Assembly (NCBI GenBank): GCA_944331915.1
Contig: CALVIR010000004.1
Span: forward strand, 2,427 to 66,426
Source of the DNA: an uncultured Bacilli bacterium
Lineage (GTDB): Bacteria > Bacillota_I > Bacilli_A > RF39 > UBA660
Direction: 5' to 3'
Length of the DNA: 64,000 bases
Part shown: in pieces, positions 1 through 64,000 of the stretch
Layout: every line of letters starts with the position of its first letter
How positions within the stretch are numbered: the first letter of the stretch is position 1
Notes under the pieces: model-generated
Told to the model about the DNA's origin: nothing
Database searches by the model: none
Seen by the model: the letters and a program-made list of their open reading frames with translations, nothing else
Translations under genes and position numbers: made by a program

Positions 1-69
1 ATTTCTGATAATCCATATGCTGACTTTGGTTCAAGTATTGAAATAAGTGATGATGAATTACCATTTTAA
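1..69 (+). CDS. ssb: Single-stranded DNA-binding protein, 3' end only (partial at window edge)
   Basis: Frame 1 reads [22 protein letters not shown], the acidic DDxLPF tail of bacterial SSB. It lies directly upstream of rpsR, as in the rpsF-ssb-rpsR operon. Confidence 0.8.
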
Positions 70-83
70 AAAGGAGGGATATT

Positions 84-299
84 ATGGCAGACTTTCCACG
101 TCGTAAAAAGAAAGTATGTTTAATGTGTACGGGAAAAACAGTTAATTATAAAGATGTTGATACATTAAGAAAATATATAAACGAAAGAGGAAAAATAGTA
201 CCTCGTCGTGTTACAGGTAACTGTGCTCGTCATCAAAGATTTATTGCAAGAGAAATAAAAAGAGCTCGTGCTATTGGTTTATTACCATATACAAAGTAA
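84..299 (+). CDS. rpsR: 30S ribosomal protein S18
   Basis: 71 aa with the typical S18 sequence (RRKKVC...YKD...LRKYI...GKI.PRR.TG.CARHQR). RBS AAAGGAGGG upstream. Confidence 0.97.
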
Positions 300-323
300 A
301 GATTACTCTTTACTTTTTCTTTT
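293..323 (+). terminator. Rho-independent terminator after rpsR
   Basis: 10-bp perfect stem AAAGTAAAGA/TCTTTACTTT, 4-nt loop, T-rich tail. Confidence 0.8.
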
Positions 324-388
324 GTATTAGACTTTAAAAACTCTTAAAAATAGTATATAATACTACCAAGGGGATAAAGGAGGCTTAT

Positions 389-1381
389 ATGAAACTAGTA
401 GAAAGAAAAAAAGAAATAATTAAAAAGTTTAGACAAGCCAAGACCATATTTATTATGGCTCATAAAGATTTAGACTTAGATGCCTTAGGTAGTTCCATTG
501 GCCTTTATTTCATCTTAGAAAAGCTAAATAAAAACTGCTTTCTTATTATTGACGATTCCAAACATGAATCAGGTGTATCTAAAGTTCTAAAAGAATTAGA
601 AGGCTGTTTAAATATTATCAAAAGTTCTGCTATTGAAGAAAATCTTTATCTTCGTGATAAAAAGAATCTCTTAGTAATTCTAGATACTAATAAAAGAGAA
701 TTAGTTCAATCACCTGATGCCCTAAATCATTTTGGTACTAATAATATTTTAATATTAGACCATCATGAATTAGGTGAAACATCTATAGATTGTGATTTAA
801 GGATAATTGATAATGAAATATCTAGTACATGTGAAATGATTACCAATCTTATTGAAACATATCATATTTCCTTAGATCCATACTATGCTACCTTACTATT
901 ATCTGGAATTGTTTTAGATACTAATAACTTTACTTTGAAAACAAATGCTGACACCTATTATGCTGCATACTATCTCTCAAGTATGGGTGCTAGTACTAAA
1001 AAAGTTCAATATCTTTTAAAACAAGATTTAAAAGACTATATTGAACGCCAAAAAGTTATTACCAATGTAGATATTATTGATGAGAAAATAGCGATTGCTA
1101 AAGGCAGCCCTTATATGACATATAGAAGAGAAGACTTAGCTAAAATAGCCGATACCTTACTATTCTTCAATGATATCGAAGCATCTTTTGTCATTGCTAA
1201 ATCAAACTCTAAAACTATCGCCATTAGTGGTAGAAGCTTAGGTAATCACAATATTGCCAAAATTCTTACCCCTCTAGGTGGTGGAGGTGTTTCTACAAGT
1301 GGAGCGGCTAGAATTAGCGATTCAACGATAAGTAAAGTAGAGGCAAAATTAAAGCAGATCTTAAAGAAGGAGGATGAGTAA
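389..1381 (+). CDS. DHH/DHHA1 family phosphoesterase (stand-alone catalytic core at the gdpP/yybT synteny position)
   Basis: Carries the DHH motif (ILILDHHE) and a Gly-rich DHHA1 motif ([12 protein letters not shown]). It sits between rpsR and rplI, where Bacillus has gdpP. RBS AAGGAGG. Confidence 0.8.
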
Positions 1382-1823
1382 GTTGGATGTAATTTTCATC
1401 AAAGATTTAAAAGGACAAGGTAAAAAGGGAGAAATAAAAAGAGTTAAAGACGGTTATGCTGAAAATTTTTTAATAAAAAAAGGTTATGCAGTTATTGCTA
1501 ATGAAAGCAATTTAAATAATCTTAAACAAGAACAGCAGAAATTACAAGATAAACAAGAAAAGGCTCAAGCAGAAGCCTTAAAATTAAAACAAGAATTAGA
1601 AAATATTACTTTAACTTTTAAAGTAAAGACTAGTCAAGATGATAAAGTATTTGGTAGTGTTAGTCCTAAACAATTAAAAGAAGCTTTAGCAAAAGAAGGA
1701 TATAATATTGAAAAATCTGCTTTTAAAATAACTGATTCAATGTCTTCTTTGGGCTTTCATAACTTTGAAATTGAACTATACAAGAATATACTTGCTAAAG
1801 TAAAAGTTCATCTTGTAAAATAG
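1374..1823 (+). CDS. rplI: 50S ribosomal protein L9
   Basis: N-terminal [29 protein letters not shown] matches L9. A TTG start at 1383 is also possible. Confidence 0.92.
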
Positions 1824-1833
1824 GAGGAAAACT

Positions 1834-3180
1834 ATGGCTTTAAAACCAATGCCTCAGAATCTAGATGCTGAAAAAAGTGTTTTAGGTTCTTGTTTCTTAT
1901 CACCAAATGCACTTTTAATGACAATAGAAAGTCTTGATGAAACTGACTTTTTTGATGAACGAAATCAAAAAATATTTAAAGCTTTGAAAGTCTTGGCTGA
2001 AGAAAAAACTCCAGTTGATTTAACAACAATAACTACTACTTTAACAAGACTTAACTATTTAACTGACATCGGAGGAGTCAGCTATTTAATCGAAATAACT
2101 AACTTTGTTCCAACTGCTGCTAATATAGAATACTATCTAAAAGAGGTTAATAATACCTCGATTCTTCGCCGTTTAATTGAAACTGCTACTGATATTGCTA
2201 CCTCTGGCTATAATCTAGAAGAAAATGTAAATGATATCTTGGACCAAGCTGAACGAAAAATATTAACCATTGTTAAAAATCGCAAGGGTAGCGAATTTAA
2301 AACTATTCAAAGCGTTTTAGTAAAAACAGAAGAAGACTTGCAAAAACTAGCTGAGGCTAAAGGAGAAATAACAGGAATTCCAAGCGGTTGGTATGATATT
2401 GATAAAGTAACTGCCGGTCTTCATGAAAATGAGCTAATAATACTAGCTGCTCGTCCTGGTATGGGTAAAACTGCTTTTGCTTTAAATCTTGCTACTTATA
2501 TAACAACCCACACTGACAAAAGCGTTGCGGTTTTTAACCTAGAAATGGGTGCTGAACAACTAGCAAACCGTATTATCTCCTCTTTAGGGCAAATAGAAGG
2601 TTATAAACTAAGAACTGGTAAAATGCTTAATAATGATTGGAAACGCTTTGATCAAGCAGTTTCAAGATTAAATGATGCTAAACTGTATATTGACGATACT
2701 CCAGGTATTACAATCGGAGAAATAAGAGCAAAATGTCGACGTCTGGCTTCTAGCACAGATGGCTTAGATTTAGTTATTATTGACTACTTACAATTGATTT
2801 CAGGAGGTAAAAATTATGGAGCTAATCGTCAACAAGAAGTTGCTGATATATCTAGAAGCCTAAAAACTCTTGCTATGGAACTTCATATTCCTGTCATTGC
2901 CTTAGCGCAATTATCAAGAAGTGTTGAAGGTCGTGAAGATAAAAGACCAATGTTATCAGACTTAAGAGAATCAGGATCAATTGAACAAGATGCCGATCTT
3001 GTTGGTTTCCTATATCGAGATGACTACTATACAAAAGAAGCTAAAAATGATGCTACTAGTATTAGTGAATTTATTATCGCTAAACATCGTAGTGGTCCTC
3101 AAGCTACAATTCAACTACTATTCAAGAAAGATACATCAACATTCTTAAATATGAGTAAAAACGAAAGCGAGGTTGAGTAA
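1834..3180 (+). CDS. dnaB: Replicative DNA helicase (DnaB family)
   Basis: 448 aa with Walker A GMGKTAF and the characteristic N-terminus (P.N.DAEKSVLGS). RBS AGGAGG. Confidence 0.97.
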   Translation: MALKPMPQNLDAEKSVLGSCFLSPNALLMTIESLDETDFFDERNQKIFKALKVLAEEKTPVDLTTITTTLTRLNYLTDIGGVSYLIEITNFVPTAANIEYYLKEVNNTSILRRLIETATDIATSGYNLEENVNDILDQAERKILTIVKNRKGSEFKTIQSVLVKTEEDLQKLAEAKGEITGIPSGWYDIDKVTAGLHENELIILAARPGMGKTAFALNLATYITTHTDKSVAVFNLEMGAEQLANRIISSLGQIEGYKLRTGKMLNNDWKRFDQAVSRLNDAKLYIDDTPGITIGEIRAKCRRLASSTDGLDLVIIDYLQLISGGKNYGANRQQEVADISRSLKTLAMELHIPVIALAQLSRSVEGREDKRPMLSDLRESGSIEQDADLVGFLYRDDYYTKEAKNDATSISEFIIAKHRSGPQATIQLLFKKDTSTFLNMSKNESEVE

Positions 3181-4695
3181 ATGAATATTAAAAATATACT
3201 TATTATAGGTGTATCAATACTAATAAGTGTAATTTTACTATTTTTCACACCCAAAACAAAAGTTATGTCCCCCCAAAGTGTCTATCGCGTTTATCTAGCA
3301 GGTAAATCTGTTGGACTAATCGAAGATAAAGAGGACTTAGACCAATATATTGATAAAGAACAACAAAGTTTAAAAGATAAATACAAGGCTGACAAAGTAT
3401 ATGCTCCTGAAAGTTTAGAGGTAGTAAAAGATATTACCTATAATGAGAAAATATCTACTACAGAAGAAATATATAATAAAATAAAAGATATTGAACCCTT
3501 TACGATTAGAGGCTATGAAATTAATATTCAAGGTATAGATACTACAAATGAACAAGGAGAAACAATTAAAGGTGTAGATCAAACTATTTATGTTCTAGAT
3601 GAAGAAATATTTAATGAAGCGATGGATAGAACAATTAGATCCTTTGTTAGTAGTGATAGTTATGATCGCTATCTAAATAACGAACAAGGAGAAATTCAAA
3701 GTGGTTCAACAGGTACAATTATTGAAAATATATACATTGAAAATAAAATAACTATTAAAGAGACTAATATTCCGTCTGATGAAACAATCTATGAGAATGC
3801 TGATGATTTAAGTAAATATTTATTATTTGGTACACTAGATGAACAACAAACCTATACCGTTCAAAATGGTGATACGATTAGTGATGTAGCATTTAATAAT
3901 AAGTTATCAAATGAGGAGTTTTTAATTGCTAATCCAGAATTTAGTAATGCCACTAACCTTCTTTATGAAGGACAAACTGTTACCATTAGTATTATTAAAC
4001 CCCAATTTAGATTAGTTGAAGTAGATCATCAAGTAAGTTTACAAGATATTCCTTATGAAACAGAAACAAGATATGATGATAGTCAGTATACTACTTATGA
4101 AGAAACCATCCAAGAAGGTGTTAATGGTTCACAATTAGTAACCTCAAAAGTTGAAAAAGTAAATGGTCAAGTTGAAAGTGCTGTTATCGATCATAGTGCC
4201 ACTAGAGTAATAAAAGAACCAACTAAAAGAATTATTGTCAAAGGAACAAAAAAACGTAGTTATGGCGGTGTTGATAGCAGCTTGTCTAGTACTACTAAAA
4301 TTGAAGGTTATTGGTTATGGCCAACTATAACTACCTACTATATTAGTAGTTCTTATGGTTATCGGTGGGGTACTTTACATGATGGTATGGATATAGCAGG
4401 TTCAGGATATGGATCTCCAATCTATGCATCAAACAACGGTATTGTCGTCGCTTCAAGTTATAAATGGGATAATGGGGAATATATAGTTATAAATCATAAT
4501 AATGGTTACTATACTATGTATGCTCATCTAGCTAATCGTTATGTTAGTGTTGGTCAAGAAGTGTCAATTGGTGATGTCATTGGAACTATGGGACAATCTG
4601 GTTTTGCAACTGGTGTTCACCTTCACTTTGGTCTATGGCGTGGCTATCCATATAGTCGTGGTTCATCTTCTCTAAATCCAATGAGTCTCTTCTAA
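3181..4695 (+). CDS. Membrane-anchored LysM / G5 / M23 family metallopeptidase
   Basis: N-terminal TM helix; LysM-like segment (YTVQNGDTISDVA...); G5-like segment (ETETRYDD...EGVNGSQ...VKG); C-terminal M23 motifs (HDGMDIAG ... HLHFG). Confidence 0.8.
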   Translation: MNIKNILIIGVSILISVILLFFTPKTKVMSPQSVYRVYLAGKSVGLIEDKEDLDQYIDKEQQSLKDKYKADKVYAPESLEVVKDITYNEKISTTEEIYNKIKDIEPFTIRGYEINIQGIDTTNEQGETIKGVDQTIYVLDEEIFNEAMDRTIRSFVSSDSYDRYLNNEQGEIQSGSTGTIIENIYIENKITIKETNIPSDETIYENADDLSKYLLFGTLDEQQTYTVQNGDTISDVAFNNKLSNEEFLIANPEFSNATNLLYEGQTVTISIIKPQFRLVEVDHQVSLQDIPYETETRYDDSQYTTYEETIQEGVNGSQLVTSKVEKVNGQVESAVIDHSATRVIKEPTKRIIVKGTKKRSYGGVDSSLSSTTKIEGYWLWPTITTYYISSSYGYRWGTLHDGMDIAGSGYGSPIYASNNGIVVASSYKWDNGEYIVINHNNGYYTMYAHLANRYVSVGQEVSIGDVIGTMGQSGFATGVHLHFGLWRGYPYSRGSSSLNPMSLF

Positions 4696-5483
4696 TGAAA
4701 ATAAAAGTTTTAGCGAGTGGATCTAAAGGTAATTGTTCTTATATTGAGACAGCATCTACTCGCTTTCTTATTGATATTGGAATAACTTATCAAAAATTAA
4801 AACAAGAACTAGAAAAGATGAATTTAGAAATAAACGATATTGACTTTCTATTTTTAACCCATGCCCATAATGACCATACTAGTGGCCTAAAAGTTTTATT
4901 AAAGCATAGTAATTTAAAAGTCTTTGCTAACAAACTAATAACTAAAGAATTAACTACTGAAATACCTAAAGATCGTCTTCTACTTTATGAAGATAACTTT
5001 AAGATCTTTTCTACTAATATAACTGTTTTTAATACTTCCCATGATGCGAAAGGATCAGTTGGTTTTCTCATCACTGATAGTAATACCAGTTTGGTCTATA
5101 TAACAGATACAGGTTATTTAAATCGCAAATATTTTACTCTCTTAAAAAATAAAGATATTTATTACATGGAGAGTAATCATGATGAAAAGATGTTAATGGA
5201 AGGACCATATCCATATTACTTAAAACAACGAATTATCAGTGATGAAGGCCATTTATCTAATAAAACAGCCGCTTCCTACTTAAAAAGACTAATCGGTTCT
5301 ACTACTAAATATATAATTCTTGCTCACTTAAGTGAACATAACAATAAAGAAGATTTGGCTTATCAAGCCACTAATGAAATATTACATGAGTTAGATTTAC
5401 ATCCTAAAGTTTTAATTGCTAAACAAAATGAAGCCTTAGACGAAATAGAGGTGCTATATGATCAAATTAATATGTATCGGTAA
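4695..5483 (+). CDS. MBL-fold metallo-hydrolase (YycJ/WalJ-like)
   Basis: Beta-lactamase-fold motif LTHAHNDHTSG. Size and sequence resemble Bacillus YycJ. Confidence 0.8.
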   Translation: MKIKVLASGSKGNCSYIETASTRFLIDIGITYQKLKQELEKMNLEINDIDFLFLTHAHNDHTSGLKVLLKHSNLKVFANKLITKELTTEIPKDRLLLYEDNFKIFSTNITVFNTSHDAKGSVGFLITDSNTSLVYITDTGYLNRKYFTLLKNKDIYYMESNHDEKMLMEGPYPYYLKQRIISDEGHLSNKTAASYLKRLIGSTTKYIILAHLSEHNNKEDLAYQATNEILHELDLHPKVLIAKQNEALDEIEVLYDQINMYR

Positions 5484-5913
5484 AATAAAAGAAAAATACT
5501 TTCAAGAAGCAATCAAAGAATATGAAAAAAGATTATCTAAATATACAAAATTAGACATTATTGAGTTACCAGATTTAGACTATTCTGAAATAGATAAAAT
5601 AAAAAAAGAGGAGGCTAAACTCATTTTAAAGCACCTAAGACCAAATGATAATGTTATAGTTTTAGACATTTTCGGACAAGAGTTAGATTCTTTAGAATTA
5701 ACAAAAACCATCATGAATCTAGAACAAAGAAACAGCAATTTAACTTTTATTATTGGTGGTAGTTATGGTCTATCTGAAGAAATAAAAACTCGTGCTAATT
5801 ATCATTTATCCTTTTCTAAATTAACTTTTCCCCATCAACTATTTAGAATTATCTTTTTAGAACAACTTTATAGAACTTATAAAATTAGAAATAATGAAAG
5901 CTATCATAAGTGA
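5458..5913 (+). CDS. rlmH: 23S rRNA (pseudouridine1915-N3)-methyltransferase RlmH
   Basis: About 150 aa SPOUT protein: IGKIKEKY...YEKRL, C-terminal IGGS.G...LSFS..TFPHQL.R. RBS GAGGTG. Confidence 0.93.
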   Translation: MIKLICIGKIKEKYFQEAIKEYEKRLSKYTKLDIIELPDLDYSEIDKIKKEEAKLILKHLRPNDNVIVLDIFGQELDSLELTKTIMNLEQRNSNLTFIIGGSYGLSEEIKTRANYHLSFSKLTFPHQLFRIIFLEQLYRTYKIRNNESYHK

Positions 5914-5923
5914 GGTGTTAATA

Positions 5924-6586
5924 ATGATAGGTAATGACTGGGATTACTATTTAAAAGATGAATATAATAAAGACTATTTTAAAGAACTATTAGTAAATAT
6001 AAATAAATATTATAAGGATAAAACTATTTTTCCTCCTAAAAATGAAATTTTTAATGCATTTAGACATACCCCTTATCAAGATGTAAAGGTCGTAATACTA
6101 GGCCAAGATCCATATCATGGTCCTAATCAAGCTGAAGGCTTATCATTTTCTGTGAAAAATGATGTAAAAAAACCACCAAGTTTACAAAATATTTTTAAAG
6201 AACTAAATGATGATTTAAATATTCCTTTTCCTAAAACTAACAGCCTTATTCCTTGGGCCGATCAGGGTGTTCTTCTTCTAAATACAGTTTTAACAGTAGA
6301 AGCTAATCATCCTGCCTCTCACAAAGGTTTAGGTTGGGAAATCTTTACTGATCAAGTTATTAAATTGCTAAACGAAAAAACTACACCTGTTGTTTTCATT
6401 CTTTGGGGTTCCTTTGCTAGAAGCAAGAAAAGTCTTATCACTAATAAGAATCATTATATTATCGAATCAGCTCATCCATCGCCATTTTCTGCTTATAATG
6501 GTTTCTTTGGTAGTAAACCTTTCTCTAAGACTAATAATTACTTAATAAGTAAAGGCCTAACTCCTATAGATTGGACTATTGAATAG
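5924..6586 (+). CDS. ung: Uracil-DNA glycosylase
   Basis: Family-1 UDG motifs VILGQDPYHGPNQAEGLSFSV and HPSP. I moved the start to ATG 5924, 7 nt after GAGGTG; the track ORF begins at 5894. Confidence 0.93.
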   Translation: MIGNDWDYYLKDEYNKDYFKELLVNINKYYKDKTIFPPKNEIFNAFRHTPYQDVKVVILGQDPYHGPNQAEGLSFSVKNDVKKPPSLQNIFKELNDDLNIPFPKTNSLIPWADQGVLLLNTVLTVEANHPASHKGLGWEIFTDQVIKLLNEKTTPVVFILWGSFARSKKSLITNKNHYIIESAHPSPFSAYNGFFGSKPFSKTNNYLISKGLTPIDWTIE

Positions 6587-6593
6587 ATAAGAT

Positions 6594-6624
6594 GTTTGTT
6601 GTATTTTTGGCAACAAACTTTTTT
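6594..6624 (+). terminator. Rho-independent terminator after ung
   Basis: GTTTGTTG(n9)CAACAAAC followed by TTTTTT. Confidence 0.75.
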
Positions 6625-6692
6625 AATGATTATAATTGGTAAAAACTAGAAAAATATCGATATTCTTGACATTTTTTTTAACTTAAAGCCAT

Positions 6693-6714
6693 AAAAAAAC
6701 TACGATTTCGTAGT
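6693..6714 (-). terminator. Rho-independent terminator after the LemA-like gene
   Basis: The minus strand reads AACTACGaaatCGTAGTT followed by a T7 run. Confidence 0.65.
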
Positions 6715-7244
6715 TAATTCTTTAATATTTCAAAACTATCTCTTTTTTCAATCTTATAACTTTCAACATCTTGATAATGAGAAAAAGTTTTAACTAAATT
6801 AGCAGGAAACTTATGAGCCAAATAATTTATCTCTCCACTGTTATCGTTATAATACTTTAATGCTGCCCTTAAATCATTCTCATTTTCATTTAATTTATCT
6901 ATTAGAGGACTTATCTTTTCTAAATCAATTTTTCCATCATAATCATCAATAATATGAAGCATTTCATTAGTCATTTTCATTAGTTCTGTATATAACTCTC
7001 TATGATCTAGTCTTTGCATTTTTAACTTTCCAACCGGTGGTATATCCTTAATCTTTTCTTCTTCTAAGATAGGTACTATTTTTAATAAGATTTCTTCTTT
7101 TTTCTGTAGTAATATATCTAAATTATTATCCGCTTCTTTTACTTTAATATATAAAAATTCATATTTATTACGATAATACATAAAGGAAATAACAAATATC
7201 CCTATAATAATTACTAACACTCCCCCTATAATAGCATAAACCAT
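6714..7244 (-). CDS. LemA family membrane protein (putative)
   Basis: N-terminal TM helix, and C-terminal LKYYNDNSGEINYLAHKFPANLV resembling the LemA YN..V..YN..I..FP.N motif. ATG 7244 has better SD spacing than GTG 7253. Confidence 0.6.
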   Translation of the reverse strand: MVYAIIGGVLVIIIGIFVISFMYYRNKYEFLYIKVKEADNNLDILLQKKEEILLKIVPILEEEKIKDIPPVGKLKMQRLDHRELYTELMKMTNEMLHIIDDYDGKIDLEKISPLIDKLNENENDLRAALKYYNDNSGEINYLAHKFPANLVKTFSHYQDVESYKIEKRDSFEILKN

Positions 7245-7333
7245 TAATATCACATCCTCATAACCATTATATCAAATAGGTAATAAAATATCAAAAAAGA
7301 ATATGTTATTATTTCCATATTCTTTAATAATAA

Positions 7334-7831
7334 TTATGATTGCTTATTTAATCTAAATGGTTCATTACTACCATCATCAAATGTAAAATATGAACAATCA
7401 TCAGCGATAACATAGTCATCTGTATAATAAGTTGTAACCTCATCTCTTGGACCAGTCGTATCTCTCATTCTCGTAATACTTAAGGTATTATCATGAACAG
7501 TATAATAGCCAGTAGCTCGAGATGCTGTCCCAAAAGAAGCTTCAAATGTTCCATCTTCATTAAGAGTATAAGTATAGCTTAATGTATAATCTGTACCATT
7601 AGAATTAGTATTAATCATTTCCCCAGAATATGTTCCAGTACATCTAGGGGTATTATCGTTATTATTACTCCCATTGCTATTGTCATCATCTTCTACTACA
7701 GTAGTATTATCATTTTCTTCACTACTGAAAATTATCCCTTTATCATAACAAATATATAAAGCAAGTCCTATTATAATAACAATTGCTATAACTAAAGAAA
7801 TAACTAATCCTGTATTTTTTTTGTTCCACAA
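7334..7831 (-). CDS. Hypothetical membrane-anchored protein (N-terminal TM, Asn/Asp-rich linker)
   Basis: ORF with a strong RBS (AGGAGGAG) before a GTG start. One TM helix; no motif recognised. Confidence 0.5.
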   Translation of the reverse strand: MWNKKNTGLVISLVIAIVIIIGLALYICYDKGIIFSSEENDNTTVVEDDDNSNGSNNNDNTPRCTGTYSGEMINTNSNGTDYTLSYTYTLNEDGTFEASFGTASRATGYYTVHDNTLSITRMRDTTGPRDEVTTYYTDDYVIADDCSYFTFDDGSNEPFRLNKQS

Positions 7832-7880
7832 TTAACTCCTCCTTGACCATACTATACTATAAAAGAATAGTAAAATCAAG

Positions 7881-8207
7881 TTACCTAACAATTATATCTT
7901 CTCTAAATTCAACATAATTTAAGTAAACAGCCCATAATAAATAATTATGATTAGTATTTGTATCTTTTACCACAACATAATCTTTTCCCGCCGCTGCAAT
8001 TATGCCACTAAAGACTTTATCACGCCACTCTAGGGAATCAGAATATGACATATAAAAACTTGCAAACTTTCCCACATTTAACTCTAAAATATTTTCTGCA
8101 TAATCAGCATCTCCTGCTATATTCATATTATTATTAGGTACACCATAATCAAAGTTTTCATAAGGGGGATCGGTACTTTGATTTGGATAGGTATAGTTAT
8201 TATTCAT
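7881..8207 (-). CDS. gerQ: Spore coat protein GerQ-like
   Basis: The C-terminal half (NVGKFASFYMSYSDSLEWRDKVFSGIIAAAGKDYVVVKD...YLLWAVYLNYVEF) resembles my recollection of Bacillus GerQ/YwdL. Q/N/Y-rich N-terminus. Confidence 0.6.
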   Translation of the reverse strand: MNNNYTYPNQSTDPPYENFDYGVPNNNMNIAGDADYAENILELNVGKFASFYMSYSDSLEWRDKVFSGIIAAAGKDYVVVKDTNTNHNYLLWAVYLNYVEFREDIIVR

Positions 8208-8255
8208 CAAATCATCCTCTCATAATAATATTATGAATTAGTCTTTAAATTATAC

Positions 8256-10217
8256 TTAATTATTTACATCATAATCAAAAACTGGATCATCTTCACTAGG
8301 CTCTGTTCCTTTAACATAATACATAATGATTTTTTTCTCATCACTATCAGTAGCAGGTTTTCCAGTTATCGGATTAACAAGAACTCCTACGACATTTTCT
8401 GGCTGCTCATACCATTCATTATCTTTTCCTTCCATATATGTTTCCATTGCCTGTAACCAAATATTCTGTGCATATTTATACTCACTAGAATTTAAATCTC
8501 TATTATCATCATATCCACACCATACTGCCGTTACAATCTTATTATTATAACCAATATACCAATTATCAGTATTAGTAGTACCACTTTTTAAAGCATACTT
8601 ATGAGTCATTCTACTAGCTAAATTAACAGCAGTTGGATAATTATAATCAATAAAATTCCTATCATAAGTAGCCGTTAACAAATTACTAAGGATAAATGTT
8701 AAATTAGAGTTAAGTATAAGTTCTTTCTCATCATCTGCTTCATACAAGATATTTCCTTCATTATCAACAACCTTTGTTATAAAATGTGGTTTTACTTTAT
8801 AACCAGAATTAGCAAAAGCAGAATAGGCCGCGGCCATTTCTAACATTCCAATTTCACTAGTCCCAAGCGCAAGCGAAGGAACCATATCAAGATTAGCCGT
8901 AATACCAAGTCTCTTTGCCATATTAACAAGAGTTTCTTCGCCTAAAAACATATGTGTTTTAACCGCATAGATATTTTCTGAGTATGCTATCGCTGTTGCC
9001 ATAGAAATAGGTTTATGACCATAAGTATCATTATAATTTTGTGGTGAATAAGTCTCATTATTATCAAAAGTAAAAGTAGTCTCTTCACTTGTAAAAGTAG
9101 TTGATGCAGTAAAACCATTTTCTAAAGCAGCATAGTAAAGAAAAGGTTTCATCGTCGAACCCACTTGCCTCCTTGCATCTGTCGCTCGATTAAACTCTGA
9201 TTTATTATAATCTTTTCCACCTACCAACGCTAGCACTGCACCCGTATTAGGGTCCATCATAACACTAGCATTTTCTAACTCGCTATCTGGCATATTCTCT
9301 TTAACAATCGCTTCTAACTCTTTTTGTAATTCAATATCTAAACTAGTATATACTTTAAGTCCTCCTGTTTCCAAAAATGTCTCTGGTATTTCTTTAAGAC
9401 TTTTAAGCTCAGCAATAACCGCATCTTGATAATACATTACACTCTGTAATTCTTCTTCCTCTTCTTCTCCAATAAATTGTAACTCTTCTGCCATCGCCTG
9501 ATTATACTCATCTTTTGTTATCACTTTATCATTATACATATTAGTAAGAATCATCTCTTGTCTTGCTTTAGCCTTATCAAAATTTACTAATGGTGAATAA
9601 TTACTAGGCGATTTTGGAATTCCTGTTAACATTGCTGCTTCTGCCAAAGACAAGTCTCTAGCACTCTTTCCAAAATAAAACTGACTAGCCGTCTCTATTC
9701 CATACTTACCATGTCCATAATTAATCGTATTTAAATATCCTTCAAGTATTTCATCTTTACTATAATGTGTCTCAATCGCTATTGTATACCACATCTCATC
9801 CCATTTTCTTTGCCATGTTTTATCAAAGTCTAGAAATAAATTTTTAGCATACTGTTGTGTAATTGTACTAGCTCCTTGTACTGTTTTTCCACTTGTCACA
9901 TTAACAACTAAGGCTTTAAGTATTCTAAGATAATCAAACCCAATATGCTTATAAAAGTTTTTATCTTCCGTATTTATCGTCGCTTCTATTAAATAAGATG
10001 ATATATCATCAAGACTAATCCATTCTCTTGATCCACTACCTTGAAAAAACACCTCATTATTACTATCAAAAAGCATAAAACTATTCGCATTTTTTATCTC
10101 AATCGCTGGACTAATCTTTGCATAAGTATAGACAATAACATTGCCTACAATGAATATTCCTATAAAAACTAAAAAAATTATCAACGTCTTTTTTACTATT
10201 TTCATCTTCTTCACCAT
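8256..10217 (-). CDS. Bifunctional class A penicillin-binding protein (glycosyltransferase/transpeptidase, PBP1A family)
   Basis: GT51 motifs (EDKNFYKH, GASTITQQ, RKWDE) and transpeptidase motifs (STMKP, SEN, KSGTT). N-terminal TM anchor. Confidence 0.93.
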   Translation of the reverse strand: MVKKMKIVKKTLIIFLVFIGIFIVGNVIVYTYAKISPAIEIKNANSFMLFDSNNEVFFQGSGSREWISLDDISSYLIEATINTEDKNFYKHIGFDYLRILKALVVNVTSGKTVQGASTITQQYAKNLFLDFDKTWQRKWDEMWYTIAIETHYSKDEILEGYLNTINYGHGKYGIETASQFYFGKSARDLSLAEAAMLTGIPKSPSNYSPLVNFDKAKARQEMILTNMYNDKVITKDEYNQAMAEELQFIGEEEEEELQSVMYYQDAVIAELKSLKEIPETFLETGGLKVYTSLDIELQKELEAIVKENMPDSELENASVMMDPNTGAVLALVGGKDYNKSEFNRATDARRQVGSTMKPFLYYAALENGFTASTTFTSEETTFTFDNNETYSPQNYNDTYGHKPISMATAIAYSENIYAVKTHMFLGEETLVNMAKRLGITANLDMVPSLALGTSEIGMLEMAAAYSAFANSGYKVKPHFITKVVDNEGNILYEADDEKELILNSNLTFILSNLLTATYDRNFIDYNYPTAVNLASRMTHKYALKSGTTNTDNWYIGYNNKIVTAVWCGYDDNRDLNSSEYKYAQNIWLQAMETYMEGKDNEWYEQPENVVGVLVNPITGKPATDSDEKKIIMYYVKGTEPSEDDPVFDYDVNN

Positions 10218-10310
10218 TTTTAGTAATACCCAAAAATATCTTATTAAAACCTATTAAGTTGTAACTTTGATGTTTTTCTGTTATAATCATAAAGAAAAAA
10301 AGGAGTAACT

Positions 10311-10679
10311 ATGAAAGAAGTATTTATAAAAGCTAAAATTAAAAACGAAGATTCCATCATTCCCTTTGAAGGTAAAGGAGTATATGACTTATCTAAATCT
10401 ATGATTCAGTATCAAGATAAAGACACTAATGCGGTATTAACAATTTTTCTAAATGACAATATTATGTTACGGGAAACAGAGGATACTATTTTAAGTTATA
10501 AGTTTGTGGAAAATGCAAAAACTAATTTTGAGGTCTTTTTAAAAGATTTAAAACAAACAGGTTATGTTCCACTTACAACTAGAAAAATTGCTAAAACAAA
10601 TACTAATTATCAAGTTACATATAATATTGAAGGTAATGATTTTGATCATACATATGAGATAGAATGGAGGATACTATGA
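10311..10679 (+). CDS. DUF1934 (YwiB-like) protein
   Basis: About 120 aa protein overlapping the argS start, the arrangement typical of ywiB-argS in Bacillota. The call rests on context and size; there is no catalytic motif. Confidence 0.55.
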   Translation: MKEVFIKAKIKNEDSIIPFEGKGVYDLSKSMIQYQDKDTNAVLTIFLNDNIMLRETEDTILSYKFVENAKTNFEVFLKDLKQTGYVPLTTRKIAKTNTNYQVTYNIEGNDFDHTYEIEWRIL

Positions 10680-12418
10680 ACTTTTTAAATTCTGTGGAAA
10701 AAGATATTTTAAAGACATTTAAAGAAAATGATATACAGCTAGATGAGGTAAAACTTATTCCTAGTAGTAAAAAAGAACTAGGCGATTATCAAATAAATGA
10801 TGCGATGCGTCTTGCTAAAATAATGCATAAATCTCCAAGAGAAATAGCTGAGTTGTTAGTTAAATGTTTAGAAGAAACTACTTACTTTGAAAATATTAAT
10901 ATTGCGGGTCCTGGTTTTATTAATTTAAGTTTTAAAAAAGAGTTATTAACAGGATATGTGAAAAAAGTTATTTCTGATTCCACAAAAGATGTGGAAAACT
11001 TAGAAGAAGAGAAAATAATTATTGACTACGGTGGTGCTAATATTGCTAAAACCCTTCATGTAGGTCACTTACGTAGTGCTAATTTAGGAGAAGCAATAAA
11101 AAGATTAGCAAGACGTCTTGGTAAAGATGTTATCGCTGATGTTCATTTTGGTGATATTGGAAGACAATCTGGTATGATTATCTATGAACTTAAAGAAAGA
11201 TATCCCAATCTTAACTATTTTAGTGGTAAGGAAGAAGAAAAATGGGATGACTTACCTATAACAGGTGAAGATTTAGAAGAAATTTATCCCACTGCTAGTA
11301 CTAAAGCTAAAGCTGATGACAAGATTATGGAAGAGGTAAGAGAAATCACCGCTGAACTTGAAAAAGGTGAAAATAAAGGTTATGTAGCCTTATGGGATAA
11401 AATAAAGGAACTATCAATCAAAGATATAAAAGCCATATATAAACAAATAAACACTGATTTTGATCTTTGGAATGGCGAAAGTGATGCCTATCCTTATATA
11501 AAAGAAACCATAGATATTATGGAAAAATCAGGTTATTTAATTGAAAGTGAAGGAGCTAAAATCGTTGATGTTGTTGAAGAAACCGATAAATCACCTATGC
11601 CTCCTTTAGTTGTTATAAAAAGTAATGGAGCTACACTTTATGCTACAAGAGAACTTGCTACCATCTTATCTCGCGTAAAACAATTTGCTCCTAAAGAAAT
11701 ATGGTACTTAGCTGATATGCGTCAATCTTTATACTTTACGCAAGTCTTTAGAGCAGCCTATAAAACAAAACTAGTTCCTTCTGACTTAAAACTATCATTA
11801 TATGGCTTTGGAACTGTCAATGGTACAGATGGTAAACCATTTAAAACAAGAGATGGTAATGCTGCTACTTTAAAAGGCTTAATAAAAGATGTTAAAGAAG
11901 AAATACTTACTCACATGAATAAAGATCTAGATAACAAAGATATGATTGCTAACCAAATCGCCATTGCCGCCATTAAATATGCTGACTTTTTACCAAACAG
12001 AACCACTGACTACATCTTTGAACCTAGTAAATTTATCGATGTTGAAGGTAAAACTGGTCCTTATATTCTTTATAATACCATTCGTATGAAATCAATATTA
12101 GAAAAAGCAACTGCTAAAAATTTAAAATATGCTAAATATACAAATGTACCAACAAATACAGAAAAAGAAATAATACTTTTACTAATGGAAAAGAATAATA
12201 TTCTCCATAAAGCCTATAATAATAAAGACTTAAGTCCTATCGCTGATTATTTATATAATCTAACTAGTCTTTTTAGTCGTTTTTATGAAGAAAATCATAT
12301 TTTAACCGAACAAGACCAAGAGAAACAAGAAAGTTGGCTTACTCTTACTTACCTAGTAAAAATTACAAATGAAGAGCTTCTTTCTATTCTTGCTATTGAC
12401 ATTCCTGAAAGAATGTAA
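10676..12418 (+). CDS. argS: Arginine--tRNA ligase
   Basis: Class I synthetase HIGH-type motif (KTLHVGHLRS), anticodon-binding C-terminus, ends in ..ERM. ATG 10676 follows GGAGG. Confidence 0.95.
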   Translation: MNFLNSVEKDILKTFKENDIQLDEVKLIPSSKKELGDYQINDAMRLAKIMHKSPREIAELLVKCLEETTYFENINIAGPGFINLSFKKELLTGYVKKVISDSTKDVENLEEEKIIIDYGGANIAKTLHVGHLRSANLGEAIKRLARRLGKDVIADVHFGDIGRQSGMIIYELKERYPNLNYFSGKEEEKWDDLPITGEDLEEIYPTASTKAKADDKIMEEVREITAELEKGENKGYVALWDKIKELSIKDIKAIYKQINTDFDLWNGESDAYPYIKETIDIMEKSGYLIESEGAKIVDVVEETDKSPMPPLVVIKSNGATLYATRELATILSRVKQFAPKEIWYLADMRQSLYFTQVFRAAYKTKLVPSDLKLSLYGFGTVNGTDGKPFKTRDGNAATLKGLIKDVKEEILTHMNKDLDNKDMIANQIAIAAIKYADFLPNRTTDYIFEPSKFIDVEGKTGPYILYNTIRMKSILEKATAKNLKYAKYTNVPTNTEKEIILLLMEKNNILHKAYNNKDLSPIADYLYNLTSLFSRFYEENHILTEQDQEKQESWLTLTYLVKITNEELLSILAIDIPERM

Positions 12419-12460
12419 AACGTCCAATTTTGTAAAAATATATAAATATTAAAAAAAGTA

Positions 12461-12489
12461 TTGCCTTTTACATTAATTCATGCTATAAG
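12461..12489 (+). promoter_or_regulatory. Sigma-A type promoter for rpoE (TTGCCT-17-TGcTATAAG)
   Basis: Hexamers and spacing read directly from the sequence. Confidence 0.55.
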
Positions 12490-12557
12490 TTTATATGATT
12501 TTATTCACAAAGAAAAAATTATCGCATATAATGCTCGTAGCTATAGGAGGAATTGTA

Positions 12558-13007
12558 ATGAAATTAGCTAAAATGAAAAAAGAAGACTTAGAGCTATTAT
12601 CTCATAAAGATATAAGCTATTATATATTAGAAGAAGAAGGAAAAATGAACACTGCTGATCTATTTAGACGTGTTGTTACTCTTCTAGAATTACCAGAAAA
12701 AACTTATGAAGAAAAGATTGGTGACTACTATACCTTATTGACAACTGATAAACGTTTTATCATGTTAGAGGATGGAAATTGGGATTTAAGAAGCCGTCAT
12801 ACTTCTGATAAGATTGTTAAAGTAACAGAAGAAGATGAAGATGAGGAAGATGAAGAAGAAATAAAAGAAGATACTATTCTTCCTGATGAAATAGAAGAAG
12901 ACAACTACGACTCTGGTGATACAGATGAAGATGATGACTTTGTTGATGCTGATGAAGACCTAAAAGATTTAGTTGTTGTTGATGAAGAAGACTTAGAAGA
13001 GAGCTAA
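12558..13007 (+). CDS. rpoE: DNA-directed RNA polymerase delta subunit
   Basis: N-terminal HARE-HTH-like domain (LSHKDISYYILEE..., TTDKRFIMLEDGNWDLR) followed by a long Asp/Glu tail. RBS AGGAGG before ATG 12558. Confidence 0.9.
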   Translation: MKLAKMKKEDLELLSHKDISYYILEEEGKMNTADLFRRVVTLLELPEKTYEEKIGDYYTLLTTDKRFIMLEDGNWDLRSRHTSDKIVKVTEEDEDEEDEEEIKEDTILPDEIEEDNYDSGDTDEDDDFVDADEDLKDLVVVDEEDLEES

Positions 13008-13025
13008 AATAATTTAGTTCTTTTT
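13000..13025 (+). terminator. Terminator after rpoE
   Basis: AGAGCTAAA(aataa)TTTAGTTCT (one G-U pair), then a T-run. Confidence 0.55.
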
Positions 13026-13102
13026 CTTTTTTCTGATATAATAGTTACATAATATAAAATACTAAAATATACATTGAATAAACAATTTATAAGGAGTAGG
13101 GC

Positions 13103-14350
13103 ATGAAAGAATTAATTAAGAACAAAAACCTAAAATATATATTTATAATGTTAATTTTCTTCAGCATTTCTTTTGGACTATGGAATAATTTTAGATTGCT
13201 TTGGTTAGAAGATAATAGCATAAATCCAAGTGAAATAAGTAGAATAATGAGTCTTGCGACATTTTTTGGGGCAGTATCTATAATATTTATTTCTTTAAAA
13301 ATAAGCATGACTAATATAAAAAAATTATTAAGTACTACACTTTTAATAAGAATAGTTTCCTATTTAATTCTTTTTCTTGGTTATCAACATTTACCTACTA
13401 AAATAATAGCTATACTCTTTATCTTTGATATTGCCAGTTATACAGTAGGATATTTAGCAATTTATCCATTAATTACAAGAGTTATTAAAGATGATAAGGT
13501 TTATAGTTATAGACAATTAACAGCTTATATTTGCCAAGATATAGGAGTTTTATTAGGTGGTGTTTTACTAGGTTTTACTATAGGAAATTACATTTTTGAT
13601 TACAATAGTTTTCTCTTTATTGCTTTAATTTGTTTAATTATTTCTTTTATATCCTTGTTGAAAGTTAAATTTAATAATAAAGAAAAATACAATGAGATAA
13701 AAATAAGAGACTATTTACAAGTGTTAAAAAAAGACAAAATATCAAGTTTATATTTATTTTATATTCTAATAAGTCATATATCTTATAATTGTGCTTTAGG
13801 TATGCAAATGTTAATACTAACTAATATTTTATCAATCCCTTCCAAAACAGCCACGTTTTACTTTTTGTTAATGGGAATATTAGCAGATATTTTTGGAGTT
13901 TTTGCTTTAAAGAAACTAACACCTAAAAGTGATTATTTAACTATTTTACTCAAATTTGGTCTAAGAATGTTAGGATATTCTTTAGTTTTTTTCTTTCCAA
14001 CCAAAGAGATGACCTTGATAGCTATGACCATATCTCTATTCTTTTCTACTGCATATGAGAACAAAACTGATGCTATATATATAAATAGAATAGACACCAA
14101 ATATCAATTGTTATTTTCTAACTTAAGAAAATTAGTTGGTAGCCTAGGTGACTCTATTGGCTTATATATAACTGGTATTTTATTTGTATTTGGTTCTAAA
14201 TATATTTTTGGAGTTGCTGCTCTAATAGGATTTGTTCAAATTTCTTTAGCACTATATCTTGTGTACCTAAGAAAAAAATCTGATAATTCAAAATTTAACA
14301 GCATTAACAGCATTAACAGCACTAACATCACTCATGATATGATAGAATAA
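13103..14350 (+). CDS. MFS-type transporter (about 12 TM)
   Basis: 415 aa, highly hydrophobic with about 12 predicted helices. RBS AAGGAG. Substrate unknown. Confidence 0.65.
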   Translation: MKELIKNKNLKYIFIMLIFFSISFGLWNNFRLLWLEDNSINPSEISRIMSLATFFGAVSIIFISLKISMTNIKKLLSTTLLIRIVSYLILFLGYQHLPTKIIAILFIFDIASYTVGYLAIYPLITRVIKDDKVYSYRQLTAYICQDIGVLLGGVLLGFTIGNYIFDYNSFLFIALICLIISFISLLKVKFNNKEKYNEIKIRDYLQVLKKDKISSLYLFYILISHISYNCALGMQMLILTNILSIPSKTATFYFLLMGILADIFGVFALKKLTPKSDYLTILLKFGLRMLGYSLVFFFPTKEMTLIAMTISLFFSTAYENKTDAIYINRIDTKYQLLFSNLRKLVGSLGDSIGLYITGILFVFGSKYIFGVAALIGFVQISLALYLVYLRKKSDNSKFNSINSINSTNITHDMIE

Positions 14351-14457
14351 ATGTATTTCTTCTGAATAATTGTTTTAAAGAAGCTTCGTTTTAACAAAAC
14401 ATTGTATTTAAAATTAACCTATGCTATAATTACAAAGAAAAAGAAAGGACTGGTTAT

Positions 14458-15525
14458 ATGATCGAACGTCTTGAAGCAACTGAAAAGAAATATGAAGATT
14501 TAAAACAGCAACTTATGAGTGAAGAGGTTTTAAAAGATATTAATAAAACAAGAGAACTATCTAAAGAAATGGCCGATTTAGAAGAAACTGTAACTGTATA
14601 TCGTGAGTATAAAAAAGTTCTTGACGCCATCCCTGAAACTAAAGAAATGCTTAAAGATGCTGAACTTAAAGATATTGCTAAAGAAGAATTAAAAGATTTA
14701 GAAGCTAAAAAAGAAAAATTAGAACATGATTTGGAAATTTTACTAATTCCTAAAGATCCTAACGATGATAAAAACGTTATTGTCGAAATTAGAGGAGCTG
14801 CAGGAGGAGATGAAGCCAATATCTTTGCTGGTGACCTTTATAGAATGTACTCTAAATATGCGGAAAAAGAAGGTTTAAAAATTGAACTTATCGATGCAGA
14901 AGAAGGAACAGCTGGAGGTTTTAGTCAAATCGAATTTATGGTAAAAGGTCATGGTGCTTATTCAAAATTAAAATATGAAAGTGGTTCTCACAGAGTTCAA
15001 CGTGTCCCTGTAACTGAAAGTAATGGTCGTATTCAAACCTCAACCGCTACCGTTTTAGTTATGCCAGAAGCTGAAGATGTTAATATTGAAATAAATCCTG
15101 CTGACCTTAGAATCGATATCTATCGTTCTTCAGGTTGTGGTGGTCAAGGTGTAAACACCACTGATAGTGCTGTAAGAATTACCCATTTACCTACTAATAC
15201 TGTTGTGACTTGTCAAAATGAACGTAGTCAAATTCAAAATAAAGAACAAGCGATGAAAGTTTTAAAAGCTCGTCTTTATGAACAAGAATTACGTCGTCAA
15301 GAAGAAGAATTAGGTGAATCCCGTCGTAATAAAATTGGCACAGGAGACCGTGCGGAAAAAATTAGAACCTATAATTACCCTCAAAACAGAGTAACAGATC
15401 ATCGTATCGGTTATACTACTAATAATCTTGATCGGGTTATGAATGGTGATTTAGCTGAAATAATTGAAGCCTTAACTATGGAAGATCAACGACGTAAACT
15501 TGCAGGAGAAACTAATGACCGTTGA
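14458..15525 (+). CDS. prfA: Peptide chain release factor 1
   Basis: PVT tripeptide ([10 protein letters not shown]) and GGQ motif ([20 protein letters not shown]). Confidence 0.97.
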
Positions 15526-16342
15526 GGAATTAATTATTTATGGTAAAAAATATACCAGTAGTGCTCATGCTAAAATGCTCTTAGCTTCCTATTTAGAGGT
15601 TAATCCCTTAGAATTATTAACAATACTAGATAGAAAAGTAGATGAAGAGACTATTTCTCTTTATAAAAAATCTCTTGAAGCTCTAAAAGAAAATAGACCT
15701 ATTCAATATGTAATAGGTCATGTTAATTTCTATGGTTCCACCTTTTATATTAATGAAAATGTTTTAATACCACGTTTTGAAACCGAAGAACTCGTTGCAA
15801 ATATTAAAGACTATCTAGAAAGTAATAATATTGAAACTCCCAAAATTTTAGATCTAGGCTGCGGTAGTGGTGTCATTGGTCTAACCTTAAAAAAATTCTT
15901 TCCTAATGCCACTGTAACTTTAATAGATATAAGTAATGCTGCTTTAGAGGTTGCTAAAACTAACGCTAAAAATCTTAATTTAAATGTTAGATTTATCCAA
16001 AGTGACTGGCTTGCTAGTATTCCTTTAGAAAAATACGATATTATTGTTTCTAATCCTCCCTATATCAAGACTAATGAAGAAATAGAAGAAATAGTCAAAA
16101 ATAATGAACCACATCTTGCCTTATATGCTGGCATCGATGGTCTAGATTCCTATCGAAAAATTTTAAAAGATATAAACAAATATCTAAACAAAACTTTTCT
16201 TCTTGCCTTTGAAATAGGTTGTGAACAAGGAAAGGATTTATATAAACTAGTAAATGACACTTTTGAAAATGTTACTATAACGATAAAAAAAGATCTAAGT
16301 AATAAAGATAGAATGTTATTTGTCGAAAAAAATAGTGATTAA
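15515..16342 (+). CDS. prmC: Release factor glutamine N5-methyltransferase
   Basis: SAM-binding [10 protein letters not shown] and catalytic NPPY. It overlaps the prfA stop. ATG 15515 follows AGGAG. Confidence 0.92.
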
Positions 16343-16397
16343 AAATTAGAAATACCACTCATTATCTAAGTAAAGAAAGGGTGGTGTTTTTAATACC

Positions 16398-16925
16398 ATG
16401 AAAAAATATTTAATCTTAGCAAGTCTCCTTTTAGCATTTATTCCTAATTTAAACCAAGAAGATGAAGAAATTATTATTCCCGATGAAGCGATTAGATTCC
16501 GGGTTGTAGCAAAAAGTAATAGTCCTGAAGATCAAAACACAAAAACTATTATCAAAACTGCTTTAGAAGAAGAATTAGTTAAACTTTTACAAGATAGTGA
16601 AAGTATAACTGACACAAGAACTATTCTTAAGGCAAACATTACTAACTTTGAAAACATAATTCAAAAGACCTTATTAGCAAACAGAATTACTACAACCTAT
16701 AAAGTAAGTTATGGCTTAAACTATTTTCCTTATAAAACATATAAAGGTGTTACCTATGAAGAAGGTTATTACGAATCTCTTGTTGTTACCTTAGGAGCAG
16801 GTAATGGTGATAATTGGTGGTGTGTCTTATTTCCTCCTCTATGTTTAATGGAAGGAGAAATAACTGATAGTAGTGATATTGAATATAAATCTTTTGTCAA
16901 AGAGATGATTGATAAATATCTATAA
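16398..16925 (+). CDS. spoIIR: Stage II sporulation protein R
   Basis: Signal/anchor segment, IRFRVVAKSNSPEDQ, and the GDNWWCVLFPPLC motif characteristic of SpoIIR. Confidence 0.8.
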   Translation: MKKYLILASLLLAFIPNLNQEDEEIIIPDEAIRFRVVAKSNSPEDQNTKTIIKTALEEELVKLLQDSESITDTRTILKANITNFENIIQKTLLANRITTTYKVSYGLNYFPYKTYKGVTYEEGYYESLVVTLGAGNGDNWWCVLFPPLCLMEGEITDSSDIEYKSFVKEMIDKYL

Positions 16926-16967
16926 TAAATACTTATATGTCCTCATACTATAAAAAGAGGAGGCCAT

Positions 16968-17504
16968 ATGAGCATAATAACTTTAATTATCTTAGGTATT
17001 TCTTTAAGTCTTGATGCTTTTTCTCTTTCTATTATCTATGGAACCTTTATCTATTCAAAAAAAATAAAATTATTTTTAAGTTTAACTGTTGGCATCTTTC
17101 ATTTTATAATGCCCTTATTAGGTAGTTACATTGGTTCCTTTATAATTGCTAATTTCATTAGTGATCCTGATATCTTAGTTGCTATTATTTTTACAGTTTT
17201 AAGTATAGAAATGCTTTTAAGTATTAAAGACTTAGATCAAAATACCAAAGAATTTAAAAATATTCTTGAAGCCCTATTTTTTGCTTTTAGTGTCAGTATT
17301 GATAGTTTTACTGTTGGTATTGCTTTAGGTAGCGGTGAAGAAAATGTCGTAACAGCAGGCCTTATTTTTGCTTTTCTTAGTGGCCTTTTTACTTTTTGTG
17401 GTTTAAATATTGGTACCAAGTTAAGTTTAAAATTTGGTAAACTTGCTAATGTTATTGGGAGCATCTTACTTTTAATTTTAGCCATAGCCCATTTTTTTGA
17501 ATAA
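16968..17504 (+). CDS. mntP: Manganese efflux pump MntP family
   Basis: 178 aa, 6 TM, with duplicated LSLDAFS / SIDSFTVG motifs typical of MntP (DUF204). Confidence 0.8.
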   Translation: MSIITLIILGISLSLDAFSLSIIYGTFIYSKKIKLFLSLTVGIFHFIMPLLGSYIGSFIIANFISDPDILVAIIFTVLSIEMLLSIKDLDQNTKEFKNILEALFFAFSVSIDSFTVGIALGSGEENVVTAGLIFAFLSGLFTFCGLNIGTKLSLKFGKLANVIGSILLLILAIAHFFE

Positions 17505-17560
17505 CTATTTAAAAAAAGGTAAAACTATTACTGGGTGAAATTTTAATGGAGGAAAAAAGA

Positions 17561-17656
17561 ATGATTAATGATGAAGAAATGGAAGAAATTATGAAAAAAG
17601 AAATTCTTCCCTTAATATATCATTATCAAAACCCAAACCAAAAAAGAAGCCACTAA
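17561..17656 (+). CDS. Candidate 31-aa small protein ([31 protein letters not shown])
   Basis: GGAGG lies 8 nt upstream of the ATG, and the stop codon is embedded in a terminator hairpin. No homolog recognised. Confidence 0.3.
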
Positions 17657-17671
17657 AGCTTCTTTTTCTTT
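17644..17671 (+). terminator. Terminator after the small ORF downstream of mntP
   Basis: AAGAAGC(cactaaa)GCTTCTT followed by TTCTTTT. Confidence 0.65.
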
Positions 17672-17699
17672 TGACAAACTATCCATAATTGCTTATGAT
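17671..17699 (+). promoter_or_regulatory. Sigma-A type promoter for fba (TTGACA-17-TATGAT)
   Basis: Consensus -35 box, 17-nt spacer. Confidence 0.6.
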
Positions 17700-17720
17700 A
17701 TATATGAAAGGTTGGTTTAT

Positions 17721-18590
17721 ATGCTTGTAAATTTTAATGAAATGTTAAACGATGCTAAAAAAAGAAAATATGCTGTTCCTCATTTTAATATTAATAATTT
17801 AGAATGGACTCGTTATATTCTTGAAAAAATGCAGGAACTAAAGTTACCTGTAATATTAGGAGTTAGTGAAGGAGCAGCGAGATATATGGGTGGTTTTTAT
17901 ACTGCTAGATTAATAGTTGAAGGTTTAATTAAAGACCTCCAAATTACCATTCCTGTTTGTCTTCATTTAGATCATGGTAGTAGTTTTGAAAGCTGCAAGG
18001 AAGCAATTGATGCTGGTTTTTCTTCTGTAATGATTGATGCCAGTAGATTTGATTTAGAAACAAATAAAAAAATAACCAAAGAAGTAGTTGATTATGCTCA
18101 TCCTGAAGGTGTAAGCGTTGAAGCTGAAGTAGGGCATGTAGGTGGTACTGAAGATAATGTTTATGGTGATGTCTTTAGAGCTACTTTAGAAGACTGTCTT
18201 GAACTTGCCACAACTGGAATAGATGCTATCGCTCCAGCCCTTGGTTCCGTTCATGGTCTTTATAAAGGAGAACCAAACTTAGATTTTAGCCGTATGCAAG
18301 AAATAAATGAGGCTCTATCTATCCCTTTAGTTCTTCATGGAGGTACTGGTATTCCTTATGATATGATAGAAAAAGCAATTTCCTGTGGTATTAGTAAAAT
18401 AAATATCAATACGGAACTTCAAGTAACTTGGAGTAAAGCAGTTAGAGAATTTTTATCTTCAAATCAAAATGTCTATGATCCTCGTAAAATAATTGGTAGT
18501 GGTAAACTTGCTATGCAAGATAAAATAGAAGAATTAACAAAAGTTTTTAACCCACAATTATTAGTCCCATCTAATACCAATTTAATATAA
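17721..18590 (+). CDS. fba: Class II fructose-1,6-bisphosphate aldolase
   Basis: [21 protein letters not shown] and LVLHGGTG motifs. I prefer ATG 17721 over the track's TTG 17712. Confidence 0.93.
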
Positions 18591-18616
18591 TATAGTGAAA
18601 GGAAGTAGTTATAATT

Positions 18617-19870
18617 ATGAAAATACTTGAAATTGAAGGTGGCACTAAATTAAGTGGAACAATTAGAATAAGTGGTGCTAAAAACAGTGTTGTTGCCCTA
18701 ATACCTGCGGCTATTCTTTCTTCCGAAGATGTTACCATTTGCAATGTCCCTGATATCACTGATACTAATGCCTTATGTGATATTCTTGAATATCTAAATG
18801 TTAACATTAAACGCGCTACAGAATCTATTGTTATTAACAGTAGTACTATGCAAAATAAAGAAATTCCTGATAGTTATACTAAGAAATTACGTGCTTCATA
18901 TTATTTCATGGGTGCTTTATTAGGTAAATACAAAAAAGTTACTATGGCTTTGCCAGGTGGATGTTCCATCGGGGCAAGACCAATTAATCTTCACTTAAAA
19001 GGCTTTGAAGCTTTAGGAGCTACTGTTACCAATACCGATAACATCTATACAGTTGAAGCCAAAGAATTAAAAGGCGCAAATATCTATCTTGATTTTGCTA
19101 GTGTTGGTGCAACTATAAACATTATGCTTGCTGCTGTACTAGCTAAAGGAACTACGATTATTGATAATGCAGCTAAAGAACCAGAAATTGTTAATGTTGC
19201 GACTCTTTTAAACAATATGGGAGCTAAGATTAGAGGGGCTGGTACTAGTAGTATTGAAATAACAGGGGTGGAAAAATTAGGAAAATGTTTCCATGAGGTC
19301 ATACCAGATCGTATTGAAGCCGGTACTTATGTTATTTTAGGAGCAGCTATTGGTGATAATTTAAAAATTGCTAATATCATCCCTGAACATATTGAAGCCT
19401 TAACTAGTAAACTAGAAGAAATGGGTGTTTTCCTAGATATCGGTGCTGACTATATCATCGTTAGCAGTGGTAAAAACTATAAGCCAATTAATGTTAAAAC
19501 TCAAACATATCCAGGTTTTGCTACCGATCTTCAACAACCACTAACACCATTATTAACTATGTGTAATGGTCAAAGCAAAATCGAAGAAACAATCTATGAA
19601 AATCGTTTTATGCATATTCCATACTTAAATCAAATGAATGCTAATATAAGAGTAAAAAATCAAACTTCAACTATAATTGGTCCTACTAGTTTAGTCGGCG
19701 CTGATGTTGTTGCAACTGATTTAAGAGCCGGTGCTTCCCTTGTCATCGCTGGCCTTATGGCTAAAGGTATTACGAGAATAACTAATGTGGAACACATTTT
19801 AAGAGGTTATGAAAATATTGTTGAAAAATTAATTGATGTTGGTGCTAAATTAGAAATTAGAGAAATATAA
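18617..19870 (+). CDS. murA: UDP-N-acetylglucosamine 1-carboxyvinyltransferase
   Basis: 417 aa: KL.G...ISGAKNS, active-site region LPGGCSIGARPI. Adjacent to fba, like Bacillus murAB. Confidence 0.95.
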   Translation: MKILEIEGGTKLSGTIRISGAKNSVVALIPAAILSSEDVTICNVPDITDTNALCDILEYLNVNIKRATESIVINSSTMQNKEIPDSYTKKLRASYYFMGALLGKYKKVTMALPGGCSIGARPINLHLKGFEALGATVTNTDNIYTVEAKELKGANIYLDFASVGATINIMLAAVLAKGTTIIDNAAKEPEIVNVATLLNNMGAKIRGAGTSSIEITGVEKLGKCFHEVIPDRIEAGTYVILGAAIGDNLKIANIIPEHIEALTSKLEEMGVFLDIGADYIIVSSGKNYKPINVKTQTYPGFATDLQQPLTPLLTMCNGQSKIEETIYENRFMHIPYLNQMNANIRVKNQTSTIIGPTSLVGADVVATDLRAGASLVIAGLMAKGITRITNVEHILRGYENIVEKLIDVGAKLEIREI

Positions 19871-19906
19871 ATATAATATAAATCTCTAATTTTTTTGGAG
19901 GCCAAA

Positions 19907-20644
19907 ATGAAACATAAAAAACTAATATTTTTCTTTCTCCTCATTGTTTTTGTATATTTAATCTACTATTTTAACCATGATACTAAAATTACCTATTTAG
20001 CTTTAGGAGATTCTCTTAGTGTTGGCATAGATTCTAATGGTAATACTAACTATGGCTATAGTAACTATCTTGCTAATTATTTAAAAGAACATGATAATCT
20101 AAACTATTATACTAATGACTTTGCTAGTACAACTGCAAGAATAGATGATTTGCTCTATAACCTAGAAATAAATCAAACTATTACTATTGATAATACAAAA
20201 ATATCACTAAAAAAATGTCTTCAAGACGCAGATTTAGTCACTTTATCAATTGGCATGAATGATCTTTTAGCAGATTTAACTTTATCCACAACCTCTGTGG
20301 ATAATTTGTCCAATGAAGAAATTACAACAATAAGTGATAGTATTATTAAAGATTTAGAAGAACTCTTTAAAGAAATACGTAAATACTGTAAAAAACAAAT
20401 TATATTTCTTAACTACTATAATCCTTATATAACCTCATCACCATCTTTAGATCGTTTATTTACCTATATAAATAATAATACAGAACAATTAACTGTTAAA
20501 TATAATATTGATTATATAGATATTTACACTCCTTTTAAAAATAATAATTCTTACCTTTCTAATCCAACTAATATTTATCCAACTACCACGGCTTATAACT
20601 TTATTGCAAATAAAATAATTGAAAAACACTTGTCAAATAAGTAA
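19907..20644 (+). CDS. SGNH/GDSL family hydrolase, membrane-anchored
   Basis: N-terminal TM helix; block I ALGDSLSVG; block III GMNDL. GGAGG precedes ATG 19907. Confidence 0.75.
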   Translation: MKHKKLIFFFLLIVFVYLIYYFNHDTKITYLALGDSLSVGIDSNGNTNYGYSNYLANYLKEHDNLNYYTNDFASTTARIDDLLYNLEINQTITIDNTKISLKKCLQDADLVTLSIGMNDLLADLTLSTTSVDNLSNEEITTISDSIIKDLEELFKEIRKYCKKQIIFLNYYNPYITSSPSLDRLFTYINNNTEQLTVKYNIDYIDIYTPFKNNNSYLSNPTNIYPTTTAYNFIANKIIEKHLSNK

Positions 20645-20731
20645 AAATTTGCTATATTAGGTAACGAATTAACTTACATATCCGTAAGAATTTCTATGAT
20701 AATAGTTATCATGGCGAAAGGAGAGAAAAAA

Positions 20732-20947
20732 ATGAAAAAAACAAATACTGCAAATTATAGACCATGCAAAGTTACTTGTGCTTGTGGAGAAACATTTGAA
20801 GTAATGTCTAACAAAGATGAAATCAATGTTGAAGTATGTTCAAAATGTCATCCTTTCTATACAGGCGAACAAGGAAGAGTATCTAAAGCAGGAAGAATAG
20901 ACAAATTTAATAAAAAATATGGTTTTGATAAAAAAGAGGCTGCATAA
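20732..20947 (+). CDS. rpmE: 50S ribosomal protein L31
   Basis: ..CACGE..F.V.S......[13 protein letters not shown] motif. RBS AAAGGAGAG before ATG 20732. Confidence 0.93.
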
Positions 20948-21018
20948 AAGTCTCTTTTTCTTAAATTTCTCTAAATAATGATATAATGGATATAATAAAA
21001 AAGAAAGAAGGTAAAAAA

Positions 21019-21465
21019 ATGAAATTAGGAATTGCTAGTGATCATCGTGGCTATAAATTAAAACAAGAACTTTTAAAAGAGCTGAGCAAGAAATATGAAA
21101 TAATAGATTATGGTTGTTCTAACACTGAAAGTGTTGATTATCCAGATTATGCTTTTAAATTAGGAAACGCTGTTGCTTCTAAAGAAATAGATTTTGGTAT
21201 TGCTATTTGTGGTAGTGGTATTGGCATATCTATCGCTTGTAATAAAGTAAAAGGCGTAAGAGCTTCACGTGTTTTAACCTTAGAAGATGTTATAGAAACA
21301 AGAGATGATAATGATGCTAACATCATCTGTCTAAATGAAAATATGTCTTTATCTGAATCATATAACCTTATTATAAACTTTATAACAACGCCATTTTCAA
21401 ATGAAGAACGTCATCTTCGTCGTCTTAATAAAATAAAACAATACGAGGAAACTCATGAGTGTTAA
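21019..21465 (+). CDS. rpiB: Ribose-5-phosphate isomerase B
   Basis: MKLGIASDHRGYKLK..., ICGSGIGISIACNK. Typical RpiB/LacAB family, about 148 aa. Confidence 0.92.
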   Translation: MKLGIASDHRGYKLKQELLKELSKKYEIIDYGCSNTESVDYPDYAFKLGNAVASKEIDFGIAICGSGIGISIACNKVKGVRASRVLTLEDVIETRDDNDANIICLNENMSLSESYNLIINFITTPFSNEERHLRRLNKIKQYEETHEC

Positions 21466-21655
21466 ATACTTTATCTATCTAATAGTCACTATTATAACTA
21501 TTTGGGCTTTAGACTCTATCAATATCAACGCTATTTTTAAAAAAAATAAAATTTGGCAAGCACGAGTTTTTTACTTTTTTCTAGCTTTATCAATAATTTA
21601 CTTAGTTACTAACTGCATTTATGATCTTTATAATTCTGCAATTTTTATCCAGTAA
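21455..21655 (+). CDS. DUF1146 (YwzB-like) small membrane protein
   Basis: 66 aa, two TM helices, WAL..I......FKK....QAR......LALSI.YLV pattern. Overlaps the rpiB stop. Confidence 0.6.
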   Translation: MSVKYFIYLIVTIITIWALDSININAIFKKNKIWQARVFYFFLALSIIYLVTNCIYDLYNSAIFIQ

Positions 21656-21874
21656 AAGAGTTAAGTAATTTATTAACTAGCTTATAGCTTCAAAGAAAAT
21701 TAATTAAAGTTAACAAAATGAATTGGTTTAAGTAAAAATTATTTAACATATTTAACCTTATTAAGCAATATATTACTAATGATTAAGAAATCAAATTAAA
21801 AAAATTATAATTCCTTAAAAATCTAAGTATAATTTTCATTAATTCCGTAAAAACTCTTAATGAGGTGGTGAATT

Positions 21875-22567
21875 ATGAAAAAATTAAGATTAAAAAAAGG
21901 TGCAGTAATAGGAGCTTATCTAATTGCTTTTTCTTTAACTGGAATGGCCTCATTCTTCGTAAGCCAAAATATGCAAGCAAATAATGAATCAACTGAAGAC
22001 ATAGAATATGTTAATAGTTCTATCATTGAGGAAGACTTAGATCAAGAGGTTATCAAAGAAGAAACGAAAATTATTAAACCATTTACAGATGAAAAAGTTG
22101 AAATTTTAAAATCATTCTACGATTATCAAGGAGATAATAAAAGTCAAGAAAACTCTATTCTTTACCATGAAAACACTTACATCCAAAACTCCGGTATAGA
22201 TTTTGGGTTAACAGATCCTTTCGATGTTGTAGCTGTCTTAGATGGTACCGTAATTGATGTTCGTGAAGATGAACTATTAGGTAAGATTGTAGAGATTAAA
22301 CATGATAATGACTTAATTAGTAGTTATCAAAGTTTAAGTGAGGTTTCTGTAAAGAAGAATGATACTGTCAAACAAGGACAAGTCATTGGAAAGAGTGGTA
22401 CTAGCAACATGAATGAGGACTTAGGAAATCATTTACACTTTGAATTATATTTAAAAGGTGAAATTGTAGATCCAAATAAATATTTTGATAAAGCTCTTGA
22501 TGCTCTAAACAGTACTGCAACAGAAGGTGAACAACCTGAAACAAATTCAACTGAAGAAACGGAGTAA
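21875..22567 (+). CDS. spoIIQ: SpoIIQ-like LytM/M23-domain sporulation protein
   Basis: N-terminal TM helix. The M23 domain segment YQSLSEVSVKKNDTVKQGQVIGKSGTSNMNEDLGNHLHFEL closely resembles my recollection of Bacillus SpoIIQ. Acidic, low-complexity tail. Confidence 0.65.
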   Translation: MKKLRLKKGAVIGAYLIAFSLTGMASFFVSQNMQANNESTEDIEYVNSSIIEEDLDQEVIKEETKIIKPFTDEKVEILKSFYDYQGDNKSQENSILYHENTYIQNSGIDFGLTDPFDVVAVLDGTVIDVREDELLGKIVEIKHDNDLISSYQSLSEVSVKKNDTVKQGQVIGKSGTSNMNEDLGNHLHFELYLKGEIVDPNKYFDKALDALNSTATEGEQPETNSTEETE

Positions 22568-22644
22568 CCCGTTTTTTTTCTCTAAAGCAATTTACAATAA
22601 TTGGTATTTTTGCTAAAATATTAACAGTAAAAGGACGTGATAAG

Positions 22645-23637
22645 ATGTTATCAAAAGATATAGGTATTGACTTAGGAACAGCAAATGTTTTAATTTATAT
22701 AAAAGGTGAAGGTATTGTCTTAAATGAACCTAGCGTTGTTGCTATTGATACAGACAACAAAAAAGTAGTAGCTGTAGGTAAAGAAGCAAGTGAAATGTTA
22801 GGAAGAACCCCTGAAAAAGTTAAAGCCATAAAACCTATGAAAGACGGTGTAATTGCTGATTTTGAAATAACAGAAATTATGCTTGATTATTTCATTAGAA
22901 AAATTCATGCTAGAAACTTTTTATCAAGGCCTAGAATATTAATCTGCTGTCCTACAAATGTTACACCTGTAGAAAAAAATGCTATTAAAGAAGCAGCAGA
23001 GCGAACAGGAGCTCGTAAAGTATATCTAGAAGAAGAACCTAAAGTAGCAGCTATAGGAGCAGGTATGGATATTGCCAAACCAAGTGCTAATATGGTCATT
23101 GATATAGGGGGAGGAACTACAGATATTGCTATTTTATCATTAAATGATATTGTTAATAGTGCCTCAGTTAGAATCGCCGGTAATGTCTTTGATCAAGATA
23201 TTGTTAAATATATTAAAGAAAAATACAAATTGTTAATTGGAGAAAAAACAGCAGAAGACATAAAAATTGATTTTGCCAATATTTATGAACCAGATAAAAA
23301 ATCTAAGTTAGAAGTAAGAGGAAGAGACTTAGTTACCGGTTTACCAAATACCATTGAAATAAATGAACAAGAAACCGAAGAAGCTCTTCATGAATCAATA
23401 TATAAGATAATAAAAGCTGTAACAAATGTTTTGGAACAAACCCCTCCAGAATTATCTGCAGATATTGTAGATAAAGGTATTGTTTTAACTGGTGGTGGCT
23501 CTATGCTAAGAGGATTATCTGATATTTTGAAAAAAGAATTAAAAGTACCCGTGTTTATTGCTGACTCTCCTTTGACTTGCGTTGTTGAAGGAACAGGAGT
23601 ACTACTAGATAATATTAAGTTGTTAGAAGATAACTAA
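22645..23637 (+). CDS. mreB: Rod shape-determining actin homolog MreB/Mbl
   Basis: DIGIDLGTANVLIY, DIGGGTTDIA and LTGGGSMLRGL motifs. Confidence 0.95.
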   Translation: MLSKDIGIDLGTANVLIYIKGEGIVLNEPSVVAIDTDNKKVVAVGKEASEMLGRTPEKVKAIKPMKDGVIADFEITEIMLDYFIRKIHARNFLSRPRILICCPTNVTPVEKNAIKEAAERTGARKVYLEEEPKVAAIGAGMDIAKPSANMVIDIGGGTTDIAILSLNDIVNSASVRIAGNVFDQDIVKYIKEKYKLLIGEKTAEDIKIDFANIYEPDKKSKLEVRGRDLVTGLPNTIEINEQETEEALHESIYKIIKAVTNVLEQTPPELSADIVDKGIVLTGGGSMLRGLSDILKKELKVPVFIADSPLTCVVEGTGVLLDNIKLLEDN

Positions 23638-23641
23638 TCAG

Positions 23642-23668
23642 GTCACCATCAGTAATGGTGGCTTTTTT
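23642..23668 (+). terminator. Terminator after mreB
   Basis: GTCACCAT(cagta)ATGGTGGC followed by TTTTTT. Confidence 0.75.
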
Positions 23669-23758
23669 CTTTTCTTAAGTTTTAATATAAGCATCTCTTT
23701 ATAACAGTTGTAAAACTTTTTTTAACTTGTTATAATTGTTTTAGAAAAGAGGAAAATT

Positions 23759-24877
23759 ATGAATGCAGAAATAATATCGGCTTTAAAAATTGTTTTAACA
23801 ACTTTTGTTTGCTCAGCTTTAATAATGCCCTTTATGAAAAAAATTGCTCATCATGTTGGTGCTATAGATATTCCAAGAAAAGATGAAGGTAATAGACATA
23901 TTCATACCAAAGCTACTCCAAAATTAGGAGGTGTAGGAATATTTCTAGCTTTTTTAATAGGATATATGCTTTTTGGAACTGAAAGTGTCCAAATGAATTC
24001 CATTTTAATAGGTAGTTTTATTATCATCTTAACAGGAATAGCAGATGATATTAAAAGCATTAGAGCTTCAACTAAACTTATTGGTCAATTAATAGCAGCT
24101 TGTATTCTTGTATTTTATGGTGGCTTTCTTTTAAATAATATCACAGCTTTTGGCTATAGTATTGATTTTGGTCTATTTTCTTATCCCTTAACAATTTTCT
24201 TTATTGTCGCTTGCGTAAATATCATTAATTTAATTGATGGTTTGGATGGCTTAAGCGGTGGAATTTGTAGCATTTTCTTTATGACGATTGGTATCATTGG
24301 CTTTTTCCAAGGCCGAAGTGGTTCTCTTGTTATGATTTTAACTTTTATTATGTTAGGAGCTACTTTAGGCTTTCTTCTTCATAATTTTTATCCTGCCAAA
24401 ATATTCTGTGGTGATTGTGCTATGTATTTAGGCTTTATGATAGCAGTTATTACTCTTTTAGAGTTTAAAGGACCAGCATTAACTAGTTTATTCGTTCCTC
24501 TAATGATTTTAGGTATACCAATATTAGATACCTTATTTGCTATCATAAGACGTCTTCTTAGACATCAACCGCCCTTTTCTCCAGATAAAGAACATATTCA
24601 TCATCAACTTTTAGGGATGAACTTTTCTCAACGTACAACAGTCTTAATTATTTATGGTTTCTGTATCTTATTCGCTAGTGCCTCTATCTTTTACTCTCTA
24701 AAAGATCCAGTTATGGGAAAAATTTTATATATCATAATTTTTATTATTGTTGTCTGGTTTGTATTAAGAACGACTGTAATTTCAAAAAAGAACAAAGAGG
24801 TTACTGATAATATAATTGATAAAGTGGGCGAAATAATAAAAAAAGAGCCTAAGAAAAAGAAAAATAGGGTTAAATAA
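23759..24877 (+). CDS. tagO: Undecaprenyl-phosphate GlcNAc-1-phosphate transferase (WecA/TagO, MraY-like family)
   Basis: About 10-11 TM helices, with D..R..H..ATP.LGG, IADDI, NLIDGLDGL and IHHQL motifs. Confidence 0.85.
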   Translation: MNAEIISALKIVLTTFVCSALIMPFMKKIAHHVGAIDIPRKDEGNRHIHTKATPKLGGVGIFLAFLIGYMLFGTESVQMNSILIGSFIIILTGIADDIKSIRASTKLIGQLIAACILVFYGGFLLNNITAFGYSIDFGLFSYPLTIFFIVACVNIINLIDGLDGLSGGICSIFFMTIGIIGFFQGRSGSLVMILTFIMLGATLGFLLHNFYPAKIFCGDCAMYLGFMIAVITLLEFKGPALTSLFVPLMILGIPILDTLFAIIRRLLRHQPPFSPDKEHIHHQLLGMNFSQRTTVLIIYGFCILFASASIFYSLKDPVMGKILYIIIFIIVVWFVLRTTVISKKNKEVTDNIIDKVGEIIKKEPKKKKNRVK

Positions 24878-24963
24878 CCTCTATTTTTTTTTGACAAAAT
24901 ACGATAAAATTGGAAAAATATGGTAAAATTTAAGTTGTGTGTAGCGCAAAGAGGGAGGTTATA

Positions 24964-25695
24964 GTGTTAAATTTTATAGTATGTGATGATGAAAAAGAAT
25001 TTAGAGATTTGATAACAACTGAGATAGAGAAATTTATGATGAACTATGATATTAGTTATAAGGTTTATGAATTTGAAACCTATGATGATGAGTTTGAAAA
25101 GGTAGCTAAAGCAGAATTAGGTTTTAAAGCTTATTTCTTTGATATAAAGACTAAAAATGGTTCTGGCTTAGATGCATCTAGATTTATAAGAGAAGAACTA
25201 GACGATTGGAATTCTATTATTGTTATAGTAACTGCTTTTGCTGAGTATCGGTATGAAGCTTTATCTAATCGTTTATATCTTTTAGATTTTGTTAGTAAAT
25301 TTGATAACTGTAAATCTAAGATAAAAGAAATTCTCAAAATAATATATAAGAATTATAACAGCAGAGAGAAATGTTTAAATTATGAATATAATTATATGCT
25401 ATATAAAATTGAATTAAAGAATATTATCTACATAGAAAAAGAACAAGACAGTAAAAGATGTATAATTTATACAACCTATGGAACTTTTAAAGCTCCTTTC
25501 ACTTTAACATCTTTAGCCAAACATCTAGACAAAAGATTTCTAAAAGTTCACAAGAGTTTAATTTTAAACTTAGATAAAATTAGTACTTTTGATATTAAAG
25601 AAAATGAGGTTTTATTTGTTAATGGCATGAGTACTAATTTAATATCTAGAGCAGGTAGAAAGGAGTTGATAGAAAATGTCACTAATAATAGTTAA
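24964..25695 (+). CDS. agrA: AgrA-like response regulator (receiver + LytTR DNA-binding domain)
   Basis: Receiver N-terminus (NFIVCDDE, FFDIKT) and a LytTR-type C-terminus (I.YIE......I.T......F...L..L...L...F..VHKS...NL..I). GTG 24964 lies 6 nt after AGAGGGAGG. Confidence 0.88.
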   Translation: MLNFIVCDDEKEFRDLITTEIEKFMMNYDISYKVYEFETYDDEFEKVAKAELGFKAYFFDIKTKNGSGLDASRFIREELDDWNSIIVIVTAFAEYRYEALSNRLYLLDFVSKFDNCKSKIKEILKIIYKNYNSREKCLNYEYNYMLYKIELKNIIYIEKEQDSKRCIIYTTYGTFKAPFTLTSLAKHLDKRFLKVHKSLILNLDKISTFDIKENEVLFVNGMSTNLISRAGRKELIENVTNNS

Positions 25696-26968
25696 ATTCA
25701 TTAACATGACCTTAATGAATTTTGTTGCTATCTTAATTACAAAAAGTATAACAAAATCCCAAGTAAAGTTATTTACTTTTAAAAATTTACTTTTGTTTTT
25801 ACTTAGCTTATTGCCAACAGCTTTATTTTATACACCAGAATATGACTTTACAACTTTTATAACTTATTTGTTATTAATACTATGTACTAAAAATATTTTC
25901 CATATAGATATACTCACTAGTTTTATTATCAATTTGTATGTTATGGTTGTTGCAGCTTTTTTTGATTTAATACCTGGAATGATTACTGTTAATTTTACAA
26001 GTTTGGAAAAAATTAGAACAAATTCTATCATAATGTTTGTGACTAATTTGATTATTACAACATTAACTTACATTTGTTTTTGTATACCTGTCGTAAGAAA
26101 AATAGTAAATGAAAGTATTGAAAGATTAAAAAAACCTAAAAACCGTAAAATTATAATATTTTGTCTTTTTGGATATATAGCTATTGGCATCACCTTTTAC
26201 CTAGCTTCTAAAAGTTTCATGCCAACAAAGAATTATTTTATTATTAATATTTTAACTTTAACTTTTATTGCTATGATCTTCATATACATGAATGAGATTA
26301 TTAAATATGACAAACTAATGCTACAGAATAATATATTATACGAATGCATGCAAAATGTTGAAAATTATCAAGAACAACAAGATTTAAAAATTCATGAATA
26401 TAGAAATCAATTATCAAAAGTTATGGATATAACAAATGACCAAAAAGTTATAGACAAATTAAGTGAGATTTTAAAAGTTGATTGGACTACAGATAATTAT
26501 ATTTTAGGTCAGATAAAATACATACCTAAAGGTGAAATAAAAAGTTTAATTTATTATAAACTTTTAGTCGCTACTAAATATAAATTGAATATCTCTGTAG
26601 ATATAAGCCCTAAACTAACACCAGAAGATTTCAATTTTTCAGCAAATATTAATGAAGAATTTAGTAAATTAATAGGAATATATTTTGATAATGCTATTGA
26701 AGCTGCCCTTGAGTCTAAGAAAAAGCAAATTTCCTTGGAAATATATAAAGTAAAACATAAATTAGTTTTTGTCATTACTAACACATATAAAGGTAAAATA
26801 AAATTAAGTAATGCCTCTAGAAAAGGATTTACAACCAAAGGAAATAACCATGGTAAAGGCTTATATTTTGCCAATAAAATTGTAAAAAATTCTAACTGTT
26901 TTATAAGTGACACAAAAGTTATTGATGATTATTTTATTCAAAAATTAGAAATAAAAAAAGAGTGTTGA
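25676..26968 (+). CDS. agrC: AgrC-like sensor histidine kinase (HPK10, GHKL ATPase)
   Basis: About 6 N-terminal TM helices; H-box KIHEYRNQL; N-box YFDNAIEAA; G-box GFTTKGNNHGKGLYF. Overlaps the response-regulator stop. Confidence 0.85.
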   Translation: MSLIIVKFINMTLMNFVAILITKSITKSQVKLFTFKNLLLFLLSLLPTALFYTPEYDFTTFITYLLLILCTKNIFHIDILTSFIINLYVMVVAAFFDLIPGMITVNFTSLEKIRTNSIIMFVTNLIITTLTYICFCIPVVRKIVNESIERLKKPKNRKIIIFCLFGYIAIGITFYLASKSFMPTKNYFIINILTLTFIAMIFIYMNEIIKYDKLMLQNNILYECMQNVENYQEQQDLKIHEYRNQLSKVMDITNDQKVIDKLSEILKVDWTTDNYILGQIKYIPKGEIKSLIYYKLLVATKYKLNISVDISPKLTPEDFNFSANINEEFSKLIGIYFDNAIEAALESKKKQISLEIYKVKHKLVFVITNTYKGKIKLSNASRKGFTTKGNNHGKGLYFANKIVKNSNCFISDTKVIDDYFIQKLEIKKEC

Positions 26969-26988
26969 TATCGCACTCATATTTTTTG

Positions 26989-27108
26989 TTAATCCATATC
27001 TTTTAATGCTTTTGGTTCTTCAAATAACCACCAAGCACATCCCATACTAGCACTTGCAGTAGCTAACATAGCAACAGCAGCCAATACTTTAGCCATTCTT
27101 TTTTTCAT
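26989..27108 (-). CDS. agrD: AgrD-type autoinducing peptide precursor (39 aa, not in ORF track): MKKRMAKVLAAVAMLATASASMGCAWWLFEEPKALKDMD
   Basis: My hand translation of the minus strand. RBS GAAAGGAAG lies 8 nt upstream of the ATG. Amphipathic leader, single Cys, hydrophobic core CAWWL, then a F-EEP-K acidic recognition tail. Lies 44 nt downstream of agrB. Confidence 0.75.
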   Translation of the reverse strand: MKKRMAKVLAAVAMLATASASMGCAWWLFEEPKALKDMD

Positions 27109-27152
27109 TTTCGTTACTTCCTTTCTTCCCATATTTATTTAAACATTACTGT

Positions 27153-27746
27153 TTAAACCTTTTTGTAATTGTTATACGTATCACCAAAGATTAGATACAA
27201 GATTGGTGAAATTACAATTGTTTCAATCAATAGAGCTGCTAATAATAAGTCACTATAAACAAGATCATTAAACATAATAATTATAAAGCTATATATAATA
27301 GCTAAACTTGTAGCGCAAATCTTTCTTATTAATCTTTTCTTTTTATTTGTTAATGGTCTTTTTGCAGTATCAGCAGGAGAACAAATAGCAAAAACTATAA
27401 CCGAAACTACACATAGAATAACTTTAACGATTAGACTAATCTCAATATGCATAAATAAAAATGGTAATCCTAATATTAAAGTGGTACTAGAAATTAAGCA
27501 AATTATGGACTTGCTTGCATGATAACCAAAGCCTGGAAATCTAATTATATTAAACATAACTAAGGTAAATAAGAACTCCTTAAGAAATCCTAATAACAAA
27601 GCTATTAAAAATATAATTACTAACTTAGTTAGAGTCATGTAAAGACCTTCTAAACCATAACTTAGCTTCTCTTTTTCATCTTCGCTTAACTCACCCTTAC
27701 TATTTGCAATAAATGCTAAGGAATGATTTAAAAATGCTTCTTTCAT
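27153..27746 (-). CDS. agrB: AgrB family AIP-processing cysteine endopeptidase
   Basis: 197 aa polytopic membrane protein. Catalytic His...Cys spaced 7 residues apart (FGYHASKSIIC), as in S. aureus AgrB H77/C84, and a conserved PADTAKRP motif. RBS AGGAGGGTG. Confidence 0.88.
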   Translation of the reverse strand: MKEAFLNHSLAFIANSKGELSEDEKEKLSYGLEGLYMTLTKLVIIFLIALLLGFLKEFLFTLVMFNIIRFPGFGYHASKSIICLISSTTLILGLPFLFMHIEISLIVKVILCVVSVIVFAICSPADTAKRPLTNKKKRLIRKICATSLAIIYSFIIIMFNDLVYSDLLLAALLIETIVISPILYLIFGDTYNNYKKV

Positions 27747-27999
27747 ATCACCCTCCTATGTTAGTTCAATTATAGTTCTAAATAATAATTTAAAACCGAG
27801 AAACATCTTAAAAGTAAACGTTAGGTTCTAAACAGAAATTTCGACATCTTTTTTTATGAAAAAAGCATTAAAAGGTCTCAAAACAACAATTAACGGAAAA
27901 GTCATGATTATTGTCTATAGCTTGATATAATGAAACCACATCATTTGAAAAAAGGAAGTAAGCAAAAAGTAGAGAATAAAAAGATGTGGAGGTGAACCA

Positions 28000-28218
28000 A
28001 TGATCGGTAAAGTTAAATGGTTCAATAATGAAAAAGGATATGGATTTATTGAATACAAAGAAAATGAAGATATTTTTGTTCATTATTCAACTATTAACTG
28101 TGAAGGTTATAAGACTTTGGTTGAAGGTCAATATGTAGAATTTACTCTACTAGAGACCAGCAAGGGATATCAAGCAGTCGACGTAACACCAATAAAAGAA
28201 CCAGCTTCAGTAAAATAG
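28000..28218 (+). CDS. csp: Cold-shock protein (CspA family)
   Basis: GKVKWFNNEKGYGFI (RNP1) and DIFVHYS (RNP2). RBS GGAGGTG. Confidence 0.95.
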   Translation: MIGKVKWFNNEKGYGFIEYKENEDIFVHYSTINCEGYKTLVEGQYVEFTLLETSKGYQAVDVTPIKEPASVK

Positions 28219-28268
28219 TTGGTTTTTTTCTTCTTTTGTGGTATATTTAATACAAGGAAGGTGATAAT

Positions 28269-28799
28269 ATGGAAATAATCATTCGTGGTGACAAAATTGA
28301 TGTAACTGACGCAATGAAAGACTACATTAATGAAAAGTTAAAAAAACTAGATAAATATCTAGAAAAAAGTGAGGATGTACGAGCTTCCGTCGTTATAAAG
28401 ATCAAAGGTCATCGACAAACAGTTGAAATTACAATTCCTTTAAAAAACTTTATTATTCGTTCTGAAGAAACACAAGAGGATTTCTATGCTGCTGTAGATA
28501 AAGCAATAGATATTATGGAACGACAAATAAGAAAGAACAAAACTAAAATTAAAGCTAAAGAAACTAAAACTAAATATGATTTCAATATAATTGATATTGA
28601 AGAAGAAGATTTAGAAGAACCAACAACTATTATTAAAAGAAAAACAGTTGAGGTTAAACCAATGGATGAAGATGAAGCTATTTTACAATTAGAACTTTTA
28701 GGACATGAATTCTATTTGTTTAAAAATATTGCTACTGATAAAGAAGCCGTTGTTTATAAAAGAAAAAATGGTGGCTATGGTTTAATAGAAGCTGAGTAA
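28269..28799 (+). CDS. hpf: Ribosome hibernation promoting factor, long form
   Basis: N-terminal S30AE domain (I.IRG..I.VT.AM.DYI..K..KL.KY) and C-terminal dimerisation domain (KP..M.E.EA..Q.ELLGHEF..F.N). Confidence 0.93.
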   Translation: MEIIIRGDKIDVTDAMKDYINEKLKKLDKYLEKSEDVRASVVIKIKGHRQTVEITIPLKNFIIRSEETQEDFYAAVDKAIDIMERQIRKNKTKIKAKETKTKYDFNIIDIEEEDLEEPTTIIKRKTVEVKPMDEDEAILQLELLGHEFYLFKNIATDKEAVVYKRKNGGYGLIEAE

Positions 28800-28823
28800 A
28801 TTTAGTAAAGCTTAATAATAAAA

Positions 28824-28853
28824 AGAGAATGATACGAAAAATTATCATTCTCT
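28824..28853. terminator. Bidirectional terminator shared by hpf (+) and the orphan gene (-)
   Basis: 11-bp perfect stem AGAGAATGATA/TATCATTCTCT, flanked by an A-run and a T-run. Confidence 0.8.
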
Positions 28854-29544
28854 ATTTTTTTGAAAGAGTTTTAGCAACATATTCTTCTGCAAAGCCCTTT
28901 ATTTCATCATAAGTAAATTCATCATCTTCGTTATTTACAAGTTCTTTATCGGGAACAATCCAACTCATAAGAGCTAGTTCATCTGCTTCTCTATCACGAA
29001 TGATTACTGGACTAACAAATTCACCAGTTGCAACATCATAGAAAGACTCTGTCTCTGCGGTTATACAATAACCAAGAATACCATTTCTACGGGAACTGGG
29101 TTGTAAAAAGTAATAGTCTTCATCAGTTTTCATTTGCAAAAATTGCTGTCCATCCTCATTTGTTATGTAATGTATTTGTGAACTAAAAATATAATCCCAT
29201 TTTTCATCAGGTATTTCATCTATGCCCTCATATATCAGATATCCATATTCTTCTAATTTAGGATAATCAGGTTCAAGCGTAACAGCTCTTTCACAAATAT
29301 TAATTTTATCATCGTCTATGATAACATACATATCATCATCTAAATAAAATGTTCCTTCATCTGTTGTTAAATAAGCTTTTTCAAACCTCTCCTTTGCTTC
29401 TTTCCTAATTTCTTCCTGCTGTGACGACTGATATGCGTTCCAACTAACATTACCAAGAGTGACAACGCTATAACTAAGTAGTTCGATTTTTACAATTTCC
29501 TTTGGTGTAATTTTAATTTTATTATTCACAATTAATTCTCCCAT
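28852..29544 (-). CDS. Hypothetical acidic cytoplasmic protein (230 aa), orphan gene between hpf and secA
   Basis: Long ORF opposite to its neighbours. Own promoter (TTGATT-16-TGtTATAAT) and a shared bidirectional terminator. No SD, and only about 10 nt of leader expected. No motif recognised. Confidence 0.6.
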   Translation of the reverse strand: MGELIVNNKIKITPKEIVKIELLSYSVVTLGNVSWNAYQSSQQEEIRKEAKERFEKAYLTTDEGTFYLDDDMYVIIDDDKINICERAVTLEPDYPKLEEYGYLIYEGIDEIPDEKWDYIFSSQIHYITNEDGQQFLQMKTDEDYYFLQPSSRRNGILGYCITAETESFYDVATGEFVSPVIIRDREADELALMSWIVPDKELVNNEDDEFTYDEIKGFAEEYVAKTLSKK

Positions 29545-29561
29545 CGCTTAAAATTAACGCT

Positions 29562-29589
29562 ATTATAACAAAAAATCAATAAAAATCAA
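29562..29589 (-). promoter_or_regulatory. Promoter of orphan gene 28852..29544 (TTGATT-16-TGtTATAAT)
   Basis: Read on the minus strand. The -10 box ends 17 nt before the ATG. Confidence 0.5.
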
Positions 29590-29590
29590 T
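29571..29590. repeat. Tandem 10-mer x2 (AAAAATCAAT), supplying TTGATT -35 boxes on the minus strand
   Basis: Read directly from the hpf/secA divergent promoter region. Confidence 0.8.
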
Positions 29591-29660
29591 AAAAAAAGCC
29601 TAAACCTCTTTTTCTTCCTACTTTTTTTTGTTACAATATTATCTGCAAGGAGATGTAAAG

Positions 29661-32162
29661 ATGGGAATATTTAGAAGATTTTTTGATCATGAATATAAAG
29701 AATTGAAAAAATTTAGTGAACAAGCTGATAAGATTATGGCTTTAGATGAAGAAATGCAAAAATTATCAGATGAAGAATTAAAAAATAAAACAACTGAGTT
29801 TAAAGATAGACTTGCTAAAGGAGAAACTTTAGAAGATATTTTAGTAGAAGCTTTTGCTGTTGCTAGAGAAGCAGCTTATAGAGTTATTGGCGAAAAGCCT
29901 TTTTATGTCCAAATACTAGGTGCTCTAGCTATCCACTATGGAAATATTGCTGAGATGAAAACTGGTGAAGGTAAAACTCTAACCAGTGTCTTACCAGCAT
30001 ATTTAAATGCTTTAGAAGGAAAAGGTGTTCATATTATCACTGTTAATGAATACTTAGCAAGTCGTGATGCCGAATGGATGGGAGGAATTCACCGTTTCCT
30101 TGGTTTAACTGTTGGTGTTAATACTCGTGAAATGAGTCCTAAAGAAAAACAAGAAGCTTATAATTGTGATATCTTATATTCTACAAATAATGAAATTGGT
30201 TTTGACTATCTAAGAGATAATATGGTTATAAGAAAAGAAAATCGTGTTCAACGACCTTTAAATTTTGCTATTGTTGATGAGGTTGACTCTGTTTTAATTG
30301 ATGAAGCACGTACCCCTTTAATAATTTCTGGTGGTGTTATGCATAATGCCAACCTTTATGTCGATGCTGATAAATTTGCTAAAAGTCTTAAAGAAGATGA
30401 AGACTATATATGTGATCAAACTAATAAAAGTACTATTAGTGTTAGTTTAACAGATGAAGGTAGTAGAAAAGCTGAAAAAACCTTTAAAGTTAGCAATCTA
30501 TACGAAATAGAGAATACTACCTTACTTCACTACATTAATCAAGCTTTAAGAGCGAACTATGCGATGAAACTAGATGTTGACTATGTTGTTCAAGATGGTG
30601 AGGTTATCATTGTTGACCAATTTACTGGTCGTCTTATGAAAGGTCGTGCTTATAGCGATGGGCTACATCAAGCGATAGAAGCTAAAGAAGGTGTTAAGAT
30701 TAATCAAGAAACTAAGACTTTAGCTACTATAACCTTCCAAAACTTATTTAGAATGTATAAAAAACTATCAGGAATGACTGGTACTGCTAAAACAGAAGAA
30801 GAGGAATTCCGTGATATTTATAATATGTATGTAATTGAAATACCTACTAATAAACCTGTAATCAGAATAGATGCTCCAGATTTGGTTTTTGCTACTAGAA
30901 GTGCCAAATATAAAGCGATTATTGAAGAGGTAAAAGCTCGTTATGAAAAAGGTCAACCTGTATTAATTGGTACTATTGCTATTGAAACAAGTGAATTAAT
31001 CAGTGACTTATTAAAAAAAGCCCATATTCCTCATGATGTTTTAAATGCTAAAAACCATGCCCGTGAAGCAGAAATAATTTCCAAAATAGGTGAACATCGT
31101 TCTGTTACTATCGCAACCAATATGGCTGGACGTGGTACTGATATTAAATTATCCGATGAAATAAAAGCTTTAGGAGGACTTTGTGTTATTGGTACAGAAC
31201 GTCATGAATCACGTCGTATTGATAATCAGTTAAGAGGACGTTCTGGTCGTCAAGGAGACCCAGGTTTTACCCAATTCTTCGTTTCAATGGAAGATGATCT
31301 AATGATTCGTTTTGGTAGCGAAAGAATTAGAGAAATGATGAAATCATTAGGTTTTGGAAATCAAGCGATTCAAAGCAAAACCTTTACCAAGGCTATCTCC
31401 ACTGCTCAAAAAAGAGTTGAAGGCAATAACTATGATACAAGAAAACACTTACTAGAATATGATGATGTTATGAATACTCAAAGAGAAATAATGTATGGTA
31501 AGCGCAATGAAATTTTAGACAGTGAATCTATCCATGAAACGGTTTTAAATACTATTAAAAATCATATAACAGACTTAGTTAAATCTAGAAATACTGATGG
31601 TGTTATAACTGAGGAAGAATTAGAAAAGATAACTGAATTTACTAATGAAAATTTATTAAAAAATGATATCAGTAAAGTAGAATTAGAAAATAGAGATATA
31701 GATGATATTATTGAATACATTTATAATAAAGCTAAAGAAGAATATGAAGCTAAACTTGCTAGTGTGCCAGAAGAGGTAAGTAATGAGTTTGAGAAAGCTC
31801 TATCTCTTCAAGTAATTGATAACTATTGGATGGAACAAATTAATGTTATGTCTCATTTAAGAGAAGGAATATATTTAAGACAATATGGTCAAGAAAATCC
31901 TCTTCGTGCTTATACTACAGAAGGATATGATTTATTTGATCAAATGCTTCAAAAAATAGATCGTGATATAACAGTCTTCTTACTAAAAGCTGAAATAAGA
32001 CAAAATATTGAAAGAAAGCAAGTTAGTAAAAATCAACAAACAAATGAAGCTAAAGGAGATACAAAGAAAACACCTAAGAGAGTTAAAAAAGTAGGTAGAA
32101 ATGATCCTTGTCCTTGTGGTTCGGGCAAAAAGTATAAGAATTGTTGTGGTCGTAATGCGTAA
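29661..32162 (+). CDS. secA: Preprotein translocase ATPase SecA
   Basis: MKTGEGKTL Walker A, DEVDSVLIDEARTPLIISG, TNMAGRGTDI, and C-terminal zinc finger CPCGSGKKYKNCCG. ATG 29661 follows AAGGAG. Confidence 0.97.
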   Translation: MGIFRRFFDHEYKELKKFSEQADKIMALDEEMQKLSDEELKNKTTEFKDRLAKGETLEDILVEAFAVAREAAYRVIGEKPFYVQILGALAIHYGNIAEMKTGEGKTLTSVLPAYLNALEGKGVHIITVNEYLASRDAEWMGGIHRFLGLTVGVNTREMSPKEKQEAYNCDILYSTNNEIGFDYLRDNMVIRKENRVQRPLNFAIVDEVDSVLIDEARTPLIISGGVMHNANLYVDADKFAKSLKEDEDYICDQTNKSTISVSLTDEGSRKAEKTFKVSNLYEIENTTLLHYINQALRANYAMKLDVDYVVQDGEVIIVDQFTGRLMKGRAYSDGLHQAIEAKEGVKINQETKTLATITFQNLFRMYKKLSGMTGTAKTEEEEFRDIYNMYVIEIPTNKPVIRIDAPDLVFATRSAKYKAIIEEVKARYEKGQPVLIGTIAIETSELISDLLKKAHIPHDVLNAKNHAREAEIISKIGEHRSVTIATNMAGRGTDIKLSDEIKALGGLCVIGTERHESRRIDNQLRGRSGRQGDPGFTQFFVSMEDDLMIRFGSERIREMMKSLGFGNQAIQSKTFTKAISTAQKRVEGNNYDTRKHLLEYDDVMNTQREIMYGKRNEILDSESIHETVLNTIKNHITDLVKSRNTDGVITEEELEKITEFTNENLLKNDISKVELENRDIDDIIEYIYNKAKEEYEAKLASVPEEVSNEFEKALSLQVIDNYWMEQINVMSHLREGIYLRQYGQENPLRAYTTEGYDLFDQMLQKIDRDITVFLLKAEIRQNIERKQVSKNQQTNEAKGDTKKTPKRVKKVGRNDPCPCGSGKKYKNCCGRNA

Positions 32163-32180
32163 GACCTTATAAAATAAGAG

Positions 32181-32212
32181 AATGTTTGCATAAAAATATG
32201 TAAACATTTTTT
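32181..32212 (+). terminator. Terminator after secA
   Basis: AATGTTTGCAT(n6)ATGTAAACATT (one G-U pair), then TTTT. Confidence 0.75.
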
Positions 32213-32433
32213 AATATTTAAAATATATTACCTTTATGTTACATTCAACTAACAATCATGGCATAATGTATGTTGAAAGGAACTGAAAGCTATGAGTAAA
32301 AATAGAAAAATTTAATAGTTATAAACTTATAAAATTATGTAAAAGACATTAAACTATCCCAGTATATTGAAATTCAAAATATGTTTCTTGCTTTTCCACT
32401 TTTTAAAATCTATAATGATAATAGGTGATAAGA

Positions 32434-33834
32434 ATGCAAGAGATTGATTTAATAGGTACTAATAAAAATCTAGTTTATCTTTCGAATTTAAAAGATGAGA
32501 GGTTGAAGAATATTTCTATGATTACGTGTGAAGAACTTTATAATCCTCATATCGTTTCTGATACTAGCAATCCTTATTCTTCAAACGAAAGACCATTTAT
32601 TCTTCAAGATGATATTTTTTCAGGCAAAATATTATATATTAACCAAGATTATTATCAAAATCATAAAGAAAATATGGATTTAGAACTTTCAAGTCTTTTA
32701 GCATCTTTAAAAGAAAAACAAATTATCATTGGTAAAGATTTTATTAATGAAAAAATAGCTCAAGGAATAGCCCAAAATCCTAACATTACTAAAGTAGATT
32801 TGCAAAAGTATTCTTTGGAAAAAAATATCTTTGATATTCTAGCTGAAAGTGAAAGTATTGAAGAAATAATAACACCTGGAGTAGAAAAAGAACTTGCTAA
32901 CAGTTTTGATTCAAGAATTGCATTTCGCATGAATCAAAGAGTAGGAGTGGGATTAAACACTTTAAAAAGATTATTAACTGAAGATTATATACATGTTGAT
33001 AGTTGTGATTTAAAGGAAATTCTTGAGGTAGTAAAGAATAGAAAAAATAACTTACCAGAACATATTGATATAGAGGTTACAGATTATTCTTCTTTAGAAT
33101 ACTTTATGGAAAATATTGATTCTTTGTATGAAGGTATTACTTTTAAGGATAAATCATTTCCTGAATTTTTCTCTCCTAAACCAGCTAGTATTTCTTTTCG
33201 CTTGAATCCCCTTAATATCAATCTTTCTGTTTTAAAACATATAGAAGCCATGGAAAATAATAATATTCGCCAGGATATTATTTTGGATTCAGAGACATTA
33301 TCTCTTAGCGAAGCTATTCAAACAGAAGAAAAAATAAGGTCTTTATTGGAACCAGTTATGATGATTAAAAACCAACTTTCTCCTTTTGAGTTATATACTA
33401 AATTATATGAAATTGTGAAAGATTTTAAAGAATATAGAATGGAAGAAGAGACCATGTATTATGGAGAATCACGTTCTGTGTCTGAAATTCTATTTAATGA
33501 TTATATTGTTTGTGCAGGATATGTTAATTTATTACAAACATTTTGTAAACGTTTTGGTTTAACCACTGGATATATGCCTGTTTCTGTTATGCATGATGAA
33601 CAAGAAAACCCCACTATAACTAATCATGTGAGATTATTCGTTCATTTAAACGATGAAAAATATGACATAGATGGTGTTTATATTAGTGATCCGACTTGGG
33701 ATTCTATGGGTGAAACTAAATATAATCATTTATTGATGACTTTTGAAGAAATTGATCGTGAAAGAGATTCAAAAGGAATTTTTGATATAACTTTCAATCC
33801 TTATGATTTTCTAAAAGTAAAAACCAAAGAATAA
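32434..33834 (+). CDS. Hypothetical protein with C-terminal transglutaminase-like (papain-fold) core
   Basis: Ordered candidate Cys-His-Asp motifs: IVCAGYVNLLQTFCKRFG ... TNHVRLFVHL ... YISDPTWD. RBS AGGTGA before ATG 32434. It ends at a TAA that is in frame with the next ORF. Confidence 0.6.
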   Translation: MQEIDLIGTNKNLVYLSNLKDERLKNISMITCEELYNPHIVSDTSNPYSSNERPFILQDDIFSGKILYINQDYYQNHKENMDLELSSLLASLKEKQIIIGKDFINEKIAQGIAQNPNITKVDLQKYSLEKNIFDILAESESIEEIITPGVEKELANSFDSRIAFRMNQRVGVGLNTLKRLLTEDYIHVDSCDLKEILEVVKNRKNNLPEHIDIEVTDYSSLEYFMENIDSLYEGITFKDKSFPEFFSPKPASISFRLNPLNINLSVLKHIEAMENNNIRQDIILDSETLSLSEAIQTEEKIRSLLEPVMMIKNQLSPFELYTKLYEIVKDFKEYRMEEETMYYGESRSVSEILFNDYIVCAGYVNLLQTFCKRFGLTTGYMPVSVMHDEQENPTITNHVRLFVHLNDEKYDIDGVYISDPTWDSMGETKYNHLLMTFEEIDRERDSKGIFDITFNPYDFLKVKTKE

Positions 33835-33843
33835 TTAGATGAA

Positions 33844-34266
33844 ATGCTAAAAAATCCAACTCTTGAAGCAATATTTCGAAAATTACCTTCCGCTTTACGT
33901 ACAATTGATAATGGTAGCTTTATCAAATCTTGTGGATATGATTATGATTTAACAAGCGAAAAAACAAAAGAAAGATTAAAAGAATATTGTGTCTCATTCC
34001 AACAAGAACCTATTAGCGGTGATAAAATTCTTGCTGCTCTTGTTCATATATATCAGTTAGAATATAAAGATGCTACTGAAGAAGAAATGATTGAACATTT
34101 TCAAAAGATTAGAACTGGACTAAAAAAAAGAGAAGATCTTTACTATCCAACAATTGAAACTGTCTCTGATAGAGAAAAAACTTTTGATTTTGTTGAAAAT
34201 AAATATGATGATATAAATGTTGAAGAAATTGTCAAAGAGGAAATTAAGAGTCGAAATGTGAGATAA
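33844..34266 (+). CDS. Hypothetical 140-aa ORF, in frame with the preceding gene; possibly its severed C-terminus
   Basis: Same reading frame as 32434..33834, separated by one TAA plus three sense codons. No SD before ATG 33844. Confidence 0.4.
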   Translation: MLKNPTLEAIFRKLPSALRTIDNGSFIKSCGYDYDLTSEKTKERLKEYCVSFQQEPISGDKILAALVHIYQLEYKDATEEEMIEHFQKIRTGLKKREDLYYPTIETVSDREKTFDFVENKYDDINVEEIVKEEIKSRNVR

Positions 34267-34357
34267 AGTAAGAGTCGTAAAATGATTTTTAAAGTCATCT
34301 ATAGACCTTACTTGTTAAGATAAATGTTATAGGAAATTTAAAAATAGGAGGTACATA

Positions 34358-34658
34358 ATGAATTTAAAACAAATTCAAAAAAGAAGTTTGGCAAAATAAA
34401 TTAAATAAAGGATTTAATACTACAAATGTAGAAAAAGAGTTTTGCTTTTTATATGGAGAAGTAGCAGAAGCCTTTGATGCTTACAGAAAGAAAAAAGATG
34501 ATTTAAATGAAGAATTAGCAGATATTGCAATTTATTTACTTGGTCTATCTGAAATGTTGGGATTTGATTTAGAAGATGAGATTATGAAGAAAGTTTCTAA
34601 GAATGAGAAACGAGTATATAAAAATATTGATGGTACAAACATTAGAGTAAGTGACTAA
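34358..34658 (+). pseudogene. MazG-like nucleoside triphosphate pyrophosphohydrolase, frameshifted in an A6 run
   Basis: ATG 34358 (RBS AGGAGG) reads MNLKQIQKRSLAK*. Shifting +1 at the A6 run (34377-34382) gives ...EVWQNKLNKGFNTTNVEKEFCFLYGEVAEAFDAYRKKKDDLNEELADIAIYLLGLSEMLGFDLEDEIMKKV..., a typical small MazG fold (EE..E / ELADI motifs), ending at TAA 34656-34658. Confidence 0.7.
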
Positions 34659-34673
34659 AATTTATATATATAA

Positions 34674-34705
34674 AAGGACTGTAGTGACAAAGCAACACAG
34701 TCCTT
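34674..34705 (+). terminator. Hairpin after the MazG-like pseudogene
   Basis: 9-bp perfect stem AAGGACTGT/ACAGTCCTT. The T tail is weak. Confidence 0.5.
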
Positions 34706-34804
34706 AATCTATTTATATGAGGATCTTCACACTTAACAGTGAACCTTCCTCACTAATAATATATGTAAAATAAAAAAATATATGCAGATAAAATAAAAAA
34801 GATT

Positions 34805-34833
34805 TTGTTATAAAAACCATTATCTTGTATAAT
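34805..34833 (+). promoter_or_regulatory. Sigma-A type promoter for prfB (TTGTTA-17-TATAAT)
   Basis: Perfect -10 box, 17-nt spacer, 23 nt upstream of the prfB ATG. Confidence 0.6.
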
Positions 34834-34856
34834 AATATAAAAGAGAGTTGATAAAT

Positions 34857-35976
34857 ATGAATAAAAATGAACTAATAAGAAAATTAACAAGTCAAAAAGA
34901 AGAAATATTAAGTCTATGGAGGTCACTTTGACATTGATAACAAAATAAAAAAAGAAAAAGAATTAGAACAAGAAACTACCAAAGCTGACTTTTGGACTAA
35001 TAACATTAATGCTGAAGAAATTTTTTCTGAACTTAAAAACATTAAAAGCCAAACAGAGAGTTTAATTACCATTAAAGATAAGGTTTTTAATCTTCTAGAC
35101 TTATTAGAGATACTTGATGAAACAAAAGATAGTGACTTACTAGAAACTATAGAAGAAGATAGCAAGAATATAGAAGAAAACTTAGAAGAACTAAATATTT
35201 ATCTTCTTTTAAATGGTAAATACGATCAAAATAATTGTATTATAGAAATTCACCCTGGAGCCGGAGGAACTGAAAGTTGTGACTGGGCCAATATGCTTTA
35301 CAGAATGTATACACGATACTGTGAAAGAAAAAACTATAAGCTAGAACTCTTAGATTACCAAGCTGGTGATGTTGCAGGTTTAAAAAGTGTTAGCTTTAAA
35401 GTCAAAGGAGATTATGCTTATGGTTATTTAAAAAATGAAAAAGGTGTTCATCGTCTTGTTAGACTTTCTCCATTTGATTCTTCTAATCGTCGTCATACCT
35501 CTTTTGCAAGTGTTGATGTTACTCCAGAGATAAATGATGCGATTAATATTGATATAAATGAAAAAGATTTAAGAATTGATGTCTATCGGTCGCAAGGAGC
35601 AGGTGGTCAAGGCGTAAACACTACAGATAGTGCTGTCAGAATTACCCATTTACCTACTAAAATTGTTGTAACTTGTCAAAATGAGCGTAGTCAAATTCAA
35701 AATAAAGAACAAGCCTTAAAAGTATTAAAAAGTAAGTTATATGTATTAGAAGAACAAAAAAAGGAACAAGAACTAGCTAAAGAAAAAGGAGAACAAACGA
35801 ATATTGATTTTGGTTCCCAAATTAGAAGTTATATTCTTCATCCTTATTCCTTAGTTAAAGATCATCGTACGAATTATGAAAGTAGTAATGTTAAAGCCGT
35901 TTTAGATGGAGAGTTAGATAAATTTATTGAAGCAAGTTTAAAAGGAGGCTTACATGAAACCACTAAAGAAAGTTAA
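34857..35976 (+). CDS. prfB: Peptide chain release factor 2, needs programmed +1 frameshift (join 34857..34928, 34930..35976)
   Basis: Frame 0 reads MNKNELIRKLTSQKEEILSLWRSL then TGA. The GGAGG tca CTT TGA C slippery site is classic. The +1 frame continues DIDNKIKKE... into the track ORF, with SPF (RLSPFDS) and GGQ motifs. Confidence 0.95.
34918..34932 (+). promoter_or_regulatory. prfB programmed +1 frameshift site (GGAGG tca CTT TGA C)
   Basis: An internal SD-like GGAGG lies 3 nt before the CTT slippery codon, which is followed by an in-frame TGA and then C. Confidence 0.9.
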
Positions 35977-36826
35977 TAAAAAAGAAAAAACCAAAAGCAA
36001 ACTAAAAGTAAAAGAAATAATTGAATTTACTATTGGTTGTCTTTTTGTTGCTCTAGCTTTCAACCTCTTTATGTCTCCTAATAATTTAGTCGCAGGAGGA
36101 GTTAGCGGTTTTTCTTTAATTATTAAACATTTCTTTGGTATTGATTCTTCAACAATAATCTTTATCAGTAATATCTTTTTAATTATCCTATCCTATTTTG
36201 TATTAGGAAAACAAGTTACCAAAGCTAATATTCTAGGTTCAATTCTTTTCCCTGTCTTTGTAGAACTAACTGAGCATTTATCAACCTATATAAGTTTTCA
36301 ACAAAGTGAAATGCTCTTAGTAGCTATCTTTGGTGGTCTTTTACAAGGCATTGGTGCTGGTTTAATCTTCCGGGTTGGTTATTCCACTGGAGGTACAGAC
36401 ATTTTAAATATGATAATCTCGAAAATATTTAAAATAAGTTTAGGCCGCAGTATGCTTTTTACGGATGGCTTAATAATTCTAGGTGGTAGTGTAGTCTTTG
36501 GTTTTAATCGCCTAATGTACTCCTTAATAGTATTATACTTGATTTCCTATATGACTGATAAAGTTGTCCTTGGTATCTCTGACTCTAAAGCATTTTATAT
36601 TATCACTGCTGAAGAGGAAAAAGTTAAAGATTTTATTATCAAGGAATTAAATCACGGCGTTACAGTCTTTAATGCCAAAGGTGGTTATAACTTAGATAAT
36701 CAAACAGTATTAATGAGTGTTATTCCTACAAGAGAATACTATAAATTAAAAGAAGGAATCCATAAAATTGATCCTAAAGCCTTCTTTATGGTTATGGATT
36801 CTTATGAAGTAAAAGGTGGTAAATGA
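35954..36826 (+). CDS. YitT family membrane protein (DUF2179 C-terminal domain), copy 1
   Basis: 5 TM helices plus C-terminal DUF2179-like domain (VTVFNAKGGY..., MVMDSYEVKGG). Confidence 0.85.
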   Translation: MKPLKKVNKKEKTKSKLKVKEIIEFTIGCLFVALAFNLFMSPNNLVAGGVSGFSLIIKHFFGIDSSTIIFISNIFLIILSYFVLGKQVTKANILGSILFPVFVELTEHLSTYISFQQSEMLLVAIFGGLLQGIGAGLIFRVGYSTGGTDILNMIISKIFKISLGRSMLFTDGLIILGGSVVFGFNRLMYSLIVLYLISYMTDKVVLGISDSKAFYIITAEEEKVKDFIIKELNHGVTVFNAKGGYNLDNQTVLMSVIPTREYYKLKEGIHKIDPKAFFMVMDSYEVKGGK

Positions 36827-36827
36827 T

Positions 36828-37661
36828 ATGCAAGAAAAAATGTGGTACCGATATAGTGTTTTATTAGTAAGTTTGTTTTTGTCAGCGTTAGTTTTTAATC
36901 TCTTTTTATATCCTACATCCTTAGTAACAGGAGGTATGAACGGTGTTGCTATAATTATTAACCATATAATAGAAATAGATCCTGCTCTCATAATTTTTAT
37001 AGGTTCACTCCTTCTTCTAGGTTTAAGTTATCTATTTTTAGGTTTAGATCAAACTGCTGGTTCTGTTGTTGCTACGATTGTCTATCCAATTTTTGTTGAA
37101 CTGACAGAACCAATTGCCAAACTAATAGTTATAGACACCTCAGATTTAATCTTAATGAGTATTCTAATAGGTATTTTATTAGGAATAACCAACGGCCTAA
37201 TGTATAAAGTTGGTTTTAGTAATGGTGGTCTCAATGTTATTAGCCAAATTCTTTATAAGTATTTTCGTATATCCCTAAGTAAAACAACCATGGTTATTAA
37301 TTTTATTGTTGTCTTAATTGGTGGCTTTTACTTTGGCTTTAATATGGTTCTCTATGCCTTAGTTATAATTTATATTAGTGGGTTTGTAATAGATAAAGTT
37401 ATTTTAGGCATATCTAATAATAAAGCCTTCTATATTACTACCACCAAAGATGAAGAAGTTAAAGACTATTTAATAAATACTCTTCATCATACCGTTACCA
37501 TTTTTGATGTTAAAGGGGGCTTTCTTGAAAAGAAACGTAAAGTCTTACTAGCAGTTATTCCCACTCGAGATTATTTCCGTTTAAAAGAAGGAATAAAAGA
37601 AATTGACCCTAAAGCCTTTTTTGTCGCTACTGATGCCTATGAGGTAAAAGGTGGAAAATAA
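36828..37661 (+). CDS. YitT family membrane protein (DUF2179 C-terminal domain), copy 2
   Basis: Paralog of the upstream gene, aligning along its full length by eye (GG.SG...I......, GYS.GGT/L, VTIFDVKGGF, ATDAYEVKGG). Confidence 0.85.
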   Translation: MQEKMWYRYSVLLVSLFLSALVFNLFLYPTSLVTGGMNGVAIIINHIIEIDPALIIFIGSLLLLGLSYLFLGLDQTAGSVVATIVYPIFVELTEPIAKLIVIDTSDLILMSILIGILLGITNGLMYKVGFSNGGLNVISQILYKYFRISLSKTTMVINFIVVLIGGFYFGFNMVLYALVIIYISGFVIDKVILGISNNKAFYITTTKDEEVKDYLINTLHHTVTIFDVKGGFLEKKRKVLLAVIPTRDYFRLKEGIKEIDPKAFFVATDAYEVKGGK

Positions 37662-37679
37662 AAAAGCAATATTTATAAG

Positions 37680-37708
37680 AGTGAATTGCCCAAACGGTTC
37701 ACTTTTTT
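37680..37708 (+). terminator. Terminator after the second YitT gene
   Basis: AGTGAA(n12)TTCACT followed by TTTTTT. Confidence 0.65.
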
Positions 37709-37788
37709 ATTTTCTATCCTTAATTTTCCCAAATTTTAACTATATACAGATCTTGTCGAAATATGTTATACTATAATGGATTAAGATT

Positions 37789-38505
37789 GTGAAAGTGATG
37801 GTGATGATAAAACCAATGGATTTAATTAGAGTTAGAAATGTTAACAAGCAATATAAAAATGGTGTTACTGCTATTTATGATTTGAGTTTAAATATAAAAA
37901 AAGGTTCTTTTGTTTTTGTAATTGGAGGTTCTGGTTCAGGAAAAAGTACCTTTATAAAAATGCTTTATCGTGAAGAAAAACCAACCAGTGGTGAAATTAT
38001 CGTTGGTGGTATTAATGTTGCTAAACTTCGTAACGCTAAAGTATATAAATTAAGAAGAAAACTAGGTATTGTCTTCCAAGATTACCGTTTATTACCAAAA
38101 CAAACTGTTTATGAAAATGTTGCTTTTGCCATGGAGGTACTTGGTTCTCCAAAACAAGAGACAAGGCGTAAAGTTTTAAAAGCCTTAGAATTAGTAGGCC
38201 TTAAAGGTAAAATCCATAACTATCCAGATCAACTATCAGGAGGAGAACAACAACGTGTTGCCATTGCTAGAGCTATCGTTAATGAACCAAAGATTCTTCT
38301 TTGTGACGAACCAACAGGAAATCTAGATCCTGAACGTAGTATCGAAATTGTTAAGGTTCTAGATGAAATCAATAAAACCTGTGGTACTACTATTATAATG
38401 GCAACCCATGATAAAGATATAGTTAATACTATGCAAAAAGAAATTATTTTACTAAAAGATGGTCGCCTTATTAAACATGCTGAAAAAGGAGGCTATGAAG
38501 AATGA
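37789..38505 (+). CDS. ftsE: Cell-division ABC transporter ATPase FtsE
   Basis: Walker A GGSGSGKST, signature LSGGEQQRV, Walker B LLCDEPT. The start is ambiguous: GTG 37789, or ATG at 37798, 37804 or 37816. Confidence 0.93.
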   Translation: MKVMVMIKPMDLIRVRNVNKQYKNGVTAIYDLSLNIKKGSFVFVIGGSGSGKSTFIKMLYREEKPTSGEIIVGGINVAKLRNAKVYKLRRKLGIVFQDYRLLPKQTVYENVAFAMEVLGSPKQETRRKVLKALELVGLKGKIHNYPDQLSGGEQQRVAIARAIVNEPKILLCDEPTGNLDPERSIEIVKVLDEINKTCGTTIIMATHDKDIVNTMQKEIILLKDGRLIKHAEKGGYEE

Positions 38506-39401
38506 AATTTTTAAGACTATTAAAACGAAGCATTAGAGAAGCCTTTAAGAGTGTCTTTAGAAACTTTAGTTTATCTCTTGCCTCTATCTCTTGTATTACG
38601 ATTACTTTAATTATCGTTGCCGCTTCTATTATCATAACTTTTAATCTTCAAAACTTTACTAGTGAAATGGAAAAAGATTTAACGATTGTCGTTTTCTTAG
38701 ATAACAATATTAATGAAGAAGAAATAGATACCTTAATGACAGAATTAAGAGACATGTCTAATGTTGAATCATTAACTTACCAAAGTAAAGCTTCTATCAA
38801 AGAAGAAATGCGTAAAGAAAGTGAAGTCTTTGATGAGGTTATGAGTACTTGGAGTGATGAAGATAATCCTTTAAAAGATACTTTTCAAATTAAAGTTAAA
38901 GATGTAGAAAAGATTAGTGATACTGCTGAAAGTATTGAAAAAATGGAAGAGGTTAGCTCTGTTAAATATGGTGAAGGAATGGTAGATAATCTGCTCCTAG
39001 CGTTTGAATCAATTCAAAAGATATCTTATGGTGTCGTTATCGCTCTTGTCTTAGTAACTGTCTTCTTAATTATTAATACAATTAAGTTGACAATTTTCTC
39101 AAGAAAAAGAGAAATTTCGATTATGCGTTTAGTTGGTGCTAGTAACTTTATGATTAAAACTCCATTTATTGTTGAAGGTATGGTTTTAGGTATGTTTGGT
39201 TCTATTATACCAATTCTTATTATTTGTTTTGGTTATGTTGCTTTATATGACCATACAAATGGTTATCTTTATAGCCAAATGATAACTCTCATTGAACCAG
39301 AACCATTTATTTACATGATATCTGGAATTATTCTTGTTATTGGTATTATCGTAGGTATGGTAGGATCTGCATCTGCTGTTAGAAAATACTTAAAAATATA
39401 A
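38502..39401 (+). CDS. ftsX: Cell-division ABC transporter permease FtsX
   Basis: 4 TM helices with a large first extracellular loop, and the motif IMRLVGAS..FI. Overlaps the ftsE stop. Confidence 0.92.
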   Translation: MKFLRLLKRSIREAFKSVFRNFSLSLASISCITITLIIVAASIIITFNLQNFTSEMEKDLTIVVFLDNNINEEEIDTLMTELRDMSNVESLTYQSKASIKEEMRKESEVFDEVMSTWSDEDNPLKDTFQIKVKDVEKISDTAESIEKMEEVSSVKYGEGMVDNLLLAFESIQKISYGVVIALVLVTVFLIINTIKLTIFSRKREISIMRLVGASNFMIKTPFIVEGMVLGMFGSIIPILIICFGYVALYDHTNGYLYSQMITLIEPEPFIYMISGIILVIGIIVGMVGSASAVRKYLKI

Positions 39402-39420
39402 AGAGTAAAAGGAGGTATTC

Positions 39421-40611
39421 ATGAATAAACATAAGATAATTGCTAGTAGTTTAATTATTCTCATAGTAGCTAGTTATATCATCTGGCCAGTCAGTACGAA
39501 TGCCAAAACTATTAAAGAATTTGAAGCTGAGGTTGAAAAGTTTACTCAAGACTTAGAGAATAAAGAAAATCAAATTGCCAAGAACGATGCTGAGGTAGCT
39601 GAAATTGAACGGAATATAACTAATATTGAAAATCAAATTACTACAACTCAAAATGAGATTTCTTCAATTGAGCAGGAAATAGAAAAATCTAATTCCCAAA
39701 TAGCTGAAAAAAGCGAAGAAAGTAAAAGTCTTTTCCAATATATTCAAGTTAGTGAAGGGGAAAATGCTTACTTAGAATATGTTTTCGGTGCTACAAGTAT
39801 AACTGATATGGTTTATAGAATGGCTATTGTTGAACAGTTAACTGAATATAATAATCAAATAATGACGGAATTAACTAAGTTAGTAGAAGAAAATGAAACA
39901 AGAAAAAATGAACTTGCTAGTAAGAATGAAGAACTTCAACAACTTACTGTAGAACTTGAAAAAGAACAAGCAAGAATCAATGCTGACACCGCTGCTATTA
40001 AAGAAGCCATGCCAAGTGTTGAACAACAATTAAAGTCAGCTAAAGAAAACTTAGAATACTTAAGAAGCTTAGGTTGTGGTGAAAACGAAGATAAAGATGC
40101 TTGTATTTACCGTGTAAACCAAAGTGGTTCCGGTGGTAGTGCTATTGTTCCATCTGTTGATGGTTTCTATCGTCCTATGGTAAGTGGTTATGTTACCCAA
40201 AACTTTGGTAATGCTGGTCATATGGGAATTGACTTAGGAAATAGAAATAATCCGACTATTGAAATATATCCTATCGCTAGTGGTGTTGTCTTTGCTAAAT
40301 ACTATGACAATGCTGGTGCTCTTGTTTTAAAAATAAGACACAATGTTAATGGCCGTTATATCTATTCCACCTATGCCCATCTTTCCGCTTGGTATGTTAA
40401 TGTTGGTGACTTAGTTACTCCAAATACCGTTATTGGTCGTATGGGAAGTACTGGTAACTCTAGTGGCCCTCATCTTCACTTAGAGGTAACAACCTGTGAT
40501 TGGAATAAAGGAGGGGGTTGTACTTGGACTCAATATCAAAATAGTACTATAAATCCTCGTCAATATGTTGGTTTTCCATCAGGTTTGTACTCATGGTGGT
40601 ATAGTAGATAA
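39421..40611 (+). CDS. Secreted coiled-coil + M23 peptidoglycan hydrolase (FtsEX-associated, EnvC/PcsB-like architecture)
   Basis: Signal peptide; about 200 aa of heptad-rich coiled coil; C-terminal M23 motifs (HMGIDLG ... GPHLHLE). Immediately downstream of ftsEX. Confidence 0.85.
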   Translation: MNKHKIIASSLIILIVASYIIWPVSTNAKTIKEFEAEVEKFTQDLENKENQIAKNDAEVAEIERNITNIENQITTTQNEISSIEQEIEKSNSQIAEKSEESKSLFQYIQVSEGENAYLEYVFGATSITDMVYRMAIVEQLTEYNNQIMTELTKLVEENETRKNELASKNEELQQLTVELEKEQARINADTAAIKEAMPSVEQQLKSAKENLEYLRSLGCGENEDKDACIYRVNQSGSGGSAIVPSVDGFYRPMVSGYVTQNFGNAGHMGIDLGNRNNPTIEIYPIASGVVFAKYYDNAGALVLKIRHNVNGRYIYSTYAHLSAWYVNVGDLVTPNTVIGRMGSTGNSSGPHLHLEVTTCDWNKGGGCTWTQYQNSTINPRQYVGFPSGLYSWWYSR

Positions 40612-40616
40612 TATAT

Positions 40617-40638
40617 AAGAAGCTTAGGCTTCTTTTTT
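40617..40638 (+). terminator. Terminator after the ftsEX-M23 operon
   Basis: AAGAAGC(ttag)GCTTCTT followed by TTTT. Confidence 0.8.
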
Positions 40639-40746
40639 GTATGTTTAGAATTTACATTAGTTACTTGTCCAAATAATACATATTGTTAAAAAAAATAAAT
40701 AATGATAGAATAGTCATGAATTTTACTATATTCAAAGGAGGAAAAT

Positions 40747-42702
40747 ATGTTCAAATTAGTATCAAAGTTTAAGCCCAGTGGTGATCAACCAGAAGCCATA
40801 AAAGAGTTAGTTGAAGGAATTAAAGAAGGTAAGAAAGAACAAGTTTTACTAGGAGCAACTGGTACTGGTAAAACATTTACTATGGCCAATGTCATCGCAG
40901 AGGTTAATAAACCGACCTTAATCCTTGCACATAATAAAACTCTAGCAGGACAATTATATTCTGAAATGAAAGAGTTATTTCCTGAAAATAATGTTGAATA
41001 CTTTGTCTCATACTATGACTACTATCAACCAGAAGCTTATGTTCCTAGTACTGATACTTATATCGAAAAAGACTCATCTATAAACGATGAAATCGATGAA
41101 TTGCGTCATGCTGCTACTTCTGCTTTACTATCATCAAAAGATACTATTGTTGTCGCTAGTGTTTCCTGTATCTACGGTATTGGTGAGGTTGAAGAATACA
41201 AAAAGAAAATGTTAACTTTAAGAGTAGGAGAAGAAATAGATCGTAATGATGTTCTTGTCAAACTTGTTGAAATGCAATATGAACGAAACGATTTAGACTT
41301 TCATCGTGGTACTTTTAGAGTAAGAGGAGATGTCCTAGAGATTATTCCAACAAATCAAAATCAAACCGGATACCGTATTGAATTCTTTGGTTCCGAAATA
41401 GATCGTATTAGTGAAATAGATGTCTTAACAGGTCATGTTTTAAATAACAAAAAAAATATCAGTATTTTCCCTGCCAGTCATTTCGTTATTAGTGATGACA
41501 AACTTAAAGAAGCAATTAAAAGGATAAAAAAGGAACTACAAGAACGTTTAGCTGAACTTAAGAGTGAAAACAAACTTTTAGCAGCTGAACGTCTTGAACA
41601 AAGAACCAACTATGATCTTGAAATGTTAGAAGAAACTGGTTTTTGTCATGGTATTGAAAACTATTCTGCTCCTATGGCTGGCCGTAAGCCTGGAGAAACT
41701 CCTACGACTCTTATAGATTTCTTTGGTGACGACTTTCTTCTTTTAGTTGATGAATCCCATGTTACCTTACCTCAAGTTCGTGGTATGTATAACGGTGATA
41801 GAGCTCGTAAGCAAAACCTTGTTGATTATGGTTTCCGTCTTCCTAGTGCCCTTGACAACAGGCCTTTAAAATTTGATGAATTTGAAAAAAAGATTAAACA
41901 AGCTATATACGTTTCTGCTACTCCAGGTGATTATGAACTTGCTAAAACTAATGGTCACTATGTTGAACAGATTATTAGACCAACTGGACTTTTAGATCCA
42001 ACGATTGAGGTTAGAAAAACTGAAGGCCAAATTGATGATTTAGTTGGAGAAATTAATGAACGTATTAAGAAAAATGAACGTGTCTTAATTACAACTTTAA
42101 CGATTAGAATGAGTGAAGAATTAACTAACTACTTAAAAGATCTTGATATTAAAGTAGCATATCTTCATACTGAAATAAAAACTCTTGAACGTTTACAAAT
42201 AATTCATGATTTAAGAACAGGAGTTTATGATGTAGTTGTTGGTATTAACCTTCTAAGAGAAGGAATTGATATTCCCGAGGTTTCCCTAATTGCTATACTT
42301 GATGCAGATAAAGAAGGTTTCTTACGAAGCGAACGTAGTTTAATCCAAACGATAGGTCGTTGTGCTCGTAATGCCAATGGTCATGTCATTATGTATGGTG
42401 ATAAAATTACCGATAGTATGGATAAAGCGATTAAAGAAACTCATCGTCGTCGAAAGATCCAAGAAACTTATAATAAAGAACATGGTATTGTTCCTAAAAC
42501 TATTCAAAAAGAAATAAGAGATGTTATCAGTAATATTGACACAACTAACACGGTAAAACCTACTAAGAAATTAACGAAGAAAGAAAGAATGTTAGAAATT
42601 GAAAAGATTGAAAGTGAAATGAAAGAAGCTGCTAAGAATCTTGACTTTGAAAGAGCAATGGAATTAAGAGATATCTTATTTGAAATGAAAAGTGAGGGAT
42701 AG
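40747..42702 (+). CDS. uvrB: Excinuclease ABC subunit B
   Basis: GATGTGKTF Walker A, DESH, beta-hairpin [10 protein letters not shown], and a C-terminal UVR domain (ERAMELRD). Confidence 0.97.
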
Positions 42703-43545
42703 ATGAAAAAGAAAAGATTTAATCGCATCTATGTAGAAATAACAAATAAATGTAATCTTTCCTGTTCCTTTTGCCCTAAGACTAAAAGACCATTAAAAGA
42801 AATGACCGTAAAAGACTTTTCTCTAATCATTACTAAAATTAAAGACTATACCAATACCATTTGTTTACATGTTAAAGGTGAACCGCTGCTTCATCAAAAA
42901 CTAGATGAGATTTTATCTATATGTGATGATAATAACATTAATGTAAGTCTTACAACTAATGGCACTCTTTTAAAAAGTAAGATTAGTGTATTAAAGAGTC
43001 ATAAATCACTCTCTAAAATACATATCTCCTTAAATGCTGAAACAAATAATTTAGACTATTCTGTTAATATCTTTAAACCAGTCTCTACTTTTCCACAGGA
43101 TAAGATAATTATCTACCGCCTTTGGGCTCAAAAATCTTCTCTTTTAGATAAGAAATCCACAGAAATTGTGGAAAAACTAAAAGAATATTATCATTTATCA
43201 GAAGAAACTGTTGAAAACATCAAGAATAATAAGAATACTAAAATAGATATCAACAAATATGTGGATAAAGATTTTCTATTTACTTGGCCTAGTAGTACAT
43301 CTGAAGAAACAACTCATAACTTTTGTGAAGGTTTAAAAAGTCAAATAGCTATATTAGTTGATGGCACAGTAATACCTTGTTGTCTAGATGATGAAGGTAA
43401 AATTCCGCTTGGAAATATTTTTGCTGAAGATTTAGTAACTATTTTAAATAAAGATAAAACTAAAAAAATCATAAAAGGCTTTCAAGACAATAAATGTGTA
43501 GAAAAACTCTGTCAGTCTTGTCAATACAAAAATAGATTTAAATAA
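42703..43545 (+). CDS. Radical SAM protein with C-terminal Cys-rich (SPASM/twitch-like) domain
   Basis: CNLSCSFCP (CxxxCxxC) near the N-terminus. C-terminal Cys cluster: PCCLDDEG...C...CQSCQ. Confidence 0.8.
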   Translation: MKKKRFNRIYVEITNKCNLSCSFCPKTKRPLKEMTVKDFSLIITKIKDYTNTICLHVKGEPLLHQKLDEILSICDDNNINVSLTTNGTLLKSKISVLKSHKSLSKIHISLNAETNNLDYSVNIFKPVSTFPQDKIIIYRLWAQKSSLLDKKSTEIVEKLKEYYHLSEETVENIKNNKNTKIDINKYVDKDFLFTWPSSTSEETTHNFCEGLKSQIAILVDGTVIPCCLDDEGKIPLGNIFAEDLVTILNKDKTKKIIKGFQDNKCVEKLCQSCQYKNRFK

Positions 43546-43565
43546 AATACTAATTTGTAAAAAAA
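43541..43565 (+). repeat. Direct repeat, left copy (AATAAAATACTAATTTGTAAAAAAA), overlapping the radical-SAM stop codon
   Basis: Exact 25-nt match to 45751..45775. The match extends to about 27 nt if the A-run differs by one base. Confidence 0.9.
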
Positions 43566-43754
43566 ACAAAATGATTAAAAAGTTACAAAACGACTTTTGG
43601 CGAAAGCTAATTTTGGAAGCTGGCGGTGTGGTTTTAGAAGAAAAGTCTATGCATTATATGTCAAAAGCTAAAAGATTATTAAATTTTAAAAAGTATTTCA
43701 GACCATACCCCTATAGAATATTTGTTATAAAATCATCAAATAAAATTTAATGTG

Positions 43755-43763
43755 TGCTATAAT
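43755..43763 (+). promoter_or_regulatory. Extended -10 element (TGcTATAAT) for the CYTH cassette operon
   Basis: Read directly, 25 nt upstream of ATG 43789. The -35 box is weak. Confidence 0.45.
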
Positions 43764-43788
43764 GATTAATATATAGGAGTTGATAAAA

Positions 43789-44583
43789 ATGGCAAAGTTT
43801 GAAAAAGAAATTAAAGTTTTAGATATTAATGTCGAAGAGACAATATCTAAATTAAAAAAGATTGGTGCAACAGATAAAGGAAAAAAAGAACAAAAAATAT
43901 ATACTTATGATATACCTACTATATATTATAGATATTTGGAAATAAAGAGTTTGTTAAAATCTGATAATGAATTACTAATTAATGTTTCAATGGGCAAATT
44001 AAAAGTGCTTTTAGATGAGCTTGAAGATTTAATTGATAACGATATGTTAGATAAAATATGTAGTGAAATGGACATAAAGAGAATTAAAGACTTATTAAGT
44101 ATTAAAAAGGAAGATATTCTTGAGAAGTTTGAAAACAGTAAAACTTTTAATAATATTGTTAAAGAAAAATTAATTAATCCTAATAAATGGATTAGACTTA
44201 GAAAAAGTAATGATACAATTGAATTGACTGTTAAACATATATATCAAAAGTCAAATGATAAAATACAGAAGGTAAAAGAGTATGAAACTAATGTATCTGA
44301 CTTTGAGGAAACAAATAGAATTTTAACGAGTATTGGGATAATAAGAAGAAATTATCAAGAAAAAGAAAGACATAGTTTTAAATACAAAGATGCTGACATA
44401 GAAATTGATATATGGCCTCTTTTAGAGCCATATATGGAGATAGAATGTGACAGTGAAAATACAATTGCTGAAATATTAAAGAAACTAGAATTAGAAAATA
44501 AAGAAATTGTATCTATAAATACAGAACAATTGTATAAAAGAAAAGATATAGATGTTTTAAAAATTTCTGATTTAAGATTTTAA
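43789..44583 (+). CDS. CYTH (CyaB/thiamine-triphosphatase, triphosphate tunnel) domain protein with a long helical insertion
   Basis: N-terminal ExExK-type strand (FEKEIKV), WIRLRK, ELTVKH, EYE..V, and C-terminal DIEIDIWPLLEPYMEIE resembling the class IV cyclase/CYTH strands. About 85 extra residues lie between strands. RBS AGGAG before ATG 43789. Confidence 0.6.
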   Translation: MAKFEKEIKVLDINVEETISKLKKIGATDKGKKEQKIYTYDIPTIYYRYLEIKSLLKSDNELLINVSMGKLKVLLDELEDLIDNDMLDKICSEMDIKRIKDLLSIKKEDILEKFENSKTFNNIVKEKLINPNKWIRLRKSNDTIELTVKHIYQKSNDKIQKVKEYETNVSDFEETNRILTSIGIIRRNYQEKERHSFKYKDADIEIDIWPLLEPYMEIECDSENTIAEILKKLELENKEIVSINTEQLYKRKDIDVLKISDLRF

Positions 44584-44606
44584 ATGTTATTAATGGAGGT
44601 AACTTT

Positions 44607-45284
44607 ATGGGGGAACGAGGAAATAAAAAAGTTGATTTTATTGCAAGTGATAATATGATTAATAAAGCATTAGATAAATATAAGAAAAATAGCAAAGTAT
44701 ATACTAAAATTTTAGAGGCTTTGCAAATTTTAGGAAGCTTTAATGATAAGATAGTAATTGATTTGTATGAAATAAAAGAAGAAAATAACGATTATACTAT
44801 TAAGGTATGGTGCTGTGATGAAAATAGTAATATATTTATATTTACATTATTTTCTACATTAAAGAATAATATGTTAGTACTTTATAGAATAACTGATGAT
44901 AAGGAAGAAAAATATAATTTGTCATTATTAAAGAAATATGCTTTAACAAAGGATAATATAGCTTTAGCAAGAACTTCAAAAGTATATAATCATAAATATG
45001 GCAGATTAATTACTGATGATGAAAGCTTTTATAGTTTGTTTTTAAGCAATAATCAATGTTACCAAATAATTATTGACTATATTGTTAAACCAAATGAATT
45101 ATTAAGTAAAAACATCATTTTCTCATTAAATAATTGTGATACCTCTCCAACATTTCAAAGTTATATGGATATTTTTTATAATATAATAAAACAAAAAAAT
45201 TTAAATTTTAACCAAGTATATATTTATGCATATAAGGATTTTGAAAAAATAACAGCATTAAATATTAATAATAAAGAATATTAA
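44607..45284 (+). CDS. Hypothetical protein (225 aa), second gene of the repeat-bounded cassette
   Basis: ORF with GGAGG 8 nt upstream, starting 23 nt after the CYTH gene. No TM helix, signal peptide or known motif recognised. Confidence 0.6.
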   Translation: MGERGNKKVDFIASDNMINKALDKYKKNSKVYTKILEALQILGSFNDKIVIDLYEIKEENNDYTIKVWCCDENSNIFIFTLFSTLKNNMLVLYRITDDKEEKYNLSLLKKYALTKDNIALARTSKVYNHKYGRLITDDESFYSLFLSNNQCYQIIIDYIVKPNELLSKNIIFSLNNCDTSPTFQSYMDIFYNIIKQKNLNFNQVYIYAYKDFEKITALNINNKEY

Positions 45285-45327
45285 AAGAAAAACTTTATAG
45301 TGGAAACAGTAATATTTGAGGTGGAAA

Positions 45328-45624
45328 ATGATGAGTAGTAAAAGAAAATTAAATGGATTAGAAGAAACAATAAACGATAACAACATTATGGAGGTAATTG
45401 ATATTTTTCAATTACAAAAAGGCTTAATTGTGCTAGGGTGTATTATTGGTAAAAAAAATAATGCTTATAAAGTATATCTTTACATAGAAAAAGATAATAA
45501 TATAATTTCTAAATTATATGAAAAAAAGTTTTCTTTAGAAAATAAAGATAATGCTATGGCATATTTTTCTAACCTAAAGAAAATGGTTACCCTTAATAGC
45601 AATGAAGTAGTAAATTTGATATAG
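45328..45624 (+). CDS. Hypothetical protein (98 aa), third gene of the repeat-bounded cassette
   Basis: GAGGTGG precedes ATG 45328, and a weak terminator hairpin follows. No motif recognised. Confidence 0.5.
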   Translation: MMSSKRKLNGLEETINDNNIMEVIDIFQLQKGLIVLGCIIGKKNNAYKVYLYIEKDNNIISKLYEKKFSLENKDNAMAYFSNLKKMVTLNSNEVVNLI

Positions 45625-45630
45625 TAATTG

Positions 45631-45656
45631 AAAGTGCTTAGGCATTTTCTTTTATT
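45631..45656 (+). terminator. Weak terminator at the end of the cassette operon
   Basis: AAAGTGC(ttag)GCATTTT (one G-U pair), then CTTTTATT. Confidence 0.4.
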
Positions 45657-45662
45657 GAAGTA

Positions 45663-45689
45663 AATTTGGTGTGAATTTGGTGTAAATTT
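45663..45689 (+). repeat. Tandem 11-nt repeat, about 2.5 copies (AATTTGGTGTG AATTTGGTGTA AATTT)
   Basis: Read directly from the sequence. Lies between the cassette terminator and an outward-facing promoter. Confidence 0.85.
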
Positions 45690-45693
45690 ATAG

Positions 45694-45721
45694 TTGATAT
45701 TGATTTGTCAAGTGATATAAT
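45694..45721 (+). promoter_or_regulatory. Promoter at the cassette's right end, facing secE (TTGATA-16-TGaTATAAT)
   Basis: Hexamers read directly. Located upstream of the right direct repeat. Confidence 0.5.
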
Positions 45722-45750
45722 ATGATTAAATTGAAATTATTCCAATTAAT

Positions 45751-45775
45751 AATAAAATACTAATTTGTAAAAAAA
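45751..45775 (+). repeat. Direct repeat, right copy, 2 nt upstream of the secE -35 box
   Basis: Exact 25-nt match to 43541..43565. Confidence 0.9.
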
Positions 45776-45777
45776 CA

Positions 45778-45806
45778 TTGACTTAACGACAACTTTATGA
45801 TAATGT
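45778..45806 (+). promoter_or_regulatory. secE-nusG promoter (TTGACT-17-TGaTAATGT)
   Basis: Consensus-like -35 box, 17-nt spacer, extended -10 element. Confidence 0.55.
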
Positions 45807-45863
45807 ACAAGTAAGCACTGAGAAGTGTTTTTCTTTTAGAAAAAAATGAAGGAAGAGATTTGT

Positions 45864-46127
45864 ATGACAAAGAAGAATCTAGAAACAAAAAACAAAAAAA
45901 ATACTACAAAACAAACAACAAAGAAAAAAGAAGAAAAAGTAAATATTTTTACTAAAATTGGTAACTTTATTAAAGGAGTTAAAACAGAATTTAAAAGAAT
46001 TAAATGGCCAAGTAAAAAAGAGTTAATTAAATATTCAGTTGTTACAATTATCTTTATAATTTTTTGTGCTTTATTCTTTTATTTAATCGATATAATTATC
46101 GCTGCTTTACACTCATTATTTAGTTAG
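45864..46127 (+). CDS. secE: Preprotein translocase subunit SecE
   Basis: Lys-rich N-terminus, then F..V..E.KRI.WPSKKEL and a single C-terminal TM helix. Upstream of nusG. ATG 45864 follows GAAGGAAGAG. Confidence 0.88.
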   Translation: MTKKNLETKNKKNTTKQTTKKKEEKVNIFTKIGNFIKGVKTEFKRIKWPSKKELIKYSVVTIIFIIFCALFFYLIDIIIAALHSLFS

Positions 46128-46148
46128 AAAGGAAAGTATTAAAGTATT

Positions 46149-46682
46149 ATGGAAAAACAATGGTATGTCGTTAACACTTATTCTGGACATGAAAAGAAAG
46201 TTCAAGAAAAACTTTTAATGCGCGCTGAATCTATGAATATGCAAGATTATATATTCCGTGTTATTGTCCCTGAACAAGAAGAAACAGAAATAAAAGATGG
46301 TGTAAAAAAAACTAAAGTCAAAAAACTATTCCCTGGCTATATTCTAGTTGAAATGATTATGACTGATGAAGCTTGGTACGTTGTTCGTAATACTCCTGGT
46401 GTTACAGGTTTTATTGGTTCAAGTGGTAAAGGAGCTAAACCTACTCCATTACAACCTAGTGAAGTTGATCATGTCTTAAAGAATATGGGTATTAGTAGAA
46501 TAGATATTGATAAAGAACTAAAACCTGGTACTAAAGTAAAAATTATCGATGGTCCATTTACAGGTATGTATGGTGTTATCGAAGAGGTTGATAGTGCTAA
46601 TGAAAAAATTGTTCTTAATGTTGATTTGTTTGGTCAAGAAACTCAAGTTGAGGTTGAATTGACTCAGATTGAAAAAGCATAA
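46149..46682 (+). CDS. nusG: Transcription termination/antitermination factor NusG
   Basis: WYVV.TYSGHE..V NGN domain and a KOW motif (G..V.I..GPF.G..G.I). Confidence 0.96.
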   Translation: MEKQWYVVNTYSGHEKKVQEKLLMRAESMNMQDYIFRVIVPEQEETEIKDGVKKTKVKKLFPGYILVEMIMTDEAWYVVRNTPGVTGFIGSSGKGAKPTPLQPSEVDHVLKNMGISRIDIDKELKPGTKVKIIDGPFTGMYGVIEEVDSANEKIVLNVDLFGQETQVEVELTQIEKA

Positions 46683-46815
46683 AAAGTATTGTAAAATCAC
46701 AAGAGTTATGCTATTATTTAAGAGCTATATAAATTTTTTATATAGATTTAATTAGTGGGAAGCAAAAAAGTGAAAAAACTAATTCCATAATCCAACCATA
46801 ATAAATACTATAAAA

Positions 46816-46851
46816 GTATGGAATGTATGGAATGTGTGGAATGTGTGGAAT
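46816..46851 (+). repeat. Tandem 9-nt repeat x4 (GTATGGAAT GTATGGAAT GTGTGGAAT GTGTGGAAT) in the rplK leader
   Basis: Read directly from the sequence, 48 nt upstream of the rplK GTG start. It creates the spurious MECMECVECVEC extension in the ORF track. Confidence 0.9.
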
Positions 46852-46898
46852 GCTATCAGAACCACTCGCGAAAACGAGTAAGAAAGGATGTGTTTTTC

Positions 46899-47336
46899 GT
46901 GGCAAAGAAAGAAGTTGTAAAGAAAATTAAACTACAAATTCCTGCAGGAAAAGCAACCCCTGCTCCACCAGTTGGTACAGTTTTAGGACCTGCTGGAATC
47001 AATTTACAGGAATTTTGTACAAAATATAATGATGCAACAAGAGATAAGATGGGAGATATTTTACCAGTTGAAATTTCTGTTTATGATGACAGAAGCTTTG
47101 ACTTTGTAATAAAAACTCCACCAGCAGCTTTCTTAATTAAGAAATATGCTAAAATAAACAAAGGATCTACTAAAGGATCTAATGAAACAGTTGCAACTTT
47201 AACAGATGCTCAAGTTACAGAAATAGCTGAAACTAAATTACCAGATTTAAACTGCTATGATTTAGAAGCTGCTAAGAAAACAGTTATTGGAACTGCTAAG
47301 AACATGGGCGTTGCTGTTGAAACAAAAGAAAATTAA
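46899..47336 (+). CDS. rplK: 50S ribosomal protein L11
   Basis: A GTG start gives MAKKEVVKKIKLQIPAGKATPAPPVGTVLGPAGIN, the canonical L11 N-terminus. The track ORF's upstream 27 codons fall in a tandem repeat and are not credible as coding. Confidence 0.95.
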   Translation: MAKKEVVKKIKLQIPAGKATPAPPVGTVLGPAGINLQEFCTKYNDATRDKMGDILPVEISVYDDRSFDFVIKTPPAAFLIKKYAKINKGSTKGSNETVATLTDAQVTEIAETKLPDLNCYDLEAAKKTVIGTAKNMGVAVETKEN

Positions 47337-47362
47337 TAAATACTCAACATATAGGTTATGCC

Positions 47363-47408
47363 TATGTGGGAGGAAAGAGCACTAATTGCTTACCCGAATA
47401 ACCACATA
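47363..47408 (+). promoter_or_regulatory. Structured rplK-rplA intergenic leader (candidate L1 autoregulatory site)
   Basis: A 7-bp helix, TATGTGG...CCACATA, encloses GGGAGGAAAGAGC... and abuts the rplA RBS. Confidence 0.3.
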
Positions 47409-47421
47409 AGGAGGAAAAATA

Positions 47422-48120
47422 ATGAAGAAGAAAAGTAGAAAATATCAAGAAGCTGCTTCTAAAATAGAAAAAGGTAAAGCATATACTAAAGAAGAAGCTG
47501 TTAAATTAGTTAAAGAAACTAGTATAACTAAGTTTGATTCATCTGTTGAAGTAGCTATGAACTTAAATCTTGATACTAAAAAAGCTGATCAACAACTAAG
47601 AGGTGCTATTGTTCTACCTAAAGGAACTGGTAAAACAAATCGTGTCCTAGTTATCGCTAAAGGTGACAACGCTAAAGCTGCTGTTGCTGCTGGAGCTGAC
47701 TATGTTGGTGATCAAGACTATTTAGAAAAAATAGAGAAAGAAAATTGGTTTGAATTTGATACTATGATTGCTACTCCAGATATGATGCCATTACTTGGTA
47801 AACTTGGACGTGTTTTAGGACCAAAAGGTTTAATGCCAAACCCTAAAACTGGTACAGTTACTACTGATGTAGCAAAAGCTGTAACTGAAGCTAAAGCTGG
47901 ACGTGTTGAATATCGTACCGATAGTTATGGAAATATCCATGCGTTAATTGGTAAGGTTTCTTTTAGTGAAGAAGATCTACTAGCAAACTTACAAGCTTTT
48001 GTATCACAAATAATTAAAATTAAACCAACAACTGTAAAAGGTGACTATATTAAAAACATATCTATTTCATCTACTATGGGTCCTGGAATTAAAATTGCAA
48101 TTAATTCTTTTGACAAATAG
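47422..48120 (+). CDS. rplA: 50S ribosomal protein L1
   Basis: [30 protein letters not shown] and LGP.GLMPNPK.GTVT motifs. RBS AAGGAGG. Confidence 0.96.
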
Positions 48121-48279
48121 AGATTTATAGAATATAATAAACATGAAATTTCGTTAATCAGTGCCAAAGACAGTAGGTAATTTGTAAATCCTACCGAGGA
48201 CTACTTAAATAAATAAAAAGTTCTTGGTAGTATACTGAGAACTTTTTTGCACTGACTAAGAAAATTAGGAGGGAAGAAA
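48121..48279 (+). promoter_or_regulatory. Ribosomal protein L10 (rplJL) leader with terminator-type attenuator
   Basis: 159-nt structured leader. GCCAAAGACAGTAGG...CCTACCGAGG forms a helix reminiscent of the L10(L12)4 binding site. It is followed by the hairpin AAAAGTTCT(n13)AGAACTTTT plus a T-run (48216..48248), just before the RBS. Confidence 0.6.
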
Positions 48280-48774
48280 ATGGCTAATCAAAAAATCTTA
48301 GCTAAAAAGCAAGAAGTTATTGATGAGATTAAAGATAAAGTTAATAATAGTTCAAGCTTTGTTCTATTTGATTATCGTGGTCTAACTGATGCTGAGATTA
48401 AAGAGTTAAGAAGAGCTCTAAGAAATGCTGATGCCAATTATAAAGTATATAAAAATACTTTAATGGCTCGAGCTTTTAACGATTTAAACATTGATCTATC
48501 TAGTGCTCTTGAAGGTCCAAGTGCTTTTGCTTATAGTACTGATCAAATAGCTCCAATTAAAGTTTTATCAGATTTTGCAAAAGACCATGAAGCTTTAATC
48601 TTAAAAATAGGTTATGTTGATGGTGAAATTGCTGATAACAAAAAACTTGCAGAGTATGCAACTATTCCATCAAGAGATGGCTTACTTACTATGCTTGCTG
48701 GTGGTATGATAGGACTTGTTCGCGACCTATCTATCTGCTTAAACTTATATTGTGAACAAAAAGAAGAAAAGTAA
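48280..48774 (+). CDS. rplJ: 50S ribosomal protein L10
   Basis: Typical L10 (V.FDYRGLT..E...LR..LR......KV.KNTL...A). RBS AGGAGGG. Confidence 0.95.
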   Translation: MANQKILAKKQEVIDEIKDKVNNSSSFVLFDYRGLTDAEIKELRRALRNADANYKVYKNTLMARAFNDLNIDLSSALEGPSAFAYSTDQIAPIKVLSDFAKDHEALILKIGYVDGEIADNKKLAEYATIPSRDGLLTMLAGGMIGLVRDLSICLNLYCEQKEEK

Positions 48775-48791
48775 AATAGGAGGAATACAAA

Positions 48792-49163
48792 ATGGCAAAA
48801 TTAACAAAAGAAGAATTTATTAGCTCATTAAAAGAAATGAATCTTTTAGAAATTAAAGAATTAGTAGACGCAATGAAGGAGGAATTTGGTGTTGATCCAT
48901 CTGCTGTAGCTGTTGCTGCTCCTGCTGCTGGTGCTGCTGAAGATGCTGCTCCTGCAACAGTTAGTATCGCAATTGCTGAAGCTGGTGCTGCTAAAGTTGC
49001 AGTTATTAAAGTAGTTCGTGAAATTACTGGTTTAGGATTAAAAGAATCTAAAGATTTAGTTGATAATCCTGGAACACCAATTAAAGAAAACATTTCTAAA
49101 GAAGAAGCTGATGAAATCAAAGCTAAATTAGAAGAAGCTGGCGCTACTGTTGAAATTAAATAA
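48792..49163 (+). CDS. rplL: 50S ribosomal protein L7/L12
   Basis: Ala-rich hinge and C-terminal KV.VIK.VRE.TGLGLKE.K.LV...P..IKE..SKEEA..IK..LEEAGA.VE.K. Confidence 0.96.
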
Positions 49164-49174
49164 GTAGCTACATT

Positions 49175-49197
49175 AGGACTTTAATAAGTCCTTTTTT
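49175..49197 (+). terminator. Terminator after rplL
   Basis: AGGACTT(taat)AAGTCCT followed by TTTTT. Confidence 0.8.
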
Positions 49198-49227
49198 CTT
49201 GCTATAATTTAGAAAAGGTGAAGAAAA

Positions 49228-49860
49228 ATGATTTGTCATAATTGTCAAAAAGAATATAATAACAATTTACTAAGTTGCCCTAATTGTGGTGCTGTGAACA
49301 GAAAAGCTTATAAAGACATTGAAACTAAAGAGATAAAAGCAAAAATAATAGATAGTTTTTTTCAAGATCTTAAAACACCACCCAAGAGTTTTATTAAAGA
49401 GTTTCCCTTATTAGTGCTTGCCATAATAATTTTTGCTGCCGCTTATTTTCTAAACATTTATTATTTTACAAAATTAGAACCTGAATCTTTTCTTTTTCAA
49501 ATAATGACTAATTATTCATTATGGATTTTGATATTTACACCTCTAGCAATCTATCCCTATTATCGTAAAATTTCTCTTACCTCAGTAATACTAAATATTT
49601 ATTTTGCTATTTTCATCTTTATTAGTCTTGCTTTTCCATTCTTTTTGGAACTCATGAGTAGTAACAACACTGGTTTCTATTTACTATTACTGCTTGTTCC
49701 TCTTCTATTTGCTTTCTGTTTATTCATTATAAAAAAGACAGGAACATATATCAAAAATAAACTTTTAAACCATCATGTTATAACATACTTACTCTTTATG
49801 CTAGCAACTTTATACCTTCTAATTACCCTAATAATCATAATAATTAGACAACTTTTCTGA
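49228..49860 (+). CDS. Zinc-ribbon membrane protein (hypothetical)
   Basis: N-terminal CxxC...CxxC (CHNCQ...CPNCG), then about 5 TM helices. RBS AAAGGTGA. Confidence 0.6.
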   Translation: MICHNCQKEYNNNLLSCPNCGAVNRKAYKDIETKEIKAKIIDSFFQDLKTPPKSFIKEFPLLVLAIIIFAAAYFLNIYYFTKLEPESFLFQIMTNYSLWILIFTPLAIYPYYRKISLTSVILNIYFAIFIFISLAFPFFLELMSSNNTGFYLLLLLVPLLFAFCLFIIKKTGTYIKNKLLNHHVITYLLFMLATLYLLITLIIIIIRQLF

Positions 49861-49899
49861 CAAATATACTCCAAACGATAAAAAAAGTGAGAAAAAATA

Positions 49900-49928
49900 T
49901 TGACTAAATGAAAAAAATGCTGTACTAT
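49900..49928 (+). promoter_or_regulatory. Promoter-like element (TTGACT-17-TACTAT) upstream of the YbxB-like methyltransferase
   Basis: Hexamers read directly. It is followed within 11 nt by a strong hairpin. Confidence 0.4.
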
Positions 49929-49938
49929 AACATCACGA

Positions 49939-49986
49939 AAGGAGACAACTATACATTTATTGTAAATAGTTGTCTCTTTCTTTGTT
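49939..49986 (+). terminator. Strong hairpin plus T-tract immediately upstream of the methyltransferase RBS
   Basis: 11-bp perfect stem GAGACAACTAT/ATAGTTGTCTC, extendable to about 14 bp, then TTTCTTTGTTT. Confidence 0.65.
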
Positions 49987-49999
49987 TGGAGTGTTGCTA

Positions 50000-50596
50000 A
50001 TGAGTCATTATTTTGAAAATGATCAGAATTTGGCTAGTAATTTAAAAAAAACCACCACCACCTTATTTAATAAACAATTTACTTTTTACACTGATAATGG
50101 TGTTTTTGCTAAAAAGGGATTGGACTACGGTAGTAGATTGCTCTTAGAAAGTTTACCATATCAAGACATAAAAGGAAATGTTTTAGATGTTGGCTGCGGC
50201 TATGGCGTTTTAGGAATTATTATTAATAAACTAACAAATTGCCAAACCGATATGATTGATGTTAATAAAAGAGCCATCCATTTGACCTTGAAAAACATCA
50301 AAGAAAATAATTGCCAAAATACTACTGCTTTCTATAGTGATTGTTATTCTGCTGTAACTAAGAAATATCAAACCATTATTACTAATCCACCAATTAGAGC
50401 AGGTAAAAAAATAGTTTATGAAATTCTATTTAAAGCTAAAGAACATTTAGAGAAAGATGGTACTTTATATCTTGTTATTCGTAAAGAACAAGGAGCTAAA
50501 TCGACAATTACTGACTTAAAAAAAGAATATGATGTAACTATTATAAATAAAAGTAAAGGTTTTTTTATAATTAAAGCTAAAAACTGTGAAAACTAA
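50000..50596 (+). CDS. Class I SAM-dependent methyltransferase, RsmC/YbxB-like (putative rRNA methyltransferase)
   Basis: MSHYF N-terminus, DVGCGYGVLG SAM motif, NPPIRAG catalytic motif. Same position (rplL to rpoB) as Bacillus ybxB. Confidence 0.85.
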   Translation: MSHYFENDQNLASNLKKTTTTLFNKQFTFYTDNGVFAKKGLDYGSRLLLESLPYQDIKGNVLDVGCGYGVLGIIINKLTNCQTDMIDVNKRAIHLTLKNIKENNCQNTTAFYSDCYSAVTKKYQTIITNPPIRAGKKIVYEILFKAKEHLEKDGTLYLVIRKEQGAKSTITDLKKEYDVTIINKSKGFFIIKAKNCEN

Positions 50597-50702
50597 TGAA
50601 AAGTTGTTGACTTGTTGAAGAATTTATGTTAATAATATAAATTGGCAACGTATTATTTTTAATAATAAAATAAAGAAAACTATGGTATTGGGGTGAATTT
50701 GC

Positions 50703-53700
50703 GTGTCATATAAAATTGTAAAATATGGTAAAAAAAGAGAAAGAAGAAACTATTCAAAAATTAGAAATACTTATGAACTAAAAGATTTGCTAGAAGTTCA
50801 AAAAAAATCATATGATTGGTTTATTACAACTGGTATTAAAGAAGTGTTTGAAGATTTATTTCCAGTTGAAAACTTTTCAGGAACCTTATCATTAGAGTTT
50901 GGTGATTATCATTTTGATGAACCAAGATACTCTATTAAAGCGAGTAAAGATCGTGAAACTACTTATGCAGCACCACTAAAAGTTGAAGTGCGTCTTTTTA
51001 ATCGTGAAACAGGCGAGGTTAAAGAACAAGAGATTTTCTTAGGCGATATGCCAATTATGACTGACAGTGCTACCTTTATTATCAATGGAGCAGAACGTGT
51101 TATTGTCTCACAATTAGTTAGATCACCTAGTGCGTATTTTAATAGAGAAATAGATAAAAATGGTCGTGAATTAATTACATCGCAAATTATTCCAACTCGT
51201 GGTACTTGGTTAGAATTTGAAGCAGATGCTCGTGATGTTTTATATGTAAGAATAGATAGAACTAGAAAAGTAACCTTAACAACTCTTCTAAGAGCTTTTG
51301 GTCTTTCTAGTGATGAAGATATTCTAGCTTTATTTGGTGAAGATGATTACTTAAAAAATACTATCCAAAAAGATTCAACTAAAAACTTAGATGAAGCTTT
51401 AATTGAAATTTATGAAAAATTAAGACCAGGCGAACCTGCAACTCTTGATTCATCAAAGAACCACATTATTACAAGATTTTTTGATGAATTTAGATATGAT
51501 TTAGCTAAAGTAGGACGTTATAAATTTAATCGTAAGTTAAATGTTGTTGACCGTCTTTTAAATCAAACTCTAGCTGAAGATATTATTGTAGATGGTAACG
51601 TCATTTATCCAACAGGAACCGTTGTTACAAAAGATGTTTTAAATAACTTAAAAGAGGTTTTTGCTAATGGTTATGGTGTTTGTGAGGTTAAAATTAATGA
51701 AGATTTAGACACTTACAATAAAATTCAAAAAGTTACAATCTTTGATCCTAACGATAAAAAACAAAAACTTATTGTCATTGGTAATGATCAAACAATTGAT
51801 TCTAAACGTCTAACTATTTCTGATGTTTATGCTGCAACATCATACTATTTAAATCTTTTACATGGCGTAGGTAATTTTGATGAAATCGATCACTTAGGTA
51901 ATCGCCGTGTTAGACAAGTAGGAGAACTTCTTCAAAATCAATTCCGTATTGGTGTTTCTAGAATGGAAAGAGTTATTCGTGAGCGAATGACTACTCAAGA
52001 AATGGAAGAGGTAACACCTAAAACCTTAATTAATATAAGACCAGTTACAGCAGCCATGAAAGAGTTCTTTGGTTCTTCACAATTATCACAATTCATGGAC
52101 CAAACTAATCCTATCGCTGAACTTACTAATAAACGTCGTCTTTCTGCTTTAGGACCAGGTGGACTTTCTCGTGATCGTGCTGGTGTTGAGGTTCGTGACG
52201 TTAATGCCTCTCACTATGGTAGAATTTGTCCAATTGAGTCTCCAGAAGGTCAGAATATCGGACTTATTACCTCTTTGGCAAGCTATGCTAAAATCGATGA
52301 ATATGGTTTCATTATGACACCATATCGTAAAGTAGAAAACTGTAAAATTACTGATGAGGTTGTTTACTTAACTGCTGACGAAGAACAAGATTATATTATT
52401 TCTCAATCAACAGTTACAACAGATGAAAACAACGTTATTATTGATAGTCAAGTAGCAGCTAGATTTAAAGATGAAAATATCCTAGCTAAACCAGAACAAG
52501 TTGACTACATCGATGTATCGCCTCAACAAGTTGTCTCAGTTACGACAAGTTGTATTCCATTCCTAGAACATGATGACGCAACTCGTGCTTTGATGGGAGC
52601 TAACATGCAACGTCAAGCTATGCCATTATTAAAAACAGAAGCCCCATTCATTGGTACTGGTGTTGAGCACATTGCTGCTAAAGATTCAGGTGTTTGTATT
52701 ATTGCTAAAGCTGATGGTATTGTTGACTATGTTGATGCCAAGAAAATCATTATTGCTAATGCGAAAGGTAAAGATACTTACTACTTAGCAAATTTTGAAC
52801 TAGCTAACTCTAGTATCTGCTCACATCAAAGACCAATTGTAAGAGTAGGAGATAAAGTAGCTAAAGGTGATATTATTGCCGATGGTAATAGCTGTGATAA
52901 TGGTGAACTTGCTTTAGGTAAAAACGTTGTTGTCGCTTTCATGACTTACAATGGTTATAACTACGAAGATGCCGTAATCTTAAATGAAAACCTTGTTAAA
53001 GATGATAAATATACCTCATTACATCTAGAAGATTATGAAATGCAATGCCGTGAAACTAAATTAGGACCTGAGGAAATTACTCGTGATATTCCTAATGTTA
53101 GTGAAGAAGCTAAGAAAAATCTTGATGAAAACGGTATTGTTACTATTGGAACAGAGGTAAAAGAAGGCGATATCCTTGTTGGTAAAGTAACTCCAAAAGG
53201 TATGGCTGAATTAACAAGTGAAGAAAAATTACTACATGCCATCTTTGGTGAAAAAACTCGTGAAGTTCGTGATACCTCTTTACGTGTACCACATGGTGGA
53301 GATGGTATTGTTCATGATATTAAAATTTATTCTCGTAAAGATAATGATGAATTACCAGCTGGAGTATCTAAAGTAATTAGAGTATATATTATTCAAAAAC
53401 GTAAAATTCAAGTTGGTGATAAGATGTCTGGTCGTCATGGTAACAAAGGTGTTATTTCCTTAATCTTACCACAAGAAGATATGCCATATTTACCAGATGG
53501 ACGTCCTGTTGATATTATGCTTAATCCTCAAGGTGTTCCTTCTCGTATGAACTTAGGACAAATCCTTGAATTACATATGGGAATGGCTGCTAAAAAGTTA
53601 GGTGTTCATATTGCTACTCCAGTTTTCGATGGCGCTCATATTTCCGATATTGAAGAAATTATGGCTGAAGCTGGAATGGATAAAGATGGTAAAACTGTTC

Positions 53701-54335
53701 TATATGATGGACGTACAGGTGAACCATTTGATAACCGTATTTCTGTTGGTGTAATGTATATGATTAAATTACATCACATGGTTGATGATAAACTTCATGC
53801 CAGAAGTACAGGACCATACTCTTTAGTAACTCAACAGCCACTTGGAGGTAAAGCTCAATTTGGTGGTCAACGTTTCGGTGAGATGGAGGTTTGGGCTCTA
53901 TATGCTTATGGTGCTGCCTATACTCTACAAGAAATGATGACTGTTAAATCAGACGATGTTGTTGGCCGTGTTAAAGTTTATGAATCTATTGTAAAAGGTG
54001 AAGAAATTAATCAAGCTGGAGTTCCTGAATCATTTAGAGTTTTAATGAAAGAGTTCCAAGCTTTAGGACTTGATATATCTATCATCAATGAAGATGGCGT
54101 TGCTTTAGGATTAAAACAAATAGAAGAAAATGATGATGATACAGAACCTTTAAATGAAGAGCTAAACATTAATAAAATAGATGATCCAAAGCCGGTAGAA
54201 ACTGCCGCTGAAGCTGATATTAAAGATGATGATGAAGCTACCGAAGAAGATGACTTAGACGATTATGATGAGGAAGAGGATTTTCCTCTTGATGACCTAG
54301 ATGAAATAGAAAATATTGAAGGAGATGATGAATAA
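50703..54335 (+). CDS. rpoB: DNA-directed RNA polymerase beta subunit
   Basis: 1210 aa with all conserved beta regions (e.g. [32 protein letters not shown]). GTG start after GGGGTG. About 65 aa acidic C-terminal extension. Confidence 0.98.
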
Positions 54336-57300
54336 TGATGGAAGTAAATAAATTTGATGCCATAAGAATTGGTATCGCTTCTCCTGAAAAAATTCGCGAA
54401 TGGTCTTATGGTGAAGTTAAAAAACCAGAAACGATTAACTATCGTACACTTCGTCCTGAACGTGATGGCTTGTTCTGTGAAAAAATCTTTGGACCAACTA
54501 AAGATTTTGAATGTGCCTGTGGAAAATACAAACGTGTTCGTTATAAAAATATCGTTTGTGACCGTTGTGGTGTCGAAGTAACAAAATCTAAAGTTAGACG
54601 TGAGAGAATGGGACATATTGAACTTGCTAGTCCTGTTTCTCACATCTGGTTTTTTAAAGGTGTACCATCAAGAATGGGACTTGTCCTTGATATGAGTCCA
54701 AGAGATCTAGAAGAGGTATTATACTTTGTTAGTTACGTTGTAATTGATAAAGGTAATGCTCCTCTTGAAAATAAACAAACTCTATCAGAAAAAGAATACC
54801 GTGCTTATTATGAAAAATATGGTAATGGCTTTAAAGTTGGTATGGGTGCTGAAGCTATTAAAGAGCTTCTTAAAAAAGTAGATTTAAAACACGATATTGA
54901 TGAAATAAATAAAGAACTAGAAACTGCTCAAGGACAAAAAAGAACTAGACTTTTAAAAAGATTAGATGTTCTTGATGCTTTCTATCGTTCTAATCAAAAA
55001 CCAGAATGGATGATTTTAGATTGTATTCCGGTAATACCACCTGAACTTCGTCCAATGATTCAATTAGATGGTGGTCGTTTTGCTACTAGTGACTTAAATG
55101 ACTTATATCGTCGTGTTATAAATCGTAATAATCGTTTAAAGAAATTAATTGATTTAGGAGCTCCTAGTATCATTATTCAAAACGAAAAACGTATGCTTCA
55201 AGAAGCTGTAGATGCCTTATTTGATAATGGACGTCGTGGAAGAAGCGTTACAGGTGCTGGAAATCGTGCTTTAAAATCACTTTCAAGCATGTTAAAAGGT
55301 AAACAAGGACGTTTCCGTCAAAACTTATTAGGTAAACGTGTTGACTATTCTGGTCGTTCTGTTATCGTTGTTGGACCATCTCTTAAGATGTACCAATGTG
55401 GTATTCCTAAAGAAATGGCTCTTGAACTATTCAAACCACATGTTATTCATGGCTTAGTTGAACGTGATATCGCTCATAATATTAAAGCAGCTAAACGTTT
55501 AATTGAAAATCGTGATCCTGTTGTTTGGGACGTTGTTGAAGACGTAATTAAAGAACATCCTGTTCTTCTAAATAGAGCACCAACTCTTCACCGTTTAGGA
55601 ATTCAAGCTTTTGAACCTATCCTTGTTGGTGGTAAAGCAATTAGACTGCATCCATTAGTATGTCCTGCTTTCAATGCCGATTTTGATGGTGATCAAATGG
55701 CTGTTCATGTTCCTTTATCTGAAGAAGCTCAAGCTGAAGCTAGAACCCTAATGTTAGGTTCAGGAAATATCTTAAAACCATCTGATGGAAAACCAATCGT
55801 TACTCCAGCTCAAGATATGGTTTTAGGTAATTACTATATCACTATGGAAAAAGCAGGAGAAGATGGTGAAGGTAGAGTATTCAAAGACTCTAAAGAAGCT
55901 TTAATGGCCTATGAAAGAAGAGAAATAACTCTTCACACTAGAATTGCCATCCCTGTTAATTCTTTCAAATATAAAGTCTTTACTGATAGTCAAAAAGGTA
56001 AATACTTAGTAACCACTGTTGGTAAGATTAAATTTAATGAAATCTTACCAGATTCCTTCCCATATATTAATGAACCAACTGATGATAATATTCAAAATAT
56101 TACCCCTAATAAGTATTTCTTAAATAAAGGTGTTAATATAAAAGAAGAAATTAGTAAAATGCCTTTAGTTAAACCTTTTGCTAAAGGAACTCTTGAAAAA
56201 GTAATCGCTGGGGTCTTCAAACGTTATAAAACTACTGAAACTTCAGAAATGCTTGATAAAATGAAAGATTTAGGGTTCTACTACTCAACAATTGCTGGTA
56301 TCACTATCTCTATGAGCGATGTTGTAACTAGTGAACATAAACAAGAATATATTGATGAAGGCCAAGCTTTGGTTAATAAAATTAATAAACAATATACAAG
56401 AGGTTTAATTACTGAAAGTGAACGTCATGAAAAAGTAATTGAAACATGGTATGGAGTTAAAGATAAAGTTCAAGCTGAACTTGAAGACATATCTGAAAAA
56501 CAAGTTGATAATCCAATCTTCATCATGATGCATTCTAAAGCTCGTGGTAGTATTTCTCAGTTTACCCAAGTTGCTGGTATGCGTGGACTAATGCAAAAAC
56601 CAAATGGAGATCCAATTGAGATTCCTGTAACCTCTAACTTTAAGGAAGGACTATCTGTATCAGAATTCTTTTTATCAACTCACTCTGCTCGTAAAGGTAG
56701 TGCTGATACTGCTTTGAAAACTGCAGACTCTGGTTACTTGACTCGTCGTCTTGTTGATGTATCACAAGATATAATCGTTAAAGAAGACGACTGTGGAACA
56801 GATCAAGGTGTTGTTGCCCGTGCCTTTATTAACGAAAAAACAGGTGCTGTTATTGAAAGCCTATATGATCGTATAGTTGGTCGTTATACTAGTAAAAAAG
56901 TAATTAATCCTGAAACAAAAGAGGTAATTGTTGACAAAGATGAATTTATTACGGAATCTATTGCCGATAAAATTATTTCTGCTGGTATTGAAGAGGTTGA
57001 AATCAGATCTATTCTTACATGTAATACCGAAAAAGGTGTTTGTCGTAAATGTTATGGTCGTAACCTTGCTACTGGTAATGTAGTAGAAATAGGTGAAGCG
57101 GTTGGAGTCATGGCTGCTCAATCTATTGGTGAACCAGGTACTCAGTTAACCATGCGTACTTTCCATACTGGTGGTGTTGCAGGTGGTGAAGATATTACTC
57201 AAGGTCTTCCACGTGTTCAAGAATTATTTGAAGCTAGAAACCCTAAAGGTAAAGCAACCATTGCGGAAATAGATGGTAAAGTAACAAAAATTGCTGAAGA

Positions 57301-57967
57301 TCATGGTAAATTTAAGATTAGTATTACTAACAAAGTTGAAACTAAAGAACATGTTACTAACTATGGAGCTAAACTTTGTGTTGAAAAAGGTGATACTGTC
57401 TCATGTGGTGATAAATTAACTGAAGGAGCTATTTCACCAAAAGAATTACTAGATGTTACTGATCCAATAACAACTCAAGAATACATTTTAAAAGAAGTTC
57501 AAAATACTTATCGTTCTCAAGGTGTTGATATTGCTGATAAACATATCGAAATTATCGCTCGTCGTATGATTTCTAAGATTAGAATTATTGAAGGAGGAGA
57601 TACCAAATTCCTCCCAGGCTCTCTAGTTAACTTTAGAGAATTTACAGAAGGAAATAAAGAAGTAATCATTACTGGTAAACGTCCTGCTACAGGCCGACCT
57701 GTTCTATTAGGTATTACCAAAGCCTCTCTAGAAACAGATTCCTTCTTATCAGCAGCTTCATTCCAAGAAACAACAAGAATTCTAACAGACGCCTCTATTC
57801 GTGGTAAAGTTGATCACTTAGAAGGTCTAAAAGAAAATGTTTTAATTGGTAAATTAATTCCTGCTGGTACGGGTTTAAAGAAATATCGTGATATTGATTA
57901 CACCTTAGAAGATGAATTTAGTGATGAAGAACCTCTAGAAAAATTAGAAGAAGAATTTATGGAATAG
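54335..57967 (+). CDS. rpoC: DNA-directed RNA polymerase beta-prime subunit
   Basis: Zn finger CACGKYK...C..CGVEV, catalytic [12 protein letters not shown], and trigger-loop/bridge-helix regions. TAATG overlap with rpoB. Confidence 0.98.
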
Positions 57968-57991
57968 CTTAGTCTATTCCTTTTCTTTTTG
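57961..57991 (+). terminator. Terminator after rpoC
   Basis: GGAATAG(cttagt)CTATTCC followed by TTTTCTTTTT. Confidence 0.75.
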
Positions 57992-58073
57992 CTTAAATTA
58001 TGTCAAATTTTATAAACTCTATTTCTTTTTTTCTTAACCTCTGCTAGAATAAGATAAGAAGGGATTGGTTAAT

Positions 58074-58676
58074 ATGCGTATAGGTGTTGATTTAGATGGT
58101 GTTCTAAATGATGTAGCTGAGTGGCATTTCGCTTGTGGCTCGAAATTCTGTCTAGAACATAATATTAACAGAGGTTTTAACGCTGCCGGTTATTATATGG
58201 AAGAACAATTCTTTTTAACAGCAGATGAAAACAGAGAATTTTGGCGTCAATATATTTTTGATCTTTTAATATCAATGCCGCCACGTCCATATGCTAGCGA
58301 AGTGATTCATCTCTTGCGCAAAGCTGGTCATAAAATAATAATTCTCTCTGCCCGTGACAACCAATATTTAACAAATCAATATGAAGGTATGATGGATTAT
58401 TATGTTAAAAGTTGGCTTGCTAAAAATAATATTGAATATGATGACCTAATAATCAACAGCAAAAACAAGCGTGAAAAATGTTTAGAACTAGGATTTGATA
58501 TTATGATTGAAGACAAAGCTAGTAATGTTAACAGTATTTCAAAAATTATCCCTGTTATGGTCTTTGATGCTCCATACAATCAAGGCTGTACTGGCTCTAA
58601 CGTTATTAGAGTTTATTCATGGTATCAAGTCTATCAAGAAATACTTAATAAATTTGCCGCCATTGAATTAATTTAA
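58074..58676 (+). CDS. HAD-superfamily hydrolase, 5'(3')-deoxyribonucleotidase-like
   Basis: N-terminal DxDGV motif (IGVDLDGVLND), ILSAR, and IEDK near the C-terminal third. Family assignment is tentative. Confidence 0.55.
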   Translation: MRIGVDLDGVLNDVAEWHFACGSKFCLEHNINRGFNAAGYYMEEQFFLTADENREFWRQYIFDLLISMPPRPYASEVIHLLRKAGHKIIILSARDNQYLTNQYEGMMDYYVKSWLAKNNIEYDDLIINSKNKREKCLELGFDIMIEDKASNVNSISKIIPVMVFDAPYNQGCTGSNVIRVYSWYQVYQEILNKFAAIELI

Positions 58677-58690
58677 TAGGAGTTGATATT

Positions 58691-58876
58691 GTGGGTAAAC
58701 TAAATAATAGGGGCTTTGGTATGGCCACAATGCTGGCATTTATTATCTTTTTTATCATCGTTTTAATTGCTATTATGGTCTTAGCATATGATAATGGAGT
58801 TGAAAAAGATTCACCAACTAAAGCCGTAGAAAGAAAAGACAATATGTTTGTCTCACCAAATGAAGAGGAGGAATAA
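58691..58876 (+). CDS. Small single-pass membrane protein (61 aa)
   Basis: AGGAG lies 8 nt before the GTG start. Hydrophobic helix [23 protein letters not shown], acidic tail. Ends 2 nt before the gap start. Confidence 0.45.
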
Positions 58877-58877
58877 A

Positions 58878-59882
58878 ATGAAAAAAATTGCAATTAATGG
58901 ATTTGGAAGAATAGGACGTTTAGCTTTAAGATTACTTATTGATAACCCTGATATGGAGGTAGTTGCTATTAATGACTTAACTGATGCCGAACAACTAGCT
59001 TATCTACTAAAATATGATACCTCACATCGTCGTTTTATCCCTGATGAGATTTCTTTTGAAGATGACTATCTTATCGTAAAAGATAAAAAAATTAAAGTTT
59101 ATGCTGAAACTGATCCTACTAATTTACCATGGAAAGATCTTGGCATTGACTTAGTTTTAGAATGTACAGGCCGTTTCACAAGTGAAGAAAAAGCCATGGC
59201 TCATATTACTGCTGGAGCAAAAAAAGTTTTAATCTCTGCTCCTGCTAAAGGTAATATTAAAACAATCGTTTACAACGTTAACCATGACATTTTAGATGGC
59301 AGTGAACAAATCGTTTCTGCCGCTAGTTGTACTACTAACTGTCTAGCCCCTGTTCTAAAAGTAATGGATGATGTTTTTGGTATTAAACAAGGATATATGA
59401 CAACAGTTCATGCTTATACTAACGACCAAGCTACTCTAGATGTTGCCCATAAAAAAGGAATTTACTCTCGTCGTGGTAGAGCTAGTGCTGCTAATATTGT
59501 CCCTGCCTCAACTGGCGCTGCTAGTGCTATTGGCAAAGTTCTACCTAATCTTGAAGGCAAAATGGAAGGAACGGCAATGCGTGTACCTGTTACAACTGGT
59601 TCTGTTGTTGATTTAGTTCTTAAACTAAAGAAAAACACAACTGTTGAAGAAATAAATGAAGCCCTAAAGAGTCATACCAATGAAACTCTAGGTTATACAA
59701 CTGATCCAATCGTTTCTAGTGACACTATAGGTATGCATTATGGTAGCCTTGTTGACAGTTTACTTACCTCAATAAGTGAAGTTGATGGTGAACAACTAGT
59801 AAAAGTAGTCGCTTGGTATGATAACGAAATGAGTTATACTGCTCAATACATTAGAGTAGCTGCTTATCTTTTAAATCTATAA
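58878..59882 (+). CDS. gap: Type I glyceraldehyde-3-phosphate dehydrogenase
   Basis: INGFGRIGR, active site [28 protein letters not shown]. Confidence 0.96.
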
Positions 59883-59888
59883 CTATAA

Positions 59889-59915
59889 AGATGTGCTTAT
59901 AACACGTCTTTTTTC
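59889..59915 (+). terminator. Terminator or attenuator after gap
   Basis: AGATGTG(n7)CACGTCT (one G-U pair), then TTTTTT. Confidence 0.6.
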
Positions 59916-60027
59916 TTTACCCACAATCTATAAAAATAACTAGTAACCTTGAAAAAATAATTAAAACAAGCTACAATTAGATAAAGGGAATAGTATAGAC
60001 TATTCCTAAATAAAAAGGAGCCTGAAA

Positions 60028-61206
60028 ATGAAACAAACAATTAAAAATATCGATATTAAAAATAAAAAAGTAATTATTAGATGTGACTTTAATGTCCCTT
60101 TAAAAGATGGACAAATAACAGATGATACGAGGATTGTAAAAAGCCTCCCAACAATCAAATATGCATTAGAAAATAATGCTAAAATAATATTAATGTCCCA
60201 TTTAGGACGAGTTAAAACTGAAGAAGATAAAGTAAAAAACAATTTAGAGCCTGTTGCTAAAAGACTAAGCGAATTATTATCACAACCTGTAACCTTTATA
60301 AATGAAACAAGAGGAGAAGCTTTAGAGACTGCCATCGCTAAGATGCAACCTAAAGATATAATTCTTATGCAAAATACAAGATATGAAGATTTAGATGGTA
60401 AAAAAGAAAGTAATTGTGATATGGATCTTGCTAAATATTGGGCTAGCTTAGGTGATATCTTTATAAACGATGCCTTTGGAACTCTTCATCGTGCTCATGC
60501 TTCAAATGTCGGTATTAGTACGTATTTACCTAGTGCTATCGGATTACTAGTTGAACAAGAGCTAACTGCTTTATCTTACCTTTTTGATCCTGACAAACCA
60601 TTTATTATAATATTAGGTGGAGCTAAAGTTAGTGATAAAATTGGTCTAATTAAAAATTTAGTTTCTAAATGTGATAAAATCTTAATAGGTGGTGGCATGG
60701 CCTTTACCTTCTTAAAAGCTGAAGGATTTAATGTTGGTACCTCCCTTCTAGATGAAGAATCACTTGCATTCTGTAAAGAAATAATAAATACTAATCCCGA
60801 TAAAATAATCTTACCTGTTGATGTTGTTTGTAATAATAGTTATGCTGATGAAAAAGGAACTATAAAAGATATAACAGAACTAACTGATCAAGAAATGGGA
60901 CTAGATATTGGACCAAAAACTGTTAATATCTTTAAAAATAACTTAAGTACTGCCAAAACTGTTCTCTGGAATGGCCCTTTAGGAGTCTATGAGTTTAAAA
61001 ACTATATCAAAGGAACCAATGATATTTTAACCTATCTAACAGAATCAAAAGCGAAAACAGTCCTAGGTGGTGGAGATATTGTCGCTGCTGCTAGCAGTTG
61101 TCAAGTTACAGATAAACTATATCATATTTCAACAGGAGGAGGAGCTACTCTAGAATTCTTAGAAGGTAAAGAACTACCAGGACTAAAAAATATTAAAGAG
61201 GCATAA
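60028..61206 (+). CDS. pgk: Phosphoglycerate kinase
   Basis: RCDFNVP, MSHLGR, GGAKVSDKI and STGGGA motifs. Confidence 0.97.
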   Translation: MKQTIKNIDIKNKKVIIRCDFNVPLKDGQITDDTRIVKSLPTIKYALENNAKIILMSHLGRVKTEEDKVKNNLEPVAKRLSELLSQPVTFINETRGEALETAIAKMQPKDIILMQNTRYEDLDGKKESNCDMDLAKYWASLGDIFINDAFGTLHRAHASNVGISTYLPSAIGLLVEQELTALSYLFDPDKPFIIILGGAKVSDKIGLIKNLVSKCDKILIGGGMAFTFLKAEGFNVGTSLLDEESLAFCKEIINTNPDKIILPVDVVCNNSYADEKGTIKDITELTDQEMGLDIGPKTVNIFKNNLSTAKTVLWNGPLGVYEFKNYIKGTNDILTYLTESKAKTVLGGGDIVAAASSCQVTDKLYHISTGGGATLEFLEGKELPGLKNIKEA

Positions 61207-61207
61207 A

Positions 61208-61693
61208 ATGGAGAAGGTTGAATTATTAAATCCTTATGATGATAGACAATTAGAAAGTTTTAATGACTTTTGCCTCTATAACGACCTTCCAAATCTGGCT
61301 AAATCTTTACAAGAAAAGACCAAGAGTCAAACAGAACAAGATTATTTTCGCTCTTTACAGCTATCCTATGTAACTGACAGCTATCTCTTAGAAATAAAAG
61401 ATAAAAAAGTAACAGATTACTGCTATATTCATAGTGAAAAAGATACTAAAAAGGCGATAATAACTTATCCTGAACTTTTAAAGGGTCATCATCATAAACA
61501 ATTTCTTAAAGAAAGTATCGCTTATGTTTTAAATGATTTAAATATGGAAGAGTTGTTTTTAACCATTCCTACTGAGGATATAACTATAAATAAAGCCTTT
61601 ACAAGTTTAGGTTATCTTCCTATAGATCAAGAAGACTCTTTAACAGCCTATTTTCTTTCAAAAGATGAAAAAATAAAAACTAATATTAAATAA
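61208..61693 (+). CDS. Hypothetical protein (161 aa; possibly a degenerate GNAT-like fold)
   Basis: ORF starting 2 nt after the pgk stop. The C-terminal ...EELFLTIPTEDITINKAFTSLGY faintly resembles GNAT motif A/B. Not a secure call. Confidence 0.45.
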   Translation: MEKVELLNPYDDRQLESFNDFCLYNDLPNLAKSLQEKTKSQTEQDYFRSLQLSYVTDSYLLEIKDKKVTDYCYIHSEKDTKKAIITYPELLKGHHHKQFLKESIAYVLNDLNMEELFLTIPTEDITINKAFTSLGYLPIDQEDSLTAYFLSKDEKIKTNIK

Positions 61694-61723
61694 TTGTAAG
61701 TATAATTAAGAAAGGAGCTTAAT

Positions 61724-62971
61724 ATGAGAGTAGGGTTATTTACTGATGCATATCCACCATTTGTTAATGGAGTAAGTACAAGTGTTGAAACCTTAAAACA
61801 TGCTTTAGAACAACAAGGTCATACTGTATATATAGTAACTGTTGGACAAGATGCCAAAACTTATAATTACGATGAAGAGGAGAAAGTATTACGAATACCT
61901 GGTATTCCTTTAGGTATCTATGATTATCGTATGTCAAGTTTTTATCCTTTAAAAGTTATTAATAAAATTAAAGCTTGGAACTTAGATATAATTCATTCAC
62001 ATACCGAATTAAGTATGGGTATTTTTGCTCGTCTTATCGCTAAACAATATAATATTCCCCTTGTTCATACTTACCACACTATGTATAAAGATTATACTTG
62101 GTATGTTTCTAGAAATATAAAATTCTTTGATCTAGGATGTAAGAAAGCTGTTGAATACTTAAGTAAATTCTATTGTGATAACACTGCTGATGCCTTTATT
62201 GTTCCTACTTTAAAAACCTATCATCTCTTTCGTGATGAATATCATTATGATAAAGAAATCTATGTTGTTCCAACAGGAGTTGATGCTAGTAGATTTTATA
62301 AAGAAAATGGCTCTAAATTAAAAATAGCTAAACTAAGAAGAGAATATGGTTATAAACATAAAGACTTTGTTCTTTTATATGTAGGAAGACTTGCTCAAGA
62401 AAAAAATGTTCCTTTCTTATTTGATGTAGTTGAAAAAGCTAGAAAGAAAAACTCCAACATTAAATTATTAGTTGTTGGTTATGGTCCTGATGAAGAAAAG
62501 TATCGGAAAATGGTAAAAGATAAAAACTTAGACGAGGTAATTAAATTTACTGGCAAAGTTCCATGGCAAGAGATGCCTAGCTATTATCAATTAGCCAGTG
62601 CTTTCATTACAGCCTCTGTTACTGAAACCCAAGGTCTTACTGTTATTGAAGCCTTAGCTGCCTCATTACCAGTTATTTGTATAGATGATCCTGCTTTTAG
62701 AAGCGCTGTTGATGATAATTATAATGGTCGAATCTTTAAGACTCAAGATGAATGTGTTGATATTATTGTCTCTCTTGCTTCTAATCCTAAGGAGCTAGCT
62801 AGTCTTAGTTCTAAAGCTTTCCCATCTATTAAAAAATTCACCCTAGAACAATTTGCTAATAGTGTAATAGAAGTATATAAAGCTGCTACTATAAATCATC
62901 AAAAGAAACAAAGCTTACCAAATAGAATTATTAACAAAATAAAAAGTATCTGGAAAGGAGATAAATCATGA
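61724..62971 (+). CDS. GT4 family glycosyltransferase, diacylglycerol glucosyltransferase (alMGS)-like
   Basis: MRVGLFTDAYPPFVNGVSTSV...GH.VYIVT N-terminus, as in GT4 glycolipid synthases, and an E(x7)E-type region (TETQGLTVIEALA). Confidence 0.8.
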   Translation: MRVGLFTDAYPPFVNGVSTSVETLKHALEQQGHTVYIVTVGQDAKTYNYDEEEKVLRIPGIPLGIYDYRMSSFYPLKVINKIKAWNLDIIHSHTELSMGIFARLIAKQYNIPLVHTYHTMYKDYTWYVSRNIKFFDLGCKKAVEYLSKFYCDNTADAFIVPTLKTYHLFRDEYHYDKEIYVVPTGVDASRFYKENGSKLKIAKLRREYGYKHKDFVLLYVGRLAQEKNVPFLFDVVEKARKKNSNIKLLVVGYGPDEEKYRKMVKDKNLDEVIKFTGKVPWQEMPSYYQLASAFITASVTETQGLTVIEALAASLPVICIDDPAFRSAVDDNYNGRIFKTQDECVDIIVSLASNPKELASLSSKAFPSIKKFTLEQFANSVIEVYKAATINHQKKQSLPNRIINKIKSIWKGDKS

Positions 62972-63651
62972 TTATTGCTCTAAATCATAAAAGTAATTTT
63001 ACTAAAGAAGAATTTCTAAGCTACTTAACTAATTATAAAGCCCTTAATAGTTACAACCATGATTTACTACTATTTCCTTCCTCTTGCTATTTCCCACTTA
63101 TTACAAATACAATCTTTGGCTCTCAAGATGTAAGTTGTTATCAAGAAGGTTCATATACTGGAGAAATATCAGCTAAAGCTATAAAATCTTTAGGAGCTAC
63201 TTACACTCTAATTAATCATAGTGAAAGACTAACTAAATTAAATGAGACCTTAGATATAAGTAAAAAGAAACTGGAGCAAGCTCTATCTAATAATCTTATT
63301 CCTATAATCTGTATTGGAGATACAAAAGAAGAACATGATGCTGGGACCTATGTTGAAAAGATAAAAAAAGATTTAGACTATCTCTTAGAAGACATTGATA
63401 AATCTAAAGAATTTATTATCGCATATGAACCTATTTTTGCTATCGGTACAGGTCTAATACCCACTAATGAAGACATTGAAAAAGTTACAACCATGTTAAA
63501 AGATACCTACCATAAGCAAGTTCTTTATGGTGGTAGTGCCAATGAAGAAAATATTGAAACTCTAAAACAACTTAAAAATATTGATGGCTTTCTTTTAGGA
63601 GGCATTTCTCTAAAATTACCTTCTTTACAAGAACTATTAAACAAATTATAA
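62968..63651 (+). CDS. tpiA: Triosephosphate isomerase (short form)
   Basis: NHK, GEISA..I..LGA.Y.LINHSER, AYEPIFAIGTG and YGGS motifs. Overlaps the GT4 stop. Confidence 0.9.
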   Translation: MIIALNHKSNFTKEEFLSYLTNYKALNSYNHDLLLFPSSCYFPLITNTIFGSQDVSCYQEGSYTGEISAKAIKSLGATYTLINHSERLTKLNETLDISKKKLEQALSNNLIPIICIGDTKEEHDAGTYVEKIKKDLDYLLEDIDKSKEFIIAYEPIFAIGTGLIPTNEDIEKVTTMLKDTYHKQVLYGGSANEENIETLKQLKNIDGFLLGGISLKLPSLQELLNKL

Positions 63652-63676
63652 TACTCATACAAGAGGAGATGAAATT

Positions 63677-64000
63677 ATGCTAAATAGTAATGATTTAGTA
63701 AAAATTAGAGAAGATGTGCTTAAAGAATATTATGAAAAATATACTGTAGAAGAATATTTATATAACAATGCAAAAGAATATCTTGATAATGTATCAAAGA
63801 TATTTGCAGAAAAAGCCAAATATGATATAGAAAGTACTGAAATAATATGCTGTGGCTTTGGAAGAATGCTAACTACAGAAAATAAAGAAATATCGAAACT
63901 TTTCTGTAATCAAGTATCGTCTAAAGAGTCAAAAAATTTTAAGACTGAATATATAGATGAAATATCAAACGGAGAAGATCCAATTTTCTATTTTGATTAT
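63677..64000 (+). CDS. Hypothetical protein, 5' part only (runs off window)
   Basis: Open frame from ATG 63677 (RBS AGAGGAG) to the window end: MLNSNDLVKIREDVLKEYYEKY... No motif recognised. Confidence 0.45.
   Translation, partial: MLNSNDLVKIREDVLKEYYEKYTVEEYLYNNAKEYLDNVSKIFAEKAKYDIESTEIICCGFGRMLTTENKEISKLFCNQVSSKESKNFKTEYIDEISNGEDPIFYFDY

Follow-up and report, generated by a model that had tools for sequence, protein, structure and literature searches.

Enzymes of the CYTH superfamily (PF01928) share an eight-stranded tunnel fold and include triphosphate tunnel metalloenzymes (TTMs) of the SaTTM, CthTTM and NeuTTM type, thiamine triphosphatases (ThTPases) and the class IV (CyaB) adenylyl cyclases. 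Published motifs that discriminate among them are HF, xRxR and ExE, and ThTPases are said to be defined by W/YxRxR, in which the tryptophan stacks on the ring of the substrate (PMC8233210). The partner described for viperins is a nucleotide kinase, which accompanies 12% of bacterial viperins, while methyltransferases and CYTH proteins are not named as viperin partners in that study (bioRxiv 10.1101/2023.09.13.557418). A viperin-CYTH pairing in bacteria was not found in our literature search either. When considered from the point of view of mobile DNA, non-autonomous, att-flanked remnants can accrete at one site, as in the CIME-type elements related to Streptococcus ICESt1 and ICESt3. Insertion sequences such as IS1634 and IS1549, in turn, have been reported to generate target duplications of 8-514 bp in Mycoplasma and Mycobacterium (PMC2266710).

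The locus considered here lies in a window of 64 kb (the whole stretch of DNA analysed), where a recent, strain-polymorphic insertion of 2,185 bp with three intact genes separates secE of Candidatus Onthousia faecavium from a core radical-SAM/SPASM gene (42703-43545), having entered the short spacer between the two. The explanation that we consider best as a whole, with a probability of about 0.6, is that the insert is the 5'-truncated tail of an accessory cluster that is intact in sister strains, and not an autonomous element or a complete system.

A strain-polymorphic insertion upstream of secE

Candidatus Onthousia faecavium is a chicken-gut bacterium. In its radical-SAM/SPASM to secE spacer, the following features are found, all on the forward strand:

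43541-43565, +, left 25-nt repeat copy, exact, the original target sequence, covering the radical-SAM/SPASM stop codon
43566-43591, +, junction filler of 26 nt, ACAAAATGATTAAAAAGTTACAAAAC, which supplies the start codon (ATG) of a chance ORF of 59 codons
43592-43750, +, 3' fragment of a class-I SAM methyltransferase gene (MT2), the last 52 codons plus stop, a pseudogene remnant recognised by its match to the C-terminal end of the intact gene
43755-43763, +, putative extended -10 element TGcTATAAT, read in the sequence upstream of the CYTH gene and kept in L010
43789-44583, +, CYTH/triphosphate-tunnel metalloenzyme, 264 aa, Pfam CYTH above cut-off
44607-45284, +, ORF2, 225 aa, uncharacterised family with 88 representative clusters (exhaustive phmmer)
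45328-45624, +, ORF3, 98 aa, lineage-restricted orphan with near-identical clusters only
45630-45657, +, terminator-like hairpin (8-bp stem, 3 GC pairs) and T-run after ORF3, kept in L010 and L021
45658-45750, +, right-end non-coding segment with a promoter-like site facing secE (TTGATA-16-TATAAT with TG, 45694-45721)
45751-45775, +, right 25-nt repeat copy, 2 nt 5' of the secE -35 box (TTGACT)

The bracketing 25-mer, AATAAAATACTAATTTGTAAAAAAA, has exactly two copies in the window, and zero second copies are expected by chance (100 shuffles, 3 mismatches tolerated). The duplication measures 25 bp, or 27 bp when a 1-nt slip is permitted in an A-run, and its left copy contains the TAA stop codon of the radical-SAM/SPASM gene (43543-43545). 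An initial annotation of this DNA had described both copies and their positions relative to that stop codon and to the secE -35 box correctly, and from them had predicted a site-specific insertion, with an ancestral junction carrying a single 25-mer. Precisely this junction is present in the conspecific L012, which has one 25-mer (L012:3256-3280) and nothing else there, and which is 97-99% identical to the window in uvrB, the radical-SAM gene, secE and nusG. The more distant Onthousia genomes L016, L018 and L019, taken as outgroups, are likewise empty at this site. The insertion is thus genuine and polymorphic among strains and, since the same arrangement recurs with 100% identity in at least five independent assemblies (L024, L025, L026, L028, L050, L053), an assembly artefact is excluded. 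The 26-nt filler is confined, among the contigs compared, to those with this insertion allele, and has no match in the donor cluster or at the empty site.

The opposite polarity, in which the three genes are ancestral and L012 has lost them, would be formally satisfied by recombination between the two direct repeats, which would yield exactly the L012 sequence. This is nevertheless very improbable and already contradicted, as every outgroup species lacks both the genes and the duplication, the GC content of the insert is deviant (21-24%, where the genes on either side have 29-37%), and the gene truncated at the insert start is full length elsewhere at 99-100% identity.

A truncated methyltransferase and its viperin-like parent cluster

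The insert had been regarded as a self-contained unit, a view that has to be abandoned, since it begins with a truncated methyltransferase, overlooked in the initial annotation, and corresponds to the 3' portion of a conserved cluster that extends further upstream. This fragment (~160 bp) is 100% identical at the amino-acid level to the C-terminus of a full-length 215-aa gene in L010, L011 and L029, and DNA homology with every donor-type contig begins at 43592/43593. Between 43592 and 45743 the window is 98.4% identical to L010, in which the methyltransferase is full length and preceded by a gene for a 256-aa radical-SAM protein, and L029, at 99.9% identity, also has the full methyltransferase. 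The order in the sister contigs (98-100% identical) is methyltransferase, viperin-like radical-SAM, methyltransferase, CYTH, ORF2 and ORF3, the first methyltransferase (MT1) being TehB-like. The viperin-like gene and the full methyltransferases are absent from the window.

The 256-aa neighbour is matched over its full length by the PADLOC pVip models (E 1e-44 to 1e-46), and the top matches of its PDB sequence search are all viperins, with MoaA reaching only 6e-6. Its best NCBIfam match is viperin_w_prok (E 1.4e-40), although its 139 bits fall below the curated equivalog cut-off of 180. The genes of the insert resemble those of pVip loci in standing directly downstream of a protein of this kind, in sister strains as well as in distant relatives, whereas the window itself differs from such loci in having no viperin-like gene. 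The order viperin-like, CYTH, ORF2 is kept even in relatives whose CYTH and ORF2 proteins are only 56-61% and 40% identical, respectively. For instance, L030 has MT1, the radical-SAM gene, CYTH and ORF2, and L031 has the same set with MT2 preceding CYTH. In an NCBI MAG with P0062 the order is U32, DAHPS-like, MT1, radical-SAM, two small genes, MT2 and CYTH, and L045 has MT2, CYTH and ORF2.

Could the CYTH gene instead be a relocated housekeeping gene, a lineage-wide metabolic triphosphatase acting on inorganic or thiamine triphosphate, with incidental neighbours and neutral shuffling? More than 360 full-length homologs (262-267 aa, 53-98% identity) are spread over gut Bacilli, and purifying selection on them is strong; this would fit, as would the ThTPase signature WxRxR and several copies that stand singly among core genes (asnS, greA-like, nrdD, ftsJ). 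Yet methyltransferase, viperin-like and ORF2 genes recur next to CYTH in seven of 11 distinct contexts, and in L056 an otherwise lone CYTH gene follows a 27-aa remnant of a viperin-like C-terminus. The conspecific L012 has no CYTH gene at this site, and low GC together with multiple contexts at >90% identity denotes accessory behaviour. We consider the housekeeping account unlikely. CYTH homologs without a viperin-like gene do exist (L003, after asnS; L005, after greA-like; L022, before nfeD), as do many ORF2 homologs without CYTH (L032-L041, L043), and such solitary genes indicate that a functional tie to viperin chemistry is not obligatory.

The CYTH protein

Recognition of a CYTH/tunnel fold in the initial annotation is upheld by the Pfam CYTH match, which at 26.1 bits exceeds the cut-off of 23.2, and by the AF2 model (pLDDT 93.1), for which SaTTM (7ns9) is the top Foldseek match (E 4e-12, TM 0.77 on target). 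The acidic and basic tunnel residues are all in place and invariant in the family (E5/E7/K9, W134/R136/R138, K149, E164/E166, E205/D207, E217/E219), so that, judged by its residues, the protein appears to be a catalytically complete triphosphate-tunnel enzyme. As in SaTTM-type TTMs, these comprise an invariant ExExK, paired arginines, a lysine and the ExE and ExD acids, a set that predicts two-metal triphosphate hydrolysis. Sequence identity to SaTTM is only ~19%, and the protein diverges from it in an all-helical insertion of ~85 residues (~43-127) between strands 2 and 3, and in a tryptophan where SaTTM has alanine.

Class IV adenylyl cyclases share the superfamily and the fold, the Foldseek matches include 2fjt and 3n10, and JGI labels CYTH homologs "adenylate cyclase class 2/IV", an option also raised in the initial annotation. 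The published signature motifs contradict it: HF is missing before ExExK, while the first arginine of xRxR and the second glutamate of ExE, both arguing against a cyclase, are retained. With TIGR00318 the protein reaches 23.8 bits, well short of the cut-off of 57.95. The absence of HF, together with WxRxR and an intact ExE, instead predicts a hydrolase of the ThTPase type. W134-x-R136-x-R138, invariant in 40 family members, matches the motif of mammalian ThTPase, but the relationship is distant (Foldseek E 1e-5, 10-12% identity) and the bacterial gene lies beside nucleotide-modifying genes. Instead of thiamine triphosphate, its substrate may be a nucleotide.

ORF2, ORF3 and the layout of the insert

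ORF2 has a confidently predicted fold (AF2 pLDDT 92.8) with no structural match in PDB or BFVD and no Pfam family; K109, R133 and N175 are invariant. Its C-terminal tail is shortened by an allele-specific 11-nt deletion relative to L010, L021 and L007. Values of dN/dS between 0.13 and 0.43 (0.13-0.28 for CYTH, 0.29-0.43 for ORF2) mark both as real genes under constraint. ORF3 shows little sign of it (dN/dS 0.65-1.09, few substitutions), is unrelated to ORF2 by comparison, and has only three near-identical clusters among 5.8 billion proteins. It is absent or deleted in L007 and L022, and no homolog was detected in the available sequence downstream of ORF2 in L030 and L031. Of the two partner proteins originally proposed, ORF2 keeps that status, co-occurring with CYTH at deep divergence (L030, L031, L045), whereas ORF3 is not a conserved partner.

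The rest of the described layout is accurate: the three closely spaced ORFs are each preceded by a GGAG-type Shine-Dalgarno sequence, the extended -10 element can be read (its lack of a -35 match explains why it is missing from the promoter consensus scan), and the hairpin with T-run is present (45630-45649). The right-end non-coding segment also occurs in L022, immediately 5' of an nfeD/band-7 operon, and homology to L022 stops exactly at 45750.

These intact, tightly spaced genes with their own promoter-like element and terminator led to the proposal that CYTH, ORF2 and ORF3 are a complete stand-alone defence or signalling module moving as a unit. Co-occurrence of CYTH and ORF2 at 56-61% and 40% identity is in keeping with this, as are at least five different contexts at 90-99% nucleotide identity. 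The breakpoints, though, are unlike in every context (right at 45306, 45348, 45668 and 45750; left in mid-viperin or mid-methyltransferase), meaning that no fixed three-gene unit moves, and the insert opens with a gene fragment while ORF3 is missing from all distant clusters. No PADLOC defence model matches CYTH, ORF2 or ORF3, the genes lie in a core region and not in a defence island, and the CYTH motifs oppose second-messenger synthesis. A stand-alone module is quite improbable, and a defence or signalling role would be suggested by linkage.

Insertion route

The insert contains neither a recombinase nor terminal inverted repeats, in line with the earlier statement that no integrase or transposase ORF lies inside, and a recombinase is equally absent from the rest of the 64-kb window. 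A second element, X, occupies the same site in other strains, abutting the right 25-mer copy in L026 and L028 and secE in L049. Its ends are inverted and its 15-bp repeat falls within the 25-mer. The 15-bp and 25-bp duplications have nearly the same right edge. In other species the site holds different cargo. We favour recombination as the probable route of insertion, at a hotspot that mobile DNA has used repeatedly.

A repeat that restores the 3' end of a conserved gene is a typical integrase signature at ICE and phage att sites. A complete island may possibly have integrated by site-specific recombination at an att site overlapping the radical-SAM 3' end and later lost its left part and recombinase, leaving between attL and attR a non-autonomous remnant mobilisable in trans by a related element. 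This somewhat doubtful scenario concerns the insertion route only and is compatible with the truncated-cluster explanation. The direct repeat does span and restore the stop codon, X lies in tandem at the right repeat, the module in L021 adjoins a truncated TraG/VirD4 gene and a 540-aa large serine recombinase, and the L010 contig ends 7 nt short of the 25-mer position. The overlap with a gene 3' end, the lack of an internal recombinase and the tandem second element also recall CIME-type remnants, from which the insert differs in having no identified cognate integrase and in cargo that starts mid-gene. Against such decay stand the missing recombinase, the lack of 25-mer matches in IMG/VR, the dissimilar ends of X and the insert, and the terminal inverted repeats abutting the X repeat, which are more transposon-like. 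The long duplications are shared with IS1634 and IS1549, but the insert has neither inverted ends nor a transposase, and X is a candidate member of that family. To our knowledge, there is no established mechanism for a target duplication of 25 bp when both terminal inverted repeats and a recombinase are lacking. As contigs that reach beyond the intact cluster into its flanks were not found, whole-island integration with internal deletion and direct capture of a fragment are indistinguishable.

Proposed function of the remnant

In the truncated-cluster explanation, CYTH would be a two-metal triphosphate-tunnel hydrolase that takes phosphate off an organic triphosphate, and the ring of this substrate would stack on the invariant Trp134 as it does in thiamine triphosphatase. 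Within the parent cluster, the substrate would most likely be a nucleotide that the viperin-like enzyme and the methyltransferases produce or alter, and CYTH would either mature that product or prevent it from poisoning the host. ORF2, a conserved partner, would act on the same metabolite or control the enzyme. Any defence role would be suggested only by the association with the viperin-like gene, and the window does not contain that gene. What persists here is a dead MT2 stub, CYTH with its own putative extended -10 promoter, ORF2, ORF3, a terminator-like hairpin and an outward-facing promoter-like site. Since the producer enzymes are missing, the trio would represent not a complete system but a remnant that is still functional, no more than a triphosphatase acting on its own with its partner.

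Repeats, genes and the insertion site

The spacer between a conserved radical-SAM/SPASM (rSAM) gene and secE carries an insert of 2,185 bp, bounded by two exact copies of the 25-mer AATAAAATACTAATTTGTAAAAAAA. The features of this region are as follows:

42703-43545, rSAM/SPASM gene (280 aa)
43541-43565, left copy of the 25-mer
43566-43591, 26-nt filler
43571-43750, 59-codon ORF
43592-43750, final 52 codons of a class-I methyltransferase gene (MT2)
43755-43763, TGcTATAAT element, read in the sequence
43789-44583, + strand, CYTH gene (264 aa)
44607-45284, + strand, ORF2 (225 aa)
45328-45624, + strand, ORF3 (98 aa)
45630-45649, hairpin and T-run after ORF3
45751-45775, right copy of the 25-mer
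45864-46127, secE
48146-48257, ribosomal protein L10 leader upstream of rplJ (Rfam RF00557, 51 bits), an ordinary feature

The initial annotation had described a 25-nt repeat with three ORFs between its copies, and this is confirmed: the ORFs are present and the 25-mer occurs exactly twice in the window, no third copy being found there with up to three mismatches allowed (shuffled sequences expect none). The duplication extends to 27 nt once one additional A in the left A-run is allowed. The left copy contains the TAA stop codon of the rSAM/SPASM gene, whose best NCBIfam matches are SPASM maturases, and the TTGACT upstream of secE begins two bases past the right copy. Each of the three ORFs is preceded by a GGAG-type ribosome-binding site, and a promoter-like site pointing to secE lies in the final 93 bp of the insert. 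The GC content of the insert is 21-24%, as against 29-37% in the flanking genes, and its surroundings are core ones, with ftsEX, an M23 peptidase gene and uvrB, then secE-nusG-rplKAJL-rpoBC. At the Rfam gathering threshold nothing is found in the insert, the L10 leader being the sole match. Downstream of the secE promoter and ahead of the ribosome-binding site, at 45811-45838, Onthousia species share a short hairpin with a U-run (AAGCACTGAGAAGTGTTTTTCTTTT); it was dropped as a significant structure, since it folds no better than shuffles (z -0.95).

Empty and filled alleles

An insertion had been proposed for this locus, with an empty site carrying a single 25-mer as the predicted counterpart, and the proposal proved correct, as such a site exists in L012, a Candidatus Onthousia faecavium MAG. 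There, uvrB, rSAM, secE, nusG and rplK are 97-99% identical to those of the window, and one 25-mer follows the rSAM stop codon with the secE promoter immediately next to it. When species-representative genomes were scanned with the rSAM protein, nine loci were returned; three further Onthousia-like genomes (L016, L018 and L019) are also empty, with a diverged spacer and no duplication, and four others carry unrelated cargo at the site, namely a 178-aa ORF, in some cases accompanied by a 309-aa ORF on the opposite strand. This spacer cargo of other species lies at L013:6932-7468, L015:6926-7462, L014:2905-4400 and L017:4178-5700 (178-182-aa ORF, with or without the opposite-strand 309-aa ORF), and long direct repeats flanking it were looked for and not found. 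At least five independent chicken-gut assemblies share the filled allele at 100% identity, so it is not an assembly artefact. The polarity at the site is clear, the empty state being ancestral and the filled state derived.

The insert as the truncated end of a larger cluster

The segment 43566-43788 had been read as a promoter region, a reading that has to be replaced, as 43592-43750 is instead the 3' end of MT2. In protein sequence this remnant matches, at 100% identity, the C-terminal end encoded by the full-length gene (215 aa) of the donor-type contigs L010, L011 and L029, and in every donor-type contig the DNA homology to the window begins at 43592/43593. The 59-codon ORF is thus the MT2 remnant joined to an ATG from the 26-nt filler, of which no other copy occurs in the window or any compared locus with five mismatches allowed. 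The intact order in L010, L011 and L029 is a TehB-like methyltransferase gene (MT1), a 256-aa radical-SAM gene, MT2, CYTH, ORF2 and ORF3, and the nucleotide identity of the insert is 98.4-98.6% to L010 and L011 and 99.9% to L029. The radical-SAM gene of this cluster is viperin-like and is absent from the window, where tblastn with the L010 protein matches just the unrelated rSAM/SPASM gene (32% over 101 aa).

Given the MT2 remnant and the lack of a viperin-like gene in the window, the insert is a larger cluster's 3' portion, broken off within a gene. It is very young, because its CYTH protein is identical to those of L027 and L029. Longer contigs bearing the intact cluster exist; the near-identical ones that were fetched (L010, L011, L027 and L029) are all short, at 2-4 kb, with low coverage where recorded. 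L010 and L011, contigs of different samples and assemblers, start at the identical base (L010:1, L011:1) within the TehB-like methyltransferase gene, and this common start, together with the shortness of the contigs, suggests a repeat or a strain-variable boundary at that point.

Of the self-contained three-gene system first envisaged, then, only a part stands: CYTH and ORF2 form a genuine recurrent pair, ORF3 does not belong to it, and the unit is what remains of the 3' end of a viperin-like cluster, the key enzymes of which the window lacks. The interesting biology is that of the parent cluster and of the new-fold ORF2 family, mostly outside the window.

A second element and the route of insertion

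In integrase-type elements the repeat overlaps and restores the 3' end of a conserved gene. The same arrangement is seen here, with direct repeats at both ends of the insert and the 3' end of the conserved rSAM/SPASM gene overlapped and restored by the 25-mer. No tyrosine or serine recombinase is encoded in the insert or the window region; a large serine recombinase stands beside the module only in an unrelated context (L021). Nor does the insert show the marks of a transposon or insertion sequence, since it has no inverted ends (they align as shuffles do, with a score of 19 against a shuffle mean of 19.6) and contains no transposase ORF or domain.

The same site has received a second element, here termed X. 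In L026 and L028, the right 25-mer and a C are followed by GGTTAATTTAAATTATGAAATCCCGTTTGGATATCCCG... and not by the secE promoter, and in L049 the sequence ahead of secE reads ...CGGGATATCC...AACGGGATATCAATATTTTAATTAAC, then AATTTGTAAAAAAAC. The coordinates of X are L026:11989-12043, L028:2255-2284 and L049:1-73, its site corresponding to window position 45776. The two ends of X match each other in inverted orientation (score 48; shuffles reach 37 at most), and GGATATCCCG and ATCCCGTTTG motifs occur in these imperfect terminal inverted repeats. On both sides of X stands a 15-bp direct repeat, AATTTGTAAAAAAAC, which lies within the 25-mer. Searches for the X ends in the window, the other loci and IMG/VR found no copy, and phages gave a match at chance level only. 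As the X ends are found there in L026, L028 and L049, a second element has used the site and at least three alleles circulate at it: the empty site, the site with the insert, and the site with both the insert and X.

Long, variable target duplications are known from IS1634 and IS1549 (PMC2266710), to which the long target duplication at this site may be likened by analogy. Two routes would account for the truncated insert: either the whole island integrated at the site and its left part was lost later, or only a fragment was taken up at this site, one that mobile DNA breaks repeatedly.

Contexts and gene associations

The module is found in several contexts at 90-99% nucleotide identity, with different breakpoints in each. 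In L007-L009 it lies after infB, behind a HTH ORF fused to the C-terminal half of a viperin-like gene, and homology ends at window 45306/45348; in L021 it adjoins a truncated TraG/VirD4 gene and a 540-aa large serine recombinase gene, and homology ends at 45668; in L022 and L023 an nfeD/band-7 operon follows it, ORF2 and ORF3 are fused by an internal deletion, and homology ends exactly at 45750. The donor nfeD flank, sought in the window and the other loci as an independent marker of the right end, is absent. These varying contexts and breakpoints indicate an accessory cluster shuffled by recombination, not a unit with fixed ends. The L021 locus (1955-4876), in which the CYTH-ORF2-ORF3 module adjoins the truncated TraG/VirD4 coupling-protein gene, a 69-aa ORF and the large serine recombinase gene, with a ftsW/rodA-like 3' end after these, looks like a decayed integrative conjugative element.

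An origin as phage- or plasmid-borne cargo finds no support: IMG/VR contains no relatives of the CYTH and ORF2 families, blastn of the insert against phage and plasmid collections gave no match, and PHROG matches of ORF2 and ORF3 were not meaningful.

Uncultured gut Bacilli hold more than 360 full-length homologs of CYTH (262-267 aa, 53-98% identity). For ORF2, a word-indexed search returned 4 matches, whereas an exhaustive search returned 88 representative clusters, mostly full length and at 30-41% identity; the locus scan relied on a nine-sequence subset of the alignment, the full alignment being too divergent. ORF3 is found in three clusters only, all near-identical, so its proposed role as a conserved partner does not hold. 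The expectation that CYTH and ORF2 would co-occur elsewhere is borne out at depth: L030 (MT1, viperin-like, CYTH at about 61%, ORF2 at 41%), L031 (MT1, viperin-like, MT2, CYTH at 56%, ORF2 at 40%) and L045 (MT2, CYTH, ORF2) all carry the pair. The association is real for CYTH and ORF2, and not for ORF3. Estimates of dN/dS are 0.13-0.28 for CYTH, 0.29-0.43 for ORF2 and 0.65-1.09 for ORF3, the last on few substitutions.

The linkage is not obligatory, since CYTH stands alone after asnS in L003 and after a greA-like gene in L005, and many ORF2 homologs occur without CYTH, among them the one in L041 with a GreA-like gene on each side. For instance, in two human-gut contigs (L038:1702-6714, L042:19-3045) an ORF2 homolog forms the operon end, with neither CYTH nor a viperin-like gene; these operons encode U32-like, HAD, P-loop kinase, M23 peptidase, Ham1-like NTP pyrophosphatase, methyltransferase and DAHP-synthase-like proteins. 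Just 5' of an otherwise lone CYTH gene, a 27-codon remnant of a viperin-like C-terminus (56% identity) is found at L056:5791-5871, a hint that lone CYTH genes are left over from decayed clusters.

The CYTH protein

The AlphaFold (AF2) model of CYTH (pLDDT 93.1) predicts a triphosphate-tunnel fold with an inserted six-helix bundle at about residues 43-127. Pfam PF01928 is matched at 26.1 bits (cut-off 23.2), and this match is limited to residues 131-238 because of the helical insertion. With Foldseek, the top match of the model is the Sulfolobus triphosphatase SaTTM (E 4e-12, TM 0.77 on target), which is also the only PDB sequence match; other best structural matches are Pyrococcus CYTH proteins, AtTTM3 and the Yersinia class IV cyclase, and TTM, CYTH and class IV cyclase structures make up most of the best among the 54 matches at E <= 0.001, Mediator Med18/20 chains ranking below them. 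In a 40-sequence alignment the ExExK motif (E5-K-E7-I-K9) is invariant, as are R136, R138, K149, E164, E166, R194, E205, D207, E217 and E219; W134-I-R136-L-R138, aligned with A-L-R-L-R of SaTTM, is likewise invariant in the family. As every defining feature that was tested is present, CYTH belongs to the CYTH/TTM superfamily. Unlike the matched structures, none of which has it, CYTH carries the helical insertion.

According to Vogt et al. (PMC8233210), true cyclases show HFxxxxExExK, a small residue where xRxR has its first Arg, and ExA instead of ExE; W/YxRxR marks thiamine triphosphatases, with aromatic stacking on the substrate ring, and ExE is retained by hydrolases. CYTH has just MAKF ahead of E5, retains R136 and has an intact E217-I-E219. 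The cyclase option left by the initial annotation is contradicted by these motifs, none of the three being present: in contrast to a class IV cyclase, the protein lacks the HF extension and keeps both the first Arg and ExE. Identity as a class IV adenylyl cyclase (CyaB) was accordingly rejected, the TIGR00318 score being below the cut-off as well. The protein carries the W/YxRxR motif of thiamine triphosphatases. By its motifs, CYTH would be a two-metal hydrolase of an organic triphosphate whose ring stacks on Trp134, and not a cyclase, a prediction made because only MAKF precedes E5, W134-I-R136-L-R138 is invariant and E217-I-E219 is intact.

ORF2, ORF3 and the search for defence systems

The predicted structure of ORF2 is confident (pLDDT 92.8, pTM 0.87); a fold search of this model against the PDB and BFVD gave nothing significant (best TM below 0.3), a profile search found no relatives among PDB sequences, Pfam holds no family for it, and NCBIfam gave no meaningful match. 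K109, R133 and N175 are invariant, within the FKFGRLITD motif. An 11-nt deletion at window 45271-45284, relative to L010, L021 and L007, leaves ORF2 with 225 aa instead of 234, and the C-terminal tail that it affects is unconserved and poorly modelled. ORF3 has no domain or detectable relative in Pfam or NCBIfam, and the idea that it is a partial ORF2 duplicate was rejected (hhalign probability 0.6%).

Against PADLOC-DB v2, no match was obtained for ORF2, ORF3 or the 59-codon ORF, and the sole match of CYTH was Cas5d at chance level (E 0.0025). Membership of the three proteins in a defence system, as had been suggested, thus finds no PADLOC model matched beyond chance.

The viperin-like enzyme and its putative pathway

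The 256-aa viperin-like protein matches the PADLOC pVip models over the entire length of the models (E 1e-44 to 1e-46). Its best NCBIfam match by far is NF038283, 'viperin family antiviral radical SAM protein', at 139 bits with a curated cut-off of 180, and viperins or viperin-like enzymes account for all nine of its best PDB sequence matches (MoaA reaches just 6e-6). The gene lies between two methyltransferase genes and directly 5' of the CYTH-ORF2 homologs at L010:417-1187 and L031:983-1753, and also occurs at L030:3318-4088. An NCBI MAG, from the context of the homolog protein P0062, has the order U32-like, DAHP-synthase-like, MT1, viperin-like, two small genes, MT2 and CYTH; the extension of that cluster also includes an MBL/Apyc1-like gene. 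Genes for U32-like, DAHP-synthase-like, Ham1-like and GreA-like proteins are frequent near viperin-like, CYTH and ORF2 genes. GreA/GreB-like paralogs are encoded beside CYTH (L005:5422-5916), close upstream of it (L001:4506-5009) and on either side of ORF2 in L041 (5321-5935 and 6696-7175); a transcript-cleavage factor beside a possible chain-terminator pathway would be suggestive.

The described partner of viperin is a nucleotide kinase (10.1101/2023.09.13.557418), and a literature search pairing bacterial viperins with CYTH, triphosphate-tunnel or U32 proteins returned nothing relevant. The window locus is not a pVip system, because no viperin-family enzyme is present there, whereas the parent cluster looks like pVip with new partners. 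The proposed branch comprises a TehB-like methyltransferase, a viperin-like radical-SAM enzyme, a second methyltransferase, a ThTPase-like CYTH protein and the new-fold ORF2. We tentatively propose, at a probability of roughly one in four, that CYTH and ORF2 are dedicated parts of an undescribed, multi-enzyme, viperin-type nucleotide chemistry in gut Bacilli, which makes or detoxifies a modified (for example, methylated) ddh-nucleotide, and that what the fragment in the window has retained is the part for handling or neutralising the product.

Implications

If the linkage is incidental, the locus is an ordinary strain-specific indel with a housekeeping-type enzyme. As an insertion site, the spacer next to secE is a clean natural example of repeated insertion, with empty, filled and doubly filled alleles and unusually long target duplications. 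If the linkage is functional, the partners of viperin-like enzymes would here be methyltransferases and a hydrolase of the triphosphate-tunnel type, in place of the kinase known as their partner. This would imply that the range of antiviral or signalling nucleotides extends past the ddh-NTPs reported to date, and a first handle would be gained on ORF2, an 88-cluster protein family without a recognisable fold; the CYTH subfamily, with its helical insertion and WxRxR, would be a defined, testable candidate for a nucleotide- or thiamine-triphosphate hydrolase of uncultured gut Bacilli.
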